A stretch of DNA of 64,000 nucleotides from Hyphochytrium catenoides (taxonomy: Eukaryota > Protista > Hyphochytriomycota). The DNA is taken from the NCBI GenBank assembly GCA_900088475.1, contig FLMG01000335.1:124001-188000 (forward strand). The letters are read 5' to 3'. The notes under the pieces are model-generated. The model worked only from the letters and a program-made list of their open reading frames with translations. It was not told the origin of the DNA and ran no database searches. Below are positions 1 through 64,000 of the stretch, piece after piece (within the stretch, counting starts at the first letter, position 1; each line of letters starts with the position of its first letter). A program made the position numbers and the translations under genes.

Positions 1-3000
1 CCCAATCGTTTGAAGAATGTTCAGAGCTAGGGATGAAAGGACAGGAAAGGAAACTGTCCCCTCCGCCAACTCTATCAGAAGGTCCAACCCATGATAGAGC
101 AGTCTCCTGCTGTTCTTCTCATGCCCCACTACTGCGTTCATAAGGGTTGCAAGAGAAGCCTCTAACAGTTCTTCCGCTTTCTGTGATAATNNNNNNNNNN
201 NNNNNNNNNNNNNNNNNNNNNNNNNNNNNAGAACGATCTTAAAGTTCCAAAGGCAACACAGAAAATGCCAGTTAGTTTGATTAGCGACCCGATCGTCGAC
301 GAGCGGCGGGAAGGTAAATTGGTAAAGTGAGAGAAGACGATGGCAACCCCTCTCTATACCTTAATACTCTTGCTTAGTACTGATGTTGCTGGCCATTCTT
401 ACCTTTTTTTCGTCCTGGTATAGAACGGTCATTTCTATAAGAGCTTCCAGCCCATTCGCCCGTAGCAGTCGTCGCTATGGGAGGGTTTTGAGTTAGTCGA
501 GAAACATCAGCGCAAGATTTACAAGCGACAGAGAACATGAAAAGAAATAGTAATTGTTTTTAACTGACATAAAAGCATAAATGGAGGAGAAGTGAAGTGA
601 GAGAGCCACAGTGGTTGGGTTCCTGCCATCACTCATACAAACATTATGCTGGTGGTATGCTGGTGCAGACAATTGAAGAAGACGGATAGGACCTCAAACG
701 AGGCGCAACAAAGCAGGCAGTCGGAGTAACCTGTGCTGTATCATCTTGGCAGAGGAGCTCGGCCAGTGCCTCTATCGCGTACGCCACTACTGCTTTGTTG
801 TCTGTCTGGCAAAGTGCCAGCAGGCTTTCAGGCGTGGCTTCGCCCTGTTTCTCCTGCAATTGGCAAAGTAACGTGTCAAGATAAAGGGCGAGAAGAATAA
901 CACCAAATTCAATGCTACCTATGTCTATGGGACTAGAAGCACAGAGACCGAGCTAAACTCTACCATGTAATGTCCAAACAACAAGAAAGAACGTGTCTAC
1001 CTGCAGACCCTTCGCACTAGTAAGGTCCGACAAGACGGAAAGGACCTCCATTGCGTACTTCCTGACCGCCTCTTCCTGACTTTTCTGCAGACCAACGAGG
1101 ACCTCAATTCCATCACAAGCGACTATCTTCCTCTTGTTTTGATCTTGTACAGCTAGATTGAGAAGAGCGAGAAGTGCGAACTCTGCCTCCCCTTTTTCTT
1201 CCTCTTTCTGCACAGTGAGCTCGTCTTCAACCTGCGCATTGGTCCCTTTCTGTTCACGTCTCAATGTTGAAAGAAGTGCTTCTATCAGACCCATGTTGGC
1301 TAAGAGGGCAGCGTTCCCATCATCGTATGCCGCTGCTGCTATGGCCCTTATGCTGTGTACCCTTAGCTTCCTACTCAGCGTCTCATAGGGACGGACACGT
1401 AGAGACAGCAATTGCGAGCTAGATGGGATCGTGGGGGCTTCAGACCCGTGGACAGCTAAAGAAGCGCGGTGGTCCATAGAAGGATTGACCTTAGCTCCGC
1501 AAAGCGTAGCTAGACCCTCCAGTGCTCCTGGTATCGCTTTTAACGCTTTCCTATTCTCCTCGTTGTAGAAAAGAGCGTTGGCAAGGAGAATGGTTGCGTT
1601 TTCCTGAGCTTCCTCCCACCCTCTCTCTTCAGAATCAAACACGAAAGCAAGAATTTTAGGAAGAAAGATCCCTATCCTCTCCTGATTCTCGGTACTCCAG
1701 GCGAGATTAGATAATGCCCACAGTGCTGTGGTCACCATCTCCTTATCATTCTGAGCAGTCATGGACATCAGGCCCGAGACGGCGCCCTACATAATGCCAT
1801 GCGGAACAGTGATCAGCTAACGCATAATACGAAGTCGAGGGGATGACGAGGAATAGAATTCAGACGCACTGTGAGTTCCAAGTACCGCATAAAAGCCCAC
1901 CGCGGACGTAAGTAAACATTGAGGACACGAATAGTGTACGAAAGCCGGTGCTGGACAAGAGAAAGTGTGCACATCTCGTGAACTACCCAGGTAGCTAAAG
2001 ATCCGGACCAAGTTCTCTTAGAGGAAAGGACGCCAAGAATAGAACTCACATGATGTCCCATCTCGGACCTAAGTTTATCACTCTGCGCGATGTTACCCAG
2101 CATCAGTGCTGCATTCAATAAGACTGTCCTGTTTTTTGAGGCCAGTAGAAGGACGAACGGCCGTGACCCCTTCTCTTCTATTGCAGCCAGAACAGTGCTG
2201 CTATCATATTTGGTAGCGTTAGCAAGAGCCTCTGCTGCGTTTCCTTCTATCTCTTCGGCCCTTTTGTTATCACTTACGTCCACAACGCTTTCACCATGGC
2301 AGAGTTCTACCAGCGTGTATAGACCACCTTCTCTAGAAAGCAAAGAAGCATTTTTCTCATTCCTTGAGCAGAGGTTGGCCAACGCTGCAGTTGTTGCTTC
2401 AACGATATCAACGTCAACTTTTGGGCGGACCTGGTTCCTCTCACATTTTGCTCCGTCTCCTTGTTCGGACGAGTCACACTCCTTGGTGGACGAGGCATCT
2501 GCGATCGGCACAGGTGACACAGAAGCTGTGCGGGAGACATAGTTGTGTCTACATGTGGCAGCCTTCAGAATGTTGACAAGCTTCTGCACGCCTCCCAGCT
2601 TCCCTATGAGGTCCTGGTTGTACATATTTCTATGTGCGAGGTTGGCCAGGCAAATGATTGCATTCATAATGACTTCATGGTCTTCTTCCTCTCTCTCCAT
2701 GATGGAGAGTAGCCCTTCCACCGACCTTGAAATTCTCCCCATCATGGCACTGTTCCTCTCATGAAGGGAAAGAACTGAGAGTCCATAGGCGGCTGATCGA
2801 CGAACTTCCCAATCCTAGATGTTGGTCGTGGAGGCACCACCAGAACATCACCGAGGGGCCGTCCACCCAGACCCAAGAGAGTTCAGAACGGAAATCAAAG
2901 TGTCAGCAGGGTGCCCTGCTCCCCAAATAATGCTCCCAAATAACTTCTCGGACCTATCATCTTATTCTCATTAGCTACTCCCTTGGCTAGGTGCCCTCTA

Positions 3001-6000
3001 TTACCTTATTGCTGTCACAGGCCACCGAAAGTGAATTCCCTGTCCCATCCTCATGGGCAATCGTCGTCGGCTGTTATGTCTTACATTGAATGAGCACAAG
3101 TCCAGCAGTGTTCTGAGAGCGCCAGCTATCTGTCCCAAATGTTCCTGGTTCTTGATATTAGGGCCTTCATTTGACGAGAGCTGTCTGAGAGCGTAGTTTC
3201 TCCTTGCTCCTTGTGCCATCAGAGCCGCCGCTTCTTCCTCAGGATCGGGTCGTGCTTTCAGTTCTGGAATATCGTCAGGGTCCACATCCAAGGTTATAGG
3301 CTCCGGTGTGGAACAAAGAAAGGGTAGATTAGAATAGAGCTGAATTATGCGTTGTTGGACTATAAGAGCACCGACGCGGAAAGGATGAAGTCGGGAATTG
3401 CAGGACCTGACATGCAAGAACTAAACACTCTCTCCGGCCTCTGGTAATATATGGGTAATACTTGTCAGCCGAGAGATTCAGTCGTCAACGAGAAGGCTAC
3501 GCCAGATGCTTTTGCATCTCAGGCTCAGCTTTGATATCTTACATGTGTCACTCTCTTCATTGCAGCCTCGACTGCCGTCTTCACCCATTGGTCCCAAGTT
3601 GTGGCAGCCTTCCATCCCGCCAATCTTCGATCCAAGTTGCTGTTCCAGCCCACTTGACCGACGGCTCTTGCCGCCAACCGCTTCAGGTCAGTCCTCCCTG
3701 CTCCACAGAGGGCCGCTAAGACCTCTAGTCCGCCTGTAGCAGAATTGAAAAATATCAAGAAAAGGACGAGAGACGGTCATCAAGTGTAGGCGTCACGTGG
3801 CGACTGCCTGCCCGAGCACTAACAGTCTGTAAAGGGTGGAATGGGGCCTTCCAATTACATCAAAGTGCTCCGGTGGAACAGTTGAGGGCTAATAAAAAGC
3901 ACGCGGCAAAGAATTGAAATACGGCTCACCTAGTTCCCTGATCCCATCATTATATGCAGCGCTCGAGCCCGCAAGAACGGACAGCGCCTGCATGAAGAAC
4001 TGGAATAGAGCTTCGACATTTGTGAAAATGTGGTATGCGGTACACTTCTGCCGCCAGATCTCCCACTTCAACTCGTTCTTCTCTTTCTTGCTTTCCTCTT
4101 TCATTCTCTCCATCGTTCTATCTCTCTCTTTTATTTCTTCCTGGAGCTCTGTAATTCGCAACTTCATAGCCTCCGACCACATATCCAGGGTCTGGATCCT
4201 CTTCTCTGCTTCCGCCATTTTGCCATGCAAAGCATCAATTTCCTCTGCTTTCCTTCTCTCGAGTGACTGATAGGAACGCAGGAGCTCTTCCGATGCCAAC
4301 TATCAACAAAGCAGCAGGGAAGGTGTTGGTCACTAGAATAAAGCTTGTGTTGGAACCCCTTGTATACTTTCTAGCACCCATTCGTACCTTTTCCTTCTCC
4401 AGATCTTTTCTTACACTCTCCAACCAGACAGCGCGCCTCTCGTGGCTCTCTTTCATACTCTCAATTTCCGCTGTCAGTCTCTGTCTCTCCTTCTCTCGTT
4501 CATCTTTCTCTTCCTGACATTGTAGCGTAAGAGAGCAAATAGTTTCCTTGGCCTGTTCTTGCTGACGGTCAAGCTGAATCTGAGTCAGAGAGAAAGGGAG
4601 ATTAAGCGAAGAGAAGAGTGAGAGGCGTACAGAGGCTAATTGACGCAGATGTTAGAGTCACGTAGCCAAGGTGACATCTTCGAGTCTCCTTTGCTCAATT
4701 CGATGTAACAGTCATTACTTTCGCCCAGTTGCAATTCAGTACGCCTGTTTTCTCTCTCCTACTTTTAGCTCTCGCCCTGTGTGCGTCATACAATGCGGCG
4801 GCAACTCTTTTTTCCCATAGCCCAGCCATCTCGGGCTAATCGTAACCTTCTCTCTACCTGCAGAAAGGCGATGGCCTTCTCGGACGCTTCCTTGACCGCA
4901 ACAAGCTCCTGGTTCAAGACTGCATTCACCTTCTTGTGCTCTAGCATGGAGCAATGCATTGTAAGCCATAAGAGAGATGATTGGGAGTCGAGGAATGGGC
5001 GACAAGTAATACGAGGGTCATGAAACAGAAGGAAGAGTAGGGGTATAGCTTTGATGTCTTATCCAGCACAGCTCAAGCCTACCGACGCTCATATGTGACA
5101 AATTTTCATTGAGAACTTCTATCTGCGCTGTCAGCTCTTTCTCCTTCCTCAAGGACTCCATTTCCTTGTCTTCTTTTTCTTTCCTCTCATTCTCAATCTC
5201 CTCCTTTAACCTCTTTCTTTCAGCTTCTTGCAACCAAAGGTTAGAGGGAAGGCGGAAGCTTTGCAACTTTGATCTCCAGCGCTGCTCCCTGATAAGAGTA
5301 CCAGCAGAAAGGCAAGGATTAGAGATCATTGCCAATGGAGGTAACGCGAACAAAGAGCCTAAAGAGTGCCTTATAGTAGGAAGAGGGCCTGTATTTACCA
5401 GCAAAAAGAAAAAGAGCAGAGAGAGGCCAAACGTCACCGACCTCGCACTGCAGGTCTCCCGCAACCGAAACAGATCTTCAACTTTACTCCGCAGTGTTTG
5501 AGCAGCTGAAAGCAGAGTACTTGCAGAAGGGCCTATTTCTTTGGAGACATTGGAAGGAGAAGCGGGAGAAAGAGATCCGAAAGGAGACGATTGGGCAAGA
5601 GGTCGAAGGTCTCCTCTTCTCTCCTTTCTTGGCGCCGCAGCGTCAGCGAGGATTGCAAAATGCTCCTCCTGCTGCTTTCTCATTAGCTGTATTTGGCGTT
5701 TTCGTTCCTCCATCTGTAAGGTCTCTTCTTGAAGTCTTGTCACTCTGTCGGTATGTTTGTTAGGTGTTGTCTCACTTGATGCTCGTCAACAGGTAAGACT
5801 TCCTGGTAATCACACTAATTCTGTCCATCTCTTTCATCTGCGAAAGATTCCATAAGCCAGTTCCCCCATGTAACGGCTTCGCTCTTGCTTCAGTAAGACC
5901 CATCTCTATTGTTTGTCGCTATCACTAAAGAGTGTGAATAGAAGACAGGAACCTAAACTTTATATTTCCATTCATCACCGTCGCCTACCTACCGCGCAGT

Positions 6001-9000
6001 CTCGGTAACCAGCTGCTCTGCAAGCAGCTCGTCCCGTCTCTCTTTCTCCATGGCTAATGCTTTGAGAGTTTCTTCCAGCCTGACTTCTAGTCTTGAAAGA
6101 ATCTCCTTCGCTTTCTCCTACCACGGCATGGGCATTAGTTAAGACGAGAAGAGCCACTGAATGCAATGCAATGATGGAAAAGTCATGCAGACAAAAAGTA
6201 AGTAAGGTCTCGGCAGGTGAACCAATCAAGGCCAACAAAACCGAACGATTGCTAGTGTGCTTCGCCGGTTGCCCCTAGTCGTGATTGCCACCGATGGGCC
6301 GCCAGCGCTTCTCTTACGAATTAACCTCACGAGAAGGCTTACCTCCAACCTGTGCTGTTCCAGTCTATTCATAGCGCCTGAAGGCATCAGCCTTGCCTGA
6401 AGGATCTTTTCTCTTATATCTCTTTCTCTCTCTCTCTCTTGCTCCTCTCGCTCTTGTCCTCTGATATCTTCCAACTTCTGCTGTGCATGCTCGAGGTCAT
6501 CTTGAGCCTGAGCCTCCCATAGTTCCTTCCCAAACTACGGCAATGAAAGGGCAAGCGGCAGGATTCAGTTGCAAGAAAGATGTCAGCTTTGTGAGTCACC
6601 GTTTATTCTCACAACCGTCCCGAACACATTTGCTCTCTAATCGCCATAATAACCGCTCCTCAGCAAACATGGCATATCCTGTCCTAGACCTTCTTTCTCC
6701 CAGGCGAATACCTTAGAATTCCACTCAATCTCTGCGTTGATCCATTCTTGCTCTCGCACCATTAGCTGACGCTGTTGTTCAAGCGCTTTAGGATAGGAGA
6801 GCGTGAGAACAGGGCAAATGGAAGCACCCTAGAGGACAACAAGGGATACCAGGGAGAGTTGAAGTGGAGCCCTAAATGAGGTCAATAACAGAGTTCTGCC
6901 AAATGGAACACTGGTGTAGAGGGGCAAGCACTAGGAAGCTTCCTCTATAACCTTTGCCGGCAAAGCATGTACTTTTTGTTGCGTACCTTCCATTCTGAAG
7001 GCCAGATGAGAGAGCTTTCCCTCCGCTTCCTTATCTCGGTCTAATCTCTTTTGTTCCTCCACCCCCCACTCTTCCATCGCCACCTTGTACTGTCTCCTTT
7101 TTAGCTCCACCTCATCATCATGCGCCTGTCTTTCTCTCAGTATATCCTCTGTCTCCTTTTCAACTCTCGCCTTCTCAACCTCATACTCTTCCATCTTCTT
7201 CTGATAGTCGTCTGCAGATTGCGGGTTACCTGAAGCCCAAGAGGAGGACAAATCATGTTAATCAGACCTCAAAGAGCTACCTGCCCCCTTTTGAAAATCC
7301 CGAGGGTGCCCCTGCTCTCTTCTTAACAGTCTTCTGAGCAAATCTTATTTCCCTCCTCTGACATCACATTCCCGGTAGATAGTCTCCTTACCTTCTTCAA
7401 ATGTTGGCTTTTGTGGTATAGGAGGCAAAGGTCTCTCCTTAGGAGGGGGTATTGCCCGGAATGAGGGCTTTGGCAAAGATTTGGATAGAGAAATCTTGTG
7501 CATTAACGTCTGTTGCTGGACCAGTACATCCTAGCAATAAATAGGTTGTGCCACACGATCAGGGCGTCAGGCATGAGCCAGTCAGAGGATATTGGCGCAG
7601 AGGGTTCACGTTCACAGATGAAACAGAGCCGAAGGCCGTATCAAGTGGATTAAATTGACGGGAGCCATGGAAAGCAAAAAATGACATGACAATCGAGTAG
7701 ACATCGACTCTAAGAGGCCCAGCCAACCTACCTCCTTCCCAAGAAGAATATTTTCTATTATGGTGTCCAGTGCCTTCTTTCTTTCTAGAAACTCCTTTTC
7801 TATTTTCTCTTGAGTATCCCACACCTCCTTTGACATACTATCGCCCGTCTCTCTTAGTTGCTGAATCTGCTCATAAGAAAGAGGGGGGGGTGGGAGATTA
7901 GCGGATCAGTCAGATGGCGGCAGCGAACGGGCTGAGGATGGAGCAAGAGTGGATACCTCGTGAAGGAGTGCCTTTTGCTCCTTCGTGAACCGCGCCTCCC
8001 TAACCTTCTTGGTCTTGCCCAAAGGTTGGAAAACTATCTCTCCAGCCTCCTGCATTAACCTGGACAGCAGTAGCTCTAATGCACAGAAACCAAACGCGGA
8101 AATGTGTCAGAACAGTAAAACGTAGTGTGTGAAGAGACCTTAAGAGGAGCGAGTTGCAAGAGGTGGATGCAACCAGACTACAATGTGGTAGAGGAGCGGG
8201 GTGGGGGCATGTTGGAGACCAGTTAGAAAGAACTGCACTCTTTCTTTGGTGTCCTCCACCTTGTCTGTCACTTTGAATTTCTTCACCCCTATACCTGTGC
8301 TACTCCTTTCTTCCTCCAATGCCGAGAGCTTTCTGATAGTAACTTGTAGTTGCCTCTCCAGAGTGATCTGTCGCTCCTCGAAGTCCTTCAACTTTAGCGT
8401 TAGACGCCCAACTTTCAACTCATTCATCTGACGGCTAAAATGAGGAAGAAGGCGGTTAGAAGACGAAATAAGAATAGGGGTAGATCCTCTACTCTGAACA
8501 TCTACTCAACACGACATAAGAACGGCAATCTGTCTTCACAAGGGTGACACGCCATTTCGCCAAATTGCTATGATATGTCATGTATAGAGTCAACTGCCCG
8601 CTCTATGAACTGTACGTATACTCCTATCATTTGTCTCCACAGACTCCTTTCATTCGGCTCCACAAACACCTTTCTCCTGATGCAGTGAGTCCTATTGTAT
8701 GTTCTCCACCTCAAGCTCAGAGCATCGTCGAGCACTTCGGACTAAGAACTGCATACCTCTTGTCGCCGGATTTTGTCTCGTTTTCTCCAGTCTTCTTCAG
8801 GCTCTGGAGGTCATCGCTAAGCTTGGTTTTATGCTCTACTAGCTGCTGGAGATTCTTTTCTTGACTTTCTTTAGCGTTTGCCATCACCTCAATCTCTTCT
8901 TTGAGTGCTGCGAGGCGACGAGCCTGAGAAGACATCTCTTCATTCGTTACGCCTACCTCCTTTGCCTTCCTCTCACACTGCAACATCTCATGAGAGATAA

Positions 9001-11552
9001 GCCGCATGTCTTTTTGTAGTTGTTGGAGTCTTTTCTGGAGTTCCTTCTGCTGAGAGGTCTTATCCTCAAAGACCTTTCTAAGCTGTTGTATATCAAGACC
9101 CTCTTTCCCTTCCAATCCCTCTACCCATGAACCTTTATCACTAGCTGGGGTCATAACGCGCTCAGTTTGTGATGTCGGTGGCCGATCAAATGTGTTGGCT
9201 TCACTCCTCTCTCCTTTCTTTGTAGCCAGTAGCTCATTCTCATCGTGTTCCACCTCCTGGTTGGATAAGTTCTTAGCTTGACGAGCCTGTTCCCGAGAGG
9301 CCCCTCTACTCTTATTCCTTCCTTTGGAGGACTGCCGCTTTAAGGTCTGTAAGAAATCTTGAGGCTCCTCTGTGGCAGGGTTGACTTCCACGTTACTGTC
9401 TCTTTCACTCTGGAGAATATCGGCCTCTAGAAGAGGATAACTTACGGGTTCCAGGAGAGTATCCATGAAGTCCATCTTCGCAATGGCAAGAGCCTCAGAG
9501 ACAGCACTCTTTTTTCTCTCTCTAGTAGACGCTACCTCTCCGTCTACTATAACTTCTTTCCCTCCCCCGCTCGGCCGATTCGTTGAGTCCTGTGGCGTGT
9601 TGTTCTGTTTTGTCTCCTCTTCCCCGCTGTCTGGGTCAAGCTCTTTGCCGTCGGGCCCCCATCCGTCTCTCCAATCACCTTTGTCAAGATCCCAGCCCTC
9701 GGGTGGCTGATAATCCATAATGGCCGGCCGGGTCCACACGCTCTCCTCGGTGGTAGCATTTGAGTAGTACGTTCGCCCGTATTCATCCTGGACCATAGTC
9801 CACAATTCCCTTTCACCAAGTGACTGAGTGATGAGGGAGGCCGCTTCTTGGCGACGAAGCTTTCTCTCCGCCTCCTACATTGAGAGACAGGTGATTGTGT
9901 GAGAATGGATGAAGCAAATGCTCATGCCAATGAACCCTCACTAAGGACTGTATTTAGGGTTGGCAACAGCTTATGTGGCAGTTCTAGTTTTTGGAGAAAG
10001 TGCGGAATAAAGAAGCAAAGAAAAATAAACGGACGTTCATCGACGTAATCGTGTGGGATCGTAAGTGGTGCTCTTCCCTTCTCTCTCAGCATTTCACCAC
10101 TCGGGCATCCCATTACCTCTCGCTGCTTCTTTCTCTCAGCCTCCGAGGGCTCATAATAAGGCTTGAGTATGGTTGGAAGGATAACGCCTTCAGGCCACAA
10201 ACCTGTTACCCACTTCTTCTCATCGATTCTTTCTGCCTTCTCCCTGGCTAAGAGCTCTACAAGGGTACGGTTAGTGCGACATTCAGCTGTAAAAAAGAGA
10301 AGAAGTTTGGTTGGGGGTAGGGCCCGTGGATCCGACAAAGGAATAGCCAGGATTAGGTTAAGACTAACGTAGACAGCAACGTGGTAGACATACCAAATCC
10401 CTATACATGGACAATAAGTTGAGCGTGGACAGAAGTAGCATGGAAAATCAGTATCGGTACATATCTAGAACATCGAACCTTTGAGCTCATCTATCTCTTT
10501 CTGCAGTTGGGTTGATATGGCAATCGCGCCGTCGTCAATCTTGTTTTTGATGTCCTCTAGTTGTTTACGAGTCTCCGCTAAGTCACGAAGCACCTCTTCT
10601 CTCTCTTTTTGAAGCGTCTTGATTTTGTCCTCTTGCTGTCTCGTCTTACTCACAAGAAGGGAAACTCTCCCTCCTATTCCCTCAAGAAAACTGTGAATTT
10701 TTTGTATTTGCCCAATTCTTGTGAACAAAATCCCGGATTGCTGTTCCACTGCGAGCATCTGCCGCGAGAGTTCCCTTTCGTGCTTTTCCACAAGCTGGCA
10801 TGATTGAGATAGGAAAGGGACGAGGATTGGGAAGCGTCAGAAGAAAAGTGCTTGGTGGATGCGGGATTAGATGGCTTAAAGTAGTCACGTTACAATCAGA
10901 AAGTACTTCAACGAGGAACGAAGAAGAGGCATAAGGAAGAGAGTGGAATGCATGAGGAAGAGAGACAGAAAAAAAGGAAAAAGATGCGGAGGGGGAAAGA
11001 AGCGAGAGCCAATGTGAGAGCCCACGGAGGTTGAAGTTGGTGCTTAGAAAAAGAGTAAGGTGCGGGTAATGAGGCAATAACGTGTGCATTGAAGACAGCA
11101 ATAACGTGTACTATTAAGACAGCTTTGTGACAGATATATTTCATTGGACGTCAAGAAGAGGGAAGCCGCGCAAACCGTTTTGAGAAGCTTCTCGCTCTCC
11201 GAGAACTCATTATTGACTTGATCAATACGGCGTGTGGCCTCCAACTCTTTCTGTTTTGCCTCATGTCTCTTTGCCTGAAAATAGAGCCGATCATCCGAGG
11301 CTGCCGCGGACAGTTCACTGCTGAAGGGAAGTGTTGTTTACCTTGGCCGCGTTCTCACTAACTTGAGCTTTCCGTAGTTCCGCTTCAGTATTTGTAAGCT
11401 TTTTTTGAAGCTTCTGGAGCTCCTTGCGAAGGCTCTCGACATCTGGAGGACCCATGATAAGTCATCCCAAATCTGGTTGGGACCTGATGCTCCTTACCTT
11501 CATTGCCCTTGGCGACAGGACTGCTCTTTTCTAAAGAAGCGAATGGATCCAT
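1..11552 (-). CDS. Very large multi-exon protein: coiled coils + WW domain + C-terminal armadillo repeats (3' end beyond window)
   Basis: Probable start MDPFASLEKSSPVAKGNE|DVESLRKELQKLQ (ATG 11552, GT-AG phase 1). WW motif WTMVQDEYGRTYYSNATTEESVWTRP at ~9725-9805. Many heptad-rich exons. ARM repeats at 1-3760 (NAIICLANLA, ATTAALANL, TALWALSNLA, ALLALLNLAV). Not every junction was verified, so it could be two genes. Confidence 0.7.
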
Positions 11553-12916
11553 CCTCAGCCTACTTGAATGGACCAGAGGATGTAAAAGAACCACTTGGGA
11601 CTACATTGAAGAGCAGTTGTCACGGCTTCTGGCAGCAACAGATGGCGTTGACAATTGAGGCCCCGCTGCTTCTACTGAGTCCAAAGGGGCGAATCTCTGC
11701 ATGACAGGTCATCATCCCTTGACATAGTCCCACTTCAATGTCGCCAGCTCGAGTAAGAAGGACCCATACTGCATTATTGTTTCGTGGCCCTCGTCTGGAA
11801 TGGCTGGGGCCATCGCCCCTGTTATCCCCATGACCACAATTGCAAATGAACCCTAGAGAAGAAGAAGAGAGCCAGGAAGCTGTGCCTCATCAAGCATACC
11901 GTTATCAGCCAAGCTCCTGGAAGCCAAAAGTGAGCTTCGTCTAAGCGTCAGAGACTTACTCGTACCTGTAGAAAGAGACATCGTGGGAAGAGAGAGAGAG
12001 AGAGGGAGAGACTCACTTGCGCGGATTGAGGAGGGAAGAAGAGCGGCAGAGAAGCGATAGATCTCTGTAAGCAAGCAACCGCAGTAACGCTTCGCACTCA
12101 ATATCAAAAAAGAATCACGTTTGATATCTGTACAGTAACCATTACCTGATGATTCTGATATGCATCAGTTTGGTAACTAATGTGGCGTGTTACTTGATAC
12201 CTGAGACGCACACAGTTCTGATAAATCACACCGAAAGTGTCAGTAATCAGTGAGACATTTCCCAATAGCCGCCCACCCACGCCACCATTTATAACCTATG
12301 CGAACTGTGAAATGTCAGTTCACTTGTCCTTCCCCACCCACGGATGTGGAGGACTGGGCAATTGAGCGAAGCTTTTTGCCTCACGCCTATGCCACTGAAT
12401 GGAAATTAGTGGCGGTGGCGGTGTTCCCACCACCATCGAAGCCGCTGCTGCCTTCATCTCTCTCTCACACTCTGTCTCGGCGTTGGGATCCCTCTTTCTC
12501 GAACTCTGTCTCTTCCGTTAACCCCATTCGGCTTACTGACTGTGTATCTATCTCGTTCATGTATTGTACTCTTTTTCATTCTCTCTCACCACTCTTTGAC
12601 GCTCGCGCCAATCTTTCTCGCGCTTCGAGCGCCAAGTGCTCTGCTCTCCTTTTCCTCTTGGAACCTGGAAAAGTGCACCCGCAGATTCAGCGCTGCTTTC
12701 ACTTTTCGATACTTATTCACAAGCACCCGGCACCCTCCATCACTCTGATTGGAACTCCATAAACAACTCCAATAGGTAAGAGATTCAGGTCGAGTGTGGT
12801 GTCTGCGTCTGTGACATCCTTCCGTAGTGAAAGCCATTGAAAGTGCTTAAGTTTGCCTTTGGAACCGCGATTAAAGTCTGGGCAAGGGGCTCATTGTAAG
12901 TGTGCTTATAGGAACC

Positions 12917-13566
12917 ATGGCTGAAGCTGGAAAGACCCTCGATGACTATGACTTCACTAAGGGAGAAGCCGGTGCCTCCCACACCTACCCTAAGGAAGCT
13001 GGCCAGATCAAGAAGGGAGAGCACATCATGATCAAGGACCGCCCTTGCAAGGTAATGTTTAGACGGTAATCCTTTCCATGCCGGAGGCTTTTTTAACATT
13101 GTACTGGCTCTTGTTCCACCTTAGGTCGTCAACGTGTCTACCTCTAAGACTGGAAAGCACGGTCATGCTAAGTGCAACTTCACCGCTCTTGATATCTTCA
13201 CCAACAAGAAGATGGAGGATGTCATCCCATCTACCCACACCACCAGCGTCCCTCACGTATCCCGCGCTGAGTATACGGTAAGTCTTCTTCTCGACACCCT
13301 CACATGCCTTATGTAAGAGCCATTTCTGACCATATCGTTTGTTTTCTCTCTAGCTTCTTGACATCTCTGATGATGACTTCATCACTATCATGGACGACGG
13401 CGGTGACACCCGTGATGACTTGAAGCTCCCAACCATTCCTGATGAGCTTGCTGGCCAGATCCGTGCTGCCTTTGGCGAAGGCAAGGAACTTATTCTCAGC
13501 ATTCTGAGCGCTTGCGGCCACGAGCAGGTTATTGCCTTCAAGGAAGCCCAGAACACCGACAAATAA
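12917..13566 (+). CDS. eIF5A: Eukaryotic translation initiation factor 5A (3 coding exons, plus a 5'UTR intron ~12776-12911)
   Basis: MAEAGKTLDDYDFTKGEAGASHTYP...RPCK|VVNVSTSKTGKHGHAKCNFTALDIF...; contains the hypusine motif STSKTGKHGHAK; canonical GT-AG introns. Confidence 0.97.
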
Positions 13567-13830
13567 GCACATGTTATGATATCTCAATAATTTAGATTGA
13601 TGTCGTTAGGGTTGGAAGATTAATCAATGACATCAGGAGTTCCTATCGTGGTGGAAATGGTAGTGTTACACTTCTCCTCACTCTCCTTTGTTAAGCCACT
13701 CTAAATAACCACCAGGGACCAGTAGCTTTCTCTCAGATACCATGAGCGTTGCGTGAACAATCCTCTTGTATTGCTCTTGCGACTCGACATTCTCCATAAC
13801 GGGACGCAGCTACTTCCTGGACCGTTCTAG

Positions 13831-15458
13831 CTATAAGAAGAAGTCATCTTTCTCCTCAATGTCTCCAGTGCCAGAATCATCGCGCGCATCGGAGGGCTGA
13901 TGTTGGCGTTTACTTGTTGTGTCGCCGCGATCTCTCTTCTTCTTAGGTCGCTTGGTAGGGGGTGCTCCTAATAGTGATAGCCAAAAGTGAGACGTCAATT
14001 GACTCTGCAAGAAGAGACAGATAGCCTACCTTCCCCTTCACTTTCCCCTCTGTTATGATAAGACTTTTTGGCGGGTGCTGCAGCGAGTTAATTTATATGT
14101 GAGGTAAGATGTAGGGCCTGAGACGACAGACAATTACCTCCTCCGTTCTTATGTTGCCCAGTCTTCGTATTCTGATGTTTGGCAGTTTGTGGCTTCCTTT
14201 CTGAGGGATCAGTCCCCAAAGTGTCATTCTCTTCTTTCTTTGCTAGTTCAAGGGCAATCTTTTTTAGGGCCTCTCGCCTGCATCAGCAAATCAAGCAGAA
14301 TCATGGATGGTTAATATTGGTGGCAACGATAGCAAGATCCGACATCGTCAGTCACTTTGTCATCTGCAGATTGAGAACATGTTTCCGACATCGTCAGTCA
14401 CTTTGTCATCTGCAGATTGAGAACATGTTACCTTCTCGTGCACTTGGGATTTTCGCCTCTTGGAGGGAAGAGCGAGACGTACTTCTGTCCCTTAGGGAAA
14501 AACCTAATATACTGAGTGAAAGGGTTAGCAGGACTACTTGGTGCAGCACTACATTCCACAATTACCAGCATGTCTTCTTCCATCTTCCTTCTATCTTCCT
14601 CGAGTGAGCTCTTCTGCTCTGGATCACTCGCCTGCGCACCAGACGCCAAAGAGAGGTAAGTTTAAACTCGAAACGCTGGGGAAGGATAGGGAGAGGAGGT
14701 AGAGAAAGGTGGCGCAAAGAAAGAGAGAATGTGACCCTAGAACCAGGAAGCATGTAATAGGTCAAGCACAAACGACGATACGCTGCGTTGCGCCTCGTGT
14801 AGAGGATTCACAGGAAAGCTCAGTAGGTGCTAAGCAGGTTAATTGGGCTAAAGGACCGGGACAGCAGAGCGATGCAGGCGAATCGAATATAAGCGGTCGC
14901 GCGACGACGAGATGTCTAGTTTAACAATACGCCGAAGAAAGTATGCAACCAGGTGCAACAAGGGGTGTACCTGTGCTATTGCCCTTTCGGTCTGAGCTAA
15001 CTTTCTTGTGAGTTTCTGTCTATCAAAGAAGCGGATCTACGATGAATTGGTAAGGCGTTATCTGAGGAACAATGAGACTAAGAGGGCAGCCAACCTTCCT
15101 ATATTTGATTGTGATGGCTCGTTCTCTTTCCGTCTGTTCATGCTTCTGAAGCTGCAGAAAGCAAAGGCGACCTAAGAGGCCATAGAAGCTGTGGAGGTAA
15201 GAACATTCTTCCCAACCTGTGTGCGGAGATCTTGAAGCCTCTTCTCATGTTCTTTACGTACGTCTTCCGGAAGGTCCTAGAGATAGAGAATTAAGGTTAA
15301 GAAGTCCTTAAGAGATACATAGGGCTTACCTGCTTCCTTAGAAGACGCTCTTCAGAACGGATCTGATTTTTCAGCGATCTGCCTCTGCCGCTGGCTTTAG
15401 GCTGTGAGTCAGACTTCCTGGCGGCACTTTGAGAGTCATCGCCGCTGTTGAAGTCCAT
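13831..15458 (-). CDS. EFG1: rRNA-processing protein Efg1 (multi-exon)
   Basis: Spliced peptides SLKNQIRSEERLLRKQ|DLPEDVRKEHEKRLQDL, ITIKYRK|IRFFDRQKLTRKL, MEEDML|YIRFFPKGQKYVSLFP and C-terminal EEKDDFFL* match the Efg1 motifs I recall. Confidence 0.85.
14339..14429. repeat. Tandem duplication with 46-bp period in an EFG1 intron
   Basis: ccgacatcgtcagtcactttgtcatctgcagattgagaacatgtt (45 nt) occurs twice head-to-tail, abutting the minus-strand donor at 14431. Confidence 0.95.
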
Positions 15459-16147
15459 GATCTCCTGGTACACGCTGTATCACTATCGGTTGAGGGGATA
15501 GAGTGTGGCTCTTTGTGCAAGAACGAGCTCAGCAGACAGCACTTTCAGAGGCAGGAAGGCACCCTATAAGGCTGTTGAAGGGCTTACTGATGGCAGCATG
15601 GGAATGTAGGTTCACCTCTGTCCGTTTCTTTCTTCCATGGACCTTTGCTCTGACATCTTTCATGAGAGAAGCACTTCTCATCAATGGTGTCTGCTGCGTC
15701 AAGGGTTCTGATTTTATACGGAATCTGAAACCCCAAACTGTTCTGGTTCATACCTTTAATAGGCTTGATTCTGAATGCTACAGTGGTTTTTGGAGGAGGT
15801 TTGAAAAAGTGTAGCAAGTTCTTTGTTGAGCGTGCAACCTTCCGGGGCACCGGGTCTCCAGTCTCCAGCAGGGATCTGCAGATCTGCGGGCAAATGTAAG
15901 AGCTTCAGATATGTCGAAAGGAGCTTCGCTATGGGTGCATGTGGCTTCAGCATCTAGTCATGCAGGGTATACGCCTTCACACTTGAAGTTTGAGAAGAAC
16001 CACCAACAGCTGGAGGGCATAAGATGAAGCGCTTAACGGATTAAAAGAGTGACGACAAAGCTCTGCCGGATTGAAGAGTGACGCTAAAGCTCATACTCTC
16101 AGGGAGAGCCAGCAAGGGCAAGAGGGATGGTGACAACAAACCAGCCA

Positions 16148-19100
16148 ATGCGTCCTCGAACGTCGATCCGCACAAAGCGGGCCTCACGGGGAATCAAAGA
16201 AAAGGAACGGGCAGCGGAGACGGAAATCACGCACACAGTTCTACCAAACGCCACGCTTGCTAGTCTTGAAGAGGGTCTGGACCTCATCTCAGCCCCTATA
16301 AAGGTCTCATCCGTGTCTGATGCCTTCTTAACTTTGCTTTGGTCTGATAAAAACTTCTTTTAGGGTGGAACGTACGACAAAGATTTTGCACATGATGATG
16401 ATGACGATATCGTGGGACGATCTGATGAAGAAAGCGCGCCTCTTCGAGAACTTCTGGCTTTCTACAAGGTTGATAACCTAATTTTGCACCAGAAGGTGGT
16501 CCCCTGACGGACTAATGCCGCTTTGCAGATGAAATGTGATAATTTTGACAGAGAGAGGGAGGAGACACTGGCAAAGCTTGCGGAGCTAGAGGTCACGCCC
16601 TTCAACTTCATAACTCTGTCTTGTTCCCCAATTCAATAATTCTTCTTTGCGTGCAGGTTTCTAGAGCAGAGCTTCAAAGAGCGGATTGGGAGCTAAGAGT
16701 ACGCGAAGATGAGGTGAGAAATATGGAGCCGGACTGGATGAAATGGCCAGTTCCGATAGGCCTAACGCGTTTTTACTCTCCAGCTGGCGGAGCTGCAGAA
16801 GACCGCCAGTGAGATGAACGCCAAATACTTTGAGGAGAAACAAAATGCCATCCATCTGCGGGTATTGCTCTCTCTACATGCTAAGTCGCTTACGCCCGGG
16901 CGCTTTGCTGTGCTGTTGGCTACATCTTCTCTAGGGTTACCTCCCTGTCCCCGGCAAGGGTCCTTTCCACAGCCTTAGGCTACTCCTCCAACTAAACACT
17001 TCCTTCTTCAGACAGAGCTTGAGACCATGAGGTTACAGGAAATAGAGGATCGCAAGAGGATTCATCAGCTGTTAAATCTGACACAAACCACCACAGAGGA
17101 GGTATGTTCCTACAACCTTGCATTCTTCCTTTGGGTTCAAGCAGCCTGTCGGTCACAATGACGGTGAGAAGTAGAGGTTGAACGGGCAGCACTTGGTACA
17201 TCCATACGCAGGCACAACGAAAGGCTGATCAGCAGCGTAAAGAAGAGGTTAAGCGGCAGTGGATTTAGCCATTCTTGCCCGCAATTCTTCACAGGTCCGC
17301 TATTCGCGAGATCGAAGACCAGAACTTTTCACCGAAAATCCAGACACAGAGGTCAGATCTGCAGGATAGGGCGTCAATGGTGAAAATGCTGAGCATAACA
17401 CTGGATACCTCATGAAAAGTCCCTTTCCTTCCTCCTCGCTTGGCACTAACTTGGTGTGCAATGCAATTTGTGGCTGCAGGAGGCTGGTGCGGACGACGAA
17501 GGGGGCGAGAGAAGACCTGAAGACAGGGAAAAAATGCCTCAGAACACTGGCGCAGGTCTTCAAAGATCTAGAAGAGAGAGAAGCAGCTCGATTTCCTCCG
17601 TTTCCGGGAAGAAAAGCAAAGCCCAGGTGTCAACTTCATTCTCTGTCTTAAGCCCTTCGACACTCATCCAATTACCTTCTATCTTCCTTGTTGCTCCTCA
17701 ATCAACGTTGACAGCTGTACTAATATTCGCACTACTTCCTTCATCTTCTTCCCGTCTTCCAAACGTGTAAACCCTCACTTTTTGGCTTGAAGAACGTTGT
17801 GCGAACAGTATATCTGCCATCAGATAAGACGGAGCAGCTGGAGGGAATGGTAAAGTTGCTAAAGCAGGAGCTGGAAGCCACCCAGAAGTGGGCAACTGAG
17901 AAGAATGAGGTATACGTTTAACCCATGTGCCCTTACCGGCGTCTTTCGTACTATGTGAAACTGCTTTCGCGACGACTTACCTTCTTCTATCTGGCGTCTG
18001 CTATCGTCAATATGGGCATCGTAGATCTTGCTATCTTTACATTAGTCACCGTCCTTGCGCCATTGGACAGTGTCGTTCCCTGAACCTTCGCGGCTCTATA
18101 GAGATGCGCATTGTTAGCACTAACGGGTGAACCTGTAGGGTCTCCTCAAAGACAGAGCACAGATGTTAACATTCCACAGCCGGAGAGAGCAGGATCTGAT
18201 CAGGCACAATAGCTCGTTACTTGAGCAGGTCAAACAGCTTGATGAGAAGTATCGAAGAGCTCTAAAAGGTTTGTCTCGTAACCCTTCATTTCTTTTCTTA
18301 AGTCCGTTGGCTTGCCTCTTGCGTCAGCTGTCAGCTTCTGGACGGGAGATTCGTACGTTATTCCTGACCTACTGGGGGCATGCATTTTATTGCTGACGCT
18401 TGCAATGTTTGTGCACCAGCACATAGCTAAGACTGACGACTCCTGACTGTGAGTAGAGTATCTTAAGCTGAGGCAGCGCTCCGAGGCTACCGAGCGCCGT
18501 CTCATGGAGGATAAGGCACGCCTAAGCAAGGAGAATCAAGAGCTCTCCTCAGAGATAGAAAGAATTAGGAGCCAAGCCCTGATGGAATCCAAGGTTGATT
18601 GAGCTTTTGGATGGGATGGCCTTTCTTTATGCCTTTTTGTTGGCACCAAATGTACCAGTATTCATAACTATATGTAGGCAGCTAGGTCGGCCATAGAAAG
18701 ACAGAGTCAGGTGGCAGTGGACAGGTATCGTCAGCACGCCAAGAGCAGAGAGGAAGAAATGGCATCTCTTCAGGTACCTCAACTCAAGAGCTGTCTCTTA
18801 TCTTCCGCCATGTCCTTTGCTACTCCTCTGTCTCGGACTAATTGTACCGCTGCAGGAGCATTATCATGACCTGGAAGTTCGCTACGAGGAGCGCATTGCG
18901 GAGCTTGAAGGCAACCTGAAGACTATGACCGAAAGGTACGAGATCAAGAAGGGGACATTTACCCATTTCTTTTTTCACCAGTCGACGCCTCCAAGGTACC
19001 GAACACTTGAAAAAAGACGGAATCTAGATGTTCAGGGCTTTCTCTATGACATCAACGAGTTGCGGAAGAATATATCGCAGCTTGAGTCATTATGGCTTGT

Positions 19101-19533
19101 GCATAACCTTCATGAGAAAAGGCGAGAACAAGGAAAACTAGAGAGAAACCTTGACGGTGAGACTCAGAATGAGCAATCTACAGATTAGAGTTGCGCTTAG
19201 TTTGTTTCGCTAGGAATACCTTCCAAGAAGACCAACAAGACAGCAGATCTTCTCAGAGCTGCCGAGAGCGAGATTGAAACTCTGAAGGTAAAATCTTGGG
19301 TTTCCCATGTCTACCCTCGATCAAGTTCTTTCTTCTATCTGCATAGTTGCTAACTGCTGTCTAATCATTACCTAATGCAGCGAAGACTGCGGAATATCAA
19401 TAGTGAGATTCAGAGTGAGCAGGATCACATGTACGACAATAACTCCACAATCTCTAACCTGCGAAAGGTGAGGCGAGAGCAGGGCCAGAACAGATCTAGA
19501 ATGGGTCCCATGCGACGCGCAGAGATGCTTTGA
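16148..19533 (+). CDS. CCDC77: Coiled-coil domain-containing protein 77 (centriolar), multi-exon
   Basis: Spliced LRELLAFYK|MKCDNFDREREETL..|VSRAELQRADWELRVREDEVR|LAELQK..EEKQNAIHLR|..QEIEDRKRIHQLLNL and C-terminal LEKRRNLDVQGFLYDINELRK resemble CCDC77. Ends approximate. Confidence 0.8.
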
Positions 19534-21208
19534 TGCAAGAGAGAGATGAACATCTCGTGGTGCCATCCTACCACCACTGCTGTTCGATTGTTGGCCCTAA
19601 TTAACGCACAGAGTTGGCGTCCGCAAGCCTACTTTCGGGACGACAGATACCTCTTTGGGATATTATACAGCCCTCTCAAGACAAAAATTGTTCTGGACTT
19701 ATTCTTTAGTTTCTTCAACAGTCAGATGAGGCCCAAAAGGTTACCCCTCGCAGCCAGAAATCGATTTTAAGAATGTGAGACCTTAGCCGAGTGATGGCGC
19801 GGTTAGCAGCCAATAATGCCACTGATAGCGGGAATACGAAACGATGACAGGGCCAGTTGGCCGAAAACCGACTGATACGGTAGCAATACTTGGTGGGTAA
19901 CGGGACACTAAATCATCAAGTCTGGCATCTCAATGCTGAGGATTCAAGATCTTATAGGGTCGAAGAAGATTATTGTCTGCCAATGGACCAGGCGATCACG
20001 ACAAATAGACGGCTGCGGCGTAGAGATGAGGTACAGGAGAGGAAGGTACAGAAGGGTCTATCTAAAAACAGTGTTACGGGCGGGCCACGCTGAATCCTCG
20101 CGCCTCCATTAAGCGCTCTATTGTCCTGCGTTCCGAAGATTGGTAGAGATCTGTCTCTCTTTGTTCATGTCAGCATACTTTGGCAGCACGGTGACGAAGA
20201 AGAGTCCCTTTTCCTCTGGCGGCGTTACAAGTAGCAGGACTATAAGGTGTATGAGGGGAGAGCTATACTCAAAAAATGTTACAAACCAAAAGTAGCAGGA
20301 CTAACGAATCTTGTTTGATAATTAGTTTTTGTGGTGTGGTGAGGCTCTATCGACCTACGGAAATATGGGAGAATGGATTCAGCCTAGGCAGAGATGAGAA
20401 CTATAGGTTTACAACTAAGCCTTTATCTGCCTTTGCCATGTATGCCCTACCTCGTTTGGAACGCTCTGTCCACGACATATTTTTATAGGCAATCTCGAAT
20501 CTGCTCAAAGACTCCAGACTAAACTCCATACACACCCACACAAGCTGGTAGCGAACAGTGCACAGACCCCATGCAGGTTGCGGGTTGGTGTGAGCTAAGA
20601 GTCTCTCTAGAAGAAAGCTGACGGCATGCTTGAACCGGAAATCCGTCTCTCTTCAGGATGTGAAATGTAGCATGGCTAAGCTCTTTCAAGTACACTGATA
20701 CATGCAGATCGAAGCCATCACTTCTGATGACAGACAGGTGTGCTCCATAACTTAGGATTTGCGGATGGTCTGGGGAGGTCCAAGGATGAGACTGGACACC
20801 ATCGTTGGACTGCACTTTTTTCCAATGAGCTCGCTTCTTCATCGCAAAGCTTCGGCCCGCTGGAGTGTGCTGATGATGGATTGATAACGGACGGAAAACA
20901 GCGAACAGACAAACAGCATGTAACAACGGCCAACAAGACTGCTACATAGATCAATAATTTAGTAACCAACCGTATTCCATATCTGATTTTCAGTTCTGCT
21001 GCCGCCCTCCAATTTCCAGCCTTTCAGAGTTTGTCTGGCGATACAAACACCAGGCACGAAGCTTTTATGTAGGGAAAGGCTGCTTGGCTGCATTGCTCCA
21101 TCAGAAGTCCCGTCAATCATTTATGAGCCTCCTTCTCTTTCTTACGGAAGTGAGAAGGCTGCCACTTCGTCGGAAGGCTTAACTTGCAGGAGATCACATT
21201 CTAGAACG

Positions 21209-21891
21209 ATGCGTCGGCTTCTTGGTGATAAAACGGGAGATGTTGTCACCCGTACACGAAGGCAGCTAAAGCTAAACCTCCTTCTAGCGAAGCCAAAATG
21301 GTACGAAGCGATGAGCTTATCACCTCCCGTGAAGACACCAGCAAGGTCCAAGGATCCCGTGCCTAGCATACGCTCTGTGGATAGTCAGTTCAATGATGAG
21401 TTCCAGAAGAGGAACCCTAGCCTGAAGACACAGCCACAACCCCTTTCTAGAGATCAGATGGACCTTCCCTCCTGGTTTATTGAGCTGTGGCAAACACTAA
21501 CTGAGGCAGGCTTTAACAGAGATACTGCCTATGACCTAGCACTCGGTAAGTGATATTGATGTAAGTGAGTCGCGCTAATAAAATCCTAAATAGTTTTATA
21601 TCTGCAGAGGAGTATCGGAAGATGAGAGTTGAGCAGTATAGGCGAGGTAATCCTCACTACAGGGCAACGGTGCCACGAGCATTTGGTCTGCAGCTTCAAG
21701 AATATATGAGTACGTTAAAGGGTCACCACGAGGAGCTTGCTATCCTCAAGAACCGCTATCAAGCACTAAAGACGAAGGAGAGTGAATTTGAGAAGCAAAC
21801 CAAGCGAATTATTGAGGAAGAGCGCAAACGCCAGGCAAGAGAGGAGGCGAGAAGGGAGCGAAAGCCATTAACTTTGGCTTTTAACTTTTAG
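21209..21891 (+). CDS. Hypothetical ~206-aa two-exon protein with C-terminal coiled coil
   Basis: ORFs 21209-21553 and 21565-21891 join in frame via gtaagt(21546)...ctgcag(21607), giving DLALEEYRKMRVEQY. No family recognised. Confidence 0.55.
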
Positions 21892-24572
21892 GCTATTTAG
21901 GGGCCTGACTCTCCAGACAATGGGCACAGATCGGCGCAGGATACGCTCGTATCTTGTCCAGCCCGCCGTTGAGATTGAGGATGTCTCGTCCGTACTGCTG
22001 GATAATCAATAAATAGCAGCTTTGTGCATTTATCAAAAAGCAGAAGTACCCTAAACCCTTTGCCGTAGGATTAACTTCTTAAGATCTTAAGGATCCGTTT
22101 AGCCTCTGTCAGCTTCTTTTCTTGATGTGGCAAGACCTACTATCGAGTGCGGACGCGTCTACGTGTGAGTGTTCACAGAACCGCTTTCGGGTGCTTAGAT
22201 CTTTAACCGCAAGCCGTAATGGTGTCAAAGCGAGGGTGAGCCGAGTGATTCCTTAATTAGCCTCGAAGAGTCTCCAAGCGAAGACCCCTATGTACTCCAT
22301 TAGGTATGCAACAAGAAGGTTTAACGATCCCAATTGATTAACTGTGTCACCGACAAGTCCCTCTAACATTGGGACTCGCCTCATCCTTTGTCGAATGGTT
22401 AAGTTGGCGCCCTCCACTGACTGATGCTTTCATTCCACGTCGTGAGGCATCCCAGCACCAACTTTAGATCCAAAAGGGATGGAACAATACGTGGCATACC
22501 TCCTATCCTGACGAGAAGTAGCTGCTGGTGGATAAACGGGCTGAGCTGCTACTTGAGCTCCGCGCGGTGAAGTGAGGAGAAGTCGTATATGAGGACATCG
22601 CGGCGCGTCAAAAGGGCAAATTTAGCTATAACCTTGCATTCGCTTCGTTGATGTCTTACTCTACCTAATTCGGTAAACGGCCATCAGGGTAACGAGGGAA
22701 TCACCATGAGAGTAGAGGGCCCAACTAGATTACAAATGCCAGAAGACTCTCCCCAAGCAGCAAACGAGAGTTGAGTCAAGAGGTTCGGTAGCATACGCCA
22801 ACTGCTGGAGCCAACACTGAGTAGCAAGCGCATCAATGGTCATTAGGTGACGTACGCGATAGTGAGTAGTGAGTAGTGACTGGTCGGTGAGTCCAACTTC
22901 CTGCACCTAGCAGCCATGCTGTTGGTCGATAGAGGAATCGCTGACATTTAGACTCGCTAACAAACGAACTATGCGGGGAAGTTTACCAGGGTAAGACTGT
23001 GCAGAATGTGTAGTCATACAGATACACTTCGAAACTAATGCTGCTCATTCTGGCCTGTGAATTCAGGCTTCCCGGGTCAAGGTGGAAGGCCGAGAGGAGG
23101 TTATATCGTGTAGATATTCGATGGCAGATCGGGAGGGATAAACCTCTACTACGTGACCTTATCAGTACAAGGCTATAAGAGACAATTGGTGGGATGGAGA
23201 GAGAGGCTGGAAGATTGTTGACATATACGATAGACAGGGTACGCACGGGAGAAGAGCACGCTGGGCCTCCTCCAGTTAACTTGACAGGGAGAGCGAAGTG
23301 AATAGCAGTGATTCAAAGCAACAGTTCTTCGAACTTCTACTGCACTTTAACGCTTTCCTCCAGCCTTTGCCAAGGGAGCAGGACCGAAATCCATAGGAGC
23401 AAAGAATACTACGGCCACCACCACAGTGTCAACTCGATCGACCCATCACAAGTGCTTGTTGAAGCGAGCAGTGAAGAGTCAACAGTCATCAGAAGAAGTG
23501 CAAAGAAGGGACACTACTGGATGATGAGGACATGCTATCGGTTACCTACCAAATGTATTGACGATTACCTAGCCATCTATGATGGGGCAACGGCAAGTTG
23601 ATGCACCTTGCAGTCTTCCTTGGTCATCTCTCATCTCATCTCTGTTGGCGCTAGGGCGGGCGACGGCGATAGTGGGACTGAGTTTGCCTGTAGCTTCTCT
23701 GTTCAATGGCAATACATAGTGAAGTGCAGGTAGGAAAGAAGGGCAAGAGAAGAGACAGGCAAAATAAGAAACTGCTGGTGTTGATGATGAGTCATATCAT
23801 AACCCTTGTAAGTCGACGCAAACCCTCAGGAGACAGATGTAGAAAGAGGTATGGGCTACAATTAGCGCCATCGGGGTTGAAACAATCTAAAGAAGAGCAG
23901 CTGTACTTGAGAAAGAGTAGCAATGAGATGCGAAGCCACGAGAAAAGGTGAGAATGAAACGTCGAGGCAGCTGGGAACAAAAACGCTGCGAATCTTTACA
24001 CAAAACCTGGACGACTCCGAGGGGATGTGTGAAGGCCTTGGGTTCATTACACCAGCGAACTGGCAATTAGAAATTAGAAAGACATTACAGCAAAATTACA
24101 CACAGATTGCTCTCGTGGTTGGCCATAACTCTCCCACCCACGAAGGATAAATTACACGGCAATAGCAGGTAAGCAGTATATTGCTCCCCATACTTAATTA
24201 GCTTGCAAGGTTCCATAGCTCTAATCTTTGTTGACATATTTGGGTAAAGGAGTTAATACGACTATAGCTGGATCCATTAGTATCCCATTTACGCGCTAAA
24301 GAAACGTAAGTAGAACGCCCTGCGAACCTGAAAGAACAACAATACGGATAAAATCATAAAAGAACCTCAAAAAAGGAAGCCAGCCATTTAACCCCTGCCC
24401 ACCCATCCCGGGTACACTTCGTAGTGTCTTTGGGCTGACTCCACTCACTCACCTCGATAATGTATGGGAGAATGAATGGAAAGCGATGTGTGTTTGGCAT
24501 CAGTCTCCCACATCATAGACTTGTAATAAGAGGGCACATCAGAAGTGAAACATTTCAGGCCGGCCCTCGAAC

Positions 24573-24999
24573 GAAGGGGGTTCGACGGTTAAAGCCTAGC
24601 TTTATATTGGTCTAACCCATATCGANNNNNNNNNNNNNNNNNNNNNNNNNNNNNNNNNNNNNNNNNNNNNNNNNNNNNNNNNNNNNNNNNNNNNNNNNNN
24701 NNNNNNNNNNNNNNNNNNNNNNNNNNNNNNNNNNNNNNNNNNNNNNNNNNNNNNNNNNNNNNNNNNNNNNNNNNNNNNNNNNNNNNNNNNNNNNNNNNNN
24801 NNNNNNNNNNNNNNNNNNNNNNNNNNNNNNNNNNNNNNNNNNNNNNNNNNNNNNNNNNNNNNNNNNNNNNNNNNNNNNNNNNNNNNNNNNNNNNNNNNNN
24901 NNNNNNNNNNNNNNNNNNNNNNNNNNNNNNNNNNNNNNNNNNNNNNNNAGGGGGTTCGACGGTTAAAACCTAGCTTTATATTGGTCTAACCCATATTGA
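24573..24999. repeat. 53-bp minisatellite spanning an assembly gap
   Basis: gaagggggttcgacggttaaa(g/a)cctagctttatattggtctaacccatat(c/t)ga lies on both sides of the N run; the start-to-start distance of ~374 bp is about 7 units. Confidence 0.8.
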
Positions 25000-25055
25000 G
25001 AAGGGGAGCCAGATCCTACCCATCAGGTTGTCACGCCGCACCCAAACTGAGAGTG

Positions 25056-25158
25056 GTGAGAGAAGAAAGAGGAAGAGGGAGGAAGAGAGAGAGAGAAAGA
25101 GAGAGAGAGAGAGGGAGAAAGAGGAAGAGAAAGAGAGAAGGAGAGGAAGAAAGTGCGA

Positions 25159-25197
<39 letters not shown>

Positions 25198-25232
25198 AGG
25201 AAGAGAAAGAGAGAAGGAGAGGAAGAAAGTGC

Positions 25233-25276
<44 letters not shown>

Positions 25277-25528
25277 TCCCCTTTGCCCACCGTCCTCAGT
25301 CAGTCAGAGTCTCTCTCTCTCTCTCTCTCCTTGTTTTCGCCCTTCTCACTTCTGTCTGTTTGTACCGAAAACGGCAGCCAAACCCAATGGGCTGATGTTC
25401 GCTATGTCTCACTCTCTCTCTCTCTTTTTACTCACAGTCGCCACCACTCACAGCCTCGCGTTTGGTAATGATCACGTCTCACGTCAACGCACACTTCTCT
25501 AGGGACAATCTGTTGATGGAGGCTTGGT

Positions 25529-25590
<62 letters not shown>
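25056..25590. repeat. (GA)n and (CT)n microsatellite tracts upstream of ALAS, including a duplicated ~60-bp GA-rich unit
   Basis: Directly visible; ...aaagaggaagagaaagagagaaggagaggaagaaagtgcgaa occurs twice. Confidence 0.9.
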
Positions 25591-25591
<1 letters not shown>

Positions 25592-25811
25592 TCTTTCCAC
25601 TGTCTTCCTCTCAGTCAGTACAGCAACCTCACGCAGTCAATGGCAGTGGAGTTGCGGATGCACTGACATCCTTCACTTCCTCTTTGACTGTTGCAGCTAC
25701 ACCCTGCACCTACCAGCGCAGATCTTCTTCCTCCGTACTCAGGCTCTGCACATTCCGAAATCTCCATTCCAAGCTCTGTGTACTTATACTTCTCTAAATT
25801 AGTAAGTCAGG

Positions 25812-27476
25812 ATGGCATCTGTAACAAAGTCAGTGGCAGGGAAGACCAAGAACCTGGTCACCCGCTGTCCTTTCTTCAATGTGATTTCCAAGGAGAAGCA
25901 AGCGCTCCTCCCCAACCTGCCAGCTTTGGCGCAGCTCTGCCCGCACCTTCGCAGTCAGGGTTATGGTGGCTCTATGGTTCACATGTCTCATGGCTCTGCT
26001 GCGAGCCAGCAAGCGTCACCTTCTCTCTCGTCGATCCATGTCTCAATGGAAGAGGTAGCTGCACCTCAAGACTTGCACTTTCAGAGCGTCCGGTCTGCTC
26101 CCAACAGAGTGGAAGCTACCGTTTCTCCCCTAAAAAAGGCCAAAAAGGAACCAACCTCTTATGAGAAGGCTTTTAGAAAGACGATTGAGAATATTAAGAA
26201 CGAGGGCCGCTATCGTGTCTTTGCTGACCTGGAGCGTCAGCAGGGAAACTATCCCAACACTCTTTACCACCTTCCTGATGGCACTCAGGTAGAGGTGACT
26301 GGGTGGTGCAGCAATGACTACCTCTGCATGGGGCAGAACCCCAAGGTGCTGAAGGCGATGGAGAATGCGATCTACAAATATGGTGCAGGTGCAGGGGGCA
26401 CGAGGAACATCAGCGGCACTAACCATATGCACGTGATGCTGGAAAAGGAGTTGGCAGACCTACACGGCGCGGAGGGCGCCCTTCTTTTCACCTCGTGCTA
26501 TGTGGCCAATGAGACTACTCTGAGCACTCTGAGTAAGATCTTTCCAGGGATTATCATGTTCTCAGATGAGATGAATCACGCATCAATGATTCACGGTGTG
26601 CTAAACGCAAGAACCGCGAAGAAGATTTACAAGCACAATGACTTGGAGCATTTGGAGAAGCTTCTAAAAGAGGCAGACCCAGATGCTCCCAAGCTGATTC
26701 TTTTTGAGAGTGTGAACTCCATGGAGGGGACCATTGCGCCAATCGAAGAGATCTGCGACTTGGCTGACAAGTACAACGCAATGACCTTCTGCGATGAAGT
26801 GCACGCTGTTGGGCTCTATGGCTCCAGAGGAGGAGGAGTGGCCGAGAGAGATGGTGTCATGGATAGATTGACGATGATAACCGGCACTTTGGGCAAGGGC
26901 TTTGGCGTCATGGGAGGTTACATTGCAGGCTCTGCAGCCCTTGTTGATGCTTTCCGTTCTACTTGCCCTGGCTTTATTTTCACCACTTCGCTTCCTCCTA
27001 CCCTTGCGGCGGGAGCGGTTGCATCTATCCAACACCTGAAGGAAAGCTGTGCTGAGAGAGAGATTATGCATCTCAACTCGATGGAGGTGAAGAGAAGATT
27101 GGTTGAGGAAGGGTTCCCTCTTCTTCCTTCTGTGAGCCATATTGTTCCTCTGATGGTGAATGACCCTGTGAAAGTGAAGCTAGCCGCGCAGATGCTTCTG
27201 GAGAAGCACAGAATCTACGTTCAACCGATCAACTTCCCAACCGTCCCCCGTGGAGAGGAAAGGCTTCGTCTCACTCCTTCTCCTGCTCACACCAAGGAGC
27301 ACATTGACCAACTGGTCGAGGCGCTCAAGGACGTGTGGGCACAGTTGGGATTGAAGAGGGAGAGAGCTTGCCCTCTGAGCATCAAGGACTACGCGCCCAC
27401 TAGTCCTGAGAAGTACCTCCCAGAAGTTACCTTCCACAACGTGGTAACTGACCTCCCTATGGTGGAGTGTGCATAA
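25812..27476 (+). CDS. ALAS: 5-aminolevulinate synthase, mitochondrial (intronless CDS, 554 aa)
   Basis: [56 protein letters not shown]-lysine motif [24 protein letters not shown]. The N-terminal extension carries two CP motifs. Confidence 0.97.
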
Positions 27477-27801
27477 GTGACTCACTGTCTCTTCCTCTCC
27501 CTCTGGACTCAATTTTGAGGCGCTAGGCGGTTAGGTTGAGGTGAGGGTTATAAGTAATGTTCAGTGCTTGTTCAGAGAGTGACATTGAGGAAGAGGAAGC
27601 TGTTTAATAATCAAATGAAGATTCTTTATGGTGCTTCACAGTCACGCTGTGTTGCTGGCTTTGACTTCAAAATACATTAGCTCCCGTCGAGCTAGCCACT
27701 CGTGTGCGTTGTGACTGCTATTATGAGACAACGTGAGCTGGATATCTGTACGAAACTCCGTGCCACCTGTAGTTCTTCACTCATGCCTCTATCCCTGAAC
27801 C

Positions 27802-30800
27802 TTAGTAAGCGCTAGTTCGGAACTCGCTGTGCAAAGCTGCGTCATTGAAAAGGATGTACTCGTCTTCCTTCCTGCCATAGCGGAAAAGCCTCCCAACACG
27901 GAACACCTCCTTCCTCTCCTTTGCCTTGTCGTGCGAGGCCTCCTTACTCTGCTCGCCATCCGGGAGGGTTCCTTCGCCAAAAGCATCCGTCCCATGGCCG
28001 TCTCCGAAAAATGAGCGGTAGAGATTTTGGCTTCGGGAATCTACCGCGCCCGCGTCATTGCTAGCGATGAGCGAGGGGTTCAACCGTTTGCCATAAAACC
28101 TAGACGTGGTACACCACCCAAGACCATGGAAGCGAGGAAGGAGAAGTGAGGATTCAGGCTATCGACTACTCCGCTAGCCGTCAGTAACCCTACCTCTCGG
28201 TACCCTCATCTTCCTTTAGCATCTTCGCAACAAGGGGCGCTGCTCGAATGTTCTGCGGCAGTCCTTTGAATGGCCCAGATTGTAACTGAAAGCTCACGCC
28301 AGCCCGCAGCTGCGCTCGCCGGACGGCCACCGGATCGTTTTCACTGATGTTGAAATCGTGGAGGTAGCGCTGAAACAATGGGATAACACTTAGTTCAAAC
28401 TTTTATACCATTGTCTTTCGTTTCTCTCCTCCCAAGGTCATGCTGAGTGTGCCCCCATTCCATAGAGTGTGCCCCATTCCATTGACCATCGCCTACCATC
28501 AACATCTTTCCTTATTTCTTCTGATGCTCACCTCATAGAGAAGCATCTGCTCCCGCGTTGGCTCGCTCTTCTCGAAGACTGTGGGGTCTTTGGCCACTTG
28601 TTCTGCTCGTGCATACTTCTCCATGGTCTCGGCATCAGGAGGCTGGAACAGATTCTCAAGGGAATGCACTCCCGAGATCAGTCCCGAAGATCCTCCGTCA
28701 TCCCGCTCTAAGGAACTGTACCCAACTTCGGTTAGCATGACTAGCAAAAGGAGAAGTAAGACGACCACAAAATGGTCTAAGAGATGACAAAGCAACTCTT
28801 AAAGAAAATTTCAGATATTGACAAGGGCAGACCGAACAATAGCCTGGACTGAGAAAAGCATTCTCTAAATAAAGCACAATCCTTACGTTCTGGAGTTGCG
28901 GCGCTCTCCATTCTGTTCCGTCGTCCGAGGAGACTCTACAGAGAAAAATGCTCGTGCCTGGTTGACTAATGTCCTATGCAGGGCAGACGAGAAATTTGAG
29001 AGCTGTCAGGGGAAGAGAGTTGAGAGAACTAGAACAATGGTGTTAAAAGAATATAATACGTACGGTTGCGTTGTTAGGGGTTTGTCAGCTTCGACGCTGA
29101 GCATGCCGATGAATATGAGAGAAAGAACGCGCAAATGATCAGAGTCAAAATTTCCCCAACAGGGCTATTCCTTTTCCTCTCACTCTTCTCAATCTTGGAT
29201 CTCAGCGGTGTCAAGCATTCAATTGGGGCCTGTTATCTCTCCTTCCACCCTGCTGTTCATCCATCTATGTCTCTCCCTTCCACATGTTTCAGCACATACA
29301 GCCAACTACTGCTATGGAGGCCACCGTGAGGTTTGCACTTGTCCCTCAACCGCATTCTTCCCTCCCTTATTCATGTGCTTCCTACCTGACGTTGTCGCGC
29401 GCTATCGGAACTGGCACCATGAAATCCATCGACAGGATGTCGTCAAAAGAGGTGAGAGATGACGGGAAATGTCGCCGATAAAAGTTCTCCTTGCAAATGT
29501 TCTCCACAGCGCTGCTATATCGGCAGAATAGCACATGGTGAGGTGTAGAGAAGACTGTGAAGGAACCGTCAACTCCAATAAGCGCACGAAGAAAGAAAAC
29601 GACCGCTATTTGAAAGCACACAGGTACAAAACTCTACGTTTCTTGCTCGAGAAGATGACAGATAGGGCACCCAGAAAGCAACAAAGTGGTAAAAATGTAG
29701 CTCTTTCTGCACCACGGCCATCCTGCTCTTTCTATTCTTTTCGGTGTGTGATCTTCTCTTCGTGACCGTGACCCTACCTGTGTTGGTCCTTTTCCACCAA
29801 AGCAGTTTCCATAAAAGTCTGTAGCGGAAGTTCCCACCATTTGTCTTCCGTCAGCATTTGTACTCTCCTTTTTCCTTTACGCGGACGCCCATTACTTCTA
29901 TACGAAAGCGGAGAATAGGCTGTGGCTCCATCCGGTCCATCTTGTTGGCTAGCAACTCGAAGAAGATCTGCGAGGTGAAGACTTGTCAAACAATCAAGGG
30001 TGGGTAGAGGTAAGGATTGACAGCAACATCATCACATCAACAATGGGAGAGTGAGGTAGTAGAAAGGCAGTACAATAAGGAATGTTGGTTCAAGCGATAA
30101 TGAAAAATTAGACCAGCGAGCGGCCATATGCCAGCATGCACTCTACTAATCCGTCAAACCAAATCGGGTCTTTTTGCAAAAAGCGCGTCACTGACCTCTG
30201 TTCTGATATGCCGGGTTCCCTCCGGAAGGGAGGAGCGGATTTTTCGAAGACGATGAAGAAGGGTAGGAGGAAACTCCTAGATTGTGCAGATAATAGTCCG
30301 TCTCGAGCTCCCACAAATTGATTGCGGTCTTCCAAGGGACGAAGTAGCCAAGGAACAGATTGATAGAGTCCTTTGATAAGATGAGGTGTCAGCGTATCAT
30401 TTTTCATGGCTTGCCCCATCAAAGCGTAAGGCGGGAACATTCAGCTTCTCAGTACTTACGCTCCACAAAGGCCAACGCACAGAATAAAGAGGAGTAACAA
30501 GGTTGGGAGAGAATTAATTGGTCTTTAAGTCCCAGCAACAACGGATTGATGGCCTGCTTTAGAGATATTATACCTGTTTCATCCTGTCCGTGAAGGAATT
30601 GCTATAATAGCGTTTGATCAGGTTGATAAACTCCTTCCTCTTATTTCTTCCTCCCTGAAGGACAAGAGGTAGCGTAAGCTCATCACCTAAGATGTCCGTT
30701 GCCATGGCATTACCAAGTCTACATCTTTCCCCTTACCGCCTGAGGCGGCATCTACAACCTTATCATACCTTGTCTGTTCCATTCATATCTTCTTTCTTAT

Positions 30801-33800
30801 GCGCTTCAGACCCACTGTACTGCAAAGAGACAGCATCTCCAGCCTGGTACGTAGTAGGGTGTAAGCAAGTCTCTTATACTGGAGTGCAAATTGTAAGAGA
30901 TCAAGAAGAGAGGCCCTAGCAAAGTCTGCTGGGCACTTTCATGAACACAGGCTAAGAGCTGGTAGGAGACCTCGAAATACAGCCAAAGGACCATGACTGG
31001 AAGAGGTTAGAACTGTCACGGAAGCTGCGGTGACCTAAAGGGACAGAGCACGCTTACCTCTTGGTATAAATTCATTAGGATACGAAGCGGTTGGCAACCA
31101 GGTTCAAGCTCGACCGTGTTGGAGAAGCCCATTTCCAGCAACTGCTCACCAAGGGCGCGGGCGCCAGTGGCGTACTGAGCTACATTCTGGATGAATGAAG
31201 AGTAGCAAAGAGTCAGAGTACAAAAGGTTACAAGCCTCGAGCATCTGCCATCCTTGCTTATCGAGCTCGAGGTAATGATGTATCGAAGCGTAGAGACTTG
31301 AAGTTACTGCTGAAACATATCAAAGGAGCAGATAGCCAAAGCGCTGACGCTCGAGCCTATATACTAACACTACAGGGACGAGCAGCTCAAGAAAGCTTTT
31401 GGTCTGAGACATAGAAGCTGGAAGTACAAAGAGTTTAAGAGAGCTAAAAAAAGCCCTACCGTCCTGTCTAGGCAATCAATGCAGTTCGTCCGCAGGATGC
31501 CCCTTTGAAACTTCCAGCCATACAATGAGTCATCGGCGTCATTCTTAATGACTGCGCCGTCTCCTAAGCCTTCTAGTCCTCCGTCCTCGTCTCCTTCTTC
31601 AGTTGGCACTTCTTTTCGAGGTTCTTTGCTTCTCTCCCGCTTGATTGGTTGGCAACAGAAGAAGCCGATATGCTTAAGAGAGTAAACTGCCACTGCATTG
31701 AGCGCATGAAGAACAGGGAAACGTTTCTTCAACTTTGAGTGGTCGAGGGCGATATAAGGCATGCGGTGATGTGGTGGTAGCAGGCTAGGAGGAGGATGTA
31801 GTTAGCTCAAGTTTAAGGCTGCATAAAGCATCATTCCCGGCCTATAAACAGATCCCCTTACTCAAACTTGAATAAGAACAAAAGTCCAGTGCACTCTTGT
31901 TTCAAGCTCTGCATCCAGGGTGTGCATACCGTTCTAGCGTGCTGTCCCTAATTTTGTCCTGCAATATCCCCAACTGTATCCCTTTGCAACTTTCTGCTCT
32001 TTGACGTTCGGCCTCTTTCCGTCTTGTCTCTAACCATAATTCTTGGTCTCACCTCTACTCACCTATTTAGGTACTGCACTGCACCTGCGAACTCCTCGCC
32101 AACAATGACTTCTCTCTGCCTCTTTTCTGTCAGTTTGACCAGATTGAGGACGATGATGCGGGAACCATAGCGCTCTATGAGGTCCATGAAGTGCTTCTTG
32201 GTCGAGGTGTAGGTTGGGTCCTTGCGGTTGACTGCACCAATAGAGTTTGGCCTTATGAAGATGAGAGAATATTCCAAGCAAGCAGAGTAGGGAGCATATC
32301 ACTGAACAGTGTGGGGAGAGATAGAGCGTATAAAGACTTGAGCAAAAAGTAAGCACCAGAAGACTACATCGTAACCCTGTAGTGGAACCTCCAGTCTGTT
32401 GGTGACACGCCTCCATGGCAGACAACTCACTCTTAATCTCTGGCTTAGGAACGGTCACGCTTGTCTCTTGACTCCAGTGTACGGGCAGTGATCCTCTGTA
32501 CTGTACGAAGGAGGAGAAGCGTCCGNNTCCCACCTCTCTTCAGATACCGTGTCCCAGCAAAGAATCGGGATCTCCTGGCAATGAGACAAAGGGAAACTGC
32601 TCGGCCAAACATTGAGCACTTCCGCTGGCCATAAAACCCATAGGCTAGGTGCACCAGCCATCGTTTTCGACTTTCGGAAGAAAGGCAGGCAGAGAACTCA
32701 CGGTTCAAATGCGCAGACCAGAGAAACCTGATGCGCAGAAGATCGTAAAGGCAATTGAATGGAAGATGAGCGTCTTTCGCTAGTTCCCTTATCAACCAAT
32801 GTCATAACATTCATTGTTCCCCCTATAATCCGATAGAACTCTTATCGTTGGCCTCATGATATAGTCCAGCTACATCAGTCTGGCTCAAATCTGTCTCTTT
32901 GATGGGATGCTCTCTCGTGTGAATCTTCGTGACGATTCCGTACCTGTCTTGAGGTTCGTGCAGCGGTGGATCATTCTTGGCAGCAGCCACCATATTCCTC
33001 TGGAGGCTCTTCGTAACGTCATAGGTATAAGAGAAGTAGAAGTCCTTGGTCAGGTCCATAAAGTGGAAAAGGCCGAGATACCTGATACCACATATAGTAA
33101 GCAAGATGACATATAAGCTAAAGCCGGGCGTGAAGCTAGATGCGCTAACAGAAATGAAGGGTTTCCAGCCCGTATAGCCAATCCGATTGGCGAGTGGCTA
33201 ACAACGTCAACGCCTGCCCGGCAAGGGAAACGTGGAAGTAGAGAAGTTCTCCTAGTATCTTTTTGTCTTACCTGGCCTCGACCTCCTCTTCTAGACTGGC
33301 ATAGAACAGACTGTTGACCCTAGACCAGATCGAGCTCACCGAGTGATTGCTTGAGACAGGAAGGATTTGCGTTGAGCTGATGCCGTAGATTGGGTTTCCA
33401 CCTAAAAGCATTCAGGAGCCGAGGAAGTAAGGGCACATGCGGAACTGAGAACACTTTCGTCTCATTTCCCCTAGCCAGTGACGTATGAAAGTATCACTCC
33501 GATTCTTTCTATGAACGCTCTAGCCAGCAACATCTTGCCTAGTGTTTGCCCAGCTGCTTTCAATTTCGTTCCAGGCGTTGAGGGGTTTTGTCCGCGATGT
33601 CTTACCGATGCTTCCAATTTGTCTGTTCTGCACCATAAGAACAAGGTAATAACCTAGCTTGAAGCGAACAAAGCCCAGCAGGCCGCAGGCAGAAATGCTA
33701 TGCGATAGACCTCCATACTTCTTCTCCTGGAAATTTAGCTCCTAAACAAGAGTAAGGTGAGTCCAGACTGATTGCAGGGACAGAGCTATTGCCGGTAAGC

Positions 33801-34658
33801 TTAATGCAAGAACCAGTGGGACGAGAGAAACATGACGTGCAACAGTCTTGGCTTCGCTATCCTCAACGGATCTCTCTCATACAGTATCTGGATGTCTTGT
33901 CTGGTCGTTCTCTTATCGCCTGAGACTATATCCTTCTTATTCGATAGTCCTGAGACATCTCTCTACTTTCTTTGTGCGTCGGTGTCTCGTTGGGTCCAAA
34001 CTCTCTAGGGCAACTTACTCTTATCTTCTGCTTGATTCCATTGGCAGAGTACTCTGTCGTATCCTCCTACCGTCCACACCAATCGGAGTGCGGTGTCCAG
34101 GTTGCCACGTTGACAGTGCGGGGCGTAGGAACATAATAAGAAAGACGAGGATTAAGTCAGGGTTTTACGCCGAGAAGGGAGATAGATAGCTAAACTGTGA
34201 CGCAGGCTTGGAAGAGGGTTAAAGATGAAGAGACAGAAGTCCACCATTGCTTCCTCTCTCAGCCTCAGGTCACCTGTAGTATCTGAGCCAGAGATGCCGG
34301 GCGATCCACCGTGCGATCGAGCTTGATTATACTGAACGAAGTCTGTTCGCTGTCACAACCTACTAAATAGATGTGCTGCAGATAGGAGAGTCTTAGTCTC
34401 CCCACACTCTAGAGACACCAAGAAAGAGCGCCTCGGTACAGACAACAACGGAGGAGAGAGTCTCACACAGACAGGAACTGCCGGGAGGAGACAGGGAATA
34501 GAGAGTGAGAGATGTACCATTCGATTCTCGTAGATGTTCAGAATCTCCACATGCCGCAGTCCGGGCAGCTTCGAATCAAATCCATCCGCAGGCTGAGCCA
34601 CCTCACCAGACTGAGTCTGCTCTTTCATCAGGTAAGCGTCGCTTCTTGGCTCCATCAT
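27802..34658 (-). CDS. FIG4: SAC-domain polyphosphoinositide phosphatase (FIG4-like), many exons
   Basis: [47 protein letters not shown], catalytic [12 protein letters not shown]|NVAQ (CX5RT), [14 protein letters not shown]|[20 protein letters not shown]. Confidence 0.9.
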
Positions 34659-35614
34659 GATGAACCTCTGTCCCTTCAACTTCCGCCACTTAGGCCCCTT
34701 GGCGTTGCGTCTGCACAGCTTCTACGGTAGGCAAGCTCACAGGGAGACCAATACGATCCCTCCGAGATGACCATTCCTCCTTCTAGGTCGTCTTGTCTCT
34801 TGAGAGCAGCAAATGACGGACTACGCACGCGCTTCGTTTCAGGCGGTCCGTAAGCTTGGTCTTAAGCCCCTTTCTCTCGCATGAACAGCTGGTCCAAGCC
34901 CTCTTTGTTGCCGCTTCTACTGACGCGCCATCGCCCCGCGCTGTTCCTGACCTCCGCGCTGCATTCTCCATAAGGCAAAATCTTCATCTTGACCTCAACC
35001 TTTGACTCCTTCATCAACGAGAGTGCTGTATGGGAGAGGCCCGAGTAATGTACTCGTCAATATGACTCGAGCGAGTATAGTAATTATAGACCTATAGCAC
35101 GCTTCTGTACCCGGGTTAAAGTAAACCCGAGACGTGATGGAAATGAGGTGATGCAACATTCTGATCTTCATTCTCTGCATCATTTGATTTGCCCTTGATC
35201 CAGCTCTTAGGTGCTTCCTGCTTCCCTTCACTGGAGAGGTACGAAGTCTGGTGAGAGCACTGGTACCGCCAGGTTGAAGTCTCCTTCCGTCCCCAGCGTC
35301 CATCCTCTCCTTTCTTCAAGAGACATTCTCAGCTTCTCATCCTCTGCTTTCCCGTCATAGAGAAACCAAGACCAAAAGCCAATCAATAGATAAGGCTCAA
35401 GCGTTCTCCTTCATTGAGGCAAGCCACTTCTCCTTCATGCTGGCATAAGAAGTTAGTAAAGGCTATTCCTGCTAGGATTCATGGACGCATAAGCAGAAGG
35501 AACTCACTGAAGAGCTTGCAGCACTAGATGCCTGTGAAAGCAGCAGACCCAAAGTCAGTAGAGCATGAGGCAAAAAAGAAGTCCTTCCCTTTCTCATAGC
35601 ACTAATCAATGACA

Positions 35615-38600
35615 ATGGAGAGAGACACGGTACAGGGCCTCCGAAGCCATATTATTAAGAGACTTCGCCTGGAGCGTGCCAGTGGCCCGTCGTCCTCCTA
35701 CAGTCATGCTAATCTTGGCCCAGAAGAACAGCGTCAGCTGCTGTTGCGGGCCTACGAGCTCGCGAAAAGCACAAAAGCAGATGACTCTTCGATAGAGAGT
35801 GCTTCCCGCAAAAAGGCGGACGACATAAGCCAACACCACAAAGATAAAGCTAATCAATTGTTTGCTGCTGGACGACATGCTGAGGCTCTAAGGCATTATA
35901 CCCTTGGCCTAGCCTACGCAGGCGATTGCCATCTCTTGGCTGTTCTCTTCTCCAACAGGTGGTAAATCCTCCTCGCCCTTGATAGTCTGATGCGCCCATT
36001 AGATGATATATGCTTCGTCTGCCTTCCTCTCCCACCTTGCGCTCTTCTCACACTACTTCCGCCTCCACCCATGGTCCCTCTCTCTTTGCCTAGATCGCTT
36101 GTCTTGGTGAAGTTGGGCCAGCTTTCCCTGGCCCTAAAGGACGGCGTATCTGCCCTTCAATATGATCCATACTACGCTAAGGCTTGGAGTAGACAAGCGT
36201 TCATCGCATCCACGATGCTTACTCTTGAGGTTGAGAAGGGAAGGGCTGCTGACACACAAAAAGAGATTGAGCTTCGCCGCTGGGCAAAGGTTGGAAAGGA
36301 ACTGGGAGAGAACCTACTGGCTCATTCAGACAAGATAGACAGGCGACTTACAGAGTGTGTTGCATCAACGGCATCGTATAACCTCTCAATTAAGGATTTC
36401 TGGGAAAAGCCGGCTTCTTTGGAAGAACAGCTGCAAGGGGAAGACACCAAGCCCATTTTGGCAGTAAGTCATGGTGATGAGTCAGGGAGGGGCTTGATGT
36501 CGCTCGAGGTGATAGAACCCGGTCAGGTGTTACTTCGGGAGAAGCCCATTGCATGGGTCCCTCTCATCTCTTCTCTCTCCACCTCTGGGGACTGGTGTTT
36601 TTGCTGCTTTGAGCCCTGTCTCGCCCCGGTTTGGTGCGAGTACTGTCCACAATTCTCCTACTGCTCAACTGTTTGCCGAGAAAGAGACTGGGATACTTTC
36701 CACAGCTTTGAATGCCAACAGAAGCTCTTCCAGGGTACGTATTTTCACCACAGCCTCGCCCGTATATCGTCCGATTGTCCCAAGTCTCGGTCTCTATTTT
36801 CTGCACGCGTACCTCACTCTCGCCACTTGTTGATCCTGTGATTCACCTTCTTCCCTCTAGACAATGGACTAGACCCGACAGTCCGCCTAGCTTATAGGTG
36901 AGTCTGTGTATCTGATTATGATTCTTCTTGTTTCCTTATAAATTAAGGCTAGTGCCCTTCTCTTTATGGTGGTCTCTTCACTCTTAGCACGCTTCTCTCT
37001 CCGGCGTCGGTGTGTTGCTGTTACTCGTTTTCAAACTTTTGGTCCGGTCGACCTACCTAAAGAAGGGTCGCTTCTGGGCGTTCGCTTACCTAGTTTCCAT
37101 CGAAATAGACTTAGAGCACTTGAGCGACTGCAACGACAGAGTGAATTGACACATTTCGTTGACCCTCATGAGCTGACCTCTAAATGGGGCTATGGCACTG
37201 TTAAACTGAGAGAATGGGAAGCCCAAGACGCCGAAGACCTTGCACGAATTGCCAACGATCTCGCAGTACGTTCATATGTTGGCCGTCGTAATATAAATGG
37301 AAGTAAGTCACAGGTTGCCGGCAGGTGTGGTGGTACCGCGGACAGAGTTTTCCCCATCCTTACGCAAAGAAAGATGCCCAGTCATGGATCCGGTCAGCTC
37401 AGGTTAGTGCGCCCTTCTGCCTCTCCGGTTCAAAGCTTGCCTTAGAACTTAATCCCCGACCGCTTAGCTCCTGTTCCCTACGTCTGGGCAGTTAGGTGTA
37501 ACAAGAATAATCACACTTTCGCCTTTGAATTGCTACTTTACCTTCCCAGCTCTTGCTCATATGCCACCTCATTTTGTTTCTACTCTCTGCCTGCGGTCCT
37601 CCCATAACTAGTCCGCATCAATTAATGCGTCCCAACAAATCTCTGGAGAAGGGTGTCATCTGGCTTTGGAAATGTTGGACAAGGCAGGCCAAGCGGCTTC
37701 CCTCGCCGGAGCCGTGTCTCTCACTTTACCGCAATCCAAGTCTTCCTTCGCTCTTCTTGGCTTTTGGTTTAAATCATCACTAGATAGGGTGCAGCGGATT
37801 CACTGCCTCACGGCCGCATTGGAAAAAGTGAAGGAGCTGCTTGCCTGCCGCGGCAAGTGGAGGTAAGGGCCCCGTTGCCTGCTTTCGATGTCTTACGGTC
37901 CCATCTAAGTTCTAGGGTTTTTTTAATACACAGGAATATAGACATATATACTTGTGTTTCATCCTTCCCTCCCATACCAATAGGAATCTCGGATCAGCAG
38001 ACTCTTGAAGATTGTGGATTCGTTCTAGTCGGTAGTGATAGAACTACCTTACCACTTCCTTGCTCTTCTTCTCTGGATGTTAACGTTCCGTCAGCGTCGC
38101 CTCCCTGTCTCGTTTTCTCAGATCTGTCAAACTCACCTCACCTTTATATTTCAAGGCCGGGTCGCTGGTAAACGGTTGAAGCGTGGGCTTGCCTTGGACG
38201 AAGAGTGGTATCGATGCGCTCTAACGTTTACAAAGAATGCAAAAATGGGCCCATCCTTTGCCTCCCCATCTCCAAATCGACAGCTGGCTGATTTGGAGAC
38301 CCATTCCAGTGACCTGTCTAGAGAAATANNNNNNNNTTTCTGTCTCGGTCCCTTCATGTCTACCCACATCTATCACATTTTTGTGCCAAGGGATGCGCAT
38401 CCACCTTCTGCTGACGTTGTCATTTTGCCCAACCCGCATTGTATGTACGACTTCTAGGTCAAATGGGTCTCGCGGCCGACGGTACTAACGTTGAATCAAA
38501 TCGAATACGTGTGACAGGCTGGTCTTCTTACTGCTACAGACAAGTGGAGGCAAACCTTAGGAGGGTTTAGTGAGCAATCTTCCCTTGCAAAGGTACCAGA

Positions 38601-40864
38601 AAGGTTACATTTGGCTGACAGCAAGGAAGAAGCGATTGTAGGATCCAAGTCGATACATGGAGGAGATGGCACTGTTTGTGAGCAGAATGAAAGCCACAAT
38701 GAGCTTGGCTCCTTCTACAAAAACCTACTAAGAGTCCGATTTAACGCATTGGCAATCACCCAAACCATTGAAGACACCGAGAAGGTAAGACTGGGGCACT
38801 GGTAGCCAAGTCTTTTCTTTCTCAATTGCCGTCAGAACGCTCTCCTAGTCACCAAGTTCTGTTGCTGGGCAGCAGCACTCGTCGTCCCATCCGTACCTAG
38901 TCGCACACACGAACATAAATATCTTGAAAATCTTTGCTGGTTTTCCTCCTCATGGCTGTTGCTAAGCCGCTTCTCCCATTGACTGTGTTCCCTCAGCCCT
39001 CAAGTGGTATCGTGAATATGCGTCACAGGCGGTTAGGCCTGGGTGTATACCTCCAAGCTTCGTTGGTAAACCACTCCTGCGAGCCAAACACGTTGGTCCG
39101 TTTTGCCGGGAGCACAATTGAGCTAGTAGCGACCGCACCCATAGCTAAAGGTTGACCCTTGCGCAACACGCCGCACCTATTCTCTCCTTCTTACTCCAAG
39201 GACCCGAGGTCCTGGCTCTGCGTCTGACAGTGTCGTGTTTCATAAAATGTTGAGACCTACATCAACCTGCCCAGATAGCAAATGTCATGTTGCCTGTATT
39301 GCGGCTAGGGAGCTCGTTCTCCACGTATTCTCTGTTTTCATGTACATTCCCCAAAAAATTAAGGGGATTCTGTCTGACTTCAGCATGCAGGTACTGAGAT
39401 CTCGATATCCTATGGCCCCACCAGTCGAACCTACAGCTATGAGGCCCGGCAAGCCGCATTATTTGCAGAGTACAACTTCCACTGCAAGTGTAAAACTTGT
39501 GAGGGAGACAAGGGCAAACAGACAGAAAAAGTAAGTCATGCCCTTCCCTTCTTGAAAATTGCCCTCACATGCACCTCCCTCTCTTTCTCTCTTTGGGGTG
39601 TCACTTCAACTCATCTCTCCTCTGGTTCCTGCGTTGTCGATAACGCAGCTATTGCAGCTTTACTGTCCGAGCGGCAGCTGCAACGGATCCATTGAGGCGG
39701 CTGTTACCGGAAGACTAGGAGGTGTGATCATAGGCGCCAATAATGACCGTTGTACATCTTTGACACCAGCTCCGGCGAGGTTCTTCGCCTTTCTCTACAC
39801 ACTACCATTCTCATTCGCCTCTTGCCTATCCGATGTCTTCCTAGGCTGGGGCTCAGCCTCGCCAAGCGGCGCGCTTCCACGATGCCGGTCGTGCCAACAG
39901 GAAATTTCATTCTCTCTTGTGAATCGGCGCGTAGCTGAGTCGCTCAGACTCAAGGAGAGAGGTGACCTTGCTATGGAGAAGGGTAGCATGCGAGAGGTAA
40001 GACTCCTACCACACCAGGAGGAAGGTAGAAGATGATGGCATGGGGAAGCCCGCCGCTGCCGTCTTCAGGTTGTCCACCGATGATCTATTCCTTTGGTGCT
40101 TTTCCTAGAGTTGCCCTATTCTCAACCCACAGGTGTCCTTGCTGCTTACTCGTCGTGGTGTGTAGGCCCTGACAGCTTACAAGGCTTGTATCCAGCTCTT
40201 TATGTCTACCATCAAGCTGGAGACAATTGCTACGGGTTGGGAGGAGCTTCTGAGGCCGCTGGCGGAGTGCTTTGACAGACTCGCAAAAGTACTGGCTGAG
40301 GCTGAGCACTACGGTGACAGCGCGGAGGCCTGTGCAAAGGCTGTCATGCTGTTGGAGAAGCTCTATCAAAGCTCAGACGTCGAACTTGGGCACGAGTACT
40401 TCAAGCTTGCTCAGGTAATGTATGGAGAAGTCATGTACTATAACCCAAGCAGATTTAGCTCTTTGGGAAGGTTAGAGCCCTTCCCCGTATAGGACAAGGA
40501 GCAGGAGGGGCTAGTGGAGGTGGGCTTGCATTGAAGGCTTTATAGCTAACGTGACCTTAGCCATCCCAAGGCTTGGAAGGATAGGGAGTGCTTAAGGACG
40601 ATGGACACATAAGGGAGTGGTCAACTAAATAGGTGGTACTAGAGAGAAGGGAGACTAGTCCACTGCCTCGGAGAGGGCAAAGGATTGCCATAGCGTGATC
40701 ATTGGTCTAAGAGGATGGTTGTTCTGCAGCTGTACTTCAACGGTGGACAGTTAGGGCAAGCACGCAAGTGGGCTGCGAAATGCCGGAGTACCCTCGGTCC
40801 AGTCCTTCCAGAGCCCGACGACAGGATGAAGGAGCTTCAGCAGATGGAAGAGTTTTTCCGCTGA
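35615..40864 (+). CDS. SMYD4-like TPR-SET-MYND lysine methyltransferase with an inserted GNAT-like domain
   Basis: N-terminal TPRs; GRGLMSLEVIEPGQVLLREKP (SET-N); MYND CFCC..CEYC..YCSTVC..HSFEC; ASLVNHSCEPN; EISISYG; post-SET YNFHCKCKTC; C-terminal TPR ELGHEYFKLAQ|LYFNG. Confidence 0.85.
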
Positions 40865-40901
40865 CCCACCCCTTTCTATAGCGTTCCCATCAGTCCTCTC
40901 T

Positions 40902-41327
40902 CTACTTCAAATCTTCGTCGTCAAAATCGTCCTCGAAAGCTGAAGGAAAGTTAGAGGAAATGAGAACTCTGTTGGCGAAAGGCCGCGGACAGACAGAGGC
41001 TGAAAGGCAGAAATAGAATAAACATTGCGAATCTTTGTTTCTCAGAATCCAATGGTGCGCTCCTACGTCTTACCGTTAAAGAAGTCTTGATGAATAATAT
41101 TCTCGATTGCAGTCTCCGTGTAACCTTCATCCACAAAGTCTTGAAGGAGTACTTTCAGCTACATGTGACTAGCCTTGGAGCAAGGGGAAGGGGAAGACAC
41201 CAGTGGTAGGAGCAGACAAACCTGGTAGGAGCTCTTCGTCGCCTTGCTGCATCATCATCCTGTCGTCCCTATCTCGGGGTGGCATCATGAGCCGTGACCG
41301 CCGACTGCTCTTCTCCATGGGCTCCAT
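40902..41327 (-). CDS. COPS9: COP9 signalosome subunit 9 / CSNAP-like small acidic protein (~69 aa, 3 exons)
   Basis: Splices to ...DEELLP|DFVDEGYTETAIENIIHQDFFN|AFEDDFDDEDLK*, matching the CSNAP C-terminal H-x-DFFNxFEDxFDDxD motif. The start Met is uncertain. Confidence 0.8.
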
Positions 41328-41856
41328 CTCCCCAATATCAGAGTTATGTGTATCTTTAGCACGGAAGGGCTGCACTAGGACGCCCTGCAAGAGTCTTCGC
41401 TGAGGCTTTGTCTAGATGTGAGTGCGGGCTTGGCTGTGGCGGCAGTGCAATCCTGAAAGGCAGGGAGTGAGCGGGGTATCTGATGCTCAAGCAAAGGAAC
41501 ATGAAGCCGTCAAATGAAGATCTACAATCTCTCAAAATTGGTACCTCCGTAAATCTCTGGAGGCTCAGAACATCATGATCATGAGAATATTGATTTTAGG
41601 CTTACTCAACCTCTTATTAGTAGTATCTATTAACAGCGGTAAATGTAATACGAATATCCTTGGACAAATTAGAGACATCGGGAAGCAAATCTTCAAAAGT
41701 TCATGCCAGATCTGTTCTTCCTCAGCGAAGAGGTAAAAGGCTCACTGCGCCCCATGGGCTTGACGGCCAGCCCAAGCGATAGCACATCCATGTCATGTGA
41801 CAGGCACTGCTAAGAGAGCTGGTGGTGCAATAGAAGGGAGCTCGGTTGACTGGCAC

Positions 41857-42783
41857 ATGGCCATCTGCGTGGAGTGTCGAGAGCAGGTGGACAAGACGTA
41901 CAAAGTGTACCCGGGAGGAAGCATCCAGCTCGTGAAATGCGTAAGTTCAGATCGACAGCTATATTCCTTAGGAGTTACGGCGCATCTCATAGCTCTCGCC
42001 TAGGAGAAATGCCGCAAAGTGACGGACAAGTATGTGGAGTATGAGTGGGTCCTCATCTTTCTCGACATTGTGCTGCACAAGGTCCAAGTGTATCGGCATC
42101 TATTGTTCAACAGAGGCATTACTGTTTCTCTGGTAAGTTACTTTCTGAAGCGCAGGAGGCTAAGCGCTAGAAGGACTCTCGTTGACCTCAATAACGCATT
42201 TAATCCGTCAGAGCTTTATCCTCAAGAGTTGGCTACTCCTTGTCTTGGCTGGGGCGTACAAGGATTACGCTGTCACGCGGTCTGAGAAGAAAGAACTGCT
42301 TATCGACGTTTTTCGAGACCCAGCTTTTCAGTCCCGTGTTCTCGTGTCCACAGTGGGCTCAATCGCTTTCATACTCGTCCTTGTTGCTTGCCATGAACGG
42401 CTGCTGCATCTCTCAGAGCTAGAGGCACTAGTTGGCAACCTGAAAGAGCGAGTGGGCCTTCTGACCGCTGGAATACTAATCAGTTCGTCTTTTCGTCTCC
42501 TGGCGCTCTTGGAAGTGATCTGGAGCTACCACTTCACGCAGCTGCACATCATAGACGTTCTCACTTTCTCCTCAAACCTGACGCTGATGAAGGTAAGTAT
42601 CTACCAAGCGACGTACGTGAAGCGCTTTCATACTGCCCACTAAACCATGCTCCTTTCCTATTGCAGTCGCTCGCAAGGGATAGGCTCTATCTATTCAGCT
42701 GTAGCATAGTGCTTGCCGCTCTAGTTAGGCTTATGGCAGAGTTTACCACTACGGCTTTGCTAGCTAGAAGTTGGATCCTATAG
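41857..42783 (+). CDS. ARV1: Arv1 family ER sterol/lipid homeostasis protein (4 exons)
   Basis: MAICVEC...IQLVKC|EKCRKVTDKYVEYEWVLIFLDIVLHKVQVYRHLLFN (Arv1 homology domain), followed by hydrophobic segments. Confidence 0.92.
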
Positions 42784-42979
42784 CAGCGAAATTCCCCGCT
42801 ACTCTGCAGGCACAAGTGTCGCAATGTCTACAAGTTCAAAGCTGCATGGAAAGCGTTGCTGCTCTCCTGCTCTTCCACTTCTTCCATTGGTGCTTGTTCT
42901 TTAGCGCCATCCGCAGTTCGGTGTGAGCTTCTGCTGGCTGAAGTACGCTCACTCGAGGCCGCTGTTTCTAGCAACTGGC

Positions 42980-44682
42980 TTAGCTCCTTTCTCCTGTTGT
43001 AAGATAGCGCTTCACACCTTCTTCCAGGCGAAATATATGGTCATCAGGCTCTCCCATTGCTCGTAAACTGCAAGCATGGTGGTCGAGTGAGAGACGGGCG
43101 GGATGATGGTAAAGAGAACAAAAGAATGGAACGGGAAGTTAAGCGTCCACACCTGTCAGCCAGCATGAATAAGTACTCCTTGTTTTCTCCGCTTGGACCT
43201 CTACTCCGAGCGATCTTGCAAGACGATGAGAAGACATGATGACAGAAAAAGGAAAGAGAGTTACACCCTTCTACTTCATCGAGTGTCTGATAGGGCTTTG
43301 CGACGTTGTTCATAACCCTCTTTTTCTCTCAGCGTCTTAGTCTCAAACTACCGCCTCTCGAGAGTGAATCATCGCTTTCGCCATTGGGCGGGCTTCACTA
43401 GCCCCTACTATACCTTGCATGGCGACTTACATGTGCGACCATCTCTTTGAATGGTGCTGGCCCTATGAAGTCAGGATTCTCCGGAGTGCCGGCAAACACT
43501 AGTGCTCGCCTAGTATTTCCGTCCGTACAGTGCACATCCACGAAGTCTCTCTCATATCCAGCCTAAAGTTAGGACCGAAGAGAAGGAAATAAACCTCGCT
43601 GCAGCATTTTGACGTTCCTTCTTTACGCCCACCTTGCACTCTTCCAGCTCCTCTCTCCTCTTCTATAGCCCTAGTACATCTTCCCTTTTTGAATTCATAT
43701 ATGTTCACGCCTTCTTCCTTCCCCTACGTTGCCTGCCTTACTGTCGCACCTTTTCTCTGTGGTCCAGATACGCTAGCACGCGATCCACCTCTGAGGGAAT
43801 AACTTTATAGACCTTTCCCCAAGTGATAGGCTCTTCACTTAAGTTTTCATAGTCTTGGAAGCCCGAGGCCAATCTTACGAACTCTACATTCCGGACTAAC
43901 GTTACCACGCGCCCCGGGGCCTCTGGAATGCCTTTAACAAGTGAGGCATACGGAGAGGCACAAAAGCACGAGTGTCAGCATGGGAGCTAGGATTGACTGA
44001 AGACAGAGAGATAGTGAGCTCCACTACAGACCACAGCACAAGAATTTGATAGAGGGTCAGGACCGCAAGCGCTTGCACGCACCTCTATGGTCTGGGCTGC
44101 CTTGCCAGAAGCGGCGATGCCATCCCTGCGATAGCGAGAGAGGGCGGCGGTTAATTTTGTCGGAGGGTGACACACAGTCTTTACTCTGATGATAGGGTTA
44201 AGGGCAGAATGACCCACTCAAAGAGAGAAACAGATGAAGCGACAAAGATAGCTACGAGTGATCTAGTCATGCCAGGTTGCCTACTTTGACATATCCTTTG
44301 TGACAAGCATCAGAGGGGAAATCGGGTCGCCACACTGCAGGAAGAACCTGAGCAAGGAGTCACCCGTCATCAGTACCAAACAAAGAGATACCTAGAGATC
44401 CATCTGACCGTCACAGGAGACTGGTAAGTACTCATCGGTCTTCCGGCAGCCAAGGACACCAAACGCACTTACAGCCAAAAATCCTACGTCAAGCCGCACA
44501 TTCGCCAATGGGAAATGCCAGCATCACAGAGAAGGTGTTCCTCAGTGCCACTGACTAGTTAGGGCGATACATAGCTCGTACCAACAATTCTGATGGTCGA
44601 TAGAAACTGCATCCTCTTCTATGACCTTTCGATGGGCTTCAGCCTCCTGCTGAGTGAGCGTCTGGGTGATTTCTTCCGACAT
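42980..44682 (-). CDS. CHAC: ChaC glutathione-specific gamma-glutamylcyclotransferase (multi-exon, two microexons)
   Basis: CWIFGYGSLVWRPDFP, GWHRRFWQGSPDHR|GIPEAPGRVVTLV, IARSRGPSGENKEYLFMLAD, LRAMGEPDDHIFRLE. Confidence 0.92.
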
Positions 44683-45460
44683 CCTCCTCAATATCGCAAA
44701 AGTTCTTTCTAATCCTTCTGATTCCAGCGTCCTGCTACTTCGAGGCTTTGCTCCTTGTCGCGGTTATTCCTTACGCTTCCTGCCTCTCACCGCAAGCACA
44801 CATTGAGGATGTTGAACGAGCTCGTAGGTAGGTAGCGGGCTAGGATGAGACTGCGGCTGTCCTCCCTGAACAACACAGGCAAAGAATTACAGATCAGTGA
44901 AGATGTGACAGTGTAGGCAAATGCGCAAATATTGGGACCTCAATCGTCACCATATCACTATTTCAAACTACGGCTCCTACCTTTGGCAATAGAGCCTAGA
45001 GTCAATATGCGCTGATGAAATATCGCGATGATGTTAGGTCTAACTTGTCATCAGTTCAGTAAGTAGAGAACGAACTTGCTCACTTTCTTCCTCCATCGTG
45101 ATCAGCGCGATCGGATGCTGACCTCACCAGACCAGACCTCGAGACAAGCTCAGACATAGAGCTCTAGCTCGGCAAGCTCCAGCCAGACGGAAGGTTTGAA
45201 GATAGAGAGCAAGAGGTCCCTAGACATGAGGAACTGCAGTCCTCCTTAGGTCTAAGGGTCGTTACCATACTGTTCTCTCTGCGACGGTCTATTGAGGGCA
45301 AACCAGTGGGAGGCAAGTGCTGAGAGGACAGCTCAAGGGAAAAGTCCTCTACATCTAAGGTCCAATATAGTCACTTGGGGAGAGCGAATGTGGCTGAGGC
45401 ACCATTAAGCTCAGATCTGGCATTATTCTTCCAGCACTGCTTAAAGCCAGATGACAGGCG

Positions 45461-46722
45461 ATGGATGATGAGGTGGCCAGAGTAGTCAAGAGAATTCTAA
45501 AGGAGAATCGTGAGTGTGCCTGCGATCTCCACAATCCTTAGGCGTCGACGCTTGTTGCTAACTGTCCTTGCCCTCTCCGACCTTCCTCTATCTAACTCTC
45601 TTCCAAACGCAGAACGCCTTGCTCAAATCCTCCCATCTACGGCAGTTGCTATTGGCGTCCCTCATGAAGACGCTCGATGGCGCCGTCGGAGTCGCCCCAT
45701 GGAAGAAGAGGAGGAAGAGGAGGAACTTCCATTGGCAAGGATCCCAGAGAGTCAGCCAGAGTTTGCATCCACGGGTCCAGAAATGCCAAGCAATCTTGGG
45801 AAGAGGAAGCGTGGGACAGTGGAGCGAATGGTCAACCTTAAGGAATATGACTGCCGCATCTGCCTCTCACCCATGACGCGGACGCAGGTGCGAATGCCTT
45901 GCCCTCCCCGGACCCCCAATGTTTGTTGGGAGCCTTCTGTCTATTTTTTAGTATGATCTTGCTAGTGCACTCTCAGGAACTAATGTCTCTCGGAGGGGAT
46001 CATCCTCCTCAATCCATCTGATGTCCTTCTGTGGCCTTTGTGAAGATCCTCTTTGGTCTCTGAACTGTCGACCCTCTATGTGCCTTGATCCGAAGTCATC
46101 CTGAGAATAATCATCCTCTCTGTATGTCAAGGTGTCCATTCTAGTCCCTTGCATGCACCGCTTCTGCTTCTCCTGTCTTCGAAAGTGGTTCAAGGGAAAT
46201 TCAACACACTGTCCGTTATGCAAGGTTTCGGGAGAGGTCATCCTGTACCATATCTTCTCTGAAAGGGACTATAAACTGAAGATTCTCACTAGCGCTCCCA
46301 GAACAACAGAGAGCCACTTAGAGTGGGATCCTGCTCCTGAAGACCCCATCAAGCCAGCTCCACTGGGGCACCATGATACCGGACATGGTGACTCTTCGGC
46401 TGGCGCTTCTTCTCCTTCCTCTACCACTCAGGCGATTAAGGTCTGGTTCTCTTTAGACGGCGACATTTGGACGACAGTTGAGCAGAGCAATATTACCAGG
46501 CACCGCCTTGGTCTTCCACCACTACGAGTCAGAGAAGGCGAAACGTGCCAGCACAGAATACTGACGAAGCATCTGCAAGTGCCATCGTTTGAACTCTATG
46601 TCAGGCCCGATGGGGAGACGTCACTGTCTATATCAGAAAGTAACCGGCTGAGGGCTGCGTTAGGGCTTCGACCCCTACAGAGGGGGGCATTGCGCAGCAT
46701 GAAAGGCTGCCTGGGGGTTTAA
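45461..46722 (+). CDS. C3HC4 RING-finger protein with two C-terminal HIND-like motifs (3 exons)
   Basis: CRICLSPMTRTQ|VSILVPCMHRFCFSCLRKW..HCPLCK; C-terminal TTVEQSNITRHRLGLPPL and LSISESNRLRAALGLRPL; putative NLS GKRKR. Confidence 0.8.
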
Positions 46723-46914
46723 CCAAGGGTATAACATTTCCCCAAGCTGAAGCTGGCCTTCAGCTAAAAGCACTTGTGACCGTTCTACCCTGTATTCTAG
46801 TAAAGCATCCTTCCTCTTGATGCCCAGGTGAAGACGCTAAAGATGACGAAGTGCATTCTCTAGAGAAATTTGAGTCGTATCGCTTTCGTTGCATGAAATT
46901 CTGGCCCACTTGAG

Positions 46915-48999
46915 CTATCTGCGAAGTGACGGGGGCATTCTAAGTGGGAACTCTGGAATTTTCACGTCGAACTCCCTTCCTCTTGAGTCTATAACTATCA
47001 GACCGCCCTCGGCTGTCCCCTCCGGTGTGCTTATTTCCACCCCTGATGCATATTCAAACATCTGTGAAGGTGCTAGCGTTGGCGTATATCCCACAATGCC
47101 TTTCGCCTACGAAAGACACATAGTGTTGGGAGCAGGTTGGTGATCAATGAGTGATTCGGCTCGGTCACATATGGTAAAGATGGCGCACAGTAGAGGAGAA
47201 GAGAGGAGGGAGATGACCGGCCGTTGTTGGGATGGCCGAGGAAGCAGGAACGGAAGAAAGCGACGTAAGGGGGGTTGGAAATGTGACCACCTAGAGAAAA
47301 GAAGAGAGACGGACATAGAAGCGGGGCCGAAACTGCTACGTCTAGGCCTTGTGTCAGTCCCTCAGCCCTACTACTTATAACGTCACCTCACCTGTGGGTG
47401 GTCTCTTTGCACTTGTAGGTGCACTGTCCCATCCTGCAACTTGAAAGTCCAAAAGCGGCCAAGAACCTGAACCTGTTCTTCCCCTACATGAGTAGTTAGA
47501 GAGAACAGTGAGGGGCAATGCCAATCGTTCTTTCGGCATATAGTTCTGCGACATAGAGTGAACAAGCGACAGCCAGAAATCTGCAACGTGAAAGCACCAG
47601 AGCGCAAGCAAAAAAAGAGCTAGGCCCAATGGAAAGGCGGCTACCAAAGAACTTGAACATGTGTAGCAAGTTTGAACAGTGAATGCCCCACGCTGAAGGA
47701 GGGCGAGTTCGGGGCGCCATTTGTTACCTAAGTTCTCGATGGTGATTCTATACATAAAGACAAAACGCTTGTTCCTGATCTGTGACTGCGGGAGAAATAG
47801 ACTCGTTGCTTCAATCTTTACACCGCAGGTAACTGCCGCTGCAGCAGAAAAGACCGTCAAGATTGCACCAATATGCAAGGGAGATGCTTGGAGCTGATGC
47901 CTAAAAGATCCGTAGGAGCCATAGCCATCCCATGGTAACCAGAGCCACTAGAGCCGGCTTGGAGAAGCAGAAAAGGCTAGCCATCTCTCTTGGGGTAAGG
48001 AAAAGAAAGGACGCTGCATAGGTAGCATGTAACATGGGACGACGCCTCACGAAGGTCCTTACCCCTTGTAACCTCTGCTATCTGGATCTGATCGGCAAAA
48101 GCTCTGCAGGCACTGCCCAGGCATCAGTTCTGAGCGTCTCGCAACCAAGTATGGAGTTACACATAAATTACCTAATTGCATTATCTATCCTTTTGTCGGC
48201 CTGTGGAGGCAAGTAAGCAGAAGAAGAAGTGGAGGTGAGCCCTCTGCAATCCTCCTCATCAATCGCGGTCCCCGCTCGCTGACCTTTTCGCCTTCTCTCT
48301 CCGTCCGAAATTCCTCTCTGATGTAACCCTCAAGGTCTAGGCTGCCCTCCGCACTGCTGTGGCGTCTGATAAGCTCTTTATCTAGGCTGAGGCTCTTGTA
48401 GCTCCTGAAGAGTGGCCACGCAACAATGAGTACTGAACGGGCAACTGCAACATAGATAATAAAAAGAGGGAGAGGCAAAGGGCCACAGAGAAGGGGAGTT
48501 TAGACAAGGTGGAGTTACTAAGGAAGCAGGAAATGATTCATTGGCCACGCGGATAGGGTGGGGGAGCTGATATAATATATGAGACCGAGCAATCTGCGTC
48601 CAGGAGTTTGCTTTAGGGTAAGCAGGGAGCAGGGTAAGCTTATGCCAAAGACAGAATGAAAACTCACTTCTCTACAGTTATGAAGTCTGGTTCACGTTTG
48701 CGGGGCCCTCCAGCACCCCATGTCTCTCTGAGAGCGCGGACATTAGAGATAAATGGTCAGTGTTGGAGCTGCGACGGCGGCGTATTCAGCTGATCTTACT
48801 CTCTTATAGGCTCCCTGATTCTGAAGTTTGGAATCTTCCTCACAGCTGTGCCACAGGGTCAGGTGCGAAAGAGGGTCATAAGCAATCTCACACGTTAAGA
48901 TGGGCGTCATGAAGGATTGACCGCATTGCTGGGATTCCTACCTCTCGATTGTCTTAAAAGCAGCCGATAGAGCGGCGGTACGAGAGAGTTATGCGACAT
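46915..48999 (-). CDS. ApaG-domain protein (multi-exon)
   Basis: GVKIEATSLFLP..RFVFMYRITIENLG|EEQVQVLGRFWTF..|AKGIVGYTPTLAPSQMFEYASGVEISTPEGTAEG..FDVKIPEFPL. The N-terminus MSHNSLVPPLYRLLLRQSR is tentative. Confidence 0.85.
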
Positions 49000-49893
49000 A
49001 ACTTGTGATGATCTTCTTCTGTCTCGTCAGAGCCAACCCGAAAGCTTTCTACATTCACCCCACGACACTGGCCTATAAGGTGAAGCAGGCCCTCTTTGTT
49101 GATGGAGAGTTCGATGCTAATGAATCATGAAGTTTCTTGAGCTCATCGCGGCTTCAGAACTCGCGAGCAACTAACACATCTATTCCAACCCCAGAGCTCC
49201 CCCTGGACCGGGCTCTTCTTAGAAGCAATGTTCCCCCTTCAGACCTCGAACATACTCTTTCTTCGCAGGTGGGCCAGCCCATCTTGACACACAAAAGATG
49301 ATGATAATGTGACTGCTGGACCAACGTTCTTATCATCTTCTGGAGGATGCATCTGTCCGCCTCTCTCTTCGAAACCGTGAGCGCTTCTACGTATTTATAC
49401 GCTGAGTGCCGAGAAGAGTAGTGAAGAGCTACGGGCCGAGAGCTATAGCATTTTTATATTCCGTGGTCACAGGAAGAGGACACTGTGATAGGGAAAATAG
49501 CTACATACCGGGCGTCAATGGATACACTGCCCAGCATCATTCAATATGCAGCTACTTCACACTCCTCCTCCCCGTCATGCGTGGTTGATTAGAAATTTCC
49601 AATTTGGTCTCTCACAACGGCAGGCATTGCCTTGGCAGTGACGACATCAAAGAATGACTTGAATATCGTTTTCTGTCGACCCCTTACTGCAAGCCTGCTT
49701 TGTGCCATCATAAATGTGCCACTGAGTGCAAGTACTAAAGAATCGCCTCGTCCCAAGCCCCTGTTGACGATATAAACAGTAAGCTCGCCTAATCGTGGAC
49801 TGTCATAATGCTACAGAAGTCATAGCCTTCGCGCCCTGTACTCTGGGTAATCCACGCACTACGTGGGTCATGAATATTAGACCTCTCGAACAC

Positions 49894-51158
49894 TCAGCTC
49901 CCAGAGAACTCCTGCTCATAGCACGAAAACTCCGGCCGGTGGAGGATCTGAGAGAGTTTATCCGGGCGATAAGCAGCTAAGTTTTCCTGTAGACTCCTTG
50001 AGATCCGTAGCAGGTCCGATATGCATGTTTCGGCCTGGCATGGCAAGTGGAAGGTTAGAAGAAAGCTCAGCCACGAAATAGTGATTGTCCAATCATCGAA
50101 TCCTACCCGCTGTTGAGGCGTCTCGGTCTTCCTCTTCTTGTCTTTGAGTCTTACGCAGCATTGCGCATCGTACTTGGCAAGTTCTCTTTGCAGCTCATCC
50201 TATTGTTGAATTGTATATGGAGGGACCGCAGCAACAATGGCAGTCGGCATCAATCAAGCCTCTCAAATTCAGTCCGACGGAGAGTTGTACCTGAAGCTTG
50301 GTAAGCCTTCTGACGTGGAAGTCCAGCCAACATATAGTCTCTGCGCTTCCCTGTAACAAAAGAACTTGAGGTCAACCAGGTTTGGCACGACGGCTATTCT
50401 AGCTTCAACTTCAGGTCTTTCAGTTGTCTCTTTGACTAGGGTATTTTTGACCCACAACGCTACCGGACCTGCATCAGGGTTGTCACCCTGCCAAGGATCT
50501 CTAGTCGAGCTCCAAGATGAAGGTCCCAGCGAGTGATGGTGCTGCCGTCCCGCCTCTGCAGGGATGAGAGTGAAAGCGAGACGACTTGTTCCTGGCCATC
50601 AAGCGCGATCTGGAGAAAGATTTACAGAATCAAGAAAGATCAGTCCTCAGCTAATAAGGATGAGAGCAAAGGTCAACAAGCTAAATGCTTCTTACCTCAA
50701 GCATATCGGTGCCGAGGTCGTACTGAAAGTCCAGAGTACGTCGTTGAAGCTTTCCAACCTTGGTATCCTCATTCCAAGACGAAGTAAATCGCAGTCTTTT
50801 CACTGAGCTGACATCGAAGTCAGTCGCAGATGAGGGCATCGTGACGGCCGTGTATCGGCGTGGCTCCAACTATTGAGAGATCAGAAAGACCATACCGTCC
50901 TACTCTAAACACCTGAGAAGCTTCCGTAAGTAAGGGTCAGCCTCTTGTACAACGATGAGGTCTAATGCAAAGCAGGCTGTCTTCTCCTAGCCGCTTAACA
51001 AACTAGTTAAGGTCCAGCTCATTACCCAGCGGGACACGCTGAAGGATGCTCCTGAACTTGGTCAAGCAGCTCCTCCATCCTTCGCCACCTGCCCTGTTCA
51101 GCAGCACTAGAGAGTTCGGACCACTCAATGAGGGTTGAGCAGCAGCAAGGCCCATACT
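49894..51158 (-). CDS. Hypothetical protein with a DM10-like domain and short coiled coil (multi-exon; start uncertain)
   Basis: RLRFTSSWNEDT..RRTLDFQYDLGTDMLE|IALDG..ITRWDLHLGARLEILGRVTTLMQ resembles the DM10 pattern of NDK7/EFHC proteins; GT-AG junctions keep frame. Confidence 0.55.
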
Positions 51159-51337
51159 TGTTCTTCGACCATCGCCTCTCTCATCCGATCCTGCTCGTCC
51201 AGAAGAAAAGGAAGTCAGAGCAAGAGACAAAAGTGTTGGAAGCAAAACCCCTCTCTTCCTAGAGAGGGCGTTACAAGCCCTAGAGCCGGTAACGCTCATC
51301 AATGCATTTGGCGCTGGTTGTTAGTCGCAAAAAGTTT

Positions 51338-51418
51338 CGTCAGCTGCAGGATTCGAACCTGCGCGGCAAATGCCAACTGATTTCGAATCAGTCCGATTAA
51401 CCACTCTCGCAAGCTGAC
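51338..51418 (-). tRNA. tRNA-Ser (anticodon CGA)
   Basis: GTCAGCT/AGCTGAC acceptor with G discriminator; D loop AGTGGTTAA; anticodon arm ACTGA-TTCGAAA-TCAGT; long variable arm GGC-ATTT-GCC; T arm GCAGG-TTCGAAT-CCTGC; downstream T5 terminator; TATATAAA ~30 nt upstream. Confidence 0.96.
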
Positions 51419-51521
51419 ACTGATGACAAATGGAAGGACATCTTTGGTTTATATACTCTAAACTCGTATAGCCGTTAGGCGGCGCGAGATCCGAGGTCGC
51501 CGCTCATCGCTCATCATCTCA

Positions 51522-52439
51522 TCATAAATCATAGATAACGATAGAGGACGAGTAGCCCGGTGCATGGAAGAACTTGAAATCTATGTTGAAAGTATAGGTG
51601 AGACCTGGAGCTTTAGCGTTGATGACGAAGGCATGTTGAGTGCATGGCAAGGTTTGCAGAGGCGCACAAACAAGAGAACCAGGGTCAAGGGTATATGCAC
51701 GTCCGCTAGTGGCTTGTATGGAAGGCTCGTATGTGCTTTGCCATGCGGTACAACTACTCCAAGAGGCTTGAACCAATGACAGAAAGTCCTGAAAGCTGCA
51801 TGTATAGGGGTTTGGGTTGATCCCCGGCTCTCCAGGGCCGTCAACAGAGATCATTCCAGACATGCAAAGTGCAAGAAATAATAAGAAGGAACTCTTCAAA
51901 GAGGATTACCGGGGCTAGATTGGACGACATCTTGAAGGACTGCTTTTGCAATGCTTGGAATATGGGGCATTTCACGCATACCGAATGCATCAGGGAACAA
52001 GAATAAAGCTCTTAGGCTGAGCGCTTGTCGGAGACAGATTTGTGGGACCTTGAGTTGAACTTTTGTCGGGAACTGTATAGAGAGTCCTTCTCTTTTCCTT
52101 CTTGACCACAGCTCTGGTGGACACTCGTCCTCCGCAATCTATGAGTCATTCTATAGGACCTTACCTCAATGGCTGTGACAGCCGAATCGTTGAAGCGTTG
52201 GTCTTCATCTTCGCCAGTAATGTGACCTCAGGCATAGAAGCTCCTCCAGCATCGTCATAGAGCTCCGCTTTTACACTTATGACTGCCGTCACCTGCACAT
52301 AAGACTCCATAATGAAGATAGTATCGCCCGATATGATAACACTTAGGCCAAGGCTCTCACGTTCATTGACCATAACGGCACGGCATGGGCTGGCTAAGCT
52401 GCTGATTTGACAGGCTTTCGCCGAGTTGATTATTGGCAC
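51522..52439 (-). CDS. Possible hypothetical gene (ORF 51522-51899 plus possible upstream exon 52164-52439)
   Basis: Open frames with plausible splice sites (ttgag|gtaagg) and a Cys-containing ORF. No homology recognised. Confidence 0.3.
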
Positions 52440-52947
52440 CTTGCAAAGGCAAGTGATCTCTAGTCAGCCCTCTATGTTCTCTGCTTGAAGCTTGGTGGGT
52501 GACGCGACGGCTGATGGGAATCGAAACTTAGCTGAGCATCGTGATGTTGTCCTGCTCCTCTGCCAATATTGAAAGGGTGGGCTGCTTATTTCCAAACTGG
52601 TGAAAAGCACGCTATATGCAGAAAGAATTTTTGCTCGCTCGTGCTTCTCGTCCTATCTGTCTAGCCTCGTAGCTCTGAGTCAGGAATTAAGAGCTTATCT
52701 TTGTAAGCTCTACAGCTCAAGCAGTCAACTCGTCCTTCTCCAGATACAGCCCAGCAAGACGTGGTGGAGCATTCGAGAGGAAAGCTGTTTATCATTTATA
52801 AAAGCATCTTCAAAAGTAAAAGAATAATTTATGGTTTCCAATAATATACATGCCTGCGAGAGAGAAGTTAAACCAGAAGGGACAGCAAGAGCTGACGAGG
52901 GCTTTCACTCTGGTAAGCATCAAGCAAGATACCAAGCAACATTGCCT

Positions 52948-55900
52948 CTAACGCCTCCTAGTCCTTTGAGCTCGATGGTAGACCTTCTGCCTAGGATTCA
53001 ATGTAATATATGCCGCTCTTTCGATCCTCAAACAGTCATGAAACTGCTCATGCTCGGTGAGGCGGCTCTGTTGCTTGTATGGTGAATAGGTGCAACTGCC
53101 TATTACCGATGCCTGGTAGAGAGTTAATCCACCATAGCAAGTGTCCACCTCCAACACAGGCCTCAGCTGGTCTATGACGGCATAGTTTAGGCTCTGGAAG
53201 TTTCTATGATCAACACCCTGGCCCTTGAAGGACTTGGCGTCATAATACCGGGAGAACTCACTCTTCACTTGTCCGTTGGAGCACATCACATCCCAGGGTA
53301 CGTACACTCTTGTTTTATCATGCAAGGCATACGGCCGGTTTGCCATCTCGCTAGCCCTATAGCCAAAGGACGACGCAATGCCGTCGATTTCCCAGCCTCC
53401 GGACATGTCACTGTCAAAAACGGCAAGTATGTCGTGCGAGAAAGTCCTGGCGTGAGAGAGGAGAACATTCCGAAGCGCTGCCATCCTCTGCACTCTATCC
53501 TCTTGGCTCTTGAATTGCTGTGGTTCCGATGCAAGGTTATGCTTCTGAAGCTCTTCATCAGGAACTAAATGGACTCTTCCGTTCCTTTTGCTCCACTCCT
53601 GAATAACGTCCCTTGTCCGGTCAGAAGAGCCTCTCTCCAAAAGAACAATAGCATAATCCTTGAACTTGCTGCCTGTGAGCTCCAGGAGAGTGATCATGTT
53701 GAGCAGGGAGAGATCAACGTTCCTTGCGAGGGCGCACAACACGACTCGCAGCTCCTTCATATCCCCATAGCCAGCATTTATATGACGCTCGATTTCGCTT
53801 TTCTCCCACATGCCATCCACCCGGAAGTCCGGTAGCTTTTTGGTCCGCTCCAGCCCAATTGACCTGAACTCTTCTACCTGGTCACCAGTATAGACAGACC
53901 GCTGCAAAGTTGATAAGGCCAGCAGCCCTTCCCGAGTATGTCTTAGAATCTCTGCCTCTATGTCGGAAACAGCAAATCTAAGATTGCTGAAAGGCTCCCA
54001 CTGTCCCTCGGCATAGTATTGATAGCAGGACTCCTGATTGACAACTTGGCCATAGCCGAGACGATCATACCTTTGAATGTATTGCCAGATAAACTTCCTG
54101 CCCTCCGGCTTGCTCAGCTTAGCGCCATTGCGATGTAGGAAGATGATATCTCCTTTCGAGTCGTGCTGGACAATTGTCAACCCACAGAAGCCTTCCCCTT
54201 TCTCTCTGATAAACCCCGCATTCCCTGGGCGACGCTTGATCATATGGAAAGGTTGCCCATATTTCATCCACGAAAGGCGGTACATGTCCTTGTCCCCCCA
54301 AATAAAGCTGTAGAGAAGCTCGTGGTGCGCCATCAGATGCTGGAGAACCCCTAGTGGGCCTTTGGATCTCCTTAAGTCAATCAAAAGCCTGTCCACTCTC
54401 CTGCTCATGCATATCTTGAAAGTCCATGTTGAGCATCTTCCATAGATAATTCGAAGAGCCAAGGTTGACGAAGATAGAATACTGCGGATGCCAGAAGTCT
54501 GGCCAGAAGACTGCTCCTGTCTCTCTGTAAGGCTGGAGATCAAAAAGGTACTCAGGATCCCTCACAGGGTAGTTGTCCGCATCCAGAAGAAGGACTTCCG
54601 AGAACGCGGTGTTCAATAGGGCAAATATTTTGACCAGAAAGCCTCTCGTCATCTTGTCATACTCCGACACTTTCTCGCCATGTTTCACTGGCATAGTGGC
54701 CGTACGCCAGGAAAGTGGGCCTTTGTAAGCAGACTTGAGAAGCTGTTGGATGTGATGCTGACTCTCTCCAAACTCCGTAGCATCAGACCAAACCTCTATT
54801 GGCAGCTGAGTGCCATAAGAGCTAAGAAGCCTAAAGAGGGCATAGGCGTTGATCCAGATGCCGGGATGAATGCAAGTGATGATCCCTTTGTTCCTTTTCT
54901 CCTCTACAGCCTTGAGGCCGCCTGCAGTTCGAGCAAAATAGTCCTGGTCCCAGAGTGGGAGTGGGTAGCCGTGGCTTTTCTTCAACTGTGCTACTTCTTT
55001 GTCTAGTTTGCGACTGAACCGCACCATCGCGGGTAGATTGGCGCACTTAAGACCCAGAAACCAGCCGCATTCATGCGGGGCAAGGCCGTACAGCTTTCCT
55101 GTCTTTGGATCTTCATACTCACAGAATCCGGAGTCAAACTGTCCTACTCGGGCATCACAGCTCCTATTCTCTAGGCGAACATTGCTGTAGGGGCTGCACT
55201 GAGTCGTAGGCCTGTATGTTATACAACGGAGACCTGGATGAGCTTCTAGCGTCTTTGCCATGGCCTTGAAGTCTAGAATAAACGTATGACTTTTACCGAA
55301 CCAATCCTGTGGGCTCTTACAGCTCAATGGGCGGTGATAATGTGTCTCTCGGAGGTCTATTCGATAGCGCTTCTTGCTGACCTTGTGAACATATTCACAC
55401 CAACCCGACAAAGGAGGAAGGAGAGTAGCGTCACAGCTGTGATCTAAGGCTGGTGTCCGTTTCTCTCCTCCTCCAGAGAGGGAGTCTACAGCCATGAACG
55501 ATAGACAATCCAGCTCGTCCCACAGCCGCTTGCCTTCCTTCTCTATCAAGGTGCGGCTGATAACCGTGGCAGGTGGGACAGGCGCTTCTGGGTTGTACAG
55601 TGCGATGCTGTCACAGCGAATAATAAAGCTGGAAGAGTTCTTTGGGACTAGCCGGTACATCTCCCCTGTTGCAGTGTTCCTATAGACGCAAAAGCCAGAG
55701 AGACTTGCATCAACAAGTGTGTCGCATGGCAGGTCTCGCGCAGGATCTCTCGACGAGGAAGGATGAGGCCCTTCCGTGGCATAAAAACGTTGGCACCTCA
55801 TGGCCGGGTTCACAGCCAGTTTATCTGCCTCCACAAAAGACTCCACAGTGAGATAGGAAGATGGGTCCAGAGTGTAAAGCAGAGAATCACACGAGAAGCG

Positions 55901-56806
55901 CTCTCGATGAGGGTCGCAGTCCCGGCCAGCAACGTGATAGAAGATACCTTGTTCTACGTCTTCAAACTCACAATAGCCGGCTGCGACAGGTTCAACTACC
56001 TCGTGGCACTCTTTGTAACGATCCATCTCTGGGAAGCTCCATGCATTGCAGTCCTTTGTCTGCTTCCAAGCCCTACATTTAACAGATCCCTTCTTCCAGA
56101 GCTTCTTGATGTCCTCTAGACTAGTTATGACCTTATAGTGATCCCGATAGACCATGTCTCGGATGCTGTCGCATCTAACCCGAATGTCGCCAAAGTCAGA
56201 GCTGTGTCCGCAGTCAAGAGGCATTACGCTGTAAAGGTCTCCATTCCTCTTGCTCCGAAACTCGCAAAAACCCGAGCTCTCTGGCCCCGTCACCGCGCTG
56301 CATGGCATATCGCCCTCTGGCTCCCTAATGTTTCTTGAGCTACAGCCGGCCGTCTGCCGCCATGCCAGGCATTCAAGGTCTGAGTCATCCATGAAAAGCT
56401 GTCTCATCGCTTCTTTGCCTTGTACTGGGGTTAGGCTGTCATTTCTGACCGCATGGTAGCCTGGGTGCTGAAGGATGGACGAAATACTTGGCAGCGTCCT
56501 TGTGATGCTCCAGTTGCAGTACCAAGTAAAGAGGATCAGCGCGGAGGCCAGTAAAAGGACCTCTTTCTTTGTCATCCGTCCAAGCTTCAGCCTAGCCAGA
56601 ACACCCGCCTTCAGAGAATGAACCGACCGCTTATTGGCCGAGAAATAGGGTGAGGATGGCGAAGGTACTTTAGGGCTTGTCATCGCGTGGCCTATAATCT
56701 TCCTTTCATCCTTGAACGTCACTATCTCATCAGTATCAGAGGCCCTACGATGTCGGGTGGAAGATCCCCTAGTAGGTGACTCTCGATGGCCACCTGATGA
56801 GGCCAT
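52948..56806 (-). CDS. Intronless type II membrane glycosyltransferase: TM + 5 Cys-rich repeats + GT71 (Mnn2-like) + CAP59/GT-A-like domain; one-base frameshift at ~54388
   Basis: TM VLLLASALILFTWY; LLLDADNYP, AVFWPDFW, EQESGQ/LLID, WGDKDMYRLSW, FLHRN (GT71); then ALARN, RMAALRN, FDSD, YYDA, VDTCYGG, EHEQFH, LNP. Removing one base joins the two ORFs into ~1285 aa. Confidence 0.8.
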
Positions 56807-57459
56807 CGGCAGTGCAGCGCCTTATCTTAGAGTCTGACCTCCTTTCTCATGCAGAGGAAAAGAGAAGAAGTGTCAGCCAAGTACCCTAAGAATTGGCGAT
56901 GAGAGGAGGGAGCCTTCTCTTTTCCCGCTTCCTCTCTTGGTATGTTGATTGTTTCTGCGGTACTCGTTGATGGGTATACTCAGCCCTTGCGGGCTGGATG
57001 ACTGCACAATAGCTGATGAGATAGAGGTGAAGAAGAAGGGTTGTTGGTCGTCGAGTGCAAAAGGAAAAGAAGAGTAAGACGTATGGCCAACACGATGGGC
57101 GATGAACGATGTAAAAGATTAAGAAAAGGACAGGGAAGGTCACTAGGAAGGGAGAAGCATGAGGCCGCGAGGAAAAGTGCGATGGCGCGGTCCTGGCACT
57201 GCGGAGAGGCTAGAAGAGTCGTTAGTAGGTTAGAATAAGAGCTGGATATCACAGTGTCTTAAGGAGGAGATCAAAAACGATTCTCTGCCCATGTAGCGTG
57301 CCGGCACGACGACACAGACAGCACGAAGATCAGTGATCAACGGCTCTTCTACATCCAACACACCGGCCAAGAGATAGCGAGGAGGGAAACAACAAGAGCA
57401 AAAAGGAGGGTTGACAGTGTGCGCCTAGGAAGCTGAAGGAAGCAGGTGAGAGTGAAAGG

Positions 57460-57675
57460 AGTGAGAGACAGAGAAGAGGGTAGTCAGGAGGAAGATGTGA
57501 GTATGAGAGCGAAGGGAGAGAGAGAGAGAGAGAGCCCAGAGGAAGAAGCGAGAGGAGAGCGAGAAAAGAGAGGAGAGAAAGAGTACGAGAAAAGGAGCCA
57601 GAGAAAGAGAGAGCGAGAGAGAGAGAGAGCAAGAGAGAGAGAGAGAGAGAGAGGGAGCAAGAGAGAGAGAGAGAG
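57460..57675. repeat. GA-rich microsatellite (CT on the sense strand of the glycosyltransferase 5' region)
   Basis: Directly visible. Confidence 0.9.
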
Positions 57676-60317
57676 TCATTGTCGTGCTTGGTAGGAGGAT
57701 GTCCATCACCTCCGCTTCACCACCGAACCCTCAGTCACTCTCCGAAAATAAGAGTCTGAGGTAGATACTCCAGTAATAAGGGTTTTTCGTGAGTGAGAGA
57801 TACTAAAAATAATGAATGGAGATACAGACAGAGCGAGTGTGGTGGGTAGATATTCCCTTGCACATGTAGCACAAAGGTATGGAGAGATGGAGAAGACAGA
57901 GTGGCTCGTTAGCTTCCTTGCTTATACCATAAATACCTTGCTGTAAGAAAGAGTTTAGTAGGAGGAGCGACTTCAATAATTAATCTAGGCAGTTCAGCAA
58001 ACAGAGCACGACGAGATATAGGCATAGGAACAAGCTGGATGACTGTAGTTCACATTGTTATAAAATAGGTATCAAGAATACTTTGCACACCAGTCCAAGC
58101 ACAGGCCATGCATACCCCCACAGTGTACTGCTGATACTGTGACAAATTCAGAACATTACAGCCGATCATTTGGAATGTCACCAGGTTGGCTGTCTTGGGT
58201 TATCGAAGCGTCACAGCTCAGACCCGAGGAGGAAGTGCACTGGCCCTTTATCAATCCAGTGACCAACGGTGAAAGATCTCCAGAGCTCCAAGACCATCAG
58301 CGGTCACACCCAGGTCATCATCATCATCATCAGAGGAGGACTGAGAGGCAGTAGTAGAGCTATAATGGTAGAGTGAATGAATACTGATCTGCCAGCACTT
58401 TCAGTCATCAATGCAGATCGTTTGATAGGGGCTTCCTCTTGCTTACAGAGCTGAAAGTCCTTTTAGGAACACGATATTCAGATCTCGTAAGCCTTAAGCC
58501 GGCTGCCCTAGAGGCCGCCGTCCTTCCGGTTGCAACCGATTAGCCTCACTATCACCTTGTGTTTAGGTACTACTGGAGACTTCTTTGGCAAAGCATCGCA
58601 GATATTTTGTGCAGTCAGGGCTGTAGTCCTGTCCAATTGCGTTCAGGGTCCAAACACAAGTAACTAGATCCTCTCGCACCATCGAGGTTCTTCATGTTCT
58701 CATCGCTTAAAAGCGATAACTTCCTTGGCACTGCTAACGTTGAATTAACAGCTTATTATCCCTTGACGTCCCCACTGAAAGTGCTTCAAGATAAATGATG
58801 ATGCAATGTCCCGTTCGAGCTTTGTAACCTGTGACTTGTTGTGAAAGGTCCTCAGGGTTTTAATGAGGAACAAGTAGACAGGTCGAACGATGAACGAGGC
58901 TAGAATGGTAGAGGCGATCACTGACTCTGATCAGTGCATGAGTCATCAGTGGATATCGTTGCAACCTAAGGGCGATGACTTCTCCGGCAATGGTAACCTT
59001 GAATTAAGATGCTGCTGCTGTTCCACATATTTGGTGCAAATGCCTGAGAGGAAGAGATGCTCGTCGTAAATTGAACCATGGATGGTAACCACAGGACACG
59101 AACAAGACTCTCTAACCAGTCTGGCAAGCGATTAGCCGAAGTGATGATCGACGCTGCTAATAAAGGACGGAGAATACCTTTTCTCAACCGTTACCGCGGC
59201 CTCTACTAGAGGCCAAAGGAGAATGTTTCGACTTCTCTTCTCAAATGAATGGTTCCTATGTCATCACTTCTCGTCTGACGCACTGCAAGTACCACGAAGG
59301 TGGACACAATAGCGATATGATGCGCGATAGTCGCCTTGGCATTTGGACAGCACCTCATTTCACACCTCATGTGCGTAGTAGTATATCTATTTCGATCGCC
59401 TTCTTTCATAGTGCTTTTCTGACGTCCGAGTACGGACACGCTTCCACTGGAAGGAGCCTGCTTATAGAAGGAGCCTGCTTATAGTTCTTGATGAATCAGG
59501 ACCAGTTGCTGAATGTGAAGTCCAAGCGCTGGAAGACGCAACAGAGAGAGCCTTATTGCAATGTAGGGCCTGGTAGTAGTGACTGAGGGCTGACGATGAC
59601 TATCTATGTCCACTATTCTTCAGTATGGAGGTGAAAGCTCATACCCCTTACCTTAGCACAGTTGTAGGCATAGGGTTGCTGTCGTTCACTTTGGCTGGCT
59701 TCAGCCTGCGAAGAAGGGCCTAGCTAAGAACTAAGAAGAGAGGGCTCAGCGGAAGGCCCTGAAAGTACTCGTAGATCTTTCATAGACAAAGAAAGATTGA
59801 CCTTAACGCTTTCTAGTTAATGTAGGCACTGCGAGAAAAGTATGCTCGATAAATGTGGATGACAACCACCGGAAGTGGAACGCTAAAAGGACAGCCCATC
59901 AAACCACCACTACTGCACGAGACTGAAGTGTCCAGGGTCTATTATTGTGTACTAAAAGCACTCACAGTCCTAACACATGCTCTGAAGCCAACAAGGCGGT
60001 CTTGAGGAGATCCGAGAGAAGAGGTTAAAGGCCTTAATTCGAGTAACCAAGCTCTCCCTCGGCTGTTAGCCTCCTTGAGGGCGAGCTGCTTGGCAGCCTT
60101 GCGGGGTGAAGGCTCAATAACCCATTCTATTTGACTACATCGTCTCAAGTTCAAGGGAAAATTAGCCTTCCCGAGCACAAAAGGCTGCGCCAGACAACAG
60201 TGCTTCGCTGTGCATTCAAAGACCAGTCATCTGTCTCCTTCCATTCCATTGTAGACTCATGGCTCACTGAGGCGCTGCCAGGTGTCTAACCGTCCATGCG
60301 CCATGCCTTTCCAGGCC

Positions 60318-60980
60318 CTTCTCTCTCTCTCTCTCTCTTCTCTTTCTCTCCCTTTCCGCTCCCTCTTCTCTTCTTACCACCCATCCTTGTCTCGTCTCCC
60401 TATTGCTCATCGCTCTCTGTCCTCTCTTTCTCTTTTCCTCTCTCTCTCTCTCTCTCTCTCGTATGCGACCACCACCATCTTCTCCCTCCCCTTGTTACTT
60501 TTTCCTCCCTTCTCTCTCCCTTCCACCTCTCTCTCTTTGTCTCCTCAGGTCAACTTCCTCTTCTTGGTCTGTCTTTCTTCCTCCTCCATTCTTTCCTGCT
60601 ACTGGTTGATGATGATGGCGCCGCTGCCCTTGGGCAAAAAAACAGAACACACTTTCACTTGTGATGGAGTGTACTCCCTATCGAAATTAGATCAAGATAG
60701 TACTAAGTAAATATGTTGAATCTTCATTTAGAGCCGAATCTAATAGCATTCGAACAAACGTGGGTGGGCATGTTGTCAGCTTTCTGGTCAAGTGAGGGGA
60801 GATAGCCTTTCATATAACCTTTCGAGACGGGCGGACAGATGGGTGGGCTGCCGTTCCGTCACGTTGGCATGAGGCGGACGTGAGGGTCAAGGTTGCAGCT
60901 GGATGTAGGGATGAAAAGACAAAGTAGGGGAGAGNNNNNNNGAGAGAGAGAGAGAGAGAGAGAGAAGAGAGAAAAGAGAT
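60318..60980. repeat. CT-rich tract (60318-60600) and GA tract with small gap (60925-60980) upstream of the P450
   Basis: Directly visible. Confidence 0.85.
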
Positions 60981-61223
60981 TGAGGTAGGGGCAGAAGAAG
61001 GGAGAGAGGTTGGAGAGGAGCTGACAAGTGTCGCCTCTCCTTCTCTCGATGGCTTGCTACACCACGGCTGTCATCGGTCAGAGAGAAAGTTCCCTAACCA
61101 AAAGAAGACGAGCCCTCCCCCGCAGAGAAAAGCACGGAAGAAGATTTCAAAGCGCGAAGGTCTCAGCCTTACGAAGAGAGGGGGGAAAAAGAAGAGAGTA
61201 AGGCACGCAAAGGGAGAGGCAAG

Positions 61224-63674
61224 ATGGGCTGGGAGCCAGTGCAGGATGGTACACTCTCCATCCTTCCAGCCGTCGAGACTGGAAGTCTCCTTGGCGACGT
61301 GTTGAAGCTTATCATCGTGCCTTCTATTCTGGGCGGAGTTCTGGCACTCATTCTACTCAGAGTCTACTCGCTGTTCGTTGTGCATAAGAGAGAGAACTAT
61401 CCGCCAACAACATCCGGTGAGGCCAACATCTCTCCTCGCATAGACATTCTCCCGCTCTTCTCAAATATATTTCTTGATCGTCGTCAACTTCCATGGCTTA
61501 TTGTTCGTTTTGATCTCTTTCCTATATGCCAGGCCTTCAGCTGATGGGTGTCATTGGACCGCTTCTGTTCTCGGGACACTCTGTCTTCGAGCTCCATAAA
61601 GTGAAAGGCTCTCTGCACCGCATCTATGGGGACATCTTCTGCCAATACATGGACCCAGGAGCCGTGCTGGCTAACTCATTCAAGGACGTGCCACACATCG
61701 AAGTTGCCTCTCCTGAGGTCGTAAAGGAGCTGCTGATGGACAAGAAGAATATTGCCCAGCAGAGGCTCCCGGAAGCAATGGCCAAGAAGCTCACGAGGTA
61801 AGAGTTTCTCCAAGTGAGAGATATGGATATGGACAGCAAGAGGAGCTCGGGAGATGAAAGATTGGCAAATGAAGGGCCCATAGTCTTCTGACTGATGCAT
61901 CTCTCTTTGCAGAGAGCTCGCAAACGGCATTCTGTTCCTACCTGACGGTGAAGAATGGTCAAGACATCGCCGTCTGCTCTCCCCTCTCTTCAGTGAGAAT
62001 TACCTGCGAAAGTATTGCGATGCTATTAGCTCCAAGGCCCATATACTCTGCCAGAAGTGGAAGGAGGAGCTAACCAGGAAGAGAGAGACTGGGGAAGACA
62101 TGGAGGAAGGAGAAGATTCTCCTTTGATTGACGTGTCGGTCAACCTCATCAAGATAACCCTGGATGTCATTGGCTATGTTGGCTTTGGAACCGAGTTTAA
62201 CGCAATCAGAGATGACGCTTCCGGCTATGAAGAGGCAGGAAGAATCCTGGCCCAGGCGCCTGTAAAGGGTGCAATTCTGCCCTTTGGTCTTATTCATCTG
62301 GACATCTTGGGCAATAGAAAGATCAAGAAGTCTCTGCAGCTGTACATGCGTGCCGTAGACTCCATGGTCCAGAAGTATGATGAGATGAGAAAGAAGGGGG
62401 AGCAGCCGGAGGTAAACTTCTTGTCCGCCCTTCTGAGTGCACAAGAGCACTGCAAAGGTGATGACGTACTCACGGGTGATGCACTCAAAGCCAGTATGAT
62501 AACGATGCTCCTGGCAGGTAAGGCTACATTCTGCTGCCATCTAGGTCTTCTAGGCTGCCTCAGCACCTGCCAGGCATCGCTTCGGCCTCCGTCTCTTACC
62601 ATATTTTCTTATTATCCTGCTGCCCGTGTTTGGCATTGACTTCTGTTCCGTAGGCCACGAGACAACTGCTAACACCCTCAGCTGGGCGCTATACCTGCTA
62701 TCGACCCACCCAGAAGCGCAAAAGAAGGTTCAGGAGGAGGTGGATAAGGTATGAAAGCACACCCGTACTCGCCTTCAATTTTCCTCTCACCTCTTCCTGT
62801 CATGGCCCACTAACCATGGGATCCCTCCCTCTCTTCTCAAAGGTAATGCCTCAGACGGAGTCCATTATCGACTATGCTGCCATCTCGGGGCTCCTGTACA
62901 CCAAGGCAGTCTTTTATGAAGCTCTCCGCATGTACCCTACTGTCCCTTTCTTCCCTCGGCTGGTAAGTAAATTTTCCTTGTGGTCCTGCCGATTTCTCGC
63001 TCCAGTCCCATCCCTGATTACCGGTTAACTTCTAAGACCTTAGTCCGACGTATGGTTCTTCACTATGCCCTGGCTAAGAAACAAGCACACGGACTGAAGC
63101 CAGTCCTTCTTCTTACGTCTAAGCATATCCTCTCTTCATTGTCTGGGTCGCCATCGTTTCTCTCTCTGTTCGTTCTAGATAAGAACTTCAGGTCCTCTGA
63201 CTGTCCTACTCTACATGCTTTTTCTCTACTCTTCCCACTCGTTCCGCTACTTCTACATTAAGATCAAGCCTGTTGCTGCCCCTGTAGGTGAGGCGCGATT
63301 GCACCTTCGGAGGTTACCACTTTCCAGAGGGGTCCCCTGTGTGGGTGAACACCTCAGTAATGACTAAAGATCAAAGGAACTGGGTGAGGCCGGACAACTT
63401 TGAGCCAGAGCGCTTCATCCACGTTGATGCCGACGGCGTGACAACTATTAAGTCTCTGGAGACGGCTGGCGCTCCATTCTCCTTTCTGCCATTCGGCGCC
63501 GGGCCGCGGTCCTGTATTGGCAAGCGCTTTGCCGTGTTGGAGGGTGTTGGACTACTCGCGGTCATATTAAGAAACTTTCAGCTTAGGATGGGTCCTGAGG
63601 AGCCTAAGTCCGCCGCTGCTATCACCTTGTACGCTCGCAATGGCGTCAAACTCCACTTGGATGTTAGGGATTGA
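61224..63674 (+). CDS. Cytochrome P450 (about 6 exons, microsomal type)
   Basis: N-terminal TM helix; C-helix WSRHRR; I-helix MLLA|GHETTANT; K-helix EALR; PERF; heme motif [11 protein letters not shown]. Confidence 0.95.
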
Positions 63675-64000
63675 GAGGAAGGAGAGTAGAGAGACACTTT
63701 TGTCCCCGGGCTTACTCCAATGTAGTTGTTGCTTGTCCTTGTTGGAAATTATCCAGCTAACAATTCCTCCCAATAGTGGGAAGAATCTCCTTTTGTTGCT
63801 CATGAGCAGACATAACTCTAAGCCGTATAGTACCAGCATGTTTCTCTTCAGATGTCTTTTAAGCGACCCATTTGCGAGTGTCTCTTAACTCTTCCGATAG
63901 AGATGGGTGACCCAAGGTTAGGGTAACACGCCTTCTTTTCTCTCCCCTTTTCCCCCTTGCAGCAGAATCCACAGATAACGTATGTGATGCTAAATGATTT

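Follow-up and report, generated by a model that had tools for sequence, protein, structure and literature searches.

Architecture of the host gene

The forward strand of the window, that is, the whole 64-kb stretch of DNA analysed here, carries what appears to be a single multi-exon gene, extending approximately from 35609 to 40900, that would code for a protein lysine methyltransferase of the SMYD family (Table 1). The predicted parts follow a SMYD4-like order, comprising a TPR-like N-terminus, the S-sequence of the SET domain, the MYND zinc finger, SET-I, the core SET domain, the post-SET region and a TPR-like C-terminal domain. Both hallmarks of the family are present, namely a SET domain split into S-sequence and core SET, and a MYND zinc finger placed between the two. 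The Pfam models for zf-MYND (exon A; 22.9 bits against a cut-off of 22.7, 8.8e-5, matching the full model from 1 to 39) and SET (exon I; 24 bits against a cut-off of 22.4, 5.4e-5) are recovered above their thresholds. Phmmer comparison with the PDB aligned residues 129-208 of exon A with residues 17-92 of SMYD2, as well as with SMYD3 (E ~1e-4), and aligned exon I with residues 185-227 of SMYD3 (E 2e-4), such that matches to solved SMYD2 and SMYD3 structures flank on both sides the insert that is the subject of this report. The assignment to SMYD made in a preliminary description of this DNA is upheld by these matches; judged by its sequence, the host gene of the soil protist Hyphochytrium catenoides codes for a protein lysine methyltransferase of the SMYD type.

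At the level of motifs, exons I and J contain NHSCEPN, TEISISY and FHCKCKTCEG. Since the SET motifs involved in catalysis and in binding the cofactor (GRGL, NHSC, the ISISY Tyr and CxCxxC) appear to be intact, the methyltransferase is probably active. The TPR-type matches lie below threshold, with exon 1 resembling TPR_2 (E 0.19) and the region 40202-40489 resembling SHNi-TPR and TPR_2 in Pfam. Exon H, searched alone, matched no family and no PDB entry. The assignment to the SMYD4 type is based on what we take to be the architecture of such proteins, rather than on an orthologue. The segments that border the insert appear to resemble the first SET-I helix of SMYD2 and its ..ESH..L segment; phmmer gave no PDB match for these SET-I flanks. 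The interval between the MYND finger and NHSC, counted from the alignments and the exon model, is about 380 residues owing to the insert, versus about 115 in SMYD2 and SMYD3.

Table 1. Features and splice junctions of the SMYD-type gene, in window coordinates
Feature	Position	Strand	Description
Exon 1	35609..35958	+	Probable ATG at 35609; N-terminal region with TPR-like repeat; donor AG/GT at 35958/35959
Exon A	36094..36734	+	End of TPR region, SET S-sequence (GRGL...), MYND zinc finger
Exon B	36861..36897	+	Start of SET-I (DNGLDPTVRLAY); canonical AG/GT borders, split codons at both ends keep the frame
Exon C	37109..37265	+	First SET-I helix (RLRALERLQRQ), 18-residue linker, GNAT-like beta1-alpha1 (VKLREWEAQDAEDLARIAND) from 37194
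Exon D	37325..37402	+	GNAT-like alpha1-alpha2 (FPHPY..KKDAQSWIRSAQ)
Exon E	37612..37862	+	Putative beta2-beta3-beta4 (LAGAVSLTL...FALLGFWF), degenerate motif A, putative alpha3
Exon F	37934..38031	+	Putative beta5 (NIDIYTCV), alpha4 motif (P..S...L...GF)
Exon G	38156..38328	+	Putative beta6-beta7 (GRVAGKRLKRGLALDEEWYRCALT), Pro/Ser-rich linker, SET-I motif LADLETHSSDL; single open frame
End of GNAT-like span	near 38230	+	Inside exon G
Assembly gap, 8 N	38329..38336		Covers the 3' end and donor site of exon G, after ...LSREI
Exon H	38515..38784	+	Rest of SET-I and start of core SET (..LLRVRFNALAI..); open frame, AG/GT borders
Exon I	38997..39150	+	Core SET with NHSCEPN
Exon J	39391..39530	+	End of SET (TEISISY), post-SET Cys cluster (FHCKCKTCEG)
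C-terminal exons (approximate borders)	39649..40864	+	TPR-like C-terminal domain as in SMYD1-4; open frames
Junction A-B	36734/36861		GT..AG; split codon G/AC = D
Junction B-C	36897/37109		GT..AG; split codon AG/A = R
Junction C-D	37265/37325		GT..AG
Junction D-E	37402/37612		GT..AG
Junction E-F	37862/37934		GT..AG; split codon AG/G = R
Junction F-G	38031/38156		GT..AG; split codon G/GC = G

Splicing and continuity of the reading frame

The insert comprises about 190 residues spread in frame over five exons, from 37194 to ~38230. It follows the first SET-I helix and is bounded by two linkers of roughly 18 residues each. The peptides from which a GNAT domain spliced into the SET domain had originally been proposed are all present in the frames reported, with GTVKLREW starting at 37194 and ...DEEWY ending at 38211. 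The proposed continuity also held, as exon G is reached from the MYND finger in one frame through six canonical GT..AG introns. Exon E (83 residues) has a single in-frame acceptor, the AG at 37610-37611; its first residues are SASINASQQ..., and it starts 16 residues ahead of LALEMLD. The upstream transition from SET to GNAT-like sequence (RLRALERL... followed by VKLREWEAQDAEDL) falls within exon C, and the downstream return to SET (...LALDEEWY followed by LADLETH) within exon G; because each is contained in a single exon, both transitions are independent of the splice calls.

The composition of the region is that of a spliced gene, with a pyrimidine content of 43-55% in the proposed exons and of 58-69% in the introns, one short intron excepted. 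Codon usage favours the proposed frame over the other sense frames in exons C, E, F and G, by a small margin, and for exon D this support is negative. Direct joining of exon C or exon B to exon G leads to a stop codon within 8 codons. The introns of the gene are 59-240 nt in length. Beyond the 8-N gap the sequence resembles the 3' part of an intron, being pyrimidine-rich, with TACTAAC near 38486 and an acceptor AG at 38513-38514. Because the gap hides the donor of exon G, we infer, rather than read, that this exon is continuous with the SET exon at 38515-38784.

Resemblance of the insert to RimJ/RimL-type acetyltransferases

The insert was compared exon by exon with the family Acetyltransf_3 (PF13302), using a self-built profile of 24 RimL, RimJ and plasmid GNAT sequences (profile 1), a second profile of 118 different PF13302 proteins (profile 2) and a combination of both. 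A first collection, limited to enterobacterial RimL, had been replaced by means of 16 plasmid GNATs (spread tblastn) and a profile word search. Aligned singly to profile 1 with hhalign, the exons tiled it in order, at positions 12-33, 46-62, 81-106, 143-155 and 159-175, and in the exon-wise alignments exons C to F were colinear and correctly spaced on all three profiles. Exon C is the best match of this kind (profile positions 11-31, 5.2 bits, p 7e-4 by hmmsearch; P 0.0017 to 0.005 by hhalign), scoring 20.4 bits in an ungapped comparison versus 10.9 on the next diagonal. Its nearest named Atlas clusters by language-model features are PF13302 fragments, with a weak score of 0.79. Exon D, weak when taken alone (P 0.04 to 0.15), is placed by hmmsearch, hhalign and our own dynamic programming at the colinear profile position of 45-61. 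Residues 31-56 of exon E align with profile positions 80-105 (liGvis...aeiGYwl; 15.3 bits), the alignment ending just before motif A, and residues 15-31 of exon F align by hhalign with the 'p.N..S..vl.r.GF' segment on three profiles (P 0.03 to 0.13). Against the GNAT C-terminus, exon G scores no better than noise (~8 bits), and two of the three profiles misplace it; its G-x3-D-x3-Y spacing is a likeness of pattern only. The placements that HMMER itself gave for exons F and G were discarded as meaningless. Of the end-to-end Acetyltransf_3 pattern of the preliminary description, exons C to F show colinearity above chance, and the putative beta6-beta7 of exon G lies at noise level.

Tested as a colinear chain, the insert scored 65.0 bits on the combined profile versus 46.1±3.4 for shuffled sequences, and none of 10,000 shuffles reached that score. 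On profile 1 it scored 64.2 bits versus 47.4±3.5, a value reached by 4 of 15,000 shuffles in one set and by none of 3,000 in another, and on profile 2 it scored 56.8 versus 44.8±3.2, reached by 9 of 5,000. Over the three profiles the shuffle p ranges from <1e-4 to 2e-3. The highest chain score among real non-GNAT proteins was 58.2, and the control profiles gave maxima of 59.8 when column-permuted and 42.3 when reversed. A scan with the combined profile, blind to frame and splicing and covering both strands of the 64 kb, placed the locus first of 628 windows under all three jump penalties; profile 1 alone, scanned without regard to frame, placed it only about tenth of 628. The exon-wise colinear tests bear out the claim that the insert resembles RimJ/RimL proteins more than chance would allow, and by the combined-profile scan the locus is the best PF13302-like one in the window. 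True family members that had been left out of the profile scored 108-193 bits in the same test versus 64 for the insert, which, if a GNAT at all, would be an extreme outlier of the family. The true exon order ranked first of 120 permutations by a margin of less than 1 bit, and is not counted here as evidence.

Searches with single exons were handicapped by the shortness of the five insert exons, which are 26-83 residues long. None of these exons matched a Pfam, NCBIfam or PDB sequence even at E<=10, and membership of Acetyltransf_3 is accordingly not recovered by the curated models. The ORF that holds exon C gave an E of 2.7 among 1,708 ORF pieces, which is the noise level of the window. An exhaustive phmmer search of 1.84 billion representative proteins with exon E yielded no true relative, its sole match, the low-complexity repeat protein P0001, being junk; nothing was found for exon E in Atlas. 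A word search with exon A gave no relative within the visible length band, metagenome scans with exons E and A were equally negative, and no orthologue emerged from the protein and metagenome searches with these two exons. No paralogue of the exons was found in the 64-kb window by tblastn. A neighbouring intronless ORF is not on record in public collections by exact look-up. AF2 modelled exon E alone as all-helical with a pLDDT of 52, which is uninformative, and Chou-Fasman propensities did not discriminate.

Origin of the insert

The reading that we favour, at a probability of roughly 0.6, is that SET-I of an otherwise intact SMYD protein contains a GNAT-derived and probably inactive module. 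Such a module would have descended from an Acetyltransf_3-type (RimJ/RimL-like) GNAT and diverged nearly past recognition. Alternatively, the ~265 extra residues may represent a fast-evolving, lineage-specific expansion of SET-I that has no GNAT ancestry and resembles RimJ/RimL by chance, an explanation that we consider unlikely, though one to be taken seriously. SMYD4-type proteins already possess a long interval between MYND and core SET, and the lack of any match among curated models and solved structures speaks for an expansion of this sort, as do a score well under that of every left-out true member, single-exon matches at window noise, the position of about tenth with profile 1 alone, the missing motif A and a C-terminal third that does not rise above noise. 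The helical AF2 model of exon E, despite its low pLDDT, points in the same direction, and the searches supplied no relatives in which conservation could be displayed. An expansion unrelated to GNATs nevertheless leaves unexplained why four consecutive exons should be colinear and properly spaced on three PF13302 profiles, why so few shuffles attain the scores observed (0 of 10,000, 4 of 15,000 and 9 of 5,000), and why the locus tops the entire window in the unbiased scan with the combined profile. The language-model search of exon C, which is independent of these profiles, also points to PF13302, and the block is of GNAT size with a linker on either side.

The gene model itself may be at fault, with exons C to G lying partly or wholly outside the mRNA, as a cassette, a decayed segment or a nested or neighbouring gene, or with a misassembly near the 8-N gap, in which case the cell would make no SMYD protein that carries the insert. 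The gap conceals one donor site, the support from codon usage is small and for exon D negative, and public collections gave no annotated protein for the locus or its neighbour. Yet none of the six junctions departs from the canonical form, the frame is kept through five exons, the exons and introns have the composition proper to each, and both domain transitions lie inside single open exons. Joins that omit the middle exons run into early stops, and an intron spanning the block would measure ~1 kb, several times the length of the other introns of this gene. An error of this kind is, in our judgement, quite improbable.

Possible function of the module

The position of motif A, where Q/RxxGxG/A is expected, reads DRVQRI, such that the family's GKG is replaced by RVQ and both glycines are lost. 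In register with beta4 (LLGFWF) the sequence continues as ..LDRVQRIH.., without a glycine, and all alignments stop just upstream of it. The degeneracy that had been noted in this motif is thereby corroborated, and under the favoured reading both glycines of this motif, to which the pyrophosphate of acetyl-CoA binds, would have disappeared during divergence. The insert is probably not an acetyltransferase. The suggestion that it could act as an acyl-CoA sensor is disfavoured because the motif A glycines are missing; a pseudo-acetyltransferase with a docking, dimerising or lid role is more likely. The GNAT-derived module may project from SET-I beside the entrance for cofactor and substrate, where it could serve as a docking, dimerising or lid element that selects or gates substrates. 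It would be surprising if the insert were instead a folded GNAT that still binds, in some non-canonical manner, either an acyl-CoA or a lysine or N-terminal peptide, whether acetylated or unmodified, and thereby gates the SET active site. Were this so, lysine methylation would be coupled directly, within one polypeptide, to the state of acetylation or the level of acyl-CoA, and this would constitute a domain-in-domain design undescribed for any SET enzyme.

Comparison with known systems

The order of parts in the predicted protein is the same as in SMYD4-type proteins (N-terminal TPR, split SET with MYND, post-SET and TPR-like C-terminal domain), with which it also has the GRGL, NHSCEPN, Tyr and CxCxxC motifs in common. 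With RimL and RimJ of Acetyltransf_3 the insert shares a similar length (~185-190 residues) and the order of motifs, namely LR..W...DA..L, a polar helix with ..DA..WI, l.G.vsl...........lGfW and P..S...L...GF. It differs from them in its low score and the lack of a curated-model match, in the replacement of GKG and in C-terminal strands that are unrecognisable. The block is also nested in the domain of another enzyme, whereas the members of the family stand alone. GNATs of the RimL type are dimers. No description of a SMYD or other SET enzyme with an embedded GNAT was found in the literature.

The value of the observation is limited at present, as it concerns a single orphan locus. If the favoured reading is true, it would represent a natural case in which a methyltransferase has taken over a dead acetyltransferase as a module for specificity or regulation, and the SMYD scaffold would tolerate insertions far above the 17-39 residues known so far. 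The SMYD build is itself that of one domain (MYND) inserted in another (SET), and the choice of substrate is set by SET-I together with the C-terminal lobe. Insertions described in SMYD proteins measure 17-39 residues, and SET-I 85-110 residues (PMC9221539). A comparable case is SMYD5, in which lineage-specific insertions are likewise accommodated in the scaffold of split SET, MYND and SET-I; its M- and S-insertions are helical and 17-39 residues long, its enlarged SET-I comprises ~110 residues, and the insertions stand out from the core and alter the shape of the entrance for substrate and cofactor while the SET fold is kept (PMC9221539). Compared with those of SMYD5, the block added here is as large as an entire foreign domain and bears the sequence traces of one.

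The SMYD host gene

The window consists of eukaryotic DNA with many introns, and the insert lies in a single multi-exon gene on the plus strand, at approximately 35609-40900, whose exon borders were worked out anew from the sequence. All readable junctions of this gene are GT..AG, and a single frame is preserved via split codons. The peptides quoted in the preliminary description were all read where it had placed them, but its account of the exons requires amendment: exon E has a single in-frame acceptor, the AG at 37610-37611, and an 8-N assembly gap, absent from that account, lies immediately 3' of exon G and renders its donor site unreadable.

Exons of the SMYD-type gene and best hhalign matches of the single block exons to profile 1
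Feature	Position	Strand	Borders	Profile 1 positions	P
Exon 1	35609-35958	+	from sequence		
Exon A	36094-36734	+	from sequence		
Exon B	36861-36897	+	from sequence		
Exon C	37109-37265	+	from sequence	12-33	0.0017
Exon D	37325-37402	+	from sequence	46-62	0.15
Exon E	37612-37862	+	from sequence	81-106	0.053
Exon F	37934-38031	+	from sequence	143-155	0.027
Exon G	38156-38328 or beyond	+	3' border masked by gap	159-175	0.43
Exon H	38515-38784	+	from sequence		
Exon I	38997-39150	+	from sequence		
Exon J	39391-39530	+	from sequence		
Additional C-terminal exons	3' of exon J	+			

As read from its sequence, the host of the block is a SMYD. Pfam recognizes zf-MYND on exon A (22.9 bits vs a cut-off of 22.7) and SET on exon I (24 bits vs 22.4), and phmmer against the PDB aligns residues 129-208 of exon A with residues 17-92 of SMYD2, and also with SMYD3, while exon I aligns with SMYD3 residues 185-227. 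The GRGL, NHSCEPN, ISISY and CxCxxC motifs are all intact and, judged by these motifs, the methyltransferase therefore looks functional. At the N- and C-terminal ends, weak TPR signals are compatible with, but do not prove, a SMYD4-like layout. The interval between the MYND finger and NHSC extends over ~380 residues, in contrast to ~115 in SMYD2/3; SET-I measures ~85 residues in SMYD1-3 and ~110 in SMYD5, and known SMYD insertions comprise 17-39 residues (PMC9221539).

Resemblance of the insert to Acetyltransf_3

The preliminary description had taken the insert for a RimJ/RimL-type GNAT domain (Acetyltransf_3, PF13302). The spliced model was searched one exon at a time, and the single block exons returned neither this nor any other family from Pfam and NCBIfam at E<=10, and no relevant match from the PDB by phmmer. 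Exon E had no match in the Atlas search and only a junk repeat in an exhaustive phmmer search of 1.84 billion representative proteins; its AF2 model, folded by itself, was uninformative (pLDDT 52). The nearest named clusters to the Atlas language-model features of exon C are PF13302 fragments, with a weak score of 0.79, a result which we regard as independent of the chained scan described below. Neither orthologues nor paralogues were found in protein collections, metagenomes or the window.

Since the curated searches of single exons saw nothing, Acetyltransf_3-type profiles were built from RimL and RimJ of E. coli together with six relatives of RimL and a diverse set of 16 plasmid GNATs (profile 1), from 118 other proteins, each with PF13302 in the database (profile 2), and from both sets combined (profile 3). 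The best hhalign matches of all five block exons to profile 1 tile in order, and HMMER with filters off gives the same placement for exons C, D and E; the putative beta6-beta7 of exon G has no reliable placement on the profiles. Single-exon matches are at the noise level of the window, the ORF with exon C reaching E 2.7 among its 1,708 ORF pieces. Exon-wise local alignments taken in exon order were summed, with no joined sequence, into a colinear chain score. True family members that were withheld from the profile and divided in the block's proportions reach 108-193 bits in this test, and the block is far more diverged than every sampled member.

Colinear chain scores of the block against controls
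Profile	Score (bits)	Control	Control score (bits)	Reached by
1	64.2	residue shuffles	47.4±3.5	4/15,000; 0/3,000
1	64.2	real non-GNAT protein windows	45.7±4.1, max 58.2	0/291
1	64.2	column-permuted profile	max 59.8	0/1,500
1	64.2	reversed profile	42	
2	56.8	residue shuffles	44.8±3.2	9/5,000
3	65.0	residue shuffles	46.1±3.4	0/10,000

Because the locus had originally been picked for its GNAT-like look, all 64 kb were scanned on both strands by a frame-blind and splice-blind chained scan (628 windows of 1.3 kb). The locus ranked approximately 10th with profile 1, first with profile 2, and first with profile 3 at all three jump penalties (40.9 vs 24.3±3.9, the top unrelated window reaching 35.1). 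Runner-up windows at 34701-36200 and 53301-54600 (minus strand), scoring 54.8-55.6 bits (34701, 34901; J=6) and 35.1 bits (53301; J=8), respectively, were taken for background.

The alignments of the block end exactly at motif A (Q/R-x-x-G-x-G/A), which binds the pyrophosphate of acetyl-CoA. The degeneracy proposed earlier for this motif is borne out, the GKG of the family being replaced by RVQ, with zero glycines.

Origin and possible role of the block

We favor, with a probability of about 0.6, a GNAT-derived module nested 3' of the first SET-I helix in an otherwise intact SMYD, with linkers of ~18 residues on each side and canonical acetyl-CoA binding lost. Of the original proposal, the SMYD host and a colinear, above-shuffle resemblance to PF13302 are retained; no curated family matches the block exon by exon, and exon G is not reliably placed. 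The case is at present a statistical one, built on one orphan locus, and the block is not assigned to PF13302 membership because no curated model matches its single exons and motif A is degenerate. The same divergence would also suit a non-GNAT expansion of SET-I that resembles a GNAT by chance, which we consider distinctly less probable, given how seldom shuffled or permuted controls reach the chain score.

An artefact of the gene model or assembly seems improbable. On its side are the gap adjoining exon G and codon usage, which is negative for exon D. Against it, codon usage ranks the proposed frame as the top sense frame for exons C, E, F and G, if by small margins; exon C carries the SET-I helix together with the beginning of the block, and exon G carries its end together with the SET-I motif LADLETH, so that both transitions fall within exons and are independent of splicing; joining exon C or B directly to exon G meets a stop codon in <=8 codons. 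The six canonical introns of the exon A-G region measure 59-211 nt, and pyrimidine content is 45-55% in exons C-G, similar to the SMYD exons, and 58-69% in the introns, with the exception of one short intron.

As SET-I contributes to the cofactor/substrate entrance (PMC9221539), the putative GNAT-derived module would, by its position, project beside this entrance. A docking, dimerising or lid unit would be its most economical function, a second catalytic centre being less economical. Literature searches turned up neither a SMYD nor any SET enzyme that carries a GNAT domain inside it and, if real, the present arrangement would be without match there.

Additional observations

Exon H carries a further SET-I stretch of ~60 residues (38515-38700), separate from the GNAT-like block, polar and acidic (..SEQSSLAKVPERLHLADSKEEAIVGSKSIHGGDGTVCEQNESHNE..) and without a family match; it probably forms a disordered loop. 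The intron preceding exon H contains a branch-point box, TACTAAC, that matches the yeast type perfectly and lies ~25 nt 5' of the acceptor (38480-38514). The SMYD gene has short introns, of 59-240 nt, that are rich in pyrimidines on the coding strand. Among the five assembly gaps of the window, runs of N at 191-229 (39 bases), 24626-24948 (323), 32526-32527 (2), 38329-38336 (8) and 60935-60941 (7), the 38329 gap falls in the SMYD gene. At 25812-27476 (+), an uninterrupted ORF of 554 residues codes for a class I/II aminotransferase (Pfam Aminotran_1_2, 1.8e-72), whose exact product is absent from the public gene collection; it is apparently intronless, in intron-rich surroundings.

What the first reader, a model, noticed from the sequence alone, without database searches (positions are those of the whole stretch)
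45461..46722. RING E3 ligase with two HIND (Hub1/UBL5-binding) motifs
Seen: a C3HC4 RING followed by TTVEQSNITRHRLGLPPL (46471-46524) and LSISESNRLRAALGLRPL (46624-46677). Each is preceded by a similar short segment (VWFSLDGD / LYVRPDGE), indicating an internal repeat. Known: the HIND element (roughly LSIEETNxxRxxLGxxPx) binds the ubiquitin-like protein Hub1 non-covalently and is described in the spliceosomal proteins Snu66/SART1 and some Prp38s. Inference: a ubiquitin ligase recruited to the spliceosome through Hub1, or regulating Hub1, which would be an undescribed link between ubiquitination and Hub1-dependent splicing.
Basis: partly seen in the sequence, partly recalled or inferred. Interest (0 to 1): 0.75.

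Follow-up and report, generated by a model that had tools for sequence, protein, structure and literature searches.

The report
RING ligase carrying Hub1-binding motifs
This protist gene encodes a ubiquitin-ligase (RING) protein whose tail carries two copies of the short motif that spliceosome proteins use to hold the ubiquitin-like protein Hub1; about ten unnamed protist relatives share this design, and I found no paper describing it.

Summary
A three-exon gene (45461-46722, +) encodes a 304-aa protein. It has an N-terminal helix, a C3HC4 RING split by a 244-nt intron, a conserved post-RING segment and two C-terminal HIND modules.

- **HIND match:** Pfam HIND (PF19252) scores 28.7 bits against a cut-off of 25. 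The second copy passes alone at 26.5 bits and keeps 7 of 8 Hub1-contact residues of human SART1, including the salt-bridge Arg. The first copy is degenerate (4 of 8, Arg kept).
- **Family:** An exhaustive search of 1.84 billion proteins found about ten clusters with the same layout (RING plus 1-3 HINDs). One is a Blastocystis hypothetical protein. A profile built without the window scores the spliced protein at 199 bits end to end, which confirms both splice junctions.
- **RING type:** It is TOPORS/ICP0-like (72 bits to the EHV-1 ICP0 RING), the type found in SUMO-targeted ligases.
- **Origin of the HIND unit:** The extended unit (hairpin plus helix) is shared with protist SART-1 proteins.

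Best reading: a Hub1-targeted ubiquitin ligase, analogous to SUMO-targeted ligases. Hub1 binding, ligase activity and expression are all untested, and no RNA run was listed. Papers found describe HIND only in Snu66/SART1 and Prp38.

The parts
45461..45509 (+). Exon 1 (49 nt): start codon and the first 16 residues of the conserved N-terminal helix
   Evidence: gene model. The family profile aligns from residue 1 with no gap across the junction. The donor is GTGAGT at 45510.
45510..45612 (+). Intron 1, 103 nt, GTGAGT...CTAAC...CAG
   Evidence: The junction KEN|QRLAQILP matches the family motif IL..N..L...VP.
45613..45887 (+). Exon 2: rest of the N-terminal helix, an acidic run, the basic patch KRKR (45801-45812), the conserved VERMVNLKEY segment, and the first Cys pair of the RING (from 45852)
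   Evidence: The basic patch was located.
45888..46131 (+). Intron 2, 244 nt, GTGCGA...AAG (uncommon AAG acceptor), splitting the RING
   Evidence: The junction TRTQ|VSILVPC aligns without gaps to SRTQASILIPC of P0002 and to the family profile. The alternative TAG acceptor at 46143-46144 shifts the frame into a stop and destroys the RING (read).
46132..46722 (+). Exon 3: second half of the RING (to 46221), the post-RING segment, a disordered linker, two HIND modules, and the stop codon
   Evidence: Codon usage of the spliced CDS correlates 0.65 with long ORFs of the window in frame, against 0.24 and 0.16 out of frame.
45852..46221 (+). C3HC4 RING finger (coding parts 45852-45887 and 46132-46221), TOPORS/ICP0 type. 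It keeps the usual E2-contact features: Ile in C-R-I-C, Trp in LRKW, Pro in C-P-L-C, and Lys after the last Cys
   Evidence: Pfam zf-C3HC4. The family profile hits the EHV-1 ICP0 RING 1chc at 72 bits, against 48.5 for the next hit, RNF4. Non-family hits of the window query are named Topors or ICP0. P, C, H and W are invariant in the family.
46234..46287 (+). Post-RING conserved segment EVILYHIFSERDYKLKIL (family consensus LYSIRS..DYK)
   Evidence: It aligns to the ICP0 segment after the RING in 1chc. It is predicted as two strands at pLDDT above 80.
46432..46524 (+). HIND module 1 (core 46471-46524). It is degenerate: Hub1-contact positions read T V S T R L L L against human L I T L R L L L, and the salt-bridge Arg is residue 231
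   Evidence: No Pfam hit alone. It scores 17.0 bits against the family C-terminal module. It is predicted as strand-strand-helix at pLDDT 66-76.
46579..46677 (+). HIND module 2 (core 46624-46677). It is canonical: contact positions read L I S L R L L L, and the salt-bridge Arg is residue 282
   Evidence: Pfam HIND 26.5 bits alone. The best PDB sequence matches are the HINDs of SART1 (5o9z_P 115-145) and yeast Snu66. It scores 25.2 bits against the family module. The helix is predicted at pLDDT about 76.

Best explanation
The gene encodes a probably nuclear RING ubiquitin ligase of the TOPORS/ICP0 type. Its recognition part is one canonical and one weakened HIND module, where those relatives carry SUMO-interaction motifs.

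[quoted passage not shown] This brings Hub1 next to the RING-bound E2~ubiquitin. Ubiquitin is then put on Hub1 itself or on whatever Hub1 holds with its other (His63) face, such as a Prp5-type helicase.

In effect it would be a Hub1-targeted ubiquitin ligase, built like a SUMO-targeted ligase. It would set the amount of free Hub1 or of Hub1-bound clients, and through that influence Hub1-dependent splicing.

Shown here: the gene model, the RING and its subtype, the HIND matches, conservation of the Hub1-contact residues, and the existence of a family with this layout. Inferred: Hub1 binding, ligase activity, the substrate, and nuclear location.
For: 1. HIND PF19252 scores above Pfam's cut-off (28.7 bits; copy 2 alone 26.5). 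The closest solved sequences are the SART1 and Snu66 HINDs.
2. The eight SART1 residues that contact Hub1 in crystal structure 4PYU (L118 I120 T123 L126 R127 L130 L132 L135; R127A abolishes binding; PMC4141198) are matched 7 of 8 in copy 2. The Arg and two of the Leu positions are invariant across all family members.
3. An exhaustive phmmer search found about ten clusters with the same order of parts: N-terminal helix, RING, LYSIR..DYK, then 1-3 C-terminal HINDs. One is Blastocystis KAK8802158.1. Six of ten aligned rows match Pfam HIND, best E 1.9e-9.
4. A profile built without the window scores the spliced protein at 199 bits end to end.
5. The RING subtype is that of ICP0/TOPORS. Papers found describe these as SUMO-targeted ubiquitin ligases (PMC11402782; PMC7303953). 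RNF4 is the second-best PDB hit.
6. E2-contact residues are kept.
7. The extended HIND unit (phi-P-R-A-x-V ... D-G-E-x-x-C-S-V-E-E-T-N-R-I-R) is the same as in SART-1 family proteins P0024, P0033, P0096 and P0147. This points to a module shared by descent, not a look-alike.
8. Both units are predicted as hairpin plus helix.
Against: No experiment or complex model links this protein to Hub1, and Hub1 of this genome could not be reached. No RNA run was listed, so expression and the 3' end are unverified.

Copy 1 is degenerate, with two Leu contacts replaced by Thr, and does not match Pfam on its own.

The family is very small and only one member could be placed taxonomically. Its range and age are therefore uncertain.

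Hub1 is not known to be ubiquitinated by a dedicated ligase anywhere. RING fingers do not always have ligase activity. The structure models are of low overall confidence (mean pLDDT 55.6 and 64.9).
Confidence: 0.55

Rival explanations
1. Spliceosome-resident ligase. The protein is brought into the tri-snRNP or B complex through Hub1 and ubiquitinates spliceosomal proteins there.
For: HIND is otherwise known only in the tri-snRNP proteins Snu66/SART1 and Prp38. A HIND moved to another tri-snRNP protein restores Hub1 function in yeast (PMC8431670). The module is shared with SART-1 proteins.
Against: Hub1 in the spliceosome is held by SART1 and then by MFAP1 through the same face that HIND uses, in a mutually exclusive way. 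It could bridge this protein only if anchored by its other face. The protein has no RS, RRM or other splicing-related domain.
Confidence: 0.15
2. Hub1 buffer or competitor. The HIND modules only sequester Hub1 away from SART1, and the RING serves self-turnover or dimerisation without acting on Hub1 or its clients.
For: The HIND evidence is the same as for the best explanation. Some members carry 2-3 HINDs (P0002, P0003, the window), which would raise binding capacity.
Against: The RING and its E2-contact residues are the most conserved part of the family. That is hard to explain if catalysis were irrelevant.
Confidence: 0.1
3. The HIND-like helices do not bind Hub1 in this family. They bind another partner or serve as an internal structural element, and the protein is an ordinary TOPORS-like ligase.
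For: HIND is short (about 20 residues). Copy 1 fails Pfam alone. Four of ten aligned rows did not match Pfam HIND at E of 0.01 or better, two of them being window fragments. The family has Cys/Val at contact positions where opisthokonts have Leu/Ile.
Against: The same Cys/Val variants occur in the bona fide SART-1 proteins P0024, P0033 and P0096, whose HINDs score 71-93 bits. The salt-bridge Arg and the L-G-L-x-P-L part are invariant.
Confidence: 0.12
4. Silent or decaying gene, or a wrong gene model.
For: No RNA run was listed. Intron 2 uses a rare AAG acceptor. The window's protein is not in the protein collections.
Against: The frame is intact over three exons. The match to a profile built from other organisms is full-length and gap-free, at 199 bits. 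Codon usage is in frame. The intron lengths of 103 and 244 nt fit the 208-nt mean reported for Hyphochytrium catenoides (PMC5795050).
Confidence: 0.08

Closest known systems
HIND elements of Snu66/SART1 (and of plant and Plasmodium Prp38)
   Same: The motif and its Hub1-contact residues are the same. It matches Pfam PF19252 above the cut-off. As in yeast Snu66 and protist SART-1 proteins, there are tandem copies. The extended hairpin-plus-helix unit is identical in type to that of SART-1 proteins P0024, P0033 and P0096.
   Different: The host protein differs. There is no SART-1 (PF03343) or Prp38 domain. The HINDs are C-terminal to a RING finger, not at the N-terminus of a tri-snRNP scaffold.
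TOPORS and herpesvirus ICP0 (RING ligases that read SUMO through SIMs)
   Same: The RING subtype is shared, including the conserved segment after the last Cys pair (72 bits to 1chc; hits named Topors and ICP0). The general layout also matches: a RING followed by a disordered region that carries short motifs binding a ubiquitin-like protein.
   Different: This protein is much shorter (304 aa against roughly 500-1000). It has no RS region. A simple pattern scan found no convincing SIM. The motifs are HIND, which binds a different ubiquitin-like protein that is not conjugated to targets.
RNF4-type SUMO-targeted ubiquitin ligases
   Same: The working principle proposed here is the same: RING plus tandem motifs for a ubiquitin-like protein. 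RNF4 is the second-best solved RING match.
   Different: SUMO is covalently attached to the substrates of RNF4. Hub1 binds its partners non-covalently, so the 'tag' here is a bound protein and not a modification.
Yeast Uls1 and Nfi1, reported as two-hybrid interactors of Hub1
   Same: This is a preliminary published hint that Hub1 meets ligases of the SUMO/ubiquitin system (PMC8790634).
   Different: Those interactions go through SIMs and are independent of Hub1 Asp22, so they are not HIND-mediated. No HIND is present in those proteins.

Membership tests
C3HC4 RING finger ubiquitin ligases | Eight zinc ligands in the C3HC4 pattern with RING spacing | tested here: met
   C-x2-C-x15-C-x-H-x2-C-x2-C-x11-C-x2-C in the spliced product. 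Pfam zf-C3HC4 32 bits and zf-RING_2 29.5 bits on the exon-3 half alone. The relative's RING is modelled at pLDDT 86-93 and matches solved RINGs.
C3HC4 RING finger ubiquitin ligases | E2-dependent ubiquitin transfer | not testable with these tools
   Only the usual E2-contact residues (Ile, Trp, Pro, Lys after the last Cys) can be seen. They are present and conserved in the family.
HIND motif (Pfam PF19252) | Score at or above Pfam's gathering cut-off of 25 bits | tested here: met
   28.7 bits for the whole exon-3 product and 26.5 bits for copy 2 alone. Copy 1 alone gives no hit.
HIND motif (Pfam PF19252) | Conserved Arg (human SART1 R127) and the hydrophobic contacts to Hub1 | tested here: met
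   Copy 2 matches 7 of 8 with the Arg present. Copy 1 matches 4 of 8 with the Arg present (against PMC4141198).
HIND motif (Pfam PF19252) | Binds Hub1/UBL5 non-covalently | not testable with these tools
   No Hub1 of this organism was reachable, and the structure tool folds single chains only.
TOPORS/ICP0-type RING proteins | RING plus the conserved segment directly after it, closer to ICP0/TOPORS than to other RINGs | tested here: met
   The family profile hits 1chc at 72 bits, E 8.7e-19, against 48.5 bits for the next hit. The window query's non-family hits are named Topors or ICP0.
TOPORS/ICP0-type RING proteins | Orthology to TOPORS over the whole length (RS region, SIMs, long C-terminal part) | tested here: not met
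   Similarity to Topors and ICP0 hits stops about 60 residues into exon 3. The protein is 304 aa, has no RS region, and shows no SIM with acidic flank.
SART-1 / Snu66 family (Pfam PF03343) | SART-1 domain | tested here: not met
   No PF03343 match in any piece of the protein at E up to 10. P0024, P0033 and P0096 match at 85-194 bits.
SUMO-targeted ubiquitin ligases | Several SUMO-interaction motifs (a hydrophobic core next to acidic residues) | tested here: not met
   The pattern scan finds only two hydrophobic cores, at residues 109 and 157. These lie inside the RING and the post-RING fold, not in the disordered tail. The resemblance is in working principle only.

The most novel reading that the evidence does not exclude
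Some protists, at least the lineages of this window's organism and of Blastocystis, have a dedicated Hub1-targeted ubiquitin ligase. Hub1 is a ubiquitin-like protein that is never conjugated, yet here it would be read by the ubiquitin system in the way SUMO is read by RNF4 and TOPORS. This would give cells a degradative handle on Hub1 dose or on Hub1-bound splicing factors, and so on splice-site fidelity.
Probability: 0.35. Interest if true: 0.8.

Novelty: new variant of a known kind. Interest (0 to 1): 0.6.

Why it matters
Hub1/UBL5 is the odd member of the ubiquitin family. It is not conjugated and has no known enzymes, and its only described docking motif, HIND, is known only in two spliceosomal proteins. 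A conserved protein that joins HIND to a TOPORS/ICP0-type RING would be the first enzyme of the ubiquitin system built to recognise Hub1.

Hub1 level is reported to tune splicing fidelity, so it is an open question how free Hub1 is kept in check; this protein makes that testable. It would extend the 'ubiquitin-like-protein-targeted ligase' principle beyond SUMO. It also shows that HIND is a mobile module, found here outside the spliceosome proteins and, in passing, in small multi-HIND proteins of diplonemids.

The limits are that the family is small, confined so far to little-studied protists, and nothing has been tested at the bench.

Tried and rejected
- **Word-index protein searches.** All three failed to find relatives. 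The 196-aa exon-3 product gave nothing. The family alignment was swamped by RING words and returned only P0002, P0019 and P0152. P0008 found only itself. The exhaustive search was needed.
- **RNA evidence.** No RNA run was listed for 45300-46900, so read laying could not be used.
- **Organism look-up.** Searching for the window's aminotransferase ORF in public gene calls found nothing.
- **Family member contig.** The contig of P0008 (L001) gave no taxonomic clue.
- **ESM Atlas feature searches.** They gave only generic RING clusters.
- **Foldseek of the relative's model.** It gave only RING domains, none at E of 0.001 or better.
- **Gene-model alternatives rejected.** The TAG acceptor at 46143-46144 shifts the frame into a stop and breaks the RING. 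A GT...AAG stretch of 52 nt between the two HINDs (46529-46580) is not a multiple of three and would remove copy 2 from the frame, whereas the family profile matches both copies in the open frame.
- **Minus-strand ORF.** The ORF at 45948-46241 inside intron 2 was not pursued, because homology supports the plus-strand model across that intron.
- **Recent tandem duplication of the HIND units.** There is no DNA-level repeat.

Full report
**1. The observation**

The window is eukaryotic, with short exons and GT-AG introns. Between 45461 and 46722 on the plus strand I read a three-exon gene: 45461-45509, 45613-45887 and 46132-46722. The introns are 103 nt (GTGAGT...CAG) and 244 nt (GTGCGA...AAG), and the product is 304 aa.

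The RING is C-x2-C-x15-C-x-H-x2-C-x2-C-x11-C-x2-C and is split by intron 2.

Pfam gives zf-C3HC4 at 32 bits on the exon-3 half alone. HIND (PF19252) scores 28.7 bits against a cut-off of 25, with two matched stretches. Scanned separately, the second copy passes alone (26.5 bits) and the first gives no hit.

Against solved structures, the C-terminal 97 aa finds the HIND of human SART1 (5o9z_P 115-145) and both HINDs of yeast Snu66, including the 21-residue peptide of 3plv. The two units align with each other at 31% over 32 residues, including the segment in front of the helix. There is no repeat at the DNA level, so the duplication is old.

**2. The gene model**

I could not obtain RNA evidence, because no run was listed. 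The model rests on homology and composition.

- A profile built from ten relatives, without the window, scores the spliced protein at 199 bits from residue 1 to the last HIND. It runs gap-free across both junctions (KEN|QRLAQILP and TRTQ|VSILVPC).
- Codon usage correlates 0.65 with long ORFs of the window in frame, against 0.24 and 0.16 out of frame.
I did not verify that. The published mean intron length of 208 nt for that species fits (PMC5795050).
- The only oddity is the AAG acceptor of intron 2. The nearby TAG acceptor would break the RING.

**3. Relatives**

The word-index search was blank. The claim of novelty rests on absence of relatives, so I used the exhaustive search of 1.84 billion representatives. 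It found 191 hits at E of 0.001 or better.

Most are RING-only matches. A small set shares the whole layout: P0002, P0003, P0004, P0005, P0008, P0010, P0011, P0019/P0152 and the short P0038. Their alignment shows four conserved parts:

- an N-terminal helix (IL..N..L...VP);
- a basic stretch and VER...L.EY in front of the RING;
- the RING, followed by LYSIRS..DYK;
- after a disordered linker, one to three HINDs at the very C-terminus.

The RING ligands, a Pro, a Trp, and the Arg and two Leu of the HIND are invariant. Six of ten aligned rows match Pfam HIND, with best E 1.9e-9.

Only one member has a name: a hypothetical protein of Blastocystis sp. (KAK8802158.1). The others come from unnamed environmental or run assemblies. 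If the window is from a hyphochytrid, the family spans two distant branches of the stramenopiles. I cannot say more about its range.

**4. What kind of RING**

The family profile hits the RING of equine herpesvirus ICP0 (1chc) at 72 bits, E 8.7e-19, far ahead of the next hit, RNF4, at 48.5 bits. The alignment runs on into the segment after the last Cys pair.

The non-family hits of the window query carry names such as E3 ubiquitin-protein ligase Topors (fishes, a bird) and ICP0 (felid herpesvirus, Taenia). So the RING belongs to the TOPORS/ICP0 type.

It is not a TOPORS orthologue. Similarity stops shortly after the RING, the protein is a third of the length, and I found no RS region or SIM.

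**5. What kind of HIND**

The crystal structure of human Hub1 with the SART1 HIND names eight contact residues and a salt bridge between R127 and Hub1 D22. R127A abolishes binding (PMC4141198).

At those eight positions, copy 2 of the window reads L I S L R L L L (7 of 8, with Thr to Ser). Copy 1 reads T V S T R L L L. Family members read mostly C V T I/L/V R L L L.

The Cys/Val variants are not a sign of divergence from HIND. The same residues occur in the proteins P0024, P0033, P0096 and P0147, which carry a SART-1 domain plus two or three HINDs scoring 68-93 bits.

These SART-1 proteins also share the segment in front of the helix (phi-P-R-A-x-V ... D-G-E) with the RING family. AlphaFold models of P0002 and of the window's exon-3 product fold each unit as a short hairpin followed by a helix, at pLDDT about 66-79.

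The HIND of this family is therefore the same roughly 35-residue module that some protist SART-1 proteins carry. It is most simply explained by module shuffling between the two genes.

**6. How it most likely works**

Known facts, all from PMC8431670 and PMC8790634:

- HIND binds the Asp22 face of Hub1 with high affinity.
- SART1 and later MFAP1 use the same face, in a mutually exclusive way.
- Prp5 uses the opposite face, around His63.

TOPORS and ICP0 are described as SUMO-targeted ubiquitin ligases, that is, a RING plus motifs for a ubiquitin-like protein (PMC11402782, PMC7303953).

Putting these together, I propose that this protein is a Hub1-targeted ubiquitin ligase. Its HINDs capture Hub1 that is not held by SART1. 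The RING then ubiquitinates Hub1 itself or the partner on Hub1's other face.

The steps from motif to binding, and from RING to activity, are inferred. The basic patch KRKR in front of the RING suggests a nuclear location, and that is also inference.

A pure Hub1 buffer, a non-Hub1 partner and a silent gene are the remaining rivals.

**7. Comparison with the known**

In the papers I could search, HIND is described only in Snu66/SART1 and Prp38. No paper links TOPORS with UBL5 beyond list mentions.

The nearest published hint is a two-hybrid report that yeast Hub1 meets the SUMO-targeted ligase Uls1. That contact is through SIMs and is independent of Asp22.

The precomputed Pfam list for P0002 already carries both RING and HIND. 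The architecture therefore exists silently in databases, but I found no description of it.

I class this as a new variant of a known kind: known domains and a known working principle, with a new ubiquitin-like protein as the thing being read.

**8. Verdict**

- Interest is moderate to high for people who work on ubiquitin-like proteins and splicing. It is tempered by the lack of expression data, the weakness of copy 1, and the small and poorly placed family.

Noticed in passing
P0029 and P0055 (hits; not in the window): These are proteins of about 250 aa with four HIND motifs (Pfam HIND 116-118 bits) and no SART-1 domain. One is from the diplonemid Rhynchopus euleeides. HIND therefore occurs in at least one more undescribed protein type.
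   Followed up: partly
P0024, P0033, P0096, P0147 (SART-1 proteins) and window 46432-46470, 46579-46623: In these protist proteins the HIND helix is preceded by a conserved segment (phi-P-R-A-x-V ... D-G-E-x-x-C-S). It is predicted as a beta hairpin and lies outside the 25-residue Pfam model. It might add a contact to Hub1.
   Followed up: partly
window 45451-45468: A five-codon upstream reading frame (ATG at 45451, stop TGA at 45466-45468) overlaps the start codon at 45461 in another frame. It could damp translation (read).
   Followed up: no
window 45888-46131: Intron 2 ends in AAG, not the usual CAG or TAG. A 97-aa ORF lies on the opposite strand over it (45948-46241); it was not examined further.
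   Followed up: no
window 42019-42643 (+): An Arv1-family gene in at least two exons lies upstream (Pfam Arv1 50.8 and 32.2 bits).
   Followed up: partly
window 25812-27476 (+) and 35990-36841 (+): The first is a long ORF with a class I/II aminotransferase domain (245 bits). The second is an ORF with a borderline MYND finger (22.6 bits against a cut-off of 22.7).
   Followed up: no
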